DNA of 32,000 nt. It comes from Acholeplasma laidlawii PG-8A. GTDB taxonomy: Bacteria > Bacillota_I > Bacilli_A > Acholeplasmatales > Acholeplasmataceae. The notes beneath the pieces were generated by a model. That model was not told the DNA's origin. It was given only the letters and a program-made list of their open reading frames with translations, and did not search any database. Positions 1 to 32,000 of the stretch are shown here, one piece after another. The stretch spans positions 660,001 through 692,000 of the forward strand of contig NC_010163.1 in assembly GCF_000018785.1 (NCBI RefSeq). The letters are read 5' to 3'. The position numbers and the translations under genes were made by a program. Numbering within the stretch: position 1 is the stretch's first letter; the number at the start of each line of letters is the position of its first letter.

Positions 1-34
1 TGAAATTATTAACTTAGATAATAAAAAAGATGGA

Positions 35-1261
35 ATGATAGTTAAAACTTTGCCATCTGATACTTTTGATAATTTAAAGCTTTTCATAGAAGAGTTTAAC
101 ACCGAAATGCATGAAGCTGATGCTCTTGATTTTATGCGAGTTGGATATAAGCGAAACTATGGTGATGTTATTACCATAAGAAATTATGTCGGTTTGATTC
201 AAATGAATGATGGAACTCAAATAGAAGTATTACCCAAGCTTTCTTTTGAAGGTGAATATGAGACTATTGCTAAGCAAGTCTTTATTAAGATGCTCAGAAG
301 TCTTAAAGAGTTTTCAGGTAAGGTTTTTAATTCTGCAAGCTTAAATGTTGATCGTATGAATCTTTATGAGATTTTTATTAGCATGTACATTCAAGAAGTG
401 AGACATTTGGTTAAGACAGGTATCAAGTCTTTTTATGAAACTAAGGAAGATAATCTGAAGGTTTATAAAGGAAAATTAAAAGTAAAAGAGCAACAACGAT
501 ATAACAATGTCCATAAAGAGAGATTTTTTGTTGCTTATGACGAATATACGACTAATAGACCAGAGAATAGACTAATTAAAAGTACACTGTTAAAGCTGCA
601 AAAATTGTCGAATTATATAGAAAATGTCAAAGAAATACAAAACCTGTTAAATAGTTTTGAACTAATAGAACCATCTACCAACTTTGATAGTGATTTTTCT
701 AAGGTTACAATTAATAGAGGTAATAAAGAATACGAAACAATTATGATATGGTCAAAGGTGTTTTTATATAACAGAAGTTTTACTACTTTTTCTGGAAGTA
801 CTACAGCAAGAGCTTTATTATTCCCAATGGAGAAGATATTTGAATCGTATGTTGCTTCAGAGTTAAAAAAACACTTGCGTGATAAAGACTGGAGTATATC
901 AACACAAGACAAAGGCTTTTATTTATTCGATGAACCATCCAAGTTTTCACTTAGACCTGATATAGTTATAACTAAAGAAAATGACGAAACAATCATACTG
1001 GATACGAAGTGGAAAATACTAATAGATGATGAACGTAAGAACTATGGTGTTTCACAAGCAGATATGTATCAAATGTATGCATACGCTAAGAAGTATGAAT
1101 CAAAAAAAGTATTCGTTATTTATCCTTTGAACCCAGAAATGAGTAAATACGCTATAGATGGAATCGAATTTAGAAGTGAAGGGATTTCTGTTCAGTTACT
1201 ATTCATTGATTTGTTAAATGTTGATGATAGTCTTAAATACATTACGGACAAAATGATATGA
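35..1261 (+). CDS. mcrC: McrC, the nuclease subunit of a McrBC-type modification-dependent restriction system
   Basis: The 408-aa ORF shares blocks I recall from E. coli McrC: NRLIKSTLLKL (compare NRIIKSTLAIL), a PD-(D/E)xK core RPDIVI...IILDTKWK (nt 959-1009; compare ETDITI...LIIDAKYY), and QADMYQMYAYAK (compare SQNLYQLMNYLW). The reading frame is open back to nt 2, so the true start could lie upstream. An upstream gene could end at TGA 1-3 or TAG 15-17. Confidence 0.85.
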   Translation: MIVKTLPSDTFDNLKLFIEEFNTEMHEADALDFMRVGYKRNYGDVITIRNYVGLIQMNDGTQIEVLPKLSFEGEYETIAKQVFIKMLRSLKEFSGKVFNSASLNVDRMNLYEIFISMYIQEVRHLVKTGIKSFYETKEDNLKVYKGKLKVKEQQRYNNVHKERFFVAYDEYTTNRPENRLIKSTLLKLQKLSNYIENVKEIQNLLNSFELIEPSTNFDSDFSKVTINRGNKEYETIMIWSKVFLYNRSFTTFSGSTTARALLFPMEKIFESYVASELKKHLRDKDWSISTQDKGFYLFDEPSKFSLRPDIVITKENDETIILDTKWKILIDDERKNYGVSQADMYQMYAYAKKYESKKVFVIYPLNPEMSKYAIDGIEFRSEGISVQLLFIDLLNVDDSLKYITDKMI

Positions 1262-1347
1262 TTTTCTGGAATTCAAAAAAAATTATATTTAATTATTGCT
1301 ATATGTTATTCTCTTCACATAATCAAAGAAAAGGATGTGAAGATTAA

Positions 1348-1857
1348 ATGAATAATGAAAAAATAATTGATATAGGTACTCAAATAGTTTCAAAGATTCT
1401 GGACTTCCCAATACCCGAATTATATATAATAGAACAATCAAAATTGCCAAACAAAGAAATTACAGGTATTTATTCATTTGGTGAAAACGAGATTATATTT
1501 AATGAGGAGTGGGTTAATAGAAGTCAATGGATAGAGGTTATTATTACTGTGTTCCATGAAATGCGTCATGCCTACCAGGGTTATTGCATTAGAACGAAAA
1601 CTAGAGAATCAGCTGAAACTATAAAAGCATGGGAATCTGAAATTAACTGTTATATTATGCCTTCAGGAAAGAATAATGGAATAGATGATCAAAGCTACTT
1701 AACACAAGAAATAGAAATTGATGCGATCGCATTTGCTCATTGGATCGTCAAGAAAGAATTTGATCTAAAAACAGTAATACCGGATTTAATTAAAAAGAAA
1801 GTCAATGAAAAGATTAAGACATTTGAAATTATAGGAATAACTCAAATAAATCTGTAA
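1348..1857 (+). CDS. Small zincin-like putative metallopeptidase (FHEMRHAYQ motif), paralog A
   Basis: 169-aa ORF with HExxH at nt 1555-1569 (HEMRH) followed by AYQ. A downstream acidic E-x-x-A-x-x-(F/Y)-A segment (QEIEIDAIAFAH) could supply the third zinc ligand, as in gluzincins. No signal peptide or TM segment is visible. The family was not identified by eye. Confidence 0.6.
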   Translation: MNNEKIIDIGTQIVSKILDFPIPELYIIEQSKLPNKEITGIYSFGENEIIFNEEWVNRSQWIEVIITVFHEMRHAYQGYCIRTKTRESAETIKAWESEINCYIMPSGKNNGIDDQSYLTQEIEIDAIAFAHWIVKKEFDLKTVIPDLIKKKVNEKIKTFEIIGITQINL

Positions 1858-1888
1858 ATAAAGTGGCACTTGCCAGAGGGAGTTACAA

Positions 1889-1954
1889 ATGAGTAGCATC
1901 AATTCATTTTTTGATATTAAATTAGTTTTAAGAAAAGTTGGGATGGATATATGA
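1889..1954 (+). CDS. 21-codon micro-ORF (MSSINSFFDIKLVLRKVGMDI) translationally coupled to the second HExxH gene
   Basis: A strong SD (GAGGGAG, 1876-1882) lies 6 nt before ATG 1889. The stop TGA 1952-1954 overlaps ATG 1951 of the next gene (ATGA overlap). The downstream gene's own SD is weak (GGGATGG). There is no homology evidence. Confidence 0.3.
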   Translation: MSSINSFFDIKLVLRKVGMDI

Positions 1955-2631
1955 TTAATTGGCAAACGATATCAGAAAGAATAATGGATTTCATAGATTT
2001 AAATGAAGATAATAGACCAAGTTATCATAAGATCGATTCTTATAGTGTCAAATTTCTAGGAATTGATAAGACAATGTTTAGAAGTTCTAAAGACGGTGAT
2101 AGTATGGATCAGTTGTGGTTAAATGAAACCGAAGATGGTAAAATTATTCTCTATAAACTGTTTCATGAGTGTTGGCATGCATATCAAAAAAGTAAGGGTT
2201 ATGAAATGGGATACTCGGATGAAGATAGACTAAAATATGTAGGAAAACAACACATGATGATGCTTTATAAATATCCTTTTGAGGCTGAAGCAACAGGATA
2301 TGCAGCAGCTTTCGTCTATACCGTCTATAAATTTTCTGATCTATTAAATAAAAAGTGTTTTGACAAGAAAATTGAAGATTCTTATACAAATATTGAGCTC
2401 TTTCCAGAAAAAGAGTTTGATACTAAGAATGATTATTTAATAATTAATGAACAAATTGAGACAAATTATGAAAAGGGAAAATCTTATATAAAGAATCAGT
2501 TTAACACTTCATTGAGTAATGAAATGGAAAGTGTAATTGATGATTGTAAAGTAAACGATGAATTTAAAAAGCATCTTGTAAGTAAAAAGGGATTTATTAT
2601 TTTTGAAATCATTTCCGAATTGTCAAAATAG
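1951..2631 (+). CDS. Small zincin-like putative metallopeptidase (FHECWHAYQ motif), paralog B
   Basis: 226-aa ORF with HExxH at nt 2164-2178 (HECWH) followed by AYQ, and a downstream PFEAEATGYAAAF segment. It shares the motif architecture FHExxHAYQ ... E-x-x-A-x-x-(F/Y)-A with the 1348-1857 product, which suggests a tandem paralog pair. Confidence 0.6.
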   Translation: MINWQTISERIMDFIDLNEDNRPSYHKIDSYSVKFLGIDKTMFRSSKDGDSMDQLWLNETEDGKIILYKLFHECWHAYQKSKGYEMGYSDEDRLKYVGKQHMMMLYKYPFEAEATGYAAAFVYTVYKFSDLLNKKCFDKKIEDSYTNIELFPEKEFDTKNDYLIINEQIETNYEKGKSYIKNQFNTSLSNEMESVIDDCKVNDEFKKHLVSKKGFIIFEIISELSK

Positions 2632-2724
2632 GTCTTCGTAAAGGCATAGTATCGAAGTGGTAGCAACAGAAGTGCTCAAAGAGTTTTATCTACTTCCAGA
2701 AAGTTATGGAAAGGCGGTTGAAAA

Positions 2725-3732
2725 ATGAAAGAAAAAGACATTAAAGAAATAGAAGATATTTTAGGCTATACTTTTACAAATAAAAATTTATTAATTCAAG
2801 CCTTTACTCGAAGTTCTGAAAGAGAAAAAAATAACAATCGCGATTCTGAGATATTAGAGTTCATCGGAGATACTGTAATTAATTATGTAATTATTCAAAT
2901 GTTTAATAATAATTTGTTTAATGCAGATAATTACGGATTGAATTCTCAATATTCTGAGGGTGAGTTGACAGAATTAAAAAGCTTAATAGTAGAAAATAAA
3001 AATTTAGCCGCAAAAATAGACGATTTTGGTCTTGATCGTTTTTTAAGATCCGACAACTCAAAACAAATACCTTCATCTTTCAAAAGTGACTTATTAGAAA
3101 GCATTGTGGGGGCTATCGCAATCGATTCTCATTATGAAGAAAAGGAAATATATGAAATAGTAGATTATTTGTTAATGCCTCGTGCTTATATAGGGTCCTT
3201 AAAATTTAATTATTATTTAAAATTGAAACAATGGTGTAAAATTAGATGTACTTCATCAAATAAATTAAAAGAAAATGTAGAAGAAATTAAGAATGATAAC
3301 AACATACAGTATAAGACAACTTTGCGATTTGGTAACTATGAAGTAAGTGCTATAGATAATAGTAAAATAGATTCATTGTTTGAAGCTTCCATACTTGCCA
3401 TGAAAAAAATTACAGATAATAAAGATGAAATAACCATTAAAGATTTTTTAGTAGGCTTAGATCAAAATAACGGTTGGAGCTATCTTCAAAAAATCCAAAA
3501 ATTAGGCTATTGTTCCAACCTTTCAAAAGAATATAAGAAGAATGAAGATGGAACTTGGAAAGCGACATATATGGTTGACGGTATGCGAACATTGTACACT
3601 GATACCAATAAAAAAAATGCTGGAAATATATGTGCACTAATCTGCATCAACTCTTTAATTGAACCACGTTTCCAAATGGACGATAGTATCTTGGAGCTTT
3701 TAAGAAAATTAAATTATAAAGAAACGGCTTGA
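2725..3732 (+). CDS. Atypical RNase III-domain protein with an extended C-terminus carrying two dsRBD-like segments
   Basis: The N-terminus carries the RNase III signature SEILEFIGDTV (nt 2848-2871; compare ERLEFLGDAVL). The second catalytic block is SDLLESIVGAIAID (compare DxxEAxxGAxxxD). The C-terminal ~180 aa contain two segments ending in helices like the dsRBD alpha-2 helix: YKTTLRFGNYEVSAIDNSKIDSLFEASILAMKKI and WKATYMVDGMRTLYTDTNKKNAGNICALICINSL. At 335 aa it is longer than a typical bacterial Rnc (about 225-250 aa). Confidence 0.75.
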   Translation: MKEKDIKEIEDILGYTFTNKNLLIQAFTRSSEREKNNNRDSEILEFIGDTVINYVIIQMFNNNLFNADNYGLNSQYSEGELTELKSLIVENKNLAAKIDDFGLDRFLRSDNSKQIPSSFKSDLLESIVGAIAIDSHYEEKEIYEIVDYLLMPRAYIGSLKFNYYLKLKQWCKIRCTSSNKLKENVEEIKNDNNIQYKTTLRFGNYEVSAIDNSKIDSLFEASILAMKKITDNKDEITIKDFLVGLDQNNGWSYLQKIQKLGYCSNLSKEYKKNEDGTWKATYMVDGMRTLYTDTNKKNAGNICALICINSLIEPRFQMDDSILELLRKLNYKETA

Positions 3733-3753
3733 GCCACTTGTTAAGCCGAAAAT

Positions 3754-3813
3754 TAGGGGTGCGTAAATTTTAATAGGGGTGCGCAAATTTTAGTAGGGGT
3801 GCGTAATTGTATT
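3754..3813. repeat. Three head-to-tail 20-bp direct repeats: TAGGGGTGCG(T/C)AAATTTTA(A/G)
   Basis: Read directly. Unit 1 is 3754-3773 (TAGGGGTGCGTAAATTTTAA), unit 2 is 3774-3793 (TAGGGGTGCGCAAATTTTAG), and unit 3 is 3794-3813 (TAGGGGTGCGTAATTGTATT). The period is exactly 20 bp with no spacers. The array starts 22 nt after the RNase III-like stop codon. Confidence 0.9.
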
Positions 3814-3834
3814 AAAATAGGTCACCCAACACAG

Positions 3835-3869
3835 TCGAGTAATGGGGACTTGAACCCTATAAATCACTC
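3835..3869 (-). other. tRNA-like acceptor/T-arm minihelix fragment (possible tRNA 3'-end remnant or att-site relic)
   Basis: The minus strand reads GAGTGAT-TTA-TAGGG-TTCAAGT-CCCCA-TTACTCGA. It contains a T-loop-like GGTTCAAGTCC (plus-strand 3846-3856). GAGTGAT can pair with ATTACTC, with one G-U pair. No D or anticodon arm and no CCA follow, so it is not an intact tRNA. Confidence 0.25.
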
Positions 3870-4139
3870 TTTTGATGAAGGAATCAAACATTGTAATTGT
3901 ACCTGGTGATCTAGTGGAAAAACCAGTAAATATGTTACTTTGGTATTATAGACAGTTTTTGAGTATGTAAAGGTAAACATATTTTTGCCGATTTTGATGT
4001 TACTTTGATACACACAAGGTTGATTTTGCAAGCAATTCGGTCGCATCAACGCACGTTGAAAGTATTGTATTACTTGAATTAAAAATGTCTATGTAAAGCT
4101 ATCAAATAAACTATAAAAACTATTTATCTATAAGATTTA

Positions 4140-4170
4140 GGCTGGAAATTCATATTTCCAACCTTTTTTT
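4140..4170 (+). terminator. Rho-independent terminator closing the transcript that runs through the RNase III-like gene and its ~400-nt 3' non-coding region
   Basis: GGCTGGAAAT (4140-4149), loop TCAT, ATTTCCAACC (4154-4163): a 10-bp stem with one mismatch, followed by T7 (4164-4170). There is no U-tract on the other strand. Confidence 0.7.
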
Positions 4171-4618
4171 ATTAAGTCTATTTTTCTAATGTATTGTGAG
4201 AGCGTTTTGCGTGATTAGAATATTTTTAATAGGTTATGGAATAATAAATTTGAATTTGATTTTAATATGATGGATTGGATCAGTAAATGTACCCTCTGCA
4301 ACTGGTCTTTGTGTGAAGGACTTATCAATATTTGTGATATGGAAAGTGAGCATAACAAATCAAATTATATTATTTCATAACTTATATTGGATTATATGAT
4401 ACAGTAGGGATATAATATCGAGATGTTTTTCCAGGCATTAAGTATGAATTAACATATATTTGTAGAAAGGGAGATGATGTAAGATGTATAGTTAACAAAT
4501 GTCTTGACATAGTAACAGTTTTTAATATGTTCTATAGTTATAAACGTGATAAGTATCTAAAAGATAAGATAAATATACAAAATATGCAACAAAAATAGAA
4601 TAGGAGTTTTGAGGAAAT

Positions 4619-5092
4619 ATGAAAAAACTATTTTTATCAAGGTTTATAATAGGGGGAGTCTTGATTTTATGTTTAGGATTATTAGCTGGATGTGAAAACA
4701 GTATGTATAAGGAAGTTGATTTTGGTGGAACATTCTCAAGTCCGGGAATTAACATTGAACCCTTACTAATTAAGGAATACGATGAATTAGTTTCCTTATT
4801 TAATGAGTATGAGATTGAGTGGGAAAATGGATTGGCAATATGGGAGCGATATGATAAAGGTTATTTTAAGAATAAGGCACTAATAATTTATGTCTTTGGG
4901 GTTTCTGGCGATGTAGAACCCCTTATAACAATTGATGGAGTGCAAGTTGATGATAATATTATTAAAGTTTTACTTGTTCAGCACGGAACAACAACTGGAC
5001 TTGCATATTTCCAAAAAAACCTTGTCATAGAAGTAACCAAAAGTTTTATTGGTAAGACAACTAGTGTAGAAGTTGATATCAAAGTTAAATAA
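4619..5092 (+). CDS. Putative lipoprotein of unknown function
   Basis: 157-aa ORF. SD GAGGAAAT lies 5 nt upstream. The signal peptide ends in the lipobox LLAGC (MKKLFLSRFIIGGVLILCLGLLAG|C). The mature part is soluble and beta-rich. A faint resemblance to PrcB_C-type lipoproteins is my impression only. Confidence 0.7.
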   Translation: MKKLFLSRFIIGGVLILCLGLLAGCENSMYKEVDFGGTFSSPGINIEPLLIKEYDELVSLFNEYEIEWENGLAIWERYDKGYFKNKALIIYVFGVSGDVEPLITIDGVQVDDNIIKVLLVQHGTTTGLAYFQKNLVIEVTKSFIGKTTSVEVDIKVK

Positions 5093-5117
5093 GAAACATA
5101 TTAAAGAGGATTTGTCT

Positions 5118-5219
5118 ATGAGAAATGGTAATAAAGCCACAAATAAGATTAAGATATACATTGTGAGATTTTATTATCAGGGTCAAGTATCAGAGGTTTT
5201 CATATGGTATTTAGAGTAA
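5118..5219 (+). CDS. 33-aa mini-ORF (MRNGNKATNKIKIYIVRFYYQGQVSEVFIWYLE) downstream of the lipoprotein gene
   Basis: SD AAAGAGGA (5103-5110) lies 7 nt before ATG 5118. The ORF starts 25 nt after the lipoprotein stop and sits before the terminator at 5301. It could be a real small protein or the remnant of a decayed gene. Confidence 0.3.
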   Translation: MRNGNKATNKIKIYIVRFYYQGQVSEVFIWYLE

Positions 5220-5300
5220 TCACAAACAGACTAAGTATATAGAAAATATCGTTCTTCTCGAGTTAAAATAACATAGTAAATTACAAAGTGTATAAATAAA

Positions 5301-5332
5301 CAGCCATATCGCATAGTAATATGGCTGTTTTT
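5301..5332 (+). terminator. Rho-independent terminator
   Basis: CAGCCATAT (5301-5309), 9-nt loop, ATATGGCTG (5319-5327), then T5 (5328-5332). Confidence 0.7.
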
Positions 5333-5603
5333 CTATATCGATAGGTGAAATATAATTTAGAGAAAATTATAGATAATCATATCTAATTATTTCAATACAA
5401 ACTTAAACTAAAATTCTGCTTTTGTAAGCTTATACTCCCTAATGAATTCACCGTATCGTATTTTAAAAGAGATTTCAATCATTCAAATAAACTTTTTAGT
5501 TTTTGGTGCGAAGGTTATTAGTCTATAAAAACAAAAACTTCTTAATTGATACATCTTTTTCTATTATAAATATGTATTGAATTGCTAAAAGAACACATAA
5601 ATT

Positions 5604-5631
5604 TTGAATATATGTTCATTTAAGATATAAT
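5604..5631 (+). promoter_or_regulatory. Sigma-A type promoter candidate for the HAD hydrolase gene
   Basis: -35 TTGAAT (5604-5609), 16-nt spacer, -10 TATAAT (5626-5631), about 50 nt upstream of ATG 5685. Confidence 0.5.
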
Positions 5632-5684
5632 GGTCTATGATCAATCATTTATGCGTGATGACAATATAAAAAAGAGGTTTTACA

Positions 5685-6398
5685 ATGAAAAAAATGTTTG
5701 TTTTTGATTATGATGGGACTTACTACAGGAATAATGAAGAACTTCAAAACAACATAAAACTTATGAATAGTGCACGAAAAAAGGGGCATTTACTTGTTAT
5801 TGCAACAGGAAGAAGTTATGTAAGTTTTATGAAAGAAGTAGAGAAATTTAATATTGACTATGACTATCTAATCTTATCTAGTGGTGCATTAATAATAGAT
5901 AAAAATGAGCATATCATAGGTTCATATATGATGGATTTAAATCTAGTAAAAGGTGTTAACAAATTACTAGAACCGTATCATGCGAGTTTACAATCTCAAA
6001 TGTATATAGATGAGTTCATGAATAGTGAAATATTATCTCAACTTAATCAAGTCATTAAAATGACCTATACCTTTAATAAAGGTGATATCTGTTATGAGAT
6101 TCAACAATCAGTTAATACATACACCCATGAAGAATTTAAAACATATGTCGTTGCTGGTACATCTTATGATTATGTAGAAATTATTTCATCTAAGACAAAT
6201 AAGGCTGTAGCTATACTAGATTTACTAAAACATATTCAAGAAGACTACACAATAGTTGCTGCAGGTGATAGTGAAAATGATGTTGAGATGCTTATTGAAT
6301 TTGATGGTTATTTAATGAACAATCATGATCCTAGACTGGATACCTACCGATTAAGAATTGTTGATTCTATAGAATCCATTGTAAAAAAAGAAATTTAA
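5685..6398 (+). CDS. HAD-superfamily hydrolase, Cof-type (HAD-IIB) sugar-phosphatase-like
   Basis: Motif I FDYDGT at the N-terminus, motif IV GDSENDVEM near the C-terminus, and a cap region between them. SD AAGAGGT lies 7 nt upstream. Confidence 0.8.
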   Translation: MKKMFVFDYDGTYYRNNEELQNNIKLMNSARKKGHLLVIATGRSYVSFMKEVEKFNIDYDYLILSSGALIIDKNEHIIGSYMMDLNLVKGVNKLLEPYHASLQSQMYIDEFMNSEILSQLNQVIKMTYTFNKGDICYEIQQSVNTYTHEEFKTYVVAGTSYDYVEIISSKTNKAVAILDLLKHIQEDYTIVAAGDSENDVEMLIEFDGYLMNNHDPRLDTYRLRIVDSIESIVKKEI

Positions 6399-6409
6399 TC
6401 CCAACTTAA

Positions 6410-6464
6410 AACAACTCCAATTATGATAAATCTTAGCGATTTATGCATCATTGGGGTTGTTTTT
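6410..6464 (+). terminator. Long-hairpin intrinsic terminator
   Basis: AACAACTCCAA (6410-6420) pairs with TTGGGGTTGTT (6451-6461). There is additional inner pairing (ATAAATC/GATTTAT). A T-run follows to 6464. Confidence 0.55.
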
Positions 6465-6527
6465 GAAGTCAAATAGCATAATATTTTATAAAGTTTTGGT
6501 AATATAAAATAAGTCTATAAAATAGAA

Positions 6528-7763
6528 ATGGAATTATCAATGAAGAAAACACCCAAAGAAGTGAGATTAAGGCATCAAGTCTTAACAAGACTCATTGTAC
6601 CCTTTGTTAGAATATATATAGTGATCAAATACAAGTTATCCTTTAAAAAATATAAGGCTTTAAATAAAAAGGGTCCTTTTATTGTTTTAGCCAATCATAC
6701 AGTTAATATTGACCCTATGATCATGGGGATGCAATTCCCATTTCATCTATACTACATTGCTACTGAGCAAGTATTTAATTTAGGCTTCTTATCAAAAGTT
6801 ATTAAGTTTATTGTAAATCCGATTAAAAAATCTAAATCCGTTTCAGATATGGAAACAATTAGAAAAACCAAAAGAATTGTTCAACAAGGTGGTTCAATAG
6901 GTATTTTTCCTGAAGGGAATACCAGTTATAGTGGCCAAACGGTACAGATTATGCCTGCCACAGTTAAACTGATTAAAATGCTTAAAATTCCCGTTATTAT
7001 TATGAATATTAAGGGTATGTACTTAAGTTACCCAAGATGGGCAATTTATAAGAAAAAAGGTAAAACAGAGACATTTATTAAGAAAATTATACTGCCTGAA
7101 ACATATCTTGAAATGTCAGATGAAGATTTATTTTATGAGATCGAAGAGCATCTATATGTTGATGCCTATGCTGATCAAGAAACTTCAGGTCATCTTTATA
7201 AAGGGAAACATATCGCGCATGGTCTTGAAAAATTAATCTTTATGGATTTAGTAAGTAACAAGCCTTTTGTTACATACTCAAAAGGCGATAAACTGAAATC
7301 ACATGATAGTGATTTTGAATTAACGTATTTACCTACTGGTAAAGTAATAGATAAGGATAATCAGTTACATACCTTAGTTGAAATGGAAAGATTAGTTAAA
7401 ATAGCCTATTTTAATTACTATAAGGAAACTAAAGAATCTTTATTACTTGAAGAAGAAGTTCAATTAGTAAAGTCATTTGCTACACATAAAGAAAAACTAG
7501 GAAAATACACATTAAAACTCTTTAAAGAAAAACTATCTCTTATAAGTAGTGATCATACCTTAGATTTCTCATTTGATGAAGTCATTAATATTGTGATGCA
7601 AGGTAAGTATCAAGTGATTATTTATTTACCTAATGAGACTTACATGATGAGATTAGATGATTATTCTAGTATCTATAAATACGTATTAACCTATCAGTAT
7701 TATAAATATATTAAAGATGGAGGAATATCAATCGATGACAAGCATTTTAACTTCGGCATTTGA
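6528..7763 (+). CDS. Lysophospholipid (PlsC-family) acyltransferase-like protein with a ~200-aa C-terminal extension
   Basis: Acyltransferase motif I NHTVNID (HX4D) and motif III FPEGNTS, with an N-terminal hydrophobic segment. The start is ambiguous (ATG 6528 or ATG 6540); neither has a strong SD. Confidence 0.7.
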   Translation: MELSMKKTPKEVRLRHQVLTRLIVPFVRIYIVIKYKLSFKKYKALNKKGPFIVLANHTVNIDPMIMGMQFPFHLYYIATEQVFNLGFLSKVIKFIVNPIKKSKSVSDMETIRKTKRIVQQGGSIGIFPEGNTSYSGQTVQIMPATVKLIKMLKIPVIIMNIKGMYLSYPRWAIYKKKGKTETFIKKIILPETYLEMSDEDLFYEIEEHLYVDAYADQETSGHLYKGKHIAHGLEKLIFMDLVSNKPFVTYSKGDKLKSHDSDFELTYLPTGKVIDKDNQLHTLVEMERLVKIAYFNYYKETKESLLLEEEVQLVKSFATHKEKLGKYTLKLFKEKLSLISSDHTLDFSFDEVINIVMQGKYQVIIYLPNETYMMRLDDYSSIYKYVLTYQYYKYIKDGGISIDDKHFNFGI

Positions 7764-9180
7764 TACATGGTCATTTATATTATGGTTTGCAATTTTATCA
7801 CTCGTGATGATGTTTGGAAACGTTATAAGAAGAAAGGTCAAGTTTTTTAGAAATCTTTTATTTCCTACTGCAATTATTGCAGGGTTTTTAGGTTTAGGTG
7901 TTAAATACTTATGGTACTATTTACCAGATATTGTAAACTTTTTTTCAACAACATATACATCAGATTTTTTAGTATCAGCAAAATCTAATGTCATTGATTT
8001 TAATAATTATCTTCAAGTAATTACCTACCATGCACTCGCATTAGGGTTCATTGCTATGGGGTTAAAGACTGTTAAAGATAGTAAGACTAGAAAATATAAA
8101 GGAAAACCTATAAAAACTGGACTTCTCATAGTTAATACATATTTACTTCAAGGTATTATTGGTTTAGTATTTACGATCATTTTAGGTTATGTGTTTACAA
8201 CCGTAGCACCTTATAGTGGTCTATTATTACCGATGGGGTTTGGACAAGGGCCGGGACAAGCTAATAATATCGGTGGTATTTTTGAGGCAAATGGTTTTGT
8301 TGGTGGCCAAGCATTTGGTCTTGCTATATCAACTATCGGCTTTATTTGTGCATCTACTGTAGGTATTTTCTATATTAACCGAAGAGCCAAAGAGGGTATA
8401 ATTAAACGCGCAAGTCAAGAAGCTAGTCAGACACTTGAAAGCACGGTGGTTGAAGGTTCTGAAGAAATTCCAGTAAGCGAAGCAATCGATAAAATGAGTA
8501 TCCAAATCATTTTTATATTTGTTGTCTATGCTATGGCTTGGGTCTTTATGAGTCTTTTAACAAAACTGATTGGTAATACATCAAGTTTTCAACAAAGTAT
8601 GGTAAGTTTGGTTTGGGGTTTTAATTTCATTTTTGCTATGTTATTTGCTATTGTATTTAAATTAGGTTTAAAATATATTACTAAAAAAGGCTGGATGAAG
8701 AGAAAGTACACGAATGAATACATGTTAAACCGTTTATCTGGTGTATTATTTGATTTTATGGTTGTAGCGTCCCTGATGTCCATTAATATTGAAGCATTAG
8801 TGGATACCGGCTTACTCTTAACGCTATTTATTATCACTACAGTTGGTGTGTTTGCAACATATTATTACTTAAGTTATACAACTAAGAAAATTTATCCTGA
8901 TTACACGATACAAGCGTTTGCTACACTCTTTGGTAACCTAACTGGTACTGCACCTAATGGTATTGCACTCTTAAGAGAAATAGATCCTAATTTTGAAACA
9001 CCTGCAGCAGATGATTTGGTTACAGGATCATCAGCGGCTGTTATGTTTGGTGCACCATTATTAATTATTACAGGTATTATTTATATGCCAGAGTGGTATT
9101 ATTTATGGATATCTTTTATAGCACTAGTAATTTTCTTTGTTGTATTCAATTATTTTATGCTTAAAGAAAAGAAAAAATAA
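7735..9180 (+). CDS. gltS: Sodium/glutamate symporter family (GltS/ESS-type) membrane transporter
   Basis: Polytopic membrane protein. The N-terminus GNVIRRKVKFFRNLLFPTAIIAGFLGLG and the C-terminal GNLTGTAPNGIALLREIDPNF resemble E. coli GltS blocks (GRKLV..FLKKYTIPEPVAGGLL; GFGLGATPTAIANMQAI). I placed the start at ATG 7735 after GGAGGA (7719-7724). ATG 7717 is the alternative. Either start overlaps the preceding gene. Confidence 0.6.
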   Translation: MTSILTSAFDTWSFILWFAILSLVMMFGNVIRRKVKFFRNLLFPTAIIAGFLGLGVKYLWYYLPDIVNFFSTTYTSDFLVSAKSNVIDFNNYLQVITYHALALGFIAMGLKTVKDSKTRKYKGKPIKTGLLIVNTYLLQGIIGLVFTIILGYVFTTVAPYSGLLLPMGFGQGPGQANNIGGIFEANGFVGGQAFGLAISTIGFICASTVGIFYINRRAKEGIIKRASQEASQTLESTVVEGSEEIPVSEAIDKMSIQIIFIFVVYAMAWVFMSLLTKLIGNTSSFQQSMVSLVWGFNFIFAMLFAIVFKLGLKYITKKGWMKRKYTNEYMLNRLSGVLFDFMVVASLMSINIEALVDTGLLLTLFIITTVGVFATYYYLSYTTKKIYPDYTIQAFATLFGNLTGTAPNGIALLREIDPNFETPAADDLVTGSSAAVMFGAPLLIITGIIYMPEWYYLWISFIALVIFFVVFNYFMLKEKKK

Positions 9181-9195
9181 CCTTTGAATGAAGTA

Positions 9196-9239
9196 AAACA
9201 CTATAACTTGCTCAGCTTTAAGTTATAGTGTTTTTTTTT
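9196..9239 (+). terminator. Rho-independent terminator
   Basis: AAACACTATAACTT (9196-9209), 10-nt loop, AAGTTATAGTGTTT (9220-9233), then a long T-run to 9239. Confidence 0.8.
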
Positions 9240-9265
9240 GATTATAAAATATTTCACTTAATTGT

Positions 9266-9292
9266 TTGACTTTTAGTAAATTGGACTATAAT
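9266..9292 (+). promoter_or_regulatory. Promoter candidate for the marR-ABC operon
   Basis: TTGACT (9266-9271) and a perfect TATAAT (9287-9292). The spacer is only 15 nt, so the assignment is tentative. Confidence 0.35.
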
Positions 9293-9330
9293 GATAGTAT
9301 ACACTATAAACTAATGGTAGGTAAAAGCAT

Positions 9331-9753
9331 ATGAAAGAAACCAAAGAAGTATTCTTAAAACAGTTACAAACAATTTCGAAACTAGACATGATGAAGCATT
9401 TAACGCCGTTTTTATATGGTGAAGACGCTATGTTGTTAAAACTTTATGTAAATGAAGCGACAACGCCTAAACTCATGGCAGAGACATTGGGGATTACTAA
9501 AGGTAGAGTCACTGCACTCATGAACAGTCTAAGAAAAAAAGACTATATCTCAGTAATTGTAAACAAAGAAGATGCAAGATCCTATAACTTAGAGTTAACG
9601 CCAAAAGGGTCATCATATATTGAAGGTCGATTTAATTTTATTAGTAATTATTTTGATACCTTGCTAGATTATATCGGTTTAGAAGAATCGAAAGCTTTGA
9701 TTATGTTATTAGAAGTTGTAATTGATAAAGTTAAAACATTCGAGGTGAAATAA
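9331..9753 (+). CDS. MarR-family transcriptional regulator
   Basis: 140 aa with a winged-helix pattern (TPKLMAETLGITKGRVTALMNSLRKKDYISV...DARSYNLELTPKG). It is the first gene of an operon with ABC exporter genes. Confidence 0.75.
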   Translation: MKETKEVFLKQLQTISKLDMMKHLTPFLYGEDAMLLKLYVNEATTPKLMAETLGITKGRVTALMNSLRKKDYISVIVNKEDARSYNLELTPKGSSYIEGRFNFISNYFDTLLDYIGLEESKALIMLLEVVIDKVKTFEVK

Positions 9754-9754
9754 T

Positions 9755-10450
9755 ATGGTAAAAATGATCGATGTTACTAAAAAATATGTTCTAGGTGAAC
9801 AAGTCATTATCGCAAACGATAATGTAAGTTTTAGCGTAAATGAAGGCGAATTATGCGTCATTTTAGGACCTAGTGGTGCAGGTAAGACAACGATACTTAA
9901 TATATTAGGTGGCATGGATGTTGCAAGCTCAGGTCAAATCATCATTGATGATAAGGATATTACTAAATTCAACTCAAAACAGCTCACCAATTATAGACGT
10001 CATGATGTGGGCTTTGTGTTTCAGTTTTATAATTTAATGCCTCAACTTACAGCACTTGATAATGTAGAAATTGCATCAGAAATAGGAAAAGATCCTTTAG
10101 ATGCTAAAGAAGTACTCATTTCTGTAGGCCTAAAGGATAGAATGCATAATTTCCCTTCTCAATTATCTGGTGGTGAACAACAAAGAGTATCGATTGCACG
10201 TGCGATTGCTAAGAATCCTAAGATACTGCTTTGTGATGAGCCAACGGGTGCACTAGATATAGAAACCGGTAAACAAATTTTAGAATTACTCTACAATACT
10301 TCTAAAAATTTTAATAAAACTGTCATTATCGTGACACACAATCAAGCAATCGCAGAAATTGCTGATAGAGTTATCACGGTTAAAAATGGCCATGTTGCTT
10401 CCAATAAACATCAATCCAAACCAAAACAAATACATGAGGTTAAATGGTAA
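9755..10450 (+). CDS. ABC transporter ATP-binding protein (MacB/FtsE/LolD-like)
   Basis: Walker [11 protein letters not shown]-loop, signature [14 protein letters not shown], Walker [13 protein letters not shown], and H-loop VTHN. SD GAGGTGA is present. Confidence 0.9.
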
Positions 10451-12789
10451 TGAAAGCTTATCCTAAACTCATTTTAAGGGATTTTAAGAAGTTATACTCT
10501 AAGTTTGTAGCAATCGTATTCATTGTTGCTATTGGGGTTGCTTTTTTAGTTGGTTTACTTACAACTGCACCGAATATGAGACATACGATTGATAAGTTCT
10601 ATAAAGATACCAATACCGCAGATGTGGTGATTCAAAAACATACACCTTTTACCAGTGAAGAAATCTTAAATATTTCAAACCACTATTTAGTATCAGAGGT
10701 GATGCCGTATTTTATGATAGATGAACCCATCATAGTAGATGATATTTATCATATGTCTAGAATAGTATTACTAGATTTTAGAGAAGGTGTGACCATGAAC
10801 AGGCTCACCCTTGTTGAAGGTAGATTACCTGAACTCAATGGTGATGTTATAGAAGTTGTTGTAGAAGAAAGTCAAGCCTATTTATTAGATATACCGATTG
10901 GATTTACAACAACAGTTCAAGGAAAAACATTTGAAGTTGTTGGTATTGTAAACCATCCTTGGTATTTTGCATATGTTCAAGAAATATCACCTTTAAGTGG
11001 TAGACCCATTGAATCTATGATTTATGTTGACCAAACTTTTTTAGATGAGACTACCTACACACATGTTTCAATCAAACTAAAAGGCACTGAACAACATAAT
11101 AGTTTTAGTGGTGATTATCAAACTTTTATTGATAATAGAATTGAGATTCTAACAGAAAGTTATCCTGATTATATATTTACAACAAGATTTCAAAATCAAA
11201 GTTTTGTTAAATTTAATTCAGATGTCAAAATTGTAGAAGTCATTTCTATTATATTCCCACTATTTTTCTTTTTAATTGCTGTATTAGTAACAATGTCTTC
11301 CATGACACGTATTATTGCTGATCAAAGAATTCAAATTGGTACCTTAAGATCACTTGGATATTCAAAAATAAAAATTATTACTAAATATATCCTCTATGTG
11401 CTCTTAGCATCTGGTATTGGGGTTTTACTAGGTATAGGTATTGGAATCTATTCCATTCCATTTATTGCATACAATGCTTATGTAGTTGCCTATAACTTAC
11501 CACCATTAAGTATTGAGTATCATTTCATGTATATCACCTTAATTTCATCAACTATGATTTTATCAGTTCTGATTGTAACCTACTTTAGTGTGGTAAATGT
11601 CCTTAAAGAGGCACCATCAAACCTACTTAGACATAAATCCCCTAAAGCCGGTAAAAAGATTTTATTAGAGCGGTTTACATTCATTTGGAAACGACTTAAG
11701 TTTAAATATAAATCCACATTTAGAAATATTTTTAGACAAAAAAGAAATCTATTTTTAATGCTCGTTGGTATATCTGGTTCTACCGCTCTTTTATTAGCAG
11801 GTTTTGGTATTAAAGATGCTGTGGAACTATCAGGGGATGCACAGTTTAATCAAATGTATAATTTTGATATGGAATTAGGTGTACTTCCTAATGAGACAAA
11901 CATTACCTTAATAGAAGCAAACGACAAACTTAATTTAATGATACAGGTAGCATACTTTGATGAAACAGATTACATCAATCTGATTGTGCCTGAAACCTAT
12001 GATGAAATGAATGATTTCTTAAGTTTTAGAGACACAAAGGATAAATCAATTGAGTTTAAATCAGATAGTGTATTTGTGACTAAACAGTTTGCATTAGATC
12101 ATAATATCCACGTAGGTGACCTCATTAGTTTAGAGGTCAATGATGTCACATCTAACTTTACAGTAACTGGTGTTGTAGCATACTATTTTGGGAACAACAT
12201 TTATATATCTAATGAGCTCATTGAAGATGTATTCAGTTTGTATCTTAATAAAATTTATCTGAAACTACCAAACTTTAGTAAATTAGACATGAATCAACTT
12301 CAAAACTCACTCAATGATTTGGATAATGTAGTTCATGTACAAACAAAAGATGATTTAATGGCATCATTTAAACAAACCTCATCGAGTATGAATAGTGTTA
12401 TTATATTACTTGTTATTTTTGCCAGTGTCTTGTCTATTATCATCAACTATAATTTAACGCTTATTAATATAAGTACTAGACATAAAGAAATGGCAACGCT
12501 TAAAGTACTCGGCTACGATGAAAAAGAAGTATCTGGTTATATATTTAGAGAAACATTCATGATTTCTAGTGTCGCCATCCTAATTGGTCTTATATTAGGT
12601 AGATCACTTCAATACTTTATTATCAGTCAAATTAATGTCGATGGTATTATTCTAAAAAATGATATATATCTATTAAGTTATCTTTATACAGCGTTACTAT
12701 CGATTGTTTATTTACTCATTGTTTATGTATCATCTATACCTAAGATTAGAAAAATAGATATGTTAGAAGCTTTAAAATCTTTCGAATAA
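10450..12789 (+). CDS. ABC transporter permease with two FtsX-type domains and large extracytoplasmic domains
   Basis: About 780 aa with two four-TM FtsX-like blocks, each preceded by a large soluble loop. I placed the start at ATG 10450 (TAATG overlap with the upstream stop), 9 nt after GAGGT (10436-10440). The ORF track start is 10444. Confidence 0.85.
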   Translation: MKAYPKLILRDFKKLYSKFVAIVFIVAIGVAFLVGLLTTAPNMRHTIDKFYKDTNTADVVIQKHTPFTSEEILNISNHYLVSEVMPYFMIDEPIIVDDIYHMSRIVLLDFREGVTMNRLTLVEGRLPELNGDVIEVVVEESQAYLLDIPIGFTTTVQGKTFEVVGIVNHPWYFAYVQEISPLSGRPIESMIYVDQTFLDETTYTHVSIKLKGTEQHNSFSGDYQTFIDNRIEILTESYPDYIFTTRFQNQSFVKFNSDVKIVEVISIIFPLFFFLIAVLVTMSSMTRIIADQRIQIGTLRSLGYSKIKIITKYILYVLLASGIGVLLGIGIGIYSIPFIAYNAYVVAYNLPPLSIEYHFMYITLISSTMILSVLIVTYFSVVNVLKEAPSNLLRHKSPKAGKKILLERFTFIWKRLKFKYKSTFRNIFRQKRNLFLMLVGISGSTALLLAGFGIKDAVELSGDAQFNQMYNFDMELGVLPNETNITLIEANDKLNLMIQVAYFDETDYINLIVPETYDEMNDFLSFRDTKDKSIEFKSDSVFVTKQFALDHNIHVGDLISLEVNDVTSNFTVTGVVAYYFGNNIYISNELIEDVFSLYLNKIYLKLPNFSKLDMNQLQNSLNDLDNVVHVQTKDDLMASFKQTSSSMNSVIILLVIFASVLSIIINYNLTLINISTRHKEMATLKVLGYDEKEVSGYIFRETFMISSVAILIGLILGRSLQYFIISQINVDGIILKNDIYLLSYLYTALLSIVYLLIVYVSSIPKIRKIDMLEALKSFE

Positions 12790-12857
12790 TCAAATTGGTC
12801 AATTACTTGGTATAATAGGCGTAGTATGTAAATACTAAGCATTAGGGGAGAAACTAT

Positions 12858-13826
12858 ATGAAGTCTAAAGATCAGGCAATTGATTCTGAATTGAGACTCA
12901 CAGGTAAATTTATTCGTTTTTTTACGCCTTCGTTTAAAGTAGGAACATTAAAACTTGCAAAAAAACTTATGGGTGCTTTAAAAGGTAAAGCACCAGCAAA
13001 ACTCTTTTATGAAGAAGTACATATACCGAGACTAGATGGAACACTTTTAAGACTGACTATATATGCACCAATAAAAAGAAAATATAATGCACCAGGACTT
13101 CTTTATATGCATGGTGGTGGTTACGGTTTAGGTATTCCTGAGATGAATGAGAAGTTATTTAAACTGCTCATTGATGAAACAGGTTGTGTCATTATTTCAC
13201 CAGATTACACTTTATCTGTTGAAAAACCATATCCAGCAGCTATAGATGATTGTTATCTAGCGCTTTTATGGATGAAGAAAAATCATTTACGTTACATGAT
13301 TAATCCGAATCAACTCATGATTGCAGGTGATTCTGCAGGTGGTGGCTTAACGGCAGCATTGGCACTACTTGCTAGAGACAAAAATGAAGTTCAAATTGCA
13401 TTTCAAATGCCACTTTATCCAATGATTGATGATCGTATGAACACACCATCATCAATTGATAATGATGATCCAGTGTGGAACTCTAAGCAAAACAAACTTG
13501 CTTGGGAACTTTATTTGGGTGAATTATTTGGTAAAGATGAAGTACCTTATTATGCGGCACCAGCAAGAGCTCAAAATTTAAAGAATTTACCACCAACGAT
13601 GACCTATGTTGGAAGTGTAGAACCTTTTTTAGATGAAACAAGAGATTTTGTAACAAGACTCAAACTACAAGGCAACGACGTTAATTTCAAGATTTTTGAA
13701 GGTGGATATCACGCATTTGATATCCTAAGTGATAAAACTCAAATTGGCATTGCTGCTAAGAATTATTTACTAGACAATTTTAAATATGCAATAAAAAATC
13801 ACTTTAAGGAAAATAAGAACATATGA
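12858..13826 (+). CDS. Alpha/beta hydrolase, hormone-sensitive-lipase-like esterase family (fold-3)
   Basis: Oxyanion-hole motif HGGGY, nucleophile elbow GDSAGG, and a C-terminal GGYHAF (catalytic His). SD AGGGGAG is present. Confidence 0.85.
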   Translation: MKSKDQAIDSELRLTGKFIRFFTPSFKVGTLKLAKKLMGALKGKAPAKLFYEEVHIPRLDGTLLRLTIYAPIKRKYNAPGLLYMHGGGYGLGIPEMNEKLFKLLIDETGCVIISPDYTLSVEKPYPAAIDDCYLALLWMKKNHLRYMINPNQLMIAGDSAGGGLTAALALLARDKNEVQIAFQMPLYPMIDDRMNTPSSIDNDDPVWNSKQNKLAWELYLGELFGKDEVPYYAAPARAQNLKNLPPTMTYVGSVEPFLDETRDFVTRLKLQGNDVNFKIFEGGYHAFDILSDKTQIGIAAKNYLLDNFKYAIKNHFKENKNI

Positions 13827-14656
13827 GCACATTAACATTTAACATCGAAGATAAATATGTAGGTATTACAATTAGAGAATACCTTCAAACTTATAACGTA
13901 GGAAAACCCGTAATCTATAAGTATTCTTCAAACCACTTGTTTGAAGTCAATTTTAAGGCTGTAAATTCAGAATATAGACTAAAAAAAGGTGATGTCTTAA
14001 ACATTCACCTTGAACCTTATGTCATGAATGACATAGAAGACGTAGAACTAGATATTATTTATGAAGATGATGACATTGTCATCGTGAATAAACCATTTAA
14101 TGTCATTGTACACGATGACGGTGCATCTGAAGATCATTTAACTAGACGCGTCAATATGCATTTTCAATATCATGGATACCATCACCAAGTATTACCAGCA
14201 CATCGTATTGACAAAGAAACAACAGGTATTGTTGTTTTTGCAAAGCACTTTATCGCGCTTGCGTACCTTTCTAATTTATTTGAATCTAGACAAGTCGTTA
14301 AAAACTATATTTGTGTCGTTGAAAATAAAGTAAAAGATAAAACTGGATCTATTGAATCTAAGTTAATCAAAGACAGTAAACTACAAAAAATGGTTGTTTC
14401 ACCACATGGTAAACTAGCGATAACACACTATGAATTACTGGGTTATGAAGCAACACGCTCAAGACTCAAGGTCCAAATTGAAACAGGACGTACACACCAA
14501 ATTAGAGCTCATATGGCAAGTATTAATCATCCAGTAGTAGGAGATATATTATATGGTGTAAGTAGTTCAAGACTTTTATTACATTTTAGTGAAATATCAT
14601 TTCCAATGATACGTACAAAAAAGGTTGAACACTTTGTGTCCAACCCACCATTCTAA
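13823..14656 (+). CDS. RluA-family pseudouridine synthase
   Basis: Catalytic motif HRIDKETTGIVVFAK and GRTHQIRAH. The N-terminus has an S4-like region. The ATGA start/stop overlap with the esterase gene is read directly. Confidence 0.85.
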   Translation: MSTLTFNIEDKYVGITIREYLQTYNVGKPVIYKYSSNHLFEVNFKAVNSEYRLKKGDVLNIHLEPYVMNDIEDVELDIIYEDDDIVIVNKPFNVIVHDDGASEDHLTRRVNMHFQYHGYHHQVLPAHRIDKETTGIVVFAKHFIALAYLSNLFESRQVVKNYICVVENKVKDKTGSIESKLIKDSKLQKMVVSPHGKLAITHYELLGYEATRSRLKVQIETGRTHQIRAHMASINHPVVGDILYGVSSSRLLLHFSEISFPMIRTKKVEHFVSNPPF

Positions 14657-15435
14657 TGGTTAATTTTATCGTTTAATTCTTTTAATTCGTCACTTGTTAG
14701 ATAACGCCAATAACCAACTGGTAAATCACCTAAGGTTAAGTGCATAATTCTAACACGTTCAAGCGATTCAACACGGTAACCTAAACTATCTGCCATACGT
14801 CTAATTTGACGGTTTAATCCTTGTCTAATGGTAAGACTGAAAGTTCTTTCATCTAATGGTTTTAAAATAGATGGCATGGTCATTTGTTTTTCATGAGCAA
14901 CTGGATTATAGATTTCTACACCAGATGTCATTGTTTCAATGAAGTAGTCATCATAAGGTTTATTTAATGTGACATGATATTCTTTATCATGTCCATTTTC
15001 TACTCTTAATATTTTATTGACGATACTACCATCATTGGTAAGTAGAATAAGACCATGTGAGTCTTTATCTAATCTACCAACAGGAAATATTTTTTCTTTA
15101 AAATTCATGAAAGTGATCATATTACCAGAAATTGCTGTATTTGTAGTAGAAACAATACCTACAGGTTTATTAAGTAGAATATAGAATTTTTCTTCTAAGG
15201 GTTCGATGATGTTGTTATCTAAGGTAACGACATCATTTTTTGTTATTTGCATGCCTAACACGGCTGTTACGCCGTTGACCTTAATGCGTCCGTGCTCAAT
15301 TAAACTGTCAGCACCACGACGAGATGCAACCCCAGTTTTAGAGATGTAAAGGTTTAAGCGCATTGATGCCTTGTCATCATCTTTGATTAAATCATTATGA
15401 GGTTTTTCATATTTTTTATATTGTTTTGCGAACAT
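14653..15435 (-). CDS. rluF: RsuA/RluF-family 23S rRNA pseudouridine synthase with an N-terminal S4 domain
   Basis: RLNLYISKTGVASRRGADSLIEHGRIKVNG (S4 domain), LNKPVGIVSTT, GRLDKDSHGLILLTNDG, DKEYHVTL, GLNRQIRRM and LERVRIM. These closely parallel the E. coli RluF blocks as I recall them. SD AAGGAG lies 9 nt upstream. Confidence 0.75.
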   Translation of the reverse strand: MFAKQYKKYEKPHNDLIKDDDKASMRLNLYISKTGVASRRGADSLIEHGRIKVNGVTAVLGMQITKNDVVTLDNNIIEPLEEKFYILLNKPVGIVSTTNTAISGNMITFMNFKEKIFPVGRLDKDSHGLILLTNDGSIVNKILRVENGHDKEYHVTLNKPYDDYFIETMTSGVEIYNPVAHEKQMTMPSILKPLDERTFSLTIRQGLNRQIRRMADSLGYRVESLERVRIMHLTLGDLPVGYWRYLTSDELKELNDKINH

Positions 15436-15618
15436 TAAAGTTAAGCTCCTTAAATAAATTAGTGTATATGTATTTTACCAAAATATTCCATTAATTGATA
15501 CACTCGCTGTATTTATAACATAATATGAATCATTATTCATAAAAAAAGATGTAACCATCTTGTTTTAAATTTAAAATAAGATAAAATGATTAGGATGATA
15601 AAAAAAATGGAGGTATTT

Positions 15619-16167
15619 ATGACAAAAAAAATGAATCCAGGACCTTTAGGTTTACTGGGATTTGGAATGACAACAATCTTGTTAAACCTAGCAAATGCGG
15701 GTATTACTGAGTTGTCATTAGTAGTGATTTCAATGGGTGTGGCACTAGGTGGTCTAGCACAAATTATTGCAGGTATTTTAGAATTTAAAAACAACAATAA
15801 TTTTGGTGGAACAGCATTCACAGCATACGGATTTTTCTGGTTATCACTTGTAATGATCTGGTTATTACCAAAAGATTATCCGGCATTTACAGCAGATTTA
15901 ACTTCAATGGGCTTTTACTTATTATTATGGGGTGTATTTACAACATTTATGTTTATAGGCACATTCACTCATAATACAATTACTAAATTTGTATTTGGCT
16001 CATTAGCGTTATTATTCTTCTTATTAGCACTAGGTGATTTCACTGCTATAAGATTAATTACAAATATCGCTGGTTATGTTGGAATTTTAACTGGTTTATT
16101 TGCTATGTATTCTGCAGTTGGACAAATTGTGAATGAAGAACTTGGCAAAAAAGTTTTCCCACTATAA
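15619..16167 (+). CDS. satP: Succinate-acetate/proton symporter, GPR1/FUN34/YaaH family
   Basis: NPGPLGLLGFGMTTILLNL, GGLAQIIAGILEFK and FGGTAFTAYGFFWLS match E. coli SatP (NPAPLGLMGFGMTTILLNL ...). I placed the start at ATG 15619 after GGAGG. The ORF track start is 15586. Confidence 0.9.
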   Translation: MTKKMNPGPLGLLGFGMTTILLNLANAGITELSLVVISMGVALGGLAQIIAGILEFKNNNNFGGTAFTAYGFFWLSLVMIWLLPKDYPAFTADLTSMGFYLLLWGVFTTFMFIGTFTHNTITKFVFGSLALLFFLLALGDFTAIRLITNIAGYVGILTGLFAMYSAVGQIVNEELGKKVFPL

Positions 16168-16206
16168 TTATAATTAAGTAAAATTTACGATAAAATAATT
16201 TTAATG

Positions 16207-16235
16207 TTGTAATTTGATTTCGATTGGATTATAAT
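16207..16235 (+). promoter_or_regulatory. Promoter candidate for the T-box leader and amino acid ABC operon
   Basis: -35 TTGTAA (16207-16212), 17-nt spacer, -10 TATAAT (16230-16235). Confidence 0.5.
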
Positions 16236-16241
16236 GTTTTT

Positions 16242-16470
16242 CAAAGTGATGAAGAAGAGTAGTAATTTATTTAACTTTTCATAGAGAGCTGATGATTGGT
16301 GTAAATCAGTAAAAGTGATGAATGAACGTGCTTTGGAGCTTTTAAATCGAGTTTTGATGAGGTTTAAACGTATGTCGGCGTTAACGATATAAGTGCTAGG
16401 TTTTTAATCTAGAACTAAGGTGGTACCGCGATTAACTCGTCCTTAGACATTATTGTCTAGGGACTTTTTT
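16242..16470 (+). promoter_or_regulatory. T-box riboswitch leader, complete unit (Stem I, T-box sequence, antiterminator/terminator)
   Basis: A GA/K-turn-like region (GTGATGAAG) and AGAGTA come first. The AG bay is AGAGAG (16283-16288). The distal stem is CTGAT/ATCAG with the loop GATTGGTGTAA. The T-box sequence is CTAAGGTGGTACCGCG (16415-16430). The antiterminator pairs CTAAGG (16415-16420) with CCTTAG (16441-16446). The competing terminator is GTCCTTAGACA (16439-16449) / TGTCTAGGGAC (16454-16464) plus T6. The candidate specifier is CGT at 16327-16329, in the loop GAA-CGT-G. Confidence 0.85.
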
Positions 16471-16501
16471 ATTAAGTATCACATCACTCATCATCAATAT
16501 A

Positions 16502-16617
16502 AGGTTTAAACGTATAACGGCGTTAACGTTTTTAAAGTGCTAGTTTTTTAAAACTAGAATTTAGGTGGTACCACGGTTTTTTAATCGTCCTTTAGATAAT
16601 ATCTAGAGGACTTTTTT
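16502..16617 (+). promoter_or_regulatory. Second, partial T-box unit: a duplicated 3' half with a T-box sequence and an intact terminator but no recognisable Stem I
   Basis: AGGTTTAAACGTAT..GGCGTTAACG...AGTGCTAG...CTAGAA..TAGGTGGTACC occurs twice, 142 bp apart (16360 and 16502). The second T-box sequence is AGGTGGTACCACGG (16563-16576). The terminator is GTCCTTTAGAT (16587-16597) / ATCTAGAGGAC (16601-16611) plus T6 (16612-16617). Confidence 0.7.
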
Positions 16618-16647
16618 ATTTATTTTAGTCAAAAGGAGAAGAAGAAA

Positions 16648-17457
16648 ATGATTAAAAAAATGTTATCAATGTTTATGGTGATGGGTGTTATAACGCTCAT
16701 AGTTGGATGTGATATGGGAAGTTCAAATACATTCACATTTATTATTGATGAATCTTATGATGAATATATTACAATGGGAACATCTGCAGACTATGCACCA
16801 TATGAATGGTTAGTAAAAGATGAAAATAATAACCAAACAGTTGTTGGTATTGATATTGAAATTGCTAAAGTTATCGCTAAACATGCTGGTAAAAACTTAA
16901 AAGTAATTCATAAAGGATTTGATTTTTTACTAGAAGACTTAGCAGATGGTCGTGTTGACTTTGTCATCTCAGCAATGACACCAACACCTGAACGTGCAGA
17001 AATTGTAGATTTTTCAACTGTCTATTACATGGCCACACAAGTCGTATTAATTGAAACTAAAAATATGGATGTATATACTTCAGTAGCGTCTATGAACCTT
17101 TCTAATATTAGAATAGGCGCACAGTTAGGTTCTATCCAACAAGATTATGCAAATGATCTATTTGATGCACCTCAAAAACAATTTATTCAAGCAGTACCTG
17201 ACTTAGTGTTAGGGTTAACAAGCGGTCAATTAGCTGGTGTAATTATGGAAAAACCAGTTGCTGAAGGTTATATCAATAATATGACGAGTCTTTCTATTGC
17301 AAACTTTACACTAGGTAATCCAGAAGATGGATCTGCTGTTGCTGTAAGAAAGGGAAATAAAGCACTACTAGAACTTATCAATGATACAATTCAAATACTC
17401 CAAGAATCAGGTCAAATCGAGCAGTTTGTTAAAGATAGTGTTTTATTAAATAGTTAA
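16648..17457 (+). CDS. Polar amino acid ABC transporter substrate-binding lipoprotein (family 3 SBP)
   Basis: Signal peptide with lipobox LIVGC. Contains SADYAPYEW, GIDIEIAK..., DFVISAMTPTPER and VDFS, typical of His/Arg/Gln/cystine-type binding proteins. SD AAAGGAG is present. Confidence 0.85.
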   Translation: MIKKMLSMFMVMGVITLIVGCDMGSSNTFTFIIDESYDEYITMGTSADYAPYEWLVKDENNNQTVVGIDIEIAKVIAKHAGKNLKVIHKGFDFLLEDLADGRVDFVISAMTPTPERAEIVDFSTVYYMATQVVLIETKNMDVYTSVASMNLSNIRIGAQLGSIQQDYANDLFDAPQKQFIQAVPDLVLGLTSGQLAGVIMEKPVAEGYINNMTSLSIANFTLGNPEDGSAVAVRKGNKALLELINDTIQILQESGQIEQFVKDSVLLNS

Positions 17458-17458
17458 T

Positions 17459-18136
17459 ATGGATTTTTCATTCTTACTAGATTTATTCTATGTAAAAACA
17501 TTGCTACAAGGTGTGCTAATCACAATAGTTCTTGCACTCATTGCAGTCTTAATGGGTACCCTCATTGCAGTGATACCAACCTATTTTAGATTATCAAAAC
17601 ACAAAATACTAAACTTTATTGGTGGAAGTTATGTGGAAATTATTCGTGGAACACCATTACTTGTTCAAGTGATGCTTATCTATGCAATTGTTAAACTACC
17701 AGTAATGACCGTATTAGGCATGGATTTTGGTGCATTTTTACTAGGGATGGTAGCACTTATTATTAATAGTAGTGCTTATGCATCTGAAACTTTTAGAGCG
17801 GGTATATTATCTATTGAAAAGGGTCAAAAAGAAGCTGGGCTTAGCTTAGGTATGACAGAAAAAAGCACCATGCTTCACATCATTATGCCTCAAGCTATAA
17901 AAAATATTATGCCATCTTTAGGTAATGAATTTGTAACGTTGATTAAAGAAACATCCATATTTATGTATTTAGGTATTTCTGAACTTATGTATAGTGCACA
18001 AATTGTTAAAACATCAACTTATAGAACTAAAGAAGTGTATATTGTTACAGCATTACTTTACTTTGTTTTGACATTTACTACATCTAAACTCATGTCAAAA
18101 TTAGAAAAAAGGATGAGAAAACAAGATGAAAAATAA
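17459..18136 (+). CDS. Polar amino acid ABC transporter permease (HisM/GlnP/ArtQ type)
   Basis: Five-TM permease with the EAA-type loop (ETFRAGILSIEKGQKEAGLSLGMT) and GTPLLVQ. It starts 1 nt after the SBP stop. Confidence 0.85.
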   Translation: MDFSFLLDLFYVKTLLQGVLITIVLALIAVLMGTLIAVIPTYFRLSKHKILNFIGGSYVEIIRGTPLLVQVMLIYAIVKLPVMTVLGMDFGAFLLGMVALIINSSAYASETFRAGILSIEKGQKEAGLSLGMTEKSTMLHIIMPQAIKNIMPSLGNEFVTLIKETSIFMYLGISELMYSAQIVKTSTYRTKEVYIVTALLYFVLTFTTSKLMSKLEKRMRKQDEK

Positions 18137-18875
18137 ACTATTTGAAATTAAAAACCTAAATAAAAAATTCAATGATGGTACACTTGCATTAAATCAAGTG
18201 AACTTAGATATTTATGAAGGTATTACAATCATTATTGGTCCATCTGGTAGTGGTAAGTCCACTTTACTTAGAACTTTGAATTTGATGGAAACACCAACTT
18301 CAGGTGAAATTAATTATAAAAATAAAAATATACTCAGTAAACATTTTAATATCAATGAACATCGTAAAGAAGTGGGTATGGTGTTTCAATCGTTTAACTT
18401 GTTTCCACATTTAACAGTTTTAGAAAACTTAAATATTGCTCAAAAAAATGTACTTAAACTTGATAAGGTAACTGCAACCAATAAATCTATATTTTATCTC
18501 GAAAAAGTGGGTTTACTAGATAAGAAAGATCAATATCCTGGAAAGTTAAGTGGTGGTCAAAAACAAAGAATTGCTATAGCAAGATCTCTTTGTATGGAAC
18601 CCAAAGTCATTTTATTTGATGAACCAACATCAGCGCTTGATCCAGAAATGATTGGAGAAGTGTTACTAACGATGAAAATTTTAGTGAAACTAGGTATGCA
18701 CATGGTTATTGTTACACATGAAATGGGCTTTGCTGAAAGTATTGCAGACCAAGTAGTATTTATGGATCAGGGTGAAATTATTGAAGTAGGTACGCCAAAT
18801 GATATCTTTACTAATTCCAGTAAAAAACGTGTTATTGAATTTTTAGATAAACTAACCTTTAAAGACAATATCTAA
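18126..18875 (+). CDS. Polar amino acid ABC transporter ATP-binding protein (GlnQ/ArtP type)
   Basis: Walker A GPSGSGKST, signature LSGGQKQRIAIARS, Walker B ILFDEPTSALDPE, and H-loop VTHEMGFA. It overlaps the permease gene by 11 nt. Confidence 0.9.
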   Translation: MKNKLFEIKNLNKKFNDGTLALNQVNLDIYEGITIIIGPSGSGKSTLLRTLNLMETPTSGEINYKNKNILSKHFNINEHRKEVGMVFQSFNLFPHLTVLENLNIAQKNVLKLDKVTATNKSIFYLEKVGLLDKKDQYPGKLSGGQKQRIAIARSLCMEPKVILFDEPTSALDPEMIGEVLLTMKILVKLGMHMVIVTHEMGFAESIADQVVFMDQGEIIEVGTPNDIFTNSSKKRVIEFLDKLTFKDNI

Positions 18876-18969
18876 TTTAAGTAAAAAATACACAATTTAA
18901 ATTCTAATTATAGGTTTACTTGTAATAATATTTACTTTTCGTATAATTGTATTGAAGAGGAAGTATACA

Positions 18970-19611
18970 ATGGAAAAACACATAAAAACACTATTAAGTG
19001 CCATGATGGCTGGTGCACTCATTGCCATAGCAGGTACAACTTATTTATATTTAAAAGCAGACCATACAATCATCGGTGCATTCTTATTTGCATTTGGATT
19101 ACTCTGTGTCGTTACACTAGATTACAAGTTATATACAGGTCGTATTGGTTATATTATCGATAAGGAAAAATCTTATATCATCGAGATATTATGGATTATA
19201 CTTGGTAATCTATTAGGTTCAATCTTAATAGCAAGTATTATTTACTTAGCTAATTATGAAGTCATTATTCAAACAGCTAAAACACTCGTTGAAACTAAGT
19301 TATCTAGAAATATATTGGAGATATTTGGTCTATCTATAATGTGCGGTATGATGATGTACTTAGGTGTTGATGGTTATAAGCGCATCGAAAATCACGTTGC
19401 TAAAGTCGTAGTTAACATCTTTGCAGTAGCAATATTTGTGATTTTAGGATTTGAACACTCAATCGCAAACATTTATTACTTTTTACTAGCTAATGAATAT
19501 AGTTGGTATATGCTCTTTGCATTTGTAGTGATGCTTATAGGTAATGGTGTTGGTGCAGTTATTTTAAATAGTATAGAAAAATTTGGATCACTAAAGAAGC
19601 CTAATCAATAG
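18970..19611 (+). CDS. Formate/nitrite transporter (FNT) family channel-like protein (short form)
   Basis: Six-TM protein with the FNT signature FEHSIANIYYF. I placed the start at ATG 18970, 6 nt after AGAGGAAG. The ORF track uses TTG 18952. Confidence 0.7.
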   Translation: MEKHIKTLLSAMMAGALIAIAGTTYLYLKADHTIIGAFLFAFGLLCVVTLDYKLYTGRIGYIIDKEKSYIIEILWIILGNLLGSILIASIIYLANYEVIIQTAKTLVETKLSRNILEIFGLSIMCGMMMYLGVDGYKRIENHVAKVVVNIFAVAIFVILGFEHSIANIYYFLLANEYSWYMLFAFVVMLIGNGVGAVILNSIEKFGSLKKPNQ

Positions 19612-19627
19612 ATTAAGCTTCTTTTTT
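19593..19627 (+). terminator. Candidate intrinsic terminator overlapping the FNT gene's 3' end
   Basis: AAAGAAGC (19593-19600), 16-nt loop, GCTTCTTT (19617-19624), with the T-run continuing to 19627. Confidence 0.45.
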
Positions 19628-19654
19628 TGGTAAAATATCACTATAGAAGGTGAT

Positions 19655-20476
19655 ATGATGAAAAATGGTGTTGTAGTAATTACAGGTGCTAGCTCTGGTA
19701 TAGGGAAAAGCACTGCTGAGTATTTAAGTAAAAAAGGATTTACAGTATATGCACTAGCAAGACGTATGGACAAGTTAGAGGATCTTATACCGCTAGGTAT
19801 TAAACCTCTATTTTTAGATGTTACAAATGAGACGTCAATTAAGGTAGCTATTGAAGAAATATATGAAGCTGAAGGCAGAATTGATGTTTTATTTAATAAT
19901 GCTGGATACGGCTTATATGGACCGATTGAAGATGTAGACTTAAAAGATGCAAGAGATCAATTTGAAGTCAATTTATTTGGTCTAGCTAATATGATCAAAC
20001 ACGTATTACCCATCATGAGAAAACAAGGTAGTGGGAAAATAATTAATACATCCAGTATCGGTGGTAAAGTGGCTTCACTACTTGGTGGGTGGTATCATGC
20101 TTCTAAGTTTGCATTAGAAGGCTTTTCTGATAGTTTAAGAATTGAATTAAAGCAGTTTGGTATCCAGGTTGTCTTAATACAACCAGGACTTATTAAAACA
20201 GAATTTATGCAAAGAACTTATGACTATGCAAGTAAAATTGATACAACCTCACCTTATCAAAACACCATTGCTCATGTCATGAAATCAGCCGAAAGAGACT
20301 ACTTAACAGGTAAGGTGGGTTCTAATCCACTTGTTGTAGCTAAAGTCGTCTACAAGGCGATTAGAGCCAAAAGACCTAAGACTAGATACCGTATGGGAAC
20401 ACTAAGCTTTATCGCATTAACAGCAAGAAAGATATTGCCTGATAAATGGTTAGATTATATCTTATTAAAAAGATAG
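19655..20476 (+). CDS. Short-chain dehydrogenase/reductase (SDR) family oxidoreductase
   Basis: Cofactor motif [13 protein letters not shown], and the catalytic S...YHASK. Confidence 0.9.
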
Positions 20477-20486
20477 GAGATATGAA

Positions 20487-20900
20487 ATGAAAAAGTTAAC
20501 GCCAATACAAAAAAAAGTAGCACTGGAAAATGGTACAGAACCACCATTTGATAATGCATACTGGAATAATTTTGATGAAGGTATTTATGTAGATGTCATG
20601 GACGGTACACCACTTTTTACATCACTTGATAAATTTGATGCAATGTGTGGTTGGCCATCATTTACTAAACCAATTGATAATAAAATAGTGATTGAAAAAA
20701 TAGATATGTCTTACGGTATGTTTAGAACGGAAGTAAGAACTAAAAATTCCAATATACATTTAGGTCATGTCTTTGATGATGGACCAGAAGATGAAGGTGG
20801 TCTAAGATATTGTATGAACTCAGCAAGTATGAGATTTATTCCTTTAGAAGACTTAGAAAAAGAAGGATATGGACAGTATAAATCACTGTTTGACAAATAA
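20487..20900 (+). CDS. msrB: Peptide-methionine (R)-S-oxide reductase MsrB
   Basis: [15 protein letters not shown] and the catalytic RYCMNS motifs in a 137-aa protein. SD AGGAG lies 7 nt upstream. Confidence 0.95.
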
Positions 20901-20907
20901 TGAAATA

Positions 20908-20940
20908 AAAGGTGATGCATTTTATTAATGCATCACCTTT
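20908..20940. terminator. Bidirectional terminator between convergent msrB and malQ
   Basis: AAAGGTGATGCAT (20908-20920), loop TTTATTA, ATGCATCACCTTT (20928-20940). It is flanked by A-rich sequence on the left and T-rich sequence on the right. Confidence 0.8.
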
Positions 20941-20943
20941 TCG

Positions 20944-22428
20944 TTACTTAGATTTATGAAATGGATTTGTACGTCCGTATAATTTAGTAAAACGTTTAAT
21001 TTTTATACGCGTCATACGATCAATTTGACCTGCTTTTAGGCGCCATACCCAGTTACCACCTAAAGTGGATGGGATATTGAATCTAGCTTCACTACCAAGA
21101 TTTAAATAGTCTTGCATCGGGATGATTGCAGTATCTGCAACTGTTGCAAGTGTTGCTTTGATGAGTGAATCTGTTTTAGATCCTTTAACGTGATTAATAT
21201 ATTCTAATGCATATTTTAAATCGCTTGATTTTAGATTCTTAAACCATTGAGTAGTAGTTTCGTTGTCATGAGTACCTGTATATGCAACAACATTATTGTG
21301 ATAAAGGTGTGGAATATAATCTGATTCTTCTCTAGAATCAAAAGCAAACTGAAGTAATTTCATACCAGGAAAACCCGTATGTTTAAGCAGTGCTCTTACC
21401 TTATCAGTAATCATACCTAAATCTTCAGCAATGATTTGTCTATCGCCTAGTTGACGTTTGATAGATTCAAACAATTTATAACTAGGACCTTCAAACCATT
21501 TACCACGCTCAGCGGTTGTATCACCATATGGAATACCAAAGTAATGAACAAACCCGATAAAGTGATCAATTCTTAAAACGTCAAACATGGAAGTGTTGGA
21601 TTTAACACGGTCAATCCACCAAGCAAAATCTTCGCCTTCTAAAATATCCCAACGATATAATGGATTACCCCATAATTGGCCAGTTGGACTGAAATTATCA
21701 CCAGGTACACCCGCTACAAGTGTAGGTAGTTTATTCTCATCTAATTGGAAGTATTGAGGTTTAGTCCATACATCAGAAGAGTCATAGGATACATAAATTG
21801 GCATATCACCAATAATTTGAATACCTTTTTCATTCGCATAATGTTTTAAATTGTACCATTGTTTATAAGCTTCATATTGTAAGAATGAGTGGAAATTAAT
21901 AGCATCTTTAAAATCGTGTCTTGCTTGATTTATTGCATGTTCTTCACGTTTTCTTAAAGCCTCTGGCCACTCTGCCCAGCTTACACTATGTTGACTTTCT
22001 TTAATGGCCATAAAGAGCGCATAATCATTTAACCAGTAACCTTCATTTCTTAAAAACTCTTGGAAATATGTACTATTTAAGTCGAAACGGTCAAAAGCAA
22101 TTCTTAATACTTTAAAACGTTCATGATATAAGCGTTCATAGTCAACTTCGGCTTCTAAAGATTGAGAATCTAAGATTTCGGATTTTTTTAATAGTTTATC
22201 TTTCACTAAAAAATCTAGGTCTATAAAGTATGGGTTCATAGCAAACGCACTAAACGTTTGGTATGGTGAATCACCATAGGAAGTAGGTCCTAACGGAAGT
22301 ATTTGCCAGTAGGACTGTTCAGTAGATTCTAAAAAATCTACAAAATTATAAGCCTCTTTACCGAAAGTACCGATACCGTAGTTGGATGGTAATGATGATA
22401 TGTGTAATAAAATACCAGCTTTTCTCAT
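20944..22428 (-). CDS. malQ: 4-alpha-glucanotransferase (amylomaltase, GH77)
   Basis: N-terminus RKAGILLHISSLPSNYGIGTFG, then SPYQTFSAF, RIDHFIGF, GDMPIYV, IAEDLG and YTGTHDN, which are characteristic of MalQ. Confidence 0.95.
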   Translation of the reverse strand: MRKAGILLHISSLPSNYGIGTFGKEAYNFVDFLESTEQSYWQILPLGPTSYGDSPYQTFSAFAMNPYFIDLDFLVKDKLLKKSEILDSQSLEAEVDYERLYHERFKVLRIAFDRFDLNSTYFQEFLRNEGYWLNDYALFMAIKESQHSVSWAEWPEALRKREEHAINQARHDFKDAINFHSFLQYEAYKQWYNLKHYANEKGIQIIGDMPIYVSYDSSDVWTKPQYFQLDENKLPTLVAGVPGDNFSPTGQLWGNPLYRWDILEGEDFAWWIDRVKSNTSMFDVLRIDHFIGFVHYFGIPYGDTTAERGKWFEGPSYKLFESIKRQLGDRQIIAEDLGMITDKVRALLKHTGFPGMKLLQFAFDSREESDYIPHLYHNNVVAYTGTHDNETTTQWFKNLKSSDLKYALEYINHVKGSKTDSLIKATLATVADTAIIPMQDYLNLGSEARFNIPSTLGGNWVWRLKAGQIDRMTRIKIKRFTKLYGRTNPFHKSK

Positions 22429-22430
22429 AT

Positions 22431-24116
22431 TTACTCCTTTATCCTGTATGAGATTGTTTCATAAGGTCTTAATTTTAGATTGTTATTTTCATAAGATATA
22501 TCTTCATAGTTGTGAATTAATATATCACCAACAGGATAATTAGTTATATCCATGATTGTTTCAGATGTACTAAATGAACCGATAACGATGATTGTTTCCT
22601 CTTGATACTTTCTTAAGTAAACAAATAGATTTGGATCATCTTTAAGTATCATTTCATATGTACCGTTAATAAGTGTTTTTGAGTATTTAGAGAATCTTCT
22701 TAAACTGAATAGTTTTTGATAGTGACTCCAAATAGAAGTAGGATCATTCACTTGATCAAAGACATTAATTTCAGTGTAATTTGGATTGACATGAAACCAA
22801 GGTTTGACTGTTGAAAATCCTGCATACTCTGTATGCTGCCATTGCATCATGGTACGAGGGTGGTCTCTTGAAGTCATGAGTGCCTTTTCAATGATTTGAT
22901 GAGCACGTTCTGGTTCCATAGCTATTTGGTTTTTTACACTGTTTAAGGTTGAAATGTCATTAATTTCTGATAAGTCCTTAAATGGATAATTGGTCATACC
23001 AATTTCTTCACCTTGATAAATAAATGGCGTACCTCTTGATAAGTACATAATACTTGCAAGCATTTTAGCAGACTCATTATGATAATCTACATGGCCATAA
23101 TGGGAGACAACACGTGGTTGGTCATGGTTTAACCAATTTAGTGGTAGCCAACCAATGTCTTTGAAGGTTTCTTGCCATTTATTAAGTGTTTCTTTAAGGG
23201 GTATGACATTGACCTTGATGTCTTTTAAATCGGTGATATCCCATATATTGTTGTGCCAATTGTGGTCGAAGTTAAATACCATAGATACTTCATTTGAATT
23301 AAATGATGCATACTTAATTGCTTCATCTATACTTGCTTGGCCACCAACTTCACCAATTGTAAAAGCATCGTAAGGTTTAAATAAACCTTCATGAAGTTGA
23401 TTTAAGTATTTGTGGTTATCAGGTAAATTAGAGAATTTAAACCAGTCAAGGACAGTATCTTTAGCAAATGTAGAATCAACAAAATCTTCACGAGCAAGAT
23501 GTGATACTGCATCTAATCTAAAACCATCTATTCCTAAGTCTAACCACCATTTACCAACTTCAATCATACTTTGAGCAACATTTGGATTCTTCCAGTTTAA
23601 ATCTGGCATCTTATCAGAAAATATTTTCATGTAGTACTCATTAGTGGTTTCATCATACTTCCATGCAGAGCCACCAAAGAAGGAACCCCAATTGGTTGGA
23701 GGTAATATTTTTCCATCCACCACTTTAGGTTTTTGCCAAATGTAGTAATCTCTATATGGGTTATCTAGTGACTTTTTAGATTCCATAAACCATGCATGTT
23801 CATCAGATGTATGATTTAAGACGAAGTCTAAGATAACTTTAATACCTAGATTTTTAGCCTTTTTTAGTAATGCTTTAAAATCTTCTAGAGAACCGTATTC
23901 TTTAGATACTTTAAAGTAGTCTCTAACGTCATAACCATTATCATCCATTGGCGAATCATAAAATGGTGTAATCCAAACTAAATTTACACCAAGTAAATGT
24001 AGATAATCTAACTTTTCTGTAATACCGTTTAAATCACCAATACCATCATGATTGCTGTCTTTAAAACTTTTTATATATATTTGGTAGCCTACGGCTTCCA
24101 TCCACCATTTATTCAT
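22431..24116 (-). CDS. GH13 alpha-glucosidase / oligo-1,6-glucosidase-type enzyme
   Basis: WWMEAVGYQIYIKSF...DGIGDLNGI, the GH13 regions DFVLNHTS, GFRLDAVSH, GEV and FNFDHN/NHDQPR. I placed the start at ATG 24116, 8 nt after AAGGA. The ORF track start is 24137. Confidence 0.9.
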   Translation of the reverse strand: MNKWWMEAVGYQIYIKSFKDSNHDGIGDLNGITEKLDYLHLLGVNLVWITPFYDSPMDDNGYDVRDYFKVSKEYGSLEDFKALLKKAKNLGIKVILDFVLNHTSDEHAWFMESKKSLDNPYRDYYIWQKPKVVDGKILPPTNWGSFFGGSAWKYDETTNEYYMKIFSDKMPDLNWKNPNVAQSMIEVGKWWLDLGIDGFRLDAVSHLAREDFVDSTFAKDTVLDWFKFSNLPDNHKYLNQLHEGLFKPYDAFTIGEVGGQASIDEAIKYASFNSNEVSMVFNFDHNWHNNIWDITDLKDIKVNVIPLKETLNKWQETFKDIGWLPLNWLNHDQPRVVSHYGHVDYHNESAKMLASIMYLSRGTPFIYQGEEIGMTNYPFKDLSEINDISTLNSVKNQIAMEPERAHQIIEKALMTSRDHPRTMMQWQHTEYAGFSTVKPWFHVNPNYTEINVFDQVNDPTSIWSHYQKLFSLRRFSKYSKTLINGTYEMILKDDPNLFVYLRKYQEETIIVIGSFSTSETIMDITNYPVGDILIHNYEDISYENNNLKLRPYETISYRIKE

Positions 24117-24172
24117 AAAATAAACCGTCCTTAACATTATTATTTTACCAAAATAACTTCTATACTAAAACA

Positions 24173-24186
24173 TGATAGCGGTTACA
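24173..24186. promoter_or_regulatory. cre-like / LacI-family operator in the divergent promoter region
   Basis: The minus strand reads TGTAACCGCTATCA. This fits the cre consensus TGWAANCGNTNWCA at every constrained position. It lies just upstream of the -35 of the 24241 gene. Confidence 0.55.
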
Positions 24187-24189
24187 TAT

Positions 24190-24218
24190 TTATCAATCAA
24201 ATGACTAAATGATATAAT
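24190..24218 (+). promoter_or_regulatory. Promoter candidate (extended -10) for the neopullulanase-type gene
   Basis: -35 TTATCA (24190-24195), 17-nt spacer, TG-n-TATAAT (TG 24210-24211; TATAAT 24213-24218). Confidence 0.5.
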
Positions 24219-24240
24219 GAAATTCAAGGAGTGATATACC

Positions 24241-26043
24241 ATGAATAAACACGCATTATTTCATCAAGCAAAAAGTGAATACAGTTATGCTTATGATGAT
24301 AAAAAACTTCATATATTATTTAGAACCATGAAAGATGATGTCCAATCTGTAAAACTGTCATATGGTGATCCATTTGATTGGACTTATAAAAATAGAAAAG
24401 CTCGTTGGGAGAGCCAATTAGTCGAGATGACTAAAAGATATTCTACCCATCTTTTTGATTATTACTTCATTGAGGTTGAACCAAAGGATTATCGCTGCAA
24501 GTATGCTTTTTTAATCGAAGCAGATGATAAACATTATTTTTATGGTTCAAAGCGTATGGAAGAACTAGAAGGTCTACCACCTACGGATTTTGATGAAGGT
24601 AGTTTTTATGATTTAAGTAATTATTTTAACTATCCATATTTAAACTATGAAGATCAAGCCAATACACCAAAATGGGTAAAAGATACTGTATGGTATCAAA
24701 TATTTATGGATAGATTTTATAGTCATAGTAAGAAATCTAATTTACCCTGGGCAAAACTTCCTGTAAATAACCATGAATTCTATGGCGGTGATATTAAAGG
24801 TGTTATAGACAAACTACCATATTTAAAGGATTTAGGTATATCTGGTATATATTTTACTCCGATTTTTGAATCTCGTACAGCACATAAATATGATACTAAA
24901 GATTATTTTAAAATTGATCCACAATTTGGGACAAATGAAGACTTTAGATTATTAGTCCAAGAAGCGCATAAATTAGGCATTAAAGTAGTGCTTGATGCTG
25001 TCTTAAACCACTGTGGTTGGGATCATCCGTTCTTTCAAGATGTTGTAAAATATGGTAGAAACTCTAAATATGCGGATTGTTTCTTTTTAGATAAAGATCC
25101 AATTCTAAATTTTGAACTTACTGAAGATGGTAGTCCTAAAGGACACGGTAATTTAAGACCAAATTTTAGAACGTTTGCTTATACACCATTTATGCCAAAA
25201 TGGAATACAGGTAATGAGTTAGCTCAGAAACATTTACTTGATTCAATTGAGTTTTGGATTAAAGAATTTGACATTGATGGCTGGAGACTGGATGTGTCTA
25301 ACGAAGTTAGTCATGACTTCTTAAGAAAAGTTAAACAGGTATCCAGAGCTGCTAAAGCAGATACATTCATATTTGGTGAAAACTGGGATTCTTCGATGCC
25401 TTGGTTAAGAGGGGATCAAATGGATGCTGTAATGAACTATGATTTATCCATACCAATGTGGCAATATTTTGATGGAAAAATTGATTCGGAAGAGTTTAAA
25501 AATGAATTAACTCAATATACCGCATTGACTCCAAAACATGTTATGAAAAATATGTTTAATCAATTAGATACACATGATACAATCCGCATGAAAAGACGTT
25601 TGAAAGATAATGATGAACGCTTAAAGATTGCATACATTCTAATGTTTGCCAGTGCCGGTGCACCAAATATCTATTATGGTAGTGAGGTTGGCTTAACTGG
25701 TGAACACGATCCGGATAATAGACGCTGTTTTAATTGGGATGAGTCTACTTGGAATCATAGTTTACATCAATTGATTAAAGACTTAATACAATTAAGAAAA
25801 CAACATCCTGCATTTATGGAAAGTGATTATCAGTTTATTGATAAATCATCCATTTCATTTGTGAAACATCATAAAAATGAAAGTTTACTATTTCTAATTA
25901 ATGATTCCGAAAAATCAGTTAAACTAAACATAGATCCGGCATATCAATTACAATATACGGATGTATTTAGTAAAAAAGCTGTAAATGTACATGCAGAAGT
26001 TGAACTTCCAGCATATGGTTATAAAATACTTAAATTCATTTAA
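24241..26043 (+). CDS. GH13 neopullulanase / cyclomaltodextrinase / maltogenic amylase-type enzyme
   Basis: About 130-aa N-terminal domain followed by the GH13 regions DAVLNHCG, GWRLDVSNEV, GENW and NQLDTHD. No signal peptide is present. SD AAGGAGTG is present. Confidence 0.9.
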   Translation: MNKHALFHQAKSEYSYAYDDKKLHILFRTMKDDVQSVKLSYGDPFDWTYKNRKARWESQLVEMTKRYSTHLFDYYFIEVEPKDYRCKYAFLIEADDKHYFYGSKRMEELEGLPPTDFDEGSFYDLSNYFNYPYLNYEDQANTPKWVKDTVWYQIFMDRFYSHSKKSNLPWAKLPVNNHEFYGGDIKGVIDKLPYLKDLGISGIYFTPIFESRTAHKYDTKDYFKIDPQFGTNEDFRLLVQEAHKLGIKVVLDAVLNHCGWDHPFFQDVVKYGRNSKYADCFFLDKDPILNFELTEDGSPKGHGNLRPNFRTFAYTPFMPKWNTGNELAQKHLLDSIEFWIKEFDIDGWRLDVSNEVSHDFLRKVKQVSRAAKADTFIFGENWDSSMPWLRGDQMDAVMNYDLSIPMWQYFDGKIDSEEFKNELTQYTALTPKHVMKNMFNQLDTHDTIRMKRRLKDNDERLKIAYILMFASAGAPNIYYGSEVGLTGEHDPDNRRCFNWDESTWNHSLHQLIKDLIQLRKQHPAFMESDYQFIDKSSISFVKHHKNESLLFLINDSEKSVKLNIDPAYQLQYTDVFSKKAVNVHAEVELPAYGYKILKFI

Positions 26044-26048
26044 ACGTT

Positions 26049-26085
26049 AAGGTCCCTAAAGAAGAAATCTTTAAGGACCTTTTTT
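26049..26085 (+). terminator. Intrinsic terminator between convergent GH13 genes
   Basis: AAGGTCCCTAAAGA (26049-26062), 5-nt loop, TCTTTAAGGACCTT (26068-26081), one mismatch, then a T-run to 26085. The minus-strand version lacks a U-tract. Confidence 0.75.
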
Positions 26086-26090
26086 AGGTG

Positions 26091-27371
26091 TTATTTTAAA
26101 TGAAATATAATAGGTTCGTTACGAAGTGGTAATGAGCCATTTTTAACTTCATGAAGTTTGTTAGTAAGTATATTTAGATATTTACCGTCAGTTAGATCCA
26201 CTTTGATACTTGATAGATTTTCAAGATTAAATATACCAATAAGTTTTTCGTTACCTAAATGATATTCTAAATGAGCAATACTATCAGTGTTCACAAAGTG
26301 ATAAGTACCTTTACTCATGATATCTAATTTTTTAATAGAGGATAGTTTTGTGATAAGGTCTTCAATACTTTCATCTTTATTCCAAGGTACTAAATCCATT
26401 TCAAATAAATCAGGTCTCTTTGTGACTTGATGTTCTTGACCAGCATAGATCATTGGCATACCTTTTAAGAAAAATTGTAGTGCTGTCATTTGAATGAGTT
26501 TGGTTTTGTTACCAACCTTATGAGCAATTCTATCTTGGTCATGGTTTTCAAATGATCTAAGTTTGACGAAATTCTTCGGATAAGTTGCTTCTTGACGCCA
26601 CAATTCAAACAAATAACGTTTTAGAGTGTCTTTTCCATTTAAGTAGTCGTCCATAAAGTCAAAGACATCATAATCATAAGCGACATCAAATACTTCATAC
26701 ATTTGAGAATCTGAAAATGCATCATAACCCATATCACGAATATATTTGATAAAGCCTAAATGAACTGATTCAGTTAGCCAAATCATATTTGGGTTTACTT
26801 GCTCAACTTTAACTCTAGCTTCCTTCCAAAAATCAAGAGGAAGAAGTGGTGCTACGTCACATCTAAAACCATCAACAAATTGTGCCCAATATTTTAATAC
26901 GTCGATAAGGTAATCCCATATAGCTCTGTGAGATAGAAAGTCAAAATCAGTTATATCTGACCAATCCCCTACTCTATTAGCAAATGAACCATCTGGTTTC
27001 TTATAAAACCATTCAGGATGTTTTTGAGTTAATATGGAGTCTCTAGAAGTATGGTTAAATACAATATCTATCATGATTTTCATGTCTCTTTGATGGATTT
27101 CTTTAACTAATGCTTTAAAATCCTCTAGTGTGCCATATAATGGGTCGATTGCATAGTAATCATAAATAGCATAAGGACTTCCAATAGACCCTTTTCTATC
27201 TTTTTCTCCAATTGGATGAAACGGTAGGAGGTAGACAATGTCTACCCCTAACGATTTAATTCTGTCTAAGTCTTCAATAATACCTTTAAAATCACTTGTT
27301 TTGGAGTGTTGTCTTGTAAATATTTGATAGACAACTTTGTTTTTTAGTTCATGAGAAGTTTGTTTTGCCAT
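26091..27371 (-). CDS. Cytoplasmic GH13 alpha-amylase family enzyme
   Basis: GH13 regions DIVFNHTS, GFRCDVAPL, WLTES and FENHDQDR, with no signal peptide. I placed the start at ATG 27371, 8 nt after AAAGGA. The ORF track start is 27392. Confidence 0.85.
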   Translation of the reverse strand: MAKQTSHELKNKVVYQIFTRQHSKTSDFKGIIEDLDRIKSLGVDIVYLLPFHPIGEKDRKGSIGSPYAIYDYYAIDPLYGTLEDFKALVKEIHQRDMKIMIDIVFNHTSRDSILTQKHPEWFYKKPDGSFANRVGDWSDITDFDFLSHRAIWDYLIDVLKYWAQFVDGFRCDVAPLLPLDFWKEARVKVEQVNPNMIWLTESVHLGFIKYIRDMGYDAFSDSQMYEVFDVAYDYDVFDFMDDYLNGKDTLKRYLFELWRQEATYPKNFVKLRSFENHDQDRIAHKVGNKTKLIQMTALQFFLKGMPMIYAGQEHQVTKRPDLFEMDLVPWNKDESIEDLITKLSSIKKLDIMSKGTYHFVNTDSIAHLEYHLGNEKLIGIFNLENLSSIKVDLTDGKYLNILTNKLHEVKNGSLPLRNEPIIFHLK

Positions 27372-27375
27372 ATTA

Positions 27376-28767
27376 TTATCCTTTCGTTGCACCTGCCATG
27401 ATACCTTCGATTAAATATCTTTGGAATACCATATAAATTACGGCGATTGGAACCCCAACAATTAATGATGCTGCAGCAAATGCTGGGTAGTTTAAGTCAT
27501 ATTGACCGTTGATAAACGAGAAGATACCAACAGCTAATGTCCATTGTTCTTGAACCTGATCCAAGCTATTACCTGGAGCAGGAACATTTAGTAAGTAACC
27601 CGGTAACATATAATCCATCCATGGTGCCATAAACATTGAAACGGCAACAAACGTTAGGATAGGTACGGATAACGGTAGAATGATGTGTACAAATATTTTC
27701 ACCTTTGAAGCACCATCAATCATTGCGGATTCGTCTAGATCTCTAGGAATTTGAGACAAGAACCCTTTAATTAACCATAAGTTACCTGGAATTGCACCAC
27801 CAATATATAGAATTGTTAGGTAAAGAGGTTGCCCAAGTAAACCGAACTTCCAGAATAATACATACATTGCAATTAATCCCATGAATGAAGGGAAAGCTTG
27901 AAGAACTAATATAGTTAATAATCCAGCTTTTTTACCTTTAAAGGAGTATCTTGCAAATACATAAGAAGCACCAGTAATGATGATAGTACCTACAATCATG
28001 TTGATGAATGCAATGATCAGTGTATTTAAATACCATTTACCAAAGCTAGAATCTGGTGAGTTAAATAGATAATCAAACCCATTCCAAGTAGGATTGCTTG
28101 GCCATATTGTGTTAGGTATTGTAGATGTACCAGGTGAGAATGCCATACCAAAGATATAGATAACAGGTACTAATACAACAACGACAAGTAGAGTTAACTC
28201 TGCATTTATTAAGAGTTTTATAAGTATGTTTTTAATACTAAAAGTTGCTTTAATTGATAATTTTGATGTATTACGTCTTTTTGGGCTGTTAGCGTAGTGA
28301 ATAAATCCATAAATTGGAACTAACCCAATTAAACCTGGCAATGTACCCTCGTACCCTTTTTTTGCTGCATATTCTACAACAAGTCCTTGATGTACCAAAA
28401 ATATGAGTATTACTATAAAGGTAATCATTAAAGTACTTGCAAAATTATTTTTAAAAGAAACATAAACCATCAGTGATACTGGTATCAAGATAACTGTTAA
28501 TATCAGTAATGCTAGAAATACAAACCCAATCTTTTTAGATACTACTTCAGGAGAGAGTAAGTAATCAAACTCTTCTTTGGTTACATGTGGTTTTAAATTT
28601 GGAAGTTCATTTACGTAATAATTTCCATAGAATGGTAACATAGATATTATTTGAATTTTTCTGTTGTGTTCATAGCCTTTTTTCTTAGCTATGTCATGAA
28701 TAATTAAGTAGTTAGAAGTAATTGCCCAAACTACTATAAACAATATTAGAAGTATTAAGATTTCCAT
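27376..28767 (-). CDS. malG: Maltodextrin-type ABC permease (MalG-like) with a ~185-aa N-terminal membrane extension
   Basis: The C-terminal ~275 aa form a typical CUT1 permease core with the EAA loop (ESAMIDGASKVKIF). The N-terminal 185 aa add extra TM segments and an internal repeat. SD AGGAGGA is present. Confidence 0.8.
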   Translation of the reverse strand: MEILILLILFIVVWAITSNYLIIHDIAKKKGYEHNRKIQIISMLPFYGNYYVNELPNLKPHVTKEEFDYLLSPEVVSKKIGFVFLALLILTVILIPVSLMVYVSFKNNFASTLMITFIVILIFLVHQGLVVEYAAKKGYEGTLPGLIGLVPIYGFIHYANSPKRRNTSKLSIKATFSIKNILIKLLINAELTLLVVVVLVPVIYIFGMAFSPGTSTIPNTIWPSNPTWNGFDYLFNSPDSSFGKWYLNTLIIAFINMIVGTIIITGASYVFARYSFKGKKAGLLTILVLQAFPSFMGLIAMYVLFWKFGLLGQPLYLTILYIGGAIPGNLWLIKGFLSQIPRDLDESAMIDGASKVKIFVHIILPLSVPILTFVAVSMFMAPWMDYMLPGYLLNVPAPGNSLDQVQEQWTLAVGIFSFINGQYDLNYPAFAAASLIVGVPIAVIYMVFQRYLIEGIMAGATKG

Positions 28768-28770
28768 ATA

Positions 28771-31230
28771 TTAATCCTCCTGGAATGCTTTGGTTCTAGA
28801 TAAGTTCCAAGCTGTCAAACTACCTACGAATATGAAGATGAGTACAGAAAAGACCGAAGCTAAGTTATAAATTTGATGATCAGTTGTCAATCTGTACATC
28901 CATGAAATCAGGATGTCAGTCTGTCCTGCAAATCCACTATTGACATCATTTAAGTTACCTGGTCCACCACCTGTGATAAAGTAGATGACACCGAAATTAT
29001 TAAAGTTCCCAGAGAATGTCATGATTAGAATGGGCGCTGTTGAATATAGGACAAGTGGCATTGTAATAGATCTTAGTTTTTGGAATCCGGTTGCACCATC
29101 AATATCAGCTGCTTCATAAAGTGATTTATCTATAGCAGTCATAATACCTGTCATTAAAGCCATAAAGTAAGGGAACCCTAACCAAATATTAAGAACGATA
29201 ATTACAGTCTTAACAAAGTTTGGATTATTTTCATTTGTAAACCACTGAATATTTTCATGGCCTAACCAGAAATACTTAGCGAAACCACTCACTTGATTAT
29301 AAGCTTGACCTAGTATACCCCAATCAATAAAAATATCGTATATACCAAGTTGCATCAGTAATTGGTTAATAAATCCTGTTTCATTAAACATGACACTAAA
29401 TACCATTTGAGATAGTAATGCAGGAATCGCCCATGGAAGAATTAAAATAGTTCTCCATAGTTTTCTAAAGACTACAGATTCTGCATTTAAAATAAGTGCT
29501 TGGAAGAAACCACCAAAGAAAACAGTTACTGTTGAAAATACTGCCCAAATAAGTGTCCATGTAAGAACACGCCAGAAAGCATTACCAAAACCTTGACCAA
29601 TGCTTGAGTTAGGGTCAAATACTGTAATAAAGTTTGTAAATCCAACCCAATCGAATAATTTATCCATAGAACCATTACCACCAATGGATGTAAAGGCTAA
29701 TACAAAGCCGAATGCAATTGGCATAATAGAAATAAATGCTAATACAAACATTGCAGGTGATAAAATGATATATTCAAAACCATTATCCCAAACTGACTTA
29801 AAGTATGATTTTGTATCTAGTATTTCCTTTTCTTTTCTTCGTTGTTCAGACACCTTGTATGTATCAAGTGCTGACCATATACCAAAGATAAAGAAGAATA
29901 GGGATAAAATGACCATAATTAAACCATCAAGTAATAGTAATGTTGAAATATGACCACGTATATTCACTTGACCTTCAAAATTAATATTAACGCTTCTTAG
30001 GTTTGAATTTGAAGACTCACCAGGTAATCCAATCATTGCATGTTCTAATGCTAAATGACCATTTAATCTAACTTGTTCAGTTTGACCAAGTGTTAGGACT
30101 TCCCAATAACCTTTAACAAACATACCTGCACGATCATAGAAGAAATTATTGAAATCTTTCATGTACTGTGCTTTGAAATCAGGATGTAGATCCATATAAA
30201 CACGAACCATTAATTTAACAAAATCTTGAGATTGTGTAGGGTTAATAGTGTGTACTTGGACAACTGCACGTCTAAATAATGTTGAAAAAGGCGTTTGTTT
30301 GTATTGTGCACGCACTGTATTATGAATCAATCCTGGTTCATAATATTCATAAAGTGTACCGTTTAACTCATAAACTGGTCCTAAGATATTAGTAACAGCA
30401 GTTGGTGAGAAACCAGCACCAGATTCTTTTAAGCTAAATGTGTCATTAGACAGTAATAAGAATCTTTGTTGGTCTGTATTTATGAAAACTTCAACATAAT
30501 ACTCATTTGTATCAGTATCTTTAAATAGTTTACCGGTTTTTCTAAAAGGTGTTAAACCCTGTACACTTGTGATAATCGATGGATTATCCATACGGTTAAA
30601 CACATGAGTTTCAAAGTACTCAGTTATTTGTTGACCTGCAACAGCTTGACTTGAAATAGGTAAGTAGAACTTATGATTCACTTCATCCCAATACATGTTG
30701 CTATTTTCTAATGTAATTAAACGTTTAGCATTTGCTGAATCAAAGTCTTCAGCTCTTGTTTCATTCGTTGTACCGAACTCGGTATATCGTAAATAGGATG
30801 CCTCTTTTAAATCTCTTGCGAGGAATTCTATGAAACGTTCTTCAGTAAATAGTTTGGCGGTTGGATTTTGTGATCCAGTAGCACCACCATAATATCCCCC
30901 GTTTGGTTTTTCTTCAACACCAATTTCATCTAAAAAAGCTTCAAAGGAAGCGATTCTGTTAGAAGAACTTTGTAAGATTTGGCCATCATAGAATTGGAAT
31001 AAGGATTTCTCAAACCATTCACCAAATGACTCCCCGGCAATCTTATTAAGTGCTATTTCATTTTCTGTGGTTTCTTCATAAAAATAATTAGAAGTTGCGA
31101 GCTCTAATGTTACGAAAATAGCAAAGAAAATGAAGAAAAATAGTGCTTTTAAATATTGTCTATTAAAGACTTGACCTATACCCCATATTAGCCCCGATAG
31201 TATAGATTTTATTATACTCCATGCCTTCAT
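28771..31230 (-). CDS. malF: Maltodextrin-type ABC permease (MalF-like) with a ~375-aa extracytoplasmic insertion
   Basis: The C-terminal ~350 aa form a CUT1 permease core (EAADIDGATGFQKLRSITMP). The N-terminal TM hairpin motif GLIWGIGQVFNRQY is followed by a large soluble domain (about aa 51-427) before the next TM. SD AAAGAGGTG is present. Confidence 0.8.
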   Translation of the reverse strand: MKAWSIIKSILSGLIWGIGQVFNRQYLKALFFFIFFAIFVTLELATSNYFYEETTENEIALNKIAGESFGEWFEKSLFQFYDGQILQSSSNRIASFEAFLDEIGVEEKPNGGYYGGATGSQNPTAKLFTEERFIEFLARDLKEASYLRYTEFGTTNETRAEDFDSANAKRLITLENSNMYWDEVNHKFYLPISSQAVAGQQITEYFETHVFNRMDNPSIITSVQGLTPFRKTGKLFKDTDTNEYYVEVFINTDQQRFLLLSNDTFSLKESGAGFSPTAVTNILGPVYELNGTLYEYYEPGLIHNTVRAQYKQTPFSTLFRRAVVQVHTINPTQSQDFVKLMVRVYMDLHPDFKAQYMKDFNNFFYDRAGMFVKGYWEVLTLGQTEQVRLNGHLALEHAMIGLPGESSNSNLRSVNINFEGQVNIRGHISTLLLLDGLIMVILSLFFFIFGIWSALDTYKVSEQRRKEKEILDTKSYFKSVWDNGFEYIILSPAMFVLAFISIMPIAFGFVLAFTSIGGNGSMDKLFDWVGFTNFITVFDPNSSIGQGFGNAFWRVLTWTLIWAVFSTVTVFFGGFFQALILNAESVVFRKLWRTILILPWAIPALLSQMVFSVMFNETGFINQLLMQLGIYDIFIDWGILGQAYNQVSGFAKYFWLGHENIQWFTNENNPNFVKTVIIVLNIWLGFPYFMALMTGIMTAIDKSLYEAADIDGATGFQKLRSITMPLVLYSTAPILIMTFSGNFNNFGVIYFITGGGPGNLNDVNSGFAGQTDILISWMYRLTTDHQIYNLASVFSVLIFIFVGSLTAWNLSRTKAFQED

Positions 31231-31267
31231 TATGTAACACCTCTTTATTGTGACTATAATTGAATGG

Positions 31268-31291
31268 AGGCGATAGGAAAACCTATCGCCT
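31268..31291 (-). promoter_or_regulatory. Perfect 10-bp stem-loop in the malE-malF intercistronic region (no U-tract)
   Basis: AGGCGATAGG (31268-31277), loop AAAA, CCTATCGCCT (31282-31291). It is GC-rich relative to its surroundings. It sits between the binding-protein stop (31330) and the MalF-like start (31230). Confidence 0.6.
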
Positions 31292-31329
31292 ACTCATTCT
31301 TTCTTAAATATACTTGTTGCGAAAACTAA

Positions 31330-32000
31330 TTATTGACCGCCTAGACCAGCTTGTGCACGGTATGCATTTTCAGCTGCAACCACAGCTTCAGAAATCACTG
31401 TAGCAGGGTTGTTCCAAACAGATATAATCATTGATTCACCTGGACCCCAGTAGTATTGAACTGCAGGGATTGTAGGCATTGGAATTGCACTTTCTAACTG
31501 TAATGAAATTGCAGGTAGATAAGGATCTGTACTGAAACCATCGATATTTGGTAATAGTTCAGGCTTTAAAGCAGGTAATTTATTTTTCATCTTTAATTGT
31601 AATTCCATAGCTTTATCGCTCATTAGGAATTCTAAGAATGCTGTTGCAGCTTCTTTATTATTAGAATACTTGTAAATTGCAGCCATTTGAGCACCTGCAA
31701 ATGGAGCACCTTGTACGCCACCTACTGATGGTAATGGAGCGATACCGAAGTTTAGACCTTCTGTACCAGCATATTCTTCAATATTCCATGGACCAGCAAT
31801 AATGTAAGGGATGTTACCAGCTACGAAGTTAGCACCAGCACCCACTGAGTTGTGGTTGTTGTTACCAGTTGTAGCAGGTTTTAATTTATCACGGAACCAA
31901 GTTAATGCAGCAACTGCATCTGCAAATCCTACAGCACTTGGATCATCTAGGTTTTCACCAAACGGTTGGAAGCCTAATGCAGAGTAGAATGTTTGCATGA
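31330..32000 (-). CDS. malE: Maltose/maltodextrin-binding protein (MalE/MdxE-like), C-terminal part only; the gene continues beyond the window
   Basis: AAIYKYSNNKEAATAFLEFLMSDKAMELQL, PALK, MPTIPAVQYYW and AVVAAENAY are typical of the C-terminal lobe of family 1 sugar SBPs. The ORF is open to the window edge. Confidence 0.8.
   Translation of the reverse strand, partial: MQTFYSALGFQPFGENLDDPSAVGFADAVAALTWFRDKLKPATTGNNNHNSVGAGANFVAGNIPYIIAGPWNIEEYAGTEGLNFGIAPLPSVGGVQGAPFAGAQMAAIYKYSNNKEAATAFLEFLMSDKAMELQLKMKNKLPALKPELLPNIDGFSTDPYLPAISLQLESAIPMPTIPAVQYYWGPGESMIISVWNNPATVISEAVVAAENAYRAQAGLGGQ

Follow-up and report, generated by a model that had tools for sequence, protein, structure and literature searches.

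Organization of the locus

The window, a stretch of 32,000 nt from Acholeplasma laidlawii PG-8A (NC_010163.1, positions 660,001 to 692,000), opens with a row of + strand genes that is followed by direct repeats, a short conserved core, and a terminator-like hairpin. The features are as follows.

1 to 1261, + strand: mcrC-containing open reading frame (ORF), open from the window edge, with its first ATG at 35
1270 to 1802, + strand: recombinase-zinA segment shared with related prophages, spanning most of zinA and the leader ahead of it
1348 to 1857, + strand: zinA, a small SprT-like or minigluzincin-like metallopeptidase (HEMRHAYQ ... QEIEIDA)
1889 to 1954, + strand: micro-ORF of 21 codons, overlapping the zinB start, with no support as a gene
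1951 to 2631, + strand: zinB, an orphan HExxH protein (HECWHAYQ ... FEAEA)
2695 to 3833, + strand: promoter-less "RNase III + END" unit with homology to L005
2725 to 3732, + strand: RNase III paralogue of 335 aa (ABX81253.1 / A9NFX3)
3754 to 3813, + strand: three iteron-like 20-nt direct repeats (TAGGGGTGCGyAAATTTTAr)
3808 to 3833, + strand: 26-nt core TGTATTAAAATAGGTCACCCAACACA, nearly invariant among copies
3834 to 4065, no strand: non-coding segment moving with the island
4141 to 4170, + strand: intrinsic terminator-like hairpin with U7, in the strain-specific flank

The original prediction of closely spaced same-strand genes held, as ORF calling placed gaps of 86, 93, and 93 nt between mcrC, zinA, zinB, and the RNase III gene, and no + strand terminator-like site was called between them. 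Because no terminator was found between the five genes, their co-transcription is possible. The predicted micro-ORF does exist as a 21-codon frame (translation MSSINSFFDIKLVLRKVGMDI*), but nothing supported it as a gene, and the intergenic fold at this position is not significant (z −1.0). The region had also been described as AT-rich, a claim that did not stand, with a GC content of 0.29 to 0.31 compared to 0.26 to 0.38 elsewhere in the window. PADLOC returned no match to the gene combination, in agreement with the proposal that it is no named system. The block is >99.5% identical in A. laidlawii assemblies and in three metagenome contigs; conservation at this level is confined to one lineage.

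An McrBC block inserted beside a prophage-associated zincin

Assignment of the first gene as mcrC was borne out by its match to PF10117 (E = 1e-90); its NCBIfam McrC score was 96.7 bits, under the equivalog cutoff of 338 bits. In L094 to L098 and in L287 to L289, the latter being near-identical island copies in other samples, mcrC is annotated as a 430-aa protein downstream of McrB (AAA_5 plus McrB_lid); five assemblies carry this call. The start of mcrC very probably lies 66 nt outside the left edge of the window. McrB is frameshifted in the isolates. Relative to related prophages, Trypsin_2-McrB-McrC is an insertion upstream of zinA: homology between L094 and L109 extends over tail genes, holins, and the final ~1 kb of recombinase 2, skips 4.85 kb (Trypsin_2-McrBC), restarts 78 nt before zinA, and stops ~55 nt short of the zinA stop codon. 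By blastn, positions 9923 to 10455 of L094 are 76% identical to L109, L110, L111, and L112. The prophage in PG-8A is without most of its recombinase genes.

Both predicted HExxHAYQ motifs are present, as HEMRHAYQ in zinA and HECWHAYQ in zinB. The two zincins had been called paralogous; they are indeed alike around the motif, but the relationship is weakly founded, with likeness confined to 24 residues (BLASTP E = 0.001). The zinA protein, which matches one from A. laidlawii at 99% identity, has more than 170 homologues, and residues H70, E71, H74, and E123 are invariant across 30 of them. It scored 25.3 bits against PF10263 (cutoff, 25.6), matched DUF3920 as well, and had no significant sequence match to any solved structure; its AF2 model (pLDDT 89) weakly resembled jannalysin/selecase, IrrE, and SPRTN. 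For zinB (ABX81252.1), no matches at all were obtained in Pfam, NCBIfam, PADLOC, or PHROG, and only 12 relatives were found among 1.84 billion representatives. Like the SprT-like and minigluzincin metallopeptidases (PF10263; jannalysin, selecase, SPRTN, IrrE), to which there are weak fold matches, the zincins are small and soluble and have an HExxH helix and, further downstream, a Glu ligand, but zinA lies just below the Pfam cutoff and is specific to Acholeplasma-type prophages, and zinB fits no family.

In L109, L110, L113, and L236, zinA directly follows two serine recombinases, and it belongs to the backbone of an Acholeplasma prophage family. Prophages carry zinA homologues without RNase III, and zinB homologues elsewhere adjoin HNH or AbiH genes, likewise without RNase III. 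Since zinA-type zincins occur near RNase III in 3 of ~10 contexts (the window, L001, and L005) and zinA adjoins three type IV restriction families, i.e., McrBC (window, L280), GmrSD (L113), and an SRA-like nuclease (L005), there is some possibility of a functional link between the zincins and islands of this kind.

A rare RNase III paralogue with two dsRBD-like folds

The window protein ABX81253.1 / A9NFX3 matched the RNase III domain families PF00636 (E = 2.4e-13) and PF14622, and E42, E45, D49, D122, and E125 are invariant in the family alignment. As predicted, it is an atypical RNase III with two dsRBD-like folds: a confident AlphaFold model (AF2; pLDDT 91) places the catalytic domain at residues 1 to 150 and two alpha-beta3-alpha units at 159 to 231 and 250 to 312, and Foldseek matched the model to Aquifex and E. 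coli RNase III, DCL3, and Dicer. The original A. laidlawii annotation reads dsRNA-specific ribonuclease, and the NCBI name is only "RNase III family/domain-containing."

Class 1 bacterial Rnc (TIGR02191; Aquifex aeolicus 2EZ6, E. coli 7R97) shares with it the ExxExxGD and DxxE acidic residues and a dsRBD after the catalytic domain, and RNase III-dsRNA complexes are its best structural matches. The window protein differs from that class in carrying a second dsRBD-like fold within its 335 aa, in having QAFTRSS in place of the usual ALTHxS, in its sub-cutoff equivalog score, and in belonging to an extremely rare family found on mobile elements, always beside defense genes. In plant DCL3/DCL4, Dicer, and Drosha, which have antiviral or dsRNA-processing roles, dsRBD(s) likewise come after an RNase III domain, and DCL3 was the top Foldseek match (E = 2.7e-12, 370 aligned columns). 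Unlike these eukaryotic enzymes, with which its identity is ~20%, the window protein has one RNase III domain and neither helicase nor PAZ; with this single domain it would have to dimerize, and it is not known to produce small RNAs.

Full-length relatives are confined to ~16 among 5.8 billion (5.8e9) proteins and to one of 185,579 species genomes, and none came from another Acholeplasma in these searches. In nine different contexts, a homologue lies directly behind restriction-modification or PADLOC-recognized defense genes, in keeping with the predicted defense-island setting; the upstream neighbors are type I, IIG, and III restriction-modification systems, a Dcm/Z1 system, PDC-S53 (E = 1.9e-288), PDC-S31, PbeC/DndD with PDC-S57, PDC-S41/Nhi-like helicases, and an SRA-like nuclease. 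The window and L005 are homologous from ~30 nt ahead of the RNase III ATG into the first repeat, at which point the L005 contig runs out; the upstream gene in L005 is a different one, encoding an SRA/NOV_C-like nuclease. With no promoter region of its own conserved with L005, the RNase III unit probably depends on upstream transcription.

Could this gene be a divergent housekeeping rnc that stands beside the island by chance? Besides the original annotation and the intact catalytic residues, a survey of Mollicutes that gives no locus tags found RNase III in every species except M. suis (PMC4014445), as this explanation would have it. However, the protein scored 80.8 bits against TIGR02191, compared to the rnc equivalog cutoff of 166 bits, and it carries two dsRBD folds instead of one. 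The scarcity of the family, the lack of a relative from another Acholeplasma, the guarded NCBI name, the variable mobile or defense contexts of all relatives, and the L005 gene, which has a different gene before it and the beginning of the same closing element after it, likewise speak against a housekeeping origin, which we consider improbable. Altogether, the family test, distribution, and context support the prediction that this RNase III is something other than an ordinary housekeeping rnc. It deserves attention as a candidate new conflict gene, and its neighborhood suggests a possible defense role.

A different function would be service to the mobile element, or counter-defense against RNA-based host immunity, rather than host defense; the enzyme might act in antisense control, in a type I toxin-antitoxin-like pair with a 35-aa peptide, or in control of the neighboring defense genes. 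In the main clade, at 50% identity, RNase III, this hydrophobic and conserved 35-aa peptide ORF, and a 222-aa gene move as one 2-kb block, whose DNA is 80 to 96% identical from locus to locus while the sequences on either side differ, and RNase III occurs in serine-recombinase elements with HTH_17/HTH_36 backbone genes. A precedent exists in B. subtilis, where Durand and colleagues reportedly found in 2012 that RNase III is essential only for the silencing of prophage type I toxins. Against such service, the 222-aa partner is frameshifted in L001 and L010 to L012 while RNase III is intact, both partner and peptide are missing from the window clade, and no antisense RNA or toxin was identified; moreover, the surroundings of the block vary on either side, so that it is no fixed part of the backbone. 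We regard this function as rather unlikely.

The iteron-plus-core element

The predicted tandem repeats proved real (3754 to 3806, period 20, 2.7 copies; 3 copies in a second analysis), but they are part of a DNA element, and no consensus RNA structure was found among the core and repeat copies. The core has 62 further copies in about 56 loci, in Acholeplasma-type phages and other elements, and is nearly invariant in 47 distinct copies; at other loci, 3 to 5 repeats precede it, and their sequence co-varies within one element, being GGGGTGCG or GGGGTGTAG. Similarity between copies ends directly after ...ACACA, and several contigs end at that point (L111) or inside the repeats (L005). The outer 10 nt of the core recur as an inverted copy at a fixed 15-nt offset in 26 of 51 distinct right flanks, and at any offset in 30 of the 51, compared to a mean of 3.9 in shuffles. 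This yields a 52-bp dyad centered on the homology breakpoint; the window copy is without the inverted outer motif. Core copies form direct-repeat pairs, 1.5 to 10 kb apart, around diverse unrelated cargo, and the element adjoins paired serine recombinases in L109, L110, and L236. From the symmetry and breakpoints we infer a putative att-type serine-recombinase site. Neither empty sites nor excision junctions were observed, nor was an inverted partner at a far prophage end, all copy pairs being direct repeats.

Every core copy is co-oriented with an ORF ahead of it, most have a strong hairpin and T-run within 25 to 45 nt downstream, and the inverted outer motif is often part of that terminator stem. 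These features would suit a transcriptional or regulatory end-module, such as an operator array or a protein-binding 3' region before a terminator. This is possible, though on the whole doubtful, since homology between copies breaks exactly at ...ACACA, the dyad center coincides with the breakpoint, direct-repeat pairs flank unrelated cargo, and paired large serine recombinases lie next to the element. The putative recombination site has parallels in SCC elements (CcrA/CcrB) and integron cassettes, in which co-oriented cargo is likewise closed by a short conserved site whose direct repeats flank unrelated genes, including resistance-type genes; SCC elements also carry two adjacent large serine recombinases. 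Unlike integrons, the loci here are without an attC-like hairpin or tyrosine integrase; unlike SCC integration sites, the sequence consists of 3 to 5 upstream 20-nt iterons and a 26-nt core; and most units have a terminator of their own behind them, with recombination being putative.

The single non-coding tail of the original prediction resolved into three distinct pieces, i.e., the conserved DNA element (3733 to 3833), an island-linked segment (3834 to 4065), and a strain-specific flank from 4066 onward. The middle segment is 99.6 to 99.9% identical to L287 to L289 up to positions 4061 to 4085, where they diverge; it has no Rfam or tRNA match, and its hairpin at 3834 to 3866 is not significant (z −0.42). 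The predicted terminator at 4141 to 4170 does form a hairpin with U7 (dG −12.3 kcal/mol, z −3.26), but because it lies right of this divergence point, it is outside the shared element.

A probable mosaic of independent genes at a prophage end

The original prediction joined the McrBC-linked zinA and zinB with the RNase III and with an RNA, structured or bearing repeats, in one phage-sensing or abortive-infection operon ending at 4170. Such a system would account for the common strand, the 86- to 93-nt gaps with no terminator called between genes, the RNase III unit without a promoter region of its own conserved with L005, and the block's near-identity among A. laidlawii assemblies and the three metagenome contigs. 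That near-identity, however, holds within one lineage only, and elsewhere the three genes differ in their distributions and homology breakpoints: zinB is absent from the nine other RNase III contexts, and just two of these contain a zinA relative, with 29 to 33% identity and at different positions. Because the three genes do not occur together outside the lineage, the one-system proposal is already largely refuted; the repeats as a DNA element common to unrelated cargo with no conserved RNA fold, the terminator outside the island, and the frameshifted McrB add to the case, and we judge it very improbable.

Nucleotide homology breakpoints instead cut the region into at least four pieces, each acquired separately, and the locus is supported as a defense or accessory island. 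The explanation that we favor, and hold to be probably correct, is that positions 1 to 4065 are the cargo end of a decayed A. laidlawii serine-recombinase prophage or integrative element, a mosaic of independent genes and not one system. Its order is tail and holin genes, only the last ~1 kb of the second recombinase gene, the inserted Trypsin_2-McrB-McrC type IV restriction block, zinA, zinB, and then the promoter-less unit of the rare RNase III paralogue, three 20-nt iterons, and 26-nt core. The RNase III would be a catalytically active, dimeric dsRNA endonuclease, transcribed by read-through from upstream genes and acting as a stand-alone inter-element conflict gene not partnered with the zincins, most likely against phages, by cutting long dsRNA or structured phage transcripts. 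The iteron-plus-core would act as DNA, as an att-type site for the large serine recombinases of the element, with cargo genes accumulating between successive core copies, and the terminator at 4141 to 4170 would be part of the neighboring chromosome.

This arrangement resembles known defense and moron cargo at prophage ends beside the attachment site, where restriction and other accessory genes lie between the lysis and recombinase genes on one side and the element's end on the other and vary in content between related prophages, as here. It departs from the usual pattern in that the PG-8A prophage lacks most of its recombinase genes and the cargo slots are punctuated by the conserved iteron-plus-core element.

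Gene layout and origin of the region

The original prediction treated mcrC, two zincin genes, an RNase III-like gene and a repeat-bearing tail (35-4170) as one defence module. Its description of the open reading frames was borne out, with intergenic gaps of 86, 93 and 93 nt between mcrC, zinA, zinB and the RNase III gene and no terminator-like site called between the genes on the plus strand.

Genes at the left end of the window (coordinates, strand, description)
Open from the window edge, first ATG at 35, end at 1261, plus: mcrC, matching PF10117 (E=1e-90, profile positions 2-318 of 318)
1348-1857, plus: zinA, a borderline SprT-like/DUF3920 zincin gene
1889-1954, plus: micro-ORF of 21 codons
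1951-2631, plus: zinB, a zincin gene with no family match
2725-3732, plus: RNase III-like gene, 335 aa, matching PF00636 (E=2.4e-13)

Exact look-up identified the zinB and RNase III products as ABX81252.1 and ABX81253.1 of Acholeplasma laidlawii, and five A. laidlawii assemblies were 99.93-99.97% identical to the window over its first 6 kb. In these assemblies, the sequence left of the window contains genes of a phage tail region, two holins, fragments of a large serine recombinase, Trypsin_2 and McrB, and it continues with McrC (430 aa), zinA, zinB and RNase III. McrB (AAA_5 plus McrB_lid), directly left of the window, is intact at 814 aa in three metagenomic loci (L287 to L289) and split into 569 aa and 256-275 aa in the five A. 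laidlawii assemblies. The split site, some 820 nt outside the left edge of the window (7836-7844 of comparison locus L094), is an A9 run that reads A8 in L287; this difference could reflect phase variation, decay or an artefact of sequencing. The adjoining Trypsin_2 gene also differs by one base (202 versus 271 aa).

When the A. laidlawii locus was compared at the nucleotide level with a related prophage, L109, the second recombinase proved to be kept only in its last ~1 kb and the 4.85-kb Trypsin_2-McrBC block to be an insertion, with homology restarting 78 nt 5' of zinA (window 1270) and ending about 55 nt before the zinA stop codon. The whole island recurs in three metagenomic loci, L287 to L289, which are 99.6-99.9% identical to the window and diverge from it at 4061-4085; therefore 3834-4065 moves with the island and the terminator at 4141-4170 does not. 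The repeats and terminated tail of the original prediction were thus upheld in part: the repeat and the 4141-4170 hairpin (followed by U7; dG -12.3, z -3.3) are real, but the terminator lies outside the shared island. A compositional check gave no unusual AT-richness, contrary to what had been claimed, and AT-richness was discarded as a mark of foreign DNA.

As judged by these sequence comparisons, the region is probably the cargo end of a prophage in decay, put together as a mosaic by at least four acquisitions, namely the Trypsin-McrBC insertion, the backbone gene zinA, the orphan gene zinB, and the unit formed by RNase III and its closing element. Its reading as a defence/accessory island stands.

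A rare RNase III with two dsRBD folds

In an alignment of 20 sequences, the catalytic acidic residues E42, E45, D49, D122 and E125 of the RNase III-like protein were invariant. Housekeeping rnc (TIGR02191) encodes one catalytic domain and one dsRBD in about 220-250 aa, whereas the window protein has 335 aa and two dsRBD folds; in the AlphaFold (AF2) model (pLDDT 91), the catalytic domain is followed by alpha-beta3-alpha dsRBD folds at 159-231 and 250-312. Its whole-protein score of 80.8 bits is below the TIGR02191 equivalog cutoff of 166.25 bits. Foldseek matched the model to bacterial RNase III-dsRNA complexes and to plant DCL3/Dicer, and a sequence profile search against solved structures gave a match limited to the RNase III catalytic domain.

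Full-length relatives are scarce: about 16 were found in 5.8 billion proteins, at 43-85% identity, and a single one (L014) among 185,579 species-representative genomes. Cultured phages yielded only matches of <33% identity in the N-terminal domain, and viral contigs only distant relatives. PADLOC-DB 2.0 had no family at E<=0.1 for five proteins of the window, including the products of zinA and zinB, the RNase III and a 157-aa protein, in agreement with the earlier remark that the combination was not recognised as any named system. The low score, the second dsRBD fold, the rarity and the mobile or defence contexts favour the view that this is not an ordinary rnc. The window RNase III is best read as a paralogue that is rare, mobile and non-canonical, with gene neighbourhoods that give a strong defence signal; this reading stands.

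A search for the canonical A. laidlawii rnc with a 246-aa Acholeplasmatales RNase III as query led to a wider group of 340-390 aa in Clostridia, here called QAFTR-type. Its members (L015-L093; P0176-P0229) have the QAFTR motif, a recognisable dsrm domain and extra C-terminal sequence, and come from Clostridia/Eubacteriales MAGs, mainly of rumen and gut; tblastn with pattern-selected stretches found matches in 375 species genomes.

The RNase III gene follows varied defence cassettes

The gene contexts provided the most telling result on the RNase III. The family occurs in nine different mobile or defence contexts, and in all nine the gene lies directly behind a known or candidate defence system on the same strand.

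Genes upstream of RNase III in the comparison loci
L001: type IIG R-M, UvrD and Schlafen-like helicase
L002: serine recombinase, HTH, helicase, MTaX1, Dcm, HATPase and Z1, in this order
L004: MPN635-like protein
L005: SRA/NOV_C-like nuclease
L006: type I R-M, DUF2971 and DUF3800
L009: SNF2 helicase and D12 methylase
L010-L013: 694-aa helicase
L014: type III R-M, AAA_23 and HTH_73

PADLOC recognised PDC-S53 (E=1.9e-288), PDC-S31, PbeC/DndD, PDC-S57, type IIG R-M and PDC-S41/Nhi among these neighbours. In L005, the closest locus (85% identity), homology with the window runs from about 30 nt before the ATG to the first repeat, in which the contig stops, and the gene 5' of RNase III is unrelated to that of the window.

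Within the main clade, defined at 50% identity, a 2-kb DNA block comprising a short leader, RNase III, an ORF for a 35-aa hydrophobic peptide and a 222-aa protein is 80-96% identical between loci whose flanks differ on both sides, which argues that the block is a self-contained mobile module.

Main-clade blocks
L001: 10001-11900
L002: 10001-11802
L006: 10001-11802
L010: 4334-6128
L013: 2583-4377

The peptide ORF (MYETGVVIIFILSMLIPN...) is conserved and overlaps the start of the 222-aa gene, whose product had no family match. Frameshifts interrupt the 222-aa gene in L001 and L010-L012, and the gene is missing from the window clade, while RNase III is intact throughout. The idea that the window's tail is a decayed 222-aa partner gene was rejected, as the downstream proteins gave no tblastn match in the window.

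The main-clade leader is about 190 nt long with two copies of ATGTGAACGCC / AGTGAACGGC (L002 9811-10000; L004 1527-1716; L009 9802-10000). About 115 nt between the copies are absent from the L001 and L006 leaders, as if deleted between repeats, and homology with the variable upstream cassettes begins exactly at the first copy. A structured leader was discarded both for the zinB-RNase III intergenic region, where the fold was not significant (z +0.69), and for the long leader of the main clade, where essentially no covariation was seen among three sequences only.

One lead that survives is a very rare RNase III subfamily with intact catalytic residues, two dsRBD folds and no PADLOC entry. The protein is proposed to work on its own, as a dsRNA endonuclease, in conflicts between phage and host or between elements; a literature search turned up no RNase III-based anti-phage gene. 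The main alternative is that the RNase III serves the element's own RNA control.

The zincin genes have separate distributions

In zinA, H70, E71, H74 and E123 were invariant in 30 homologues, and in zinB the motifs HECWH and FEAEA were read by eye. Against PF10263, zinA scored 25.3 bits, under the gathering threshold of 25.6, with PF10263 among the precomputed Pfam matches of several zinA homologues; zinB gave no match to this family. The zinA model (pLDDT 89) had weak matches only, to minigluzincins, IrrE and SPRTN, the best in Foldseek being jannalysin (E=7.6e-3, TM 0.35/0.51), with SPRTN 6mdx at E=0.79. The two zincins had been called paralogues; their HExxHAYQ neighbourhoods are indeed alike, but the likeness is confined to 24 residues (E=0.001).

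More than 170 zinA homologues were found, with no match in cultured phages. Related prophages (L109, L110, L113 and L236) share an order of tail genes, two holins, SHOCT, two large serine recombinases, zinA and variable cargo, and because this order recurs, zinA is a backbone gene of the prophage family. A second lineage, L280, has McrC, a 198-aa gene, zinA and a 111-aa gene, and neither zinB nor RNase III. Relatives of zinB numbered only 12 among 1.84 billion representatives; two of these adjoin HNH or AbiH genes, with no RNase III, and a pattern search of JGI metagenomes returned none. Genes like zinA lie near RNase III in two other loci only, at 29-33% identity and at differing distances and sides. 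In unrelated genomes, the component genes were not found together, and the idea of one multi-gene system fails the co-occurrence test that the original prediction itself had named; the five-gene system is not to be taken forward as a unit, and the effort of cloning it is spared.

Zincins of the zinA type adjoin three modification-dependent (type IV) restriction families.

zinA-type zincins beside type IV restriction genes
McrBC: window 1348-1857; L280 6-2315
GmrSD: L113 8001-10212 (also L114), with GmrSD overlapping the zincin 3' end by 23 nt
SRA/NOV_C-like nuclease: L005 408-2638

This adjacency could mark a functional link, or it could have arisen by chance within a hotspot for cargo.

An iteron-plus-core element closes unrelated cargo

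Behind the RNase III gene, the window has a repeat of 3 x 20 nt (3754-3813) and a 26-nt core, TGTATTAAAATAGGTCACCCAACACA (3808-3833), ending in ...CAACACA. Repeats and core together recur 62 more times, at about 56 loci of metagenomic or viral origin.

Copies of the element
Window: 3733-3833
L109: 8505-8651 and 10525-10637
L112: 850-973 and 2580-2683
L235: 5345-5471
L236: 10915-11020
L237-L286: further copies

Iterons number 3-5 per copy and are 20-21 nt long; their sequence co-varies within an element (GGGGTGCG or GGGGTGTAG), and the core is almost invariant. An upstream ORF co-oriented with each copy ends 90-310 nt before it, and similarity between copies stops directly after ...ACACA. The core forms the very end of contig L111, contig L005 stops inside the repeats, and in many other contigs the core is at most about 150 nt from the contig end. 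Eight contigs contain the element as a direct repeat, with 1.5-10 kb between its two copies. The cargo closed by the element includes GNAT acetyltransferases, an Erm-like rRNA methylase, APH and ANT(2''), next to restriction genes; an antiporter, a subtilase, a response regulator, ABC-2 permeases and zinA itself are closed by it too.

A repeat-bearing or structured RNA, as originally proposed, was not supported: the fold of 3725-3885 was marginal (z -2.2), no consensus structure was predicted in 47 copies, and Rfam had no matching family. An integron attC is an imperfect palindrome that forms a hairpin and is paired with the tyrosine recombinase IntI; the element, in contrast, has no consensus structure and serine-type recombinases nearby, and its reading as an integron cassette or attC was rejected on these grounds.

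The outer 10 nt of the core, TTGTATCAAA / TTTGATACAA, had an inverted copy at a fixed 15-nt offset in 26 of 51 distinct right flanks, and at any offset in 30 of 51 (shuffle mean, 3.9). The centre of the resulting 52-bp dyad is within 1 nt of the ...ACACA breakpoint, and the dyad fits the att sites of large serine recombinases, which span about 40-55 bp with an imperfect dyad around the crossover. In the window copy, the right flank is non-consensus. Two Resolvase+Recombinase+Zn_ribbon proteins are encoded 0.6-1.2 kb upstream of the element in L109, L110 and L236; in A. laidlawii, serine recombinases are remnants only. Neither an empty site nor a circle junction nor an inverted partner for the core was found, and the homology breaks at the core are sharp. 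Taken with the adjacent paired serine recombinases, these features make the element resemble an attachment or recombination site with accessory iterons, and the inferred reading is a site of serine recombinases by which cassettes are delimited.

The tandem repeat survives as a lead in its own right, as the visible tip of an element closing dozens of unrelated cargo genes near paired serine recombinases; if it is a recombination site, it would point to an undescribed mechanism by which wall-less Firmicutes and their phages exchange cassettes. The full combination appears to us improbable, namely that a stand-alone mobile antiviral RNase III, a bacterial counterpart of Dicer/Drosha-type dsRNA immunity, travels in this lineage as a promoter-less cassette ending in the recombination site of an undescribed serine-recombinase cassette-capture system that also carries resistance-type genes in Acholeplasma-type phages and elements.

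A scan of viral sequences with GGGGTGCG-N-GGGGTGCG was non-specific (120+ chance matches) and was set aside, and an exact-repeat scan of viral contigs gave nothing. At the alternative right flank of the island (L287 10600-10700; L288 11320-11420), AAAACCGCTTAACAAAGCCAT is followed directly by a terminator; the same sequence stands 5' of the iterons at most element copies and may be a separate module of the element.

The tail and the rest of the window

Rfam 15 gave nothing at gathering score over 3600-5750 and weak chance-level matches elsewhere, and ARAGORN called no tRNA or tmRNA in the window. A tRNA remnant or att site at 3844-3857, where GGGTTCAAGTCCCC on the minus strand has the look of a T-arm, was discarded, with no ARAGORN tRNA, no Rfam tRNA/tmRNA match and a hairpin that was not significant (z -0.42). 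The 157-aa ORF at 4619-5092 encodes a signal peptide and a lipobox-like LLAGC and had no family match; relatives 41% identical occur in L244 and L263, near element copies in which unrelated sequence replaces the iterons before the core. An amino-acid ABC transporter binding-protein gene at 16648-17457 is preceded by a T-box leader at 16240-16447 (RF00230, 149.6 bits), an ordinary arrangement.

Follow-up and report, generated by a model that had tools for sequence, protein, structure and literature searches.

A rare RNase III with two predicted dsRBDs in a defence island of Acholeplasma laidlawii, a candidate accessory nuclease in conflicts with phages or mobile elements

The DNA analysed here (the window) is a stretch of 32,000 nucleotides from Acholeplasma laidlawii PG-8A (contig NC_010163.1, positions 660,001 to 692,000). 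Close to its 5' end, a gene encoding an RNase III protein is found between the genes of a defence island and a non-coding stretch that leads to ordinary chromosomal genes. The features of this region are the following:

35 to 2631, + strand: island context 5' of the gene, with McrC (35 to 1261) and small HExxH / SprT-like proteins (1348 to 1857 and 1951 to 2631)
2632 to 2724, + strand: upstream intergenic region with a ribosome-binding site (sequence, comparison with homologous loci)
2725 to 3732, + strand: complete ORF (RNase III catalytic domain, predicted dsRBD1, conserved linker, predicted dsRBD2, C-terminal helix)
2725 to 3174, + strand: RNase III catalytic domain, residues 1-150 (Pfam PF00636/PF14622, Foldseek, AF2 secondary structure)
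2848 to 2871, + strand: signature EILEFIGD with the metal-binding, catalytic acidic residues E42, E45 and D49 (read from the sequence)
3088 to 3114, + strand: second catalytic motif DLLESIVGA with D122 and E125 (read from the sequence)
3199 to 3417, + strand: predicted diverged dsRBD1, residues 159-231 (AF2 topology, TIGR02191 coverage, hhalign, profile bridging)
3418 to 3471, + strand: inter-domain linker, residues 232-249 (family alignment)
3472 to 3660, + strand: predicted diverged dsRBD2, residues 250-312 (AF2, Foldseek, hhalign, weak Pfam dsrm)
3733 to 4618, no strand assigned: non-coding stretch of 886 nt between the RNase III gene and the ordinary chromosomal genes
3754 to 3813, within the non-coding stretch: three 20-nt tandem repeats
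4140 to 4170, + strand, within the non-coding stretch: hairpin with a T-run

The ORF starts with an ATG and encodes a protein of 335 aa (ABX81253.1 / A9NFX3), whose record name is "ribonuclease III domain-containing protein"; NCBI names it only as a "domain-containing" or "family" protein. An intact, identical copy occurs on each of 21 contigs drawn from several assemblies. A Shine-Dalgarno-like motif, GGAAAGG, lies about 10 nt 5' of the start codon. In the homologous loci, the DNA block in common begins about 60-90 nt 5' of the start codon and everything further upstream differs. This suggests that the gene has its own promoter; together with its upstream region it makes up a self-contained cassette.

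The N-terminal part carries a genuine catalytic domain with an intact active site, in an enzyme that is apparently active. The protein belongs to the RNase III superfamily (PF00636/PF14622), Ribonuclease_3 (E=2.4e-13, residues 43-135) and Ribonucleas_3_3 (E=2.4e-10) both scoring above their gathering score. A phmmer search of PDB retrieves the C. jejuni RNase III (4.5e-12), then Drosha and Dicer, well outside chance, and Foldseek matches the domain to the Aquifex and E. coli RNase III, Drosha and Dicer. Both catalytic signatures reported by the first-pass annotation are indeed present, and their five acidic residues, E42, E45, D49, D122 and E125, equivalent to Aquifex E37, E40, D44, D107 and E110, are invariant in the 15 family members aligned (15/15). 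The domain also carries a clade-specific beta-hairpin insert (residues 65-74).

The C-terminal half was initially described as resembling two degenerate dsRBDs, and its structure prediction and comparison with dsRBD folds agree with this description. The full-length AF2 model (pLDDT 88.3) contains two successive alpha-beta-beta-beta-alpha domains, H159-174/E182-190/E193-202/E205-211/H214-231 and H250-259/E266-272/E278-284/E287-293/H296-312, followed by a short C-terminal helix (residues 320-328); the second domain modelled alone reaches a pLDDT of 92.4. The two segments that had drawn attention, NSKIDSLFEASILAMKKI (residues 212-229) and NKKNAGNICALICINSL (residues 295-311), are the second helices of predicted domains 1 and 2, respectively. 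The linker between the domains (residues 232-249) is the best-conserved part of the C-terminal half, with the conserved sequence EITIKDFL..ENNG, I236, D240, F241, L242 and N249 being invariant.

When searched with dsRBD2 alone, Foldseek returns from PDB about 40 best matches that are nearly all dsRBDs (RDE-4, DGCR8, Loqs, ADAR, Staufen, TRBP), with probabilities of 0.85-1.0 but E-values of only 0.03-0.3. In the sequence of the A. laidlawii protein, this domain gives a weak Pfam dsrm match (residues 273-311, E=0.03, 15.3 bits vs a 23-bit cut-off). The position of dsRBD1 is covered by the TIGR02191 alignment, which spans residues 10-216; Pfam dsrm is below threshold there in the A. laidlawii protein and reaches E=0.0011 in another family member (L016). 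Direct comparison by hhalign puts dsRBD1 in register with canonical dsRBDs, but weakly (E=0.0014), and finds no match between dsRBD2 and a small canonical dsRBD profile. In the same way, neither C-terminal domain, searched as a profile against PDB sequences, matches a dsRBD.

Since these direct profile comparisons fell short, the two domains were bridged to canonical dsRBDs through relatives of 340-350 aa, in which Pfam dsrm and Dicer_dimer are above threshold. The family profile is collinear with these relatives over 320 columns (E=1.1e-52), and the canonical dsRBD profile matches them twice, at 170-242 and 256-329, each with about 97% probability. Domain 1 aligns with their middle domain, which matches the canonical dsRBD profile at 96.8% probability, and domain 2 aligns with their Pfam-positive C-terminal dsrm at 95.7% probability (hhalign, E=8.4e-9). 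Models and profiles together thus support the view that both C-terminal domains are strongly diverged dsRBD folds, homologous to canonical dsRBDs.

In RNA-binding dsRBDs of type A, RNA is contacted by helix 1, by the GPxH loop, which reaches the minor groove, and by KKxAK at the N-terminal end of helix 2. As noted from the sequence at the outset, no GPxH-type motif is visible, and the family alignment indicates that it is absent from both domains. At the start of helix 2, dsRBD1 keeps S213-K214, one of the two helix-2 lysines, and dsRBD2 keeps N-K-K-x-A, with a conserved D275/W278 loop in place of GPxH. Considering the missing GPxH loops and the single helix-2 lysine of dsRBD1, one of the two domains may therefore bind protein rather than RNA.

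The family defined by this protein is very rare. Its full-length homologs amount to one among 185,579 GTDB species genomes, a count that leaves out the A. laidlawii locus itself, which did not appear in the scan. The A. laidlawii-type C-terminus has diverged so far that, among 1.84 billion representatives searched exhaustively with an HMM, only the four 50%-identity clusters of the family itself are retrieved. Family members share only 44-53% identity, yet about 50 positions are invariant in addition to the catalytic residues.

This family belongs to a wider clade of uncharacterised Bacillota RNase III enzymes, recognisable by the pattern QAFTR...SEVLEF.GD. The clade includes two-dsRBD proteins of 340-480 aa from gut and rumen Clostridia and from Acholeplasmatales MAGs, as well as 277-aa forms on IMG/VR viral contigs that match phrog_28637. 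These relatives share the catalytic subtype and the collinear RNase III-dsRBD-dsRBD layout of the A. laidlawii protein but retain recognisable Pfam dsrm domains. Of 80 related loci from species-level genomes, mostly of uncultured gut and rumen Clostridia, no fewer than 43 show two dsRBD matches. The initial remark that a tandem-dsRBD enzyme would be unusual for bacteria is thus right as to the two domains, whereas the rarity was overstated, as these Pfam-confirmed relatives indicate.

Bacterial RNase III is described as having one catalytic domain and one dsRBD (for instance in the review PMC3867540). The best sequence and fold matches of the A. laidlawii protein are bacterial class-1 Rnc enzymes (TIGR02191; 2EZ6/2NUG from Aquifex, 7R97 from E. 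coli, 3N3W from C. jejuni), with which it shares a single catalytic domain, the same acidic residues and a dsRBD in matching position. [quoted passage not shown] Its TIGR02191 score, 80.8 bits, is about half of the 166.25-bit equivalog cut-off. The near-universal presence and housekeeping synteny of rnc (rnc-smc/era) are not seen in its family, which lies in defence-island contexts.

RNase III has been reported in nearly all Mollicutes, the exception being M. suis (PMC4014445), and some two-dsRBD relatives from Clostridia lie near rimM-trmD or pheT. Both observations would fit a protein that is simply the A. laidlawii housekeeping rnc, extended at its C-terminus in this lineage. Taken with the rarity of the family, the same statement on Mollicutes also lends indirect support to a second, canonical rnc in the A. 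laidlawii genome. The matches of searches seeded with the 335-aa protein and with L078 include no named A. laidlawii rnc, and a protein search seeded with a 246-aa RNase III from Acholeplasmatales returns the extended clade only. Against such an identity stand not only the score far under the equivalog cut-off but also the lack of any full-length counterpart in other Acholeplasma or Mollicutes species representatives, the place of the gene between McrBC and the island edge, beside prophage remnants, and a neighbourhood that is different in every homolog. This makes the housekeeping identity extremely improbable. Judged by its score, its extreme rarity and its varying defence-island contexts, the protein is not the standard rnc of the clade in housekeeping synteny, and its first-pass labelling as a paralog is probably right.

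Other known enzymes resemble it in part. Budding-yeast Dcr1 (Kluyveromyces/Pichia) and plant RTL2 have an RNase III domain followed by two dsRBDs and work on long dsRNA as homodimers. Likewise, DCL3 and DCL4 end in an RNase IIIb domain with two dsRBDs after it, and Foldseek with the full model gives DCL3 (7VG2) as the best match, with 370 aligned columns, DCL4 (9KBZ) with 371 columns, and also Dcr1 (7DEY). However, the sequence kinship between these eukaryotic enzymes and the bacterial protein is confined to the common domains. Its catalytic core is preceded by only about 40 residues, without the dimerisation domain that Dcr1 has at its N-terminus, and the protein shows neither a PAZ nor a helicase domain, so that the resemblance to Dicer is one of layout only. 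Membership of the Dicer or Dcr1 type was rejected for lack of these three domains. No Argonaute gene occurs among the Pfam annotations of the loci examined. Mini-III (MrnC/YazC) is another specialised RNase III of Bacillota that occurs as a second paralog, but it has zero dsRBDs; the two dsRBD folds led to the rejection of this identity too.

Several RNase III enzymes of giant or other eukaryotic viruses act in virus-host RNA conflict. The predicted structures of those from Pithovirus, Cedratvirus (339 aa), ascovirus and iridovirus align with the A. laidlawii model over 350-390 columns, C-terminal domains included, with 13-17% identity, and nothing indicates common descent beyond the domain level. 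The RNase III of SPCSV is the topic of PMC8315922, going by its title.

In the A. laidlawii genome, the island extends further upstream (L001) with McrB, a Trypsin_2 protein, serine-recombinase fragments and prophage holins. About ten different neighbourhoods of the gene family were compared, and all are defence islands or integrative elements, McrBC being the A. laidlawii case. The genes found beside homologs are Eco57I, UvrD and a DUF2075 helicase; a type I R-M system; an SNF2 helicase, a Dam-like methyltransferase and a serine recombinase; a PDC-S53 helicase, Abi_2 and DUF4365; PbeC/DndD-like and PDC-S57 genes beside a tRNA-Leu; T5orf172; or DUF2326 and PDC-S46. PADLOC candidate systems are among these neighbours. 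The association covers the narrow A. laidlawii family, L018 and L103. The context thus shows that the gene travels in defence islands and in integrative elements with a serine recombinase, in Acholeplasma as well as in other Bacillota. At the A. laidlawii locus, neither the window nor L001 holds a tRNA that could serve as att site, a T-arm-like 23-mer is not repeated in the 10 kb upstream, and the 222/238-aa partner ORF of relatives is absent from the window (tblastn). No PADLOC-DB v2.0 family matches the 335-aa protein, even at E ≤ 1.

The recombinase near the gene survives in fragments and several strains have a split McrB, which, together with the absent partner ORF, might point to a decaying or functionless passenger of the island. 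This is scarcely credible for an ORF that is intact and identical on 21 contigs, that yields confident AF2 models and whose family keeps its catalytic residues and about 50 positions invariant at 44-53% identity.

The 886-nt stretch downstream of the gene is probably the edge or scar of the island. Within it, the three TAGGGGTGCG repeats at 20-nt intervals are non-random (0/100 shuffles gave three matches). Read-through transcription is plausible, because no strong terminator lies right behind the stop codon and the hairpin with a T-run lies at 4140-4170. These features could suit an enzyme that processes a cis-encoded RNA, either its own long 3' UTR or a repeat-bearing sRNA in 3733-4170. However, Rfam has no match in 3600-4700 even at E ≤ 1 (in the whole window it finds only a T-box, far from the gene), and the folding of 3733-4175 (+ strand) and 3715-4095 (- strand) gives ordinary z-scores of -0.6 and -1.1. 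The repeats form no long duplex such as RNase III requires. Searched by blastn and tblastx against 15 loci, the stretch matches only A. laidlawii itself; nothing like it adjoins the homologs and the repeats are not conserved. Processing of a cis-encoded RNA is therefore very unlikely, and the early proposal that the enzyme targets the adjacent repeat transcript is not supported.

As the gene and its few relatives are always found among anti-phage defence genes, it is a candidate gene of RNA-directed immunity or of mobile elements. This role is proposed by guilt by association, from defence-context loci drawn from few related lineages. With slightly more belief than doubt, the protein is taken to be a class-1-type RNase III that is accessory, moves horizontally and takes part in conflicts between host and phage or with mobile elements. 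By the established mechanism of RNase III enzymes, it would dimerise through its catalytic domain, bind Mg2+ by E42, E45, D49, D122 and E125 and make staggered cuts in double-stranded RNA. With a single catalytic domain followed by dsRBD1 and, after a rigidly conserved linker, by dsRBD2, the dimer would carry four dsRBDs rather than two. Such a dimer would have a longer RNA footprint and would prefer long, regular duplexes to the short hairpins that the housekeeping RNase III cleaves.

Within this proposal, the favoured version is a single-gene defence that would cleave the long dsRNA of invading phages or elements, for example that of sense/antisense transcript pairs. Phage dsRNA is a plausible target by association with the defence-island context. 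The fuller form of this idea, a stand-alone immune nuclease that would recognise long dsRNA as a signature of infection and dice the duplex, is possible but rather doubtful. In that form, several four-dsRBD dimers would align on the duplex in the manner of the budding-yeast Dcr1, whose mechanism is called "inside-out".

Host defence has its counterpoints: relatives from the same catalytic clade lie on IMG/VR viral contigs, and one relative lies beside an SCC-like ccr module. An element-serving or anti-defence role thus fits these relatives as well as host defence does. The gene could belong to the backbone of serine-recombinase integrative elements or of prophages, a reading that is tentative and on the unlikely side. 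It might process or regulate RNAs of the element, such as those of antisense-controlled toxins or of replication and excision regulators; the RNase III of B. subtilis is known to silence prophage toxin genes (PMC3531473). By analogy with the RNase III silencing suppressors of eukaryotic viruses, it might instead destroy dsRNA that would otherwise trigger the immunity of the host. Two homologous loci (L008 and L012) have related ends (75% for recombinase-HTH_17-HTH_36, 84% for the RNase III block) that enclose different cargo, and a relative adjoins a DUF960/DUF1643/DUF927/serine-recombinase module. The 277-aa viral-contig forms with their phrog_28637 match, the recombinase fragments and prophage holins upstream of the A. 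laidlawii gene and the full-length alignment of giant-virus RNase III enzymes point the same way. However, no full-length homolog was found in 50,697 phage and 72,556 plasmid records, most loci have no recombinase within 10 kb and both flanks vary. The downstream region offers no convincing small ORF for a type I toxin and the window no convincing antisense pair beside the gene. Furthermore, anti-defence genes are seldom fixed in chromosomal islands once the recombinase of their element has decayed.

A literature search brought up neither an RNase III-based defence system nor a tandem-dsRBD RNase III of bacteria, the sole related item being HEPN-RNase III fusions (PMC3710099). The present analysis shows a bacterial RNase III in which tandem dsRBDs are predicted by confident models, within a larger unstudied clade of Bacillota, one very rare branch of which lies consistently inside defence islands and integrative elements. 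If this branch acts on the dsRNA of phages or elements, dsRNA would be one more molecular pattern put to use in conflicts by bacteria or by their mobile elements, in parallel to the biology of eukaryotic Dicer/RTL and viral RNase III enzymes. If the enzyme is an immune nuclease, it would correspond, in prokaryotes, to the antiviral RNases of the Dicer/RTL type and would be the first bacterial defence system in which a single gene is directed at dsRNA. The predicted four-dsRBD dimer would also be a natural experiment on the effect of extra dsRBDs on the selection of substrate length and on product size.

The RNase III gene has the coordinates and length given in the first-pass annotation, starts with ATG and is preceded by an SD-like GGAAAGG. 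An identical protein is on record as Acholeplasma laidlawii ABX81253.1 / A9NFX3; several assemblies of this species carry it, on 21 contigs in all and at the same locus every time. Its NCBI name is "ribonuclease III domain-containing protein" or "family protein" rather than plain "ribonuclease III".

2725-3732, + strand: RNase III gene, ATG start, 335 aa
2848-2871, + strand: EILEFIGD motif (residues 42-49), read in the ORF
from 3088, + strand: DLLESIVGA motif (from D122), read in the ORF
residues 1-150 (AlphaFold2 model): RNase III domain
domain 1, dsRBD1 (AlphaFold2 model): helix 159-174, strands 182-190, 193-202 and 205-211, helix 214-231
domain 2, dsRBD2 (AlphaFold2 model): helix 250-259, strands 266-272, 278-284 and 287-293, helix 296-312
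residues 320-328 (AlphaFold2 model): short C-terminal helix

The active site is intact, as initially proposed: both catalytic motifs are present, and the acidic residues E42, E45, D49, D122 and E125 are invariant in an alignment of about 15 family members. Pfam Ribonuclease_3 (E=2.4e-13) and Ribonucleas_3_3 (E=2.4e-10) both exceed their gathering scores, and a PDB sequence search leads to bacterial RNase III, Drosha and Dicer. By analogy with the well-established RNase III mechanism, the protein would form homodimers and catalyse Mg2+-dependent staggered cleavage of dsRNA.

The C-terminal half had been described as two degenerate dsRBDs. This is correct, given the fold matches, the homology traced through intermediates and the Pfam matches of relatives. 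In an AlphaFold2 model built on the family alignment (mean pLDDT 88.3, pTM 0.75), this half forms two alpha-beta-beta-beta-alpha units, and structural comparison identifies both as dsRBD folds. The best Foldseek match of the whole model in the PDB is Arabidopsis DCL3 (370 aligned columns; 371 for DCL4). Aquifex and E. coli RNase III align over about 230 columns and, since this alignment takes in their dsRBD, domain 1 is the counterpart of the canonical dsRBD. The matches of domain 2 modelled by itself (pLDDT 92.4) are almost without exception dsRBDs (RDE-4, DGCR8, Loquacious, ADAR, Staufen, NF90, TRBP), with probabilities of 0.85-1.0, TM-scores of 0.45-0.6 and E-values no better than 0.03-0.3, in line with the small size (70 residues) of the fold.

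Both dsRBDs are strongly diverged in sequence. Pfam dsrm is matched weakly (15.3 bits for a cut-off of 23, residues 273-311), and profile searches with each C-terminal domain against PDB sequences give no dsRBD match. A small canonical dsRBD profile aligns with domain 1 in register but weakly (E=0.0014), and not with domain 2. The GPxH motif, already reported as not visible, is absent from both domains, whose second helices keep S213-K214 (dsRBD1) and N-K-K-x-A (dsRBD2) at their N-terminus. The linker EITIKDFL..L.ENNG is the most conserved stretch of the C-terminal half in the family alignment. Homology to dsRBDs was reached through intermediate relatives of 340-350 aa, with which the family profile is collinear over 320 columns (probability 100%, E=1.1e-52). 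The canonical dsRBD profile matches these relatives twice (170-242 and 256-329, about 97% probability each), and their C-terminal domain matches domain 2 (95.7% probability, E=8.4e-9). In Pfam, the wider relative L018 carries dsrm (270-334, 42 bits) and Dicer_dimer, which has a dsRBD fold (176-252, 26.8 bits), and several Clostridia relatives carry two dsrm stretches. With four dsRBDs per predicted dimer, this architecture would give a longer RNA footprint and thus a preference for long duplexes.

The same layout is found in budding-yeast Dcr1, plant RTL2, DCL C-termini and some giant-virus RNase IIIs, but their extra domains are absent from the A. laidlawii protein, which in sequence is not more closely related to them. 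It is not a Mini-III. It shares the working mode of class-1 RNase III (Rnc) but differs in three defining features, i.e., score, single dsRBD and synteny: TIGR02191, the NCBIfam equivalog for the housekeeping enzyme, aligns with residues 10-216 at 80.8 bits (cut-off 166.25). This score, the rarity of the family and a variable, defence-rich context make it unlikely that the protein is the housekeeping RNase III of A. laidlawii. All three are those of an accessory RNase III and not, as the first-pass annotation had also envisaged, of the standard rnc of a clade in housekeeping synteny.

Very few proteins belong to the narrow family. When 5.8 billion proteins were searched by word index, no more than about 15 full-length relatives emerged (329-346 aa, 43-85% identity), each of them metagenomic; an HMM of the C-terminal 184 residues, run exhaustively over 1.84 billion representatives, recovers just four clusters at E<1e-30. 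A scan of 185,579 species with one genome each, where the A. laidlawii locus is apparently masked, gives one full-length member, L016, from a Staphylococcaceae MAG; phage and plasmid collections hold no full-length homolog. The tandem-dsRBD layout in itself is no rarity. Gut/rumen Clostridia MAGs in the same scan contributed many RNase IIIs of 330-480 aa that share a catalytic subtype (QAFTR...SEVLEF.GD); a home-made HMM finds two dsRBD matches in 43 of the 80 returned loci (Pfam agreed on samples), and a second protein search adds dozens of 340-390-aa proteins. "Unusual for bacteria", as first put, overstates the case for this layout.

The large clade of 330-480-aa two-dsRBD RNase IIIs from uncultured gut/rumen Clostridia (GTDB loci L017-L095, e.g., L027 9974-11164, L063 9992-11161, L074 2120-3127) is apparently undescribed so far, and literature searches brought up no account of RNase IIIs with tandem dsRBDs in bacteria. 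Some of its genes lie near the housekeeping genes pheT or rimM-trmD; another Oscillospiraceae MAG (L059) has a canonical 225-aa rnc-smc locus. In a cultured organism, the 421-kb megaplasmid pRUMAL01 of Ruminococcus albus 7 (L101 5560-7080) encodes a 506-aa "ribonuclease III domain-containing protein" whose N-terminus is extended by about 145 aa and whose catalytic domain is 30% identical to that of the A. laidlawii protein.

The neighbours of the homologs are entirely different from locus to locus, and nearly all are recognisable defence or mobile-element genes:

L007: Eco57I, UvrD, DUF2075 helicase
L010: type I R-M, DUF2971, DUF3800
L012: recombinase module as in L008, SNF2 helicase, Dam-like methyltransferase
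L013-15: helicase matching PADLOC PDC-S53 (1.9e-288), plus kinase or Abi_2/DUF4365
L016: tRNA-Leu, methyltransferase, helicase, PbeC/DndD-like gene, PDC-S57; IS21 downstream
L097: T5orf172
L099: DUF2326, PDC-S46

The more distant L018 adjoins a DUF2075 helicase. The A. laidlawii protein itself matched no PADLOC model. Four islands (L007 8022-9899; L008 1502-3379; L016 18856-20721; L018 6708-8582) share a DUF2075 / Schlafen-group-3-like helicase (PADLOC PDC-S41, Nhi-like or AbiO-like), whose copies have 67-74% DNA identity and lie at varying distance from the RNase III gene. An intergenic block of about 270 nt, 75-81% identical and without Rfam match at the gathering threshold, recurs 3-7 kb past the RNase III gene, embedded in sequence that is otherwise unrelated (L007 14676-14963; L009 7475-7763; L013 8287-8556; L014 9631-9924).

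From this context, the protein would act in the conflict of the host with phages or mobile elements, and a defence function against dsRNA made by invaders is favoured. The main rival explanation is that the gene serves the mobile element itself, by RNA processing or regulation or by removal of immunostimulatory dsRNA. The conserved ends and variable cargo of L008 and L012 are consistent with it, as are relatives on viral contigs: the RNase IIIs of IMG/VR contigs L105-L114 (276-278 aa, one dsRBD each) are almost identical to one another and belong to the same catalytic subtype. The same is true for P0062, a 348-aa relative with two dsRBDs, encoded a few kb from an SCC-like DUF960-DUF1643-DUF927-large serine recombinase module (L103 12787-17047; L104 7377-11637). 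This module is similar to the ccr gene complex found in staphylococcal cassette chromosomes. The viral-contig proteins match phrog_28637 (unknown function), and their dsRBD, of the W.C.CYI...SKKEAKRYAAY type, resembles the family dsRBD2.

In pairwise DNA comparisons, the part shared between loci starts about 60-90 nt before the start codon and, in a metagenomic subclade, reaches about 900-1000 nt downstream, through an ORF of 222-238 aa; all else differs. The gene thus acts like a small cassette that includes an upstream region of its own. The ORF (MANK..NRL.LIKRYAF..INLYG...), directly 3' of the RNase III gene, may be its partner gene. It is intact in L008 (11134-11802) and L010 (11034-11802), disrupted in L007, L013 and L014 (stop or frameshift), and also found in L012 and L015; it has no Pfam or PHROG match, leaves no trace in A. 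laidlawii and is absent from L016, L097 and L099.

In A. laidlawii, the RNase III gene is preceded, in order, by prophage holins, serine recombinase fragments, a Trypsin_2 protein, McrB, McrC and two small HExxH/SprT-like proteins. It is followed by 886 non-coding nt, then by ordinary chromosomal genes (lipoprotein, HAD hydrolase, acyltransferase, ABC transporter, pseudouridine synthases, maltodextrin genes). The two small proteins (1348-1857, 169 aa; 1951-2631, 226 aa) share an HE..HAYQ metallopeptidase-like motif, the former being weakly SprT-like / DUF3920; they have no PADLOC match and are not found beside RNase III homologs. McrB (4780-7225 in L001-L006) is one 814-aa ORF in the NCTC assembly and split (569 + 256/275 aa) in the other five; the Trypsin_2 and serine recombinase genes are likewise variably fragmented, which points to island decay or sequencing differences. 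Farther along, an operon for an amino-acid ABC transporter (SBP_bac_3 at 16648-17457) is preceded by a T-box leader (16240-16447, 149.6 bits).

The adjacent repeat-containing transcript had been proposed as a substrate, an idea that gains no support here. The repeats are real, but the region shows no Rfam match, unusual folding stability or conservation, and looks more like an island edge than an RNase III substrate. Its features are:

3754-3813: three head-to-tail 20-nt repeats, TAGGGGTGCG(T/C)AAATTTTA(A/G), 22 nt past the RNase III stop codon
3835-3857, - strand: GGGTTCAAGTCCCCATTACTCGA, resembling a tRNA T-arm and acceptor 3' strand
4140-4170, + strand: hairpin GGCTGGAAAT-TCAT-ATTTCCAACC, then T7, about 440 nt past the stop codon

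The 10-mer core of the repeats has no other copy in the window, and none of 100 shuffles reached three matches; these repeats may bind a protein or mark an end of the island. The tRNA-like sequence, possibly left over from an integration site, has no further copy in the 10 kb upstream, and ARAGORN detects tRNAs neither in the window nor in L001. The hairpin looks like an intrinsic terminator, absent from the consensus scan because of one stem mismatch.

The initial observation on this ORF is therefore confirmed and its interpretation partly supported. The protein, annotated in databases and unstudied, represents a known kind of enzyme in a new form, whose genomic context is suggestive of a link to bacterial immunity.
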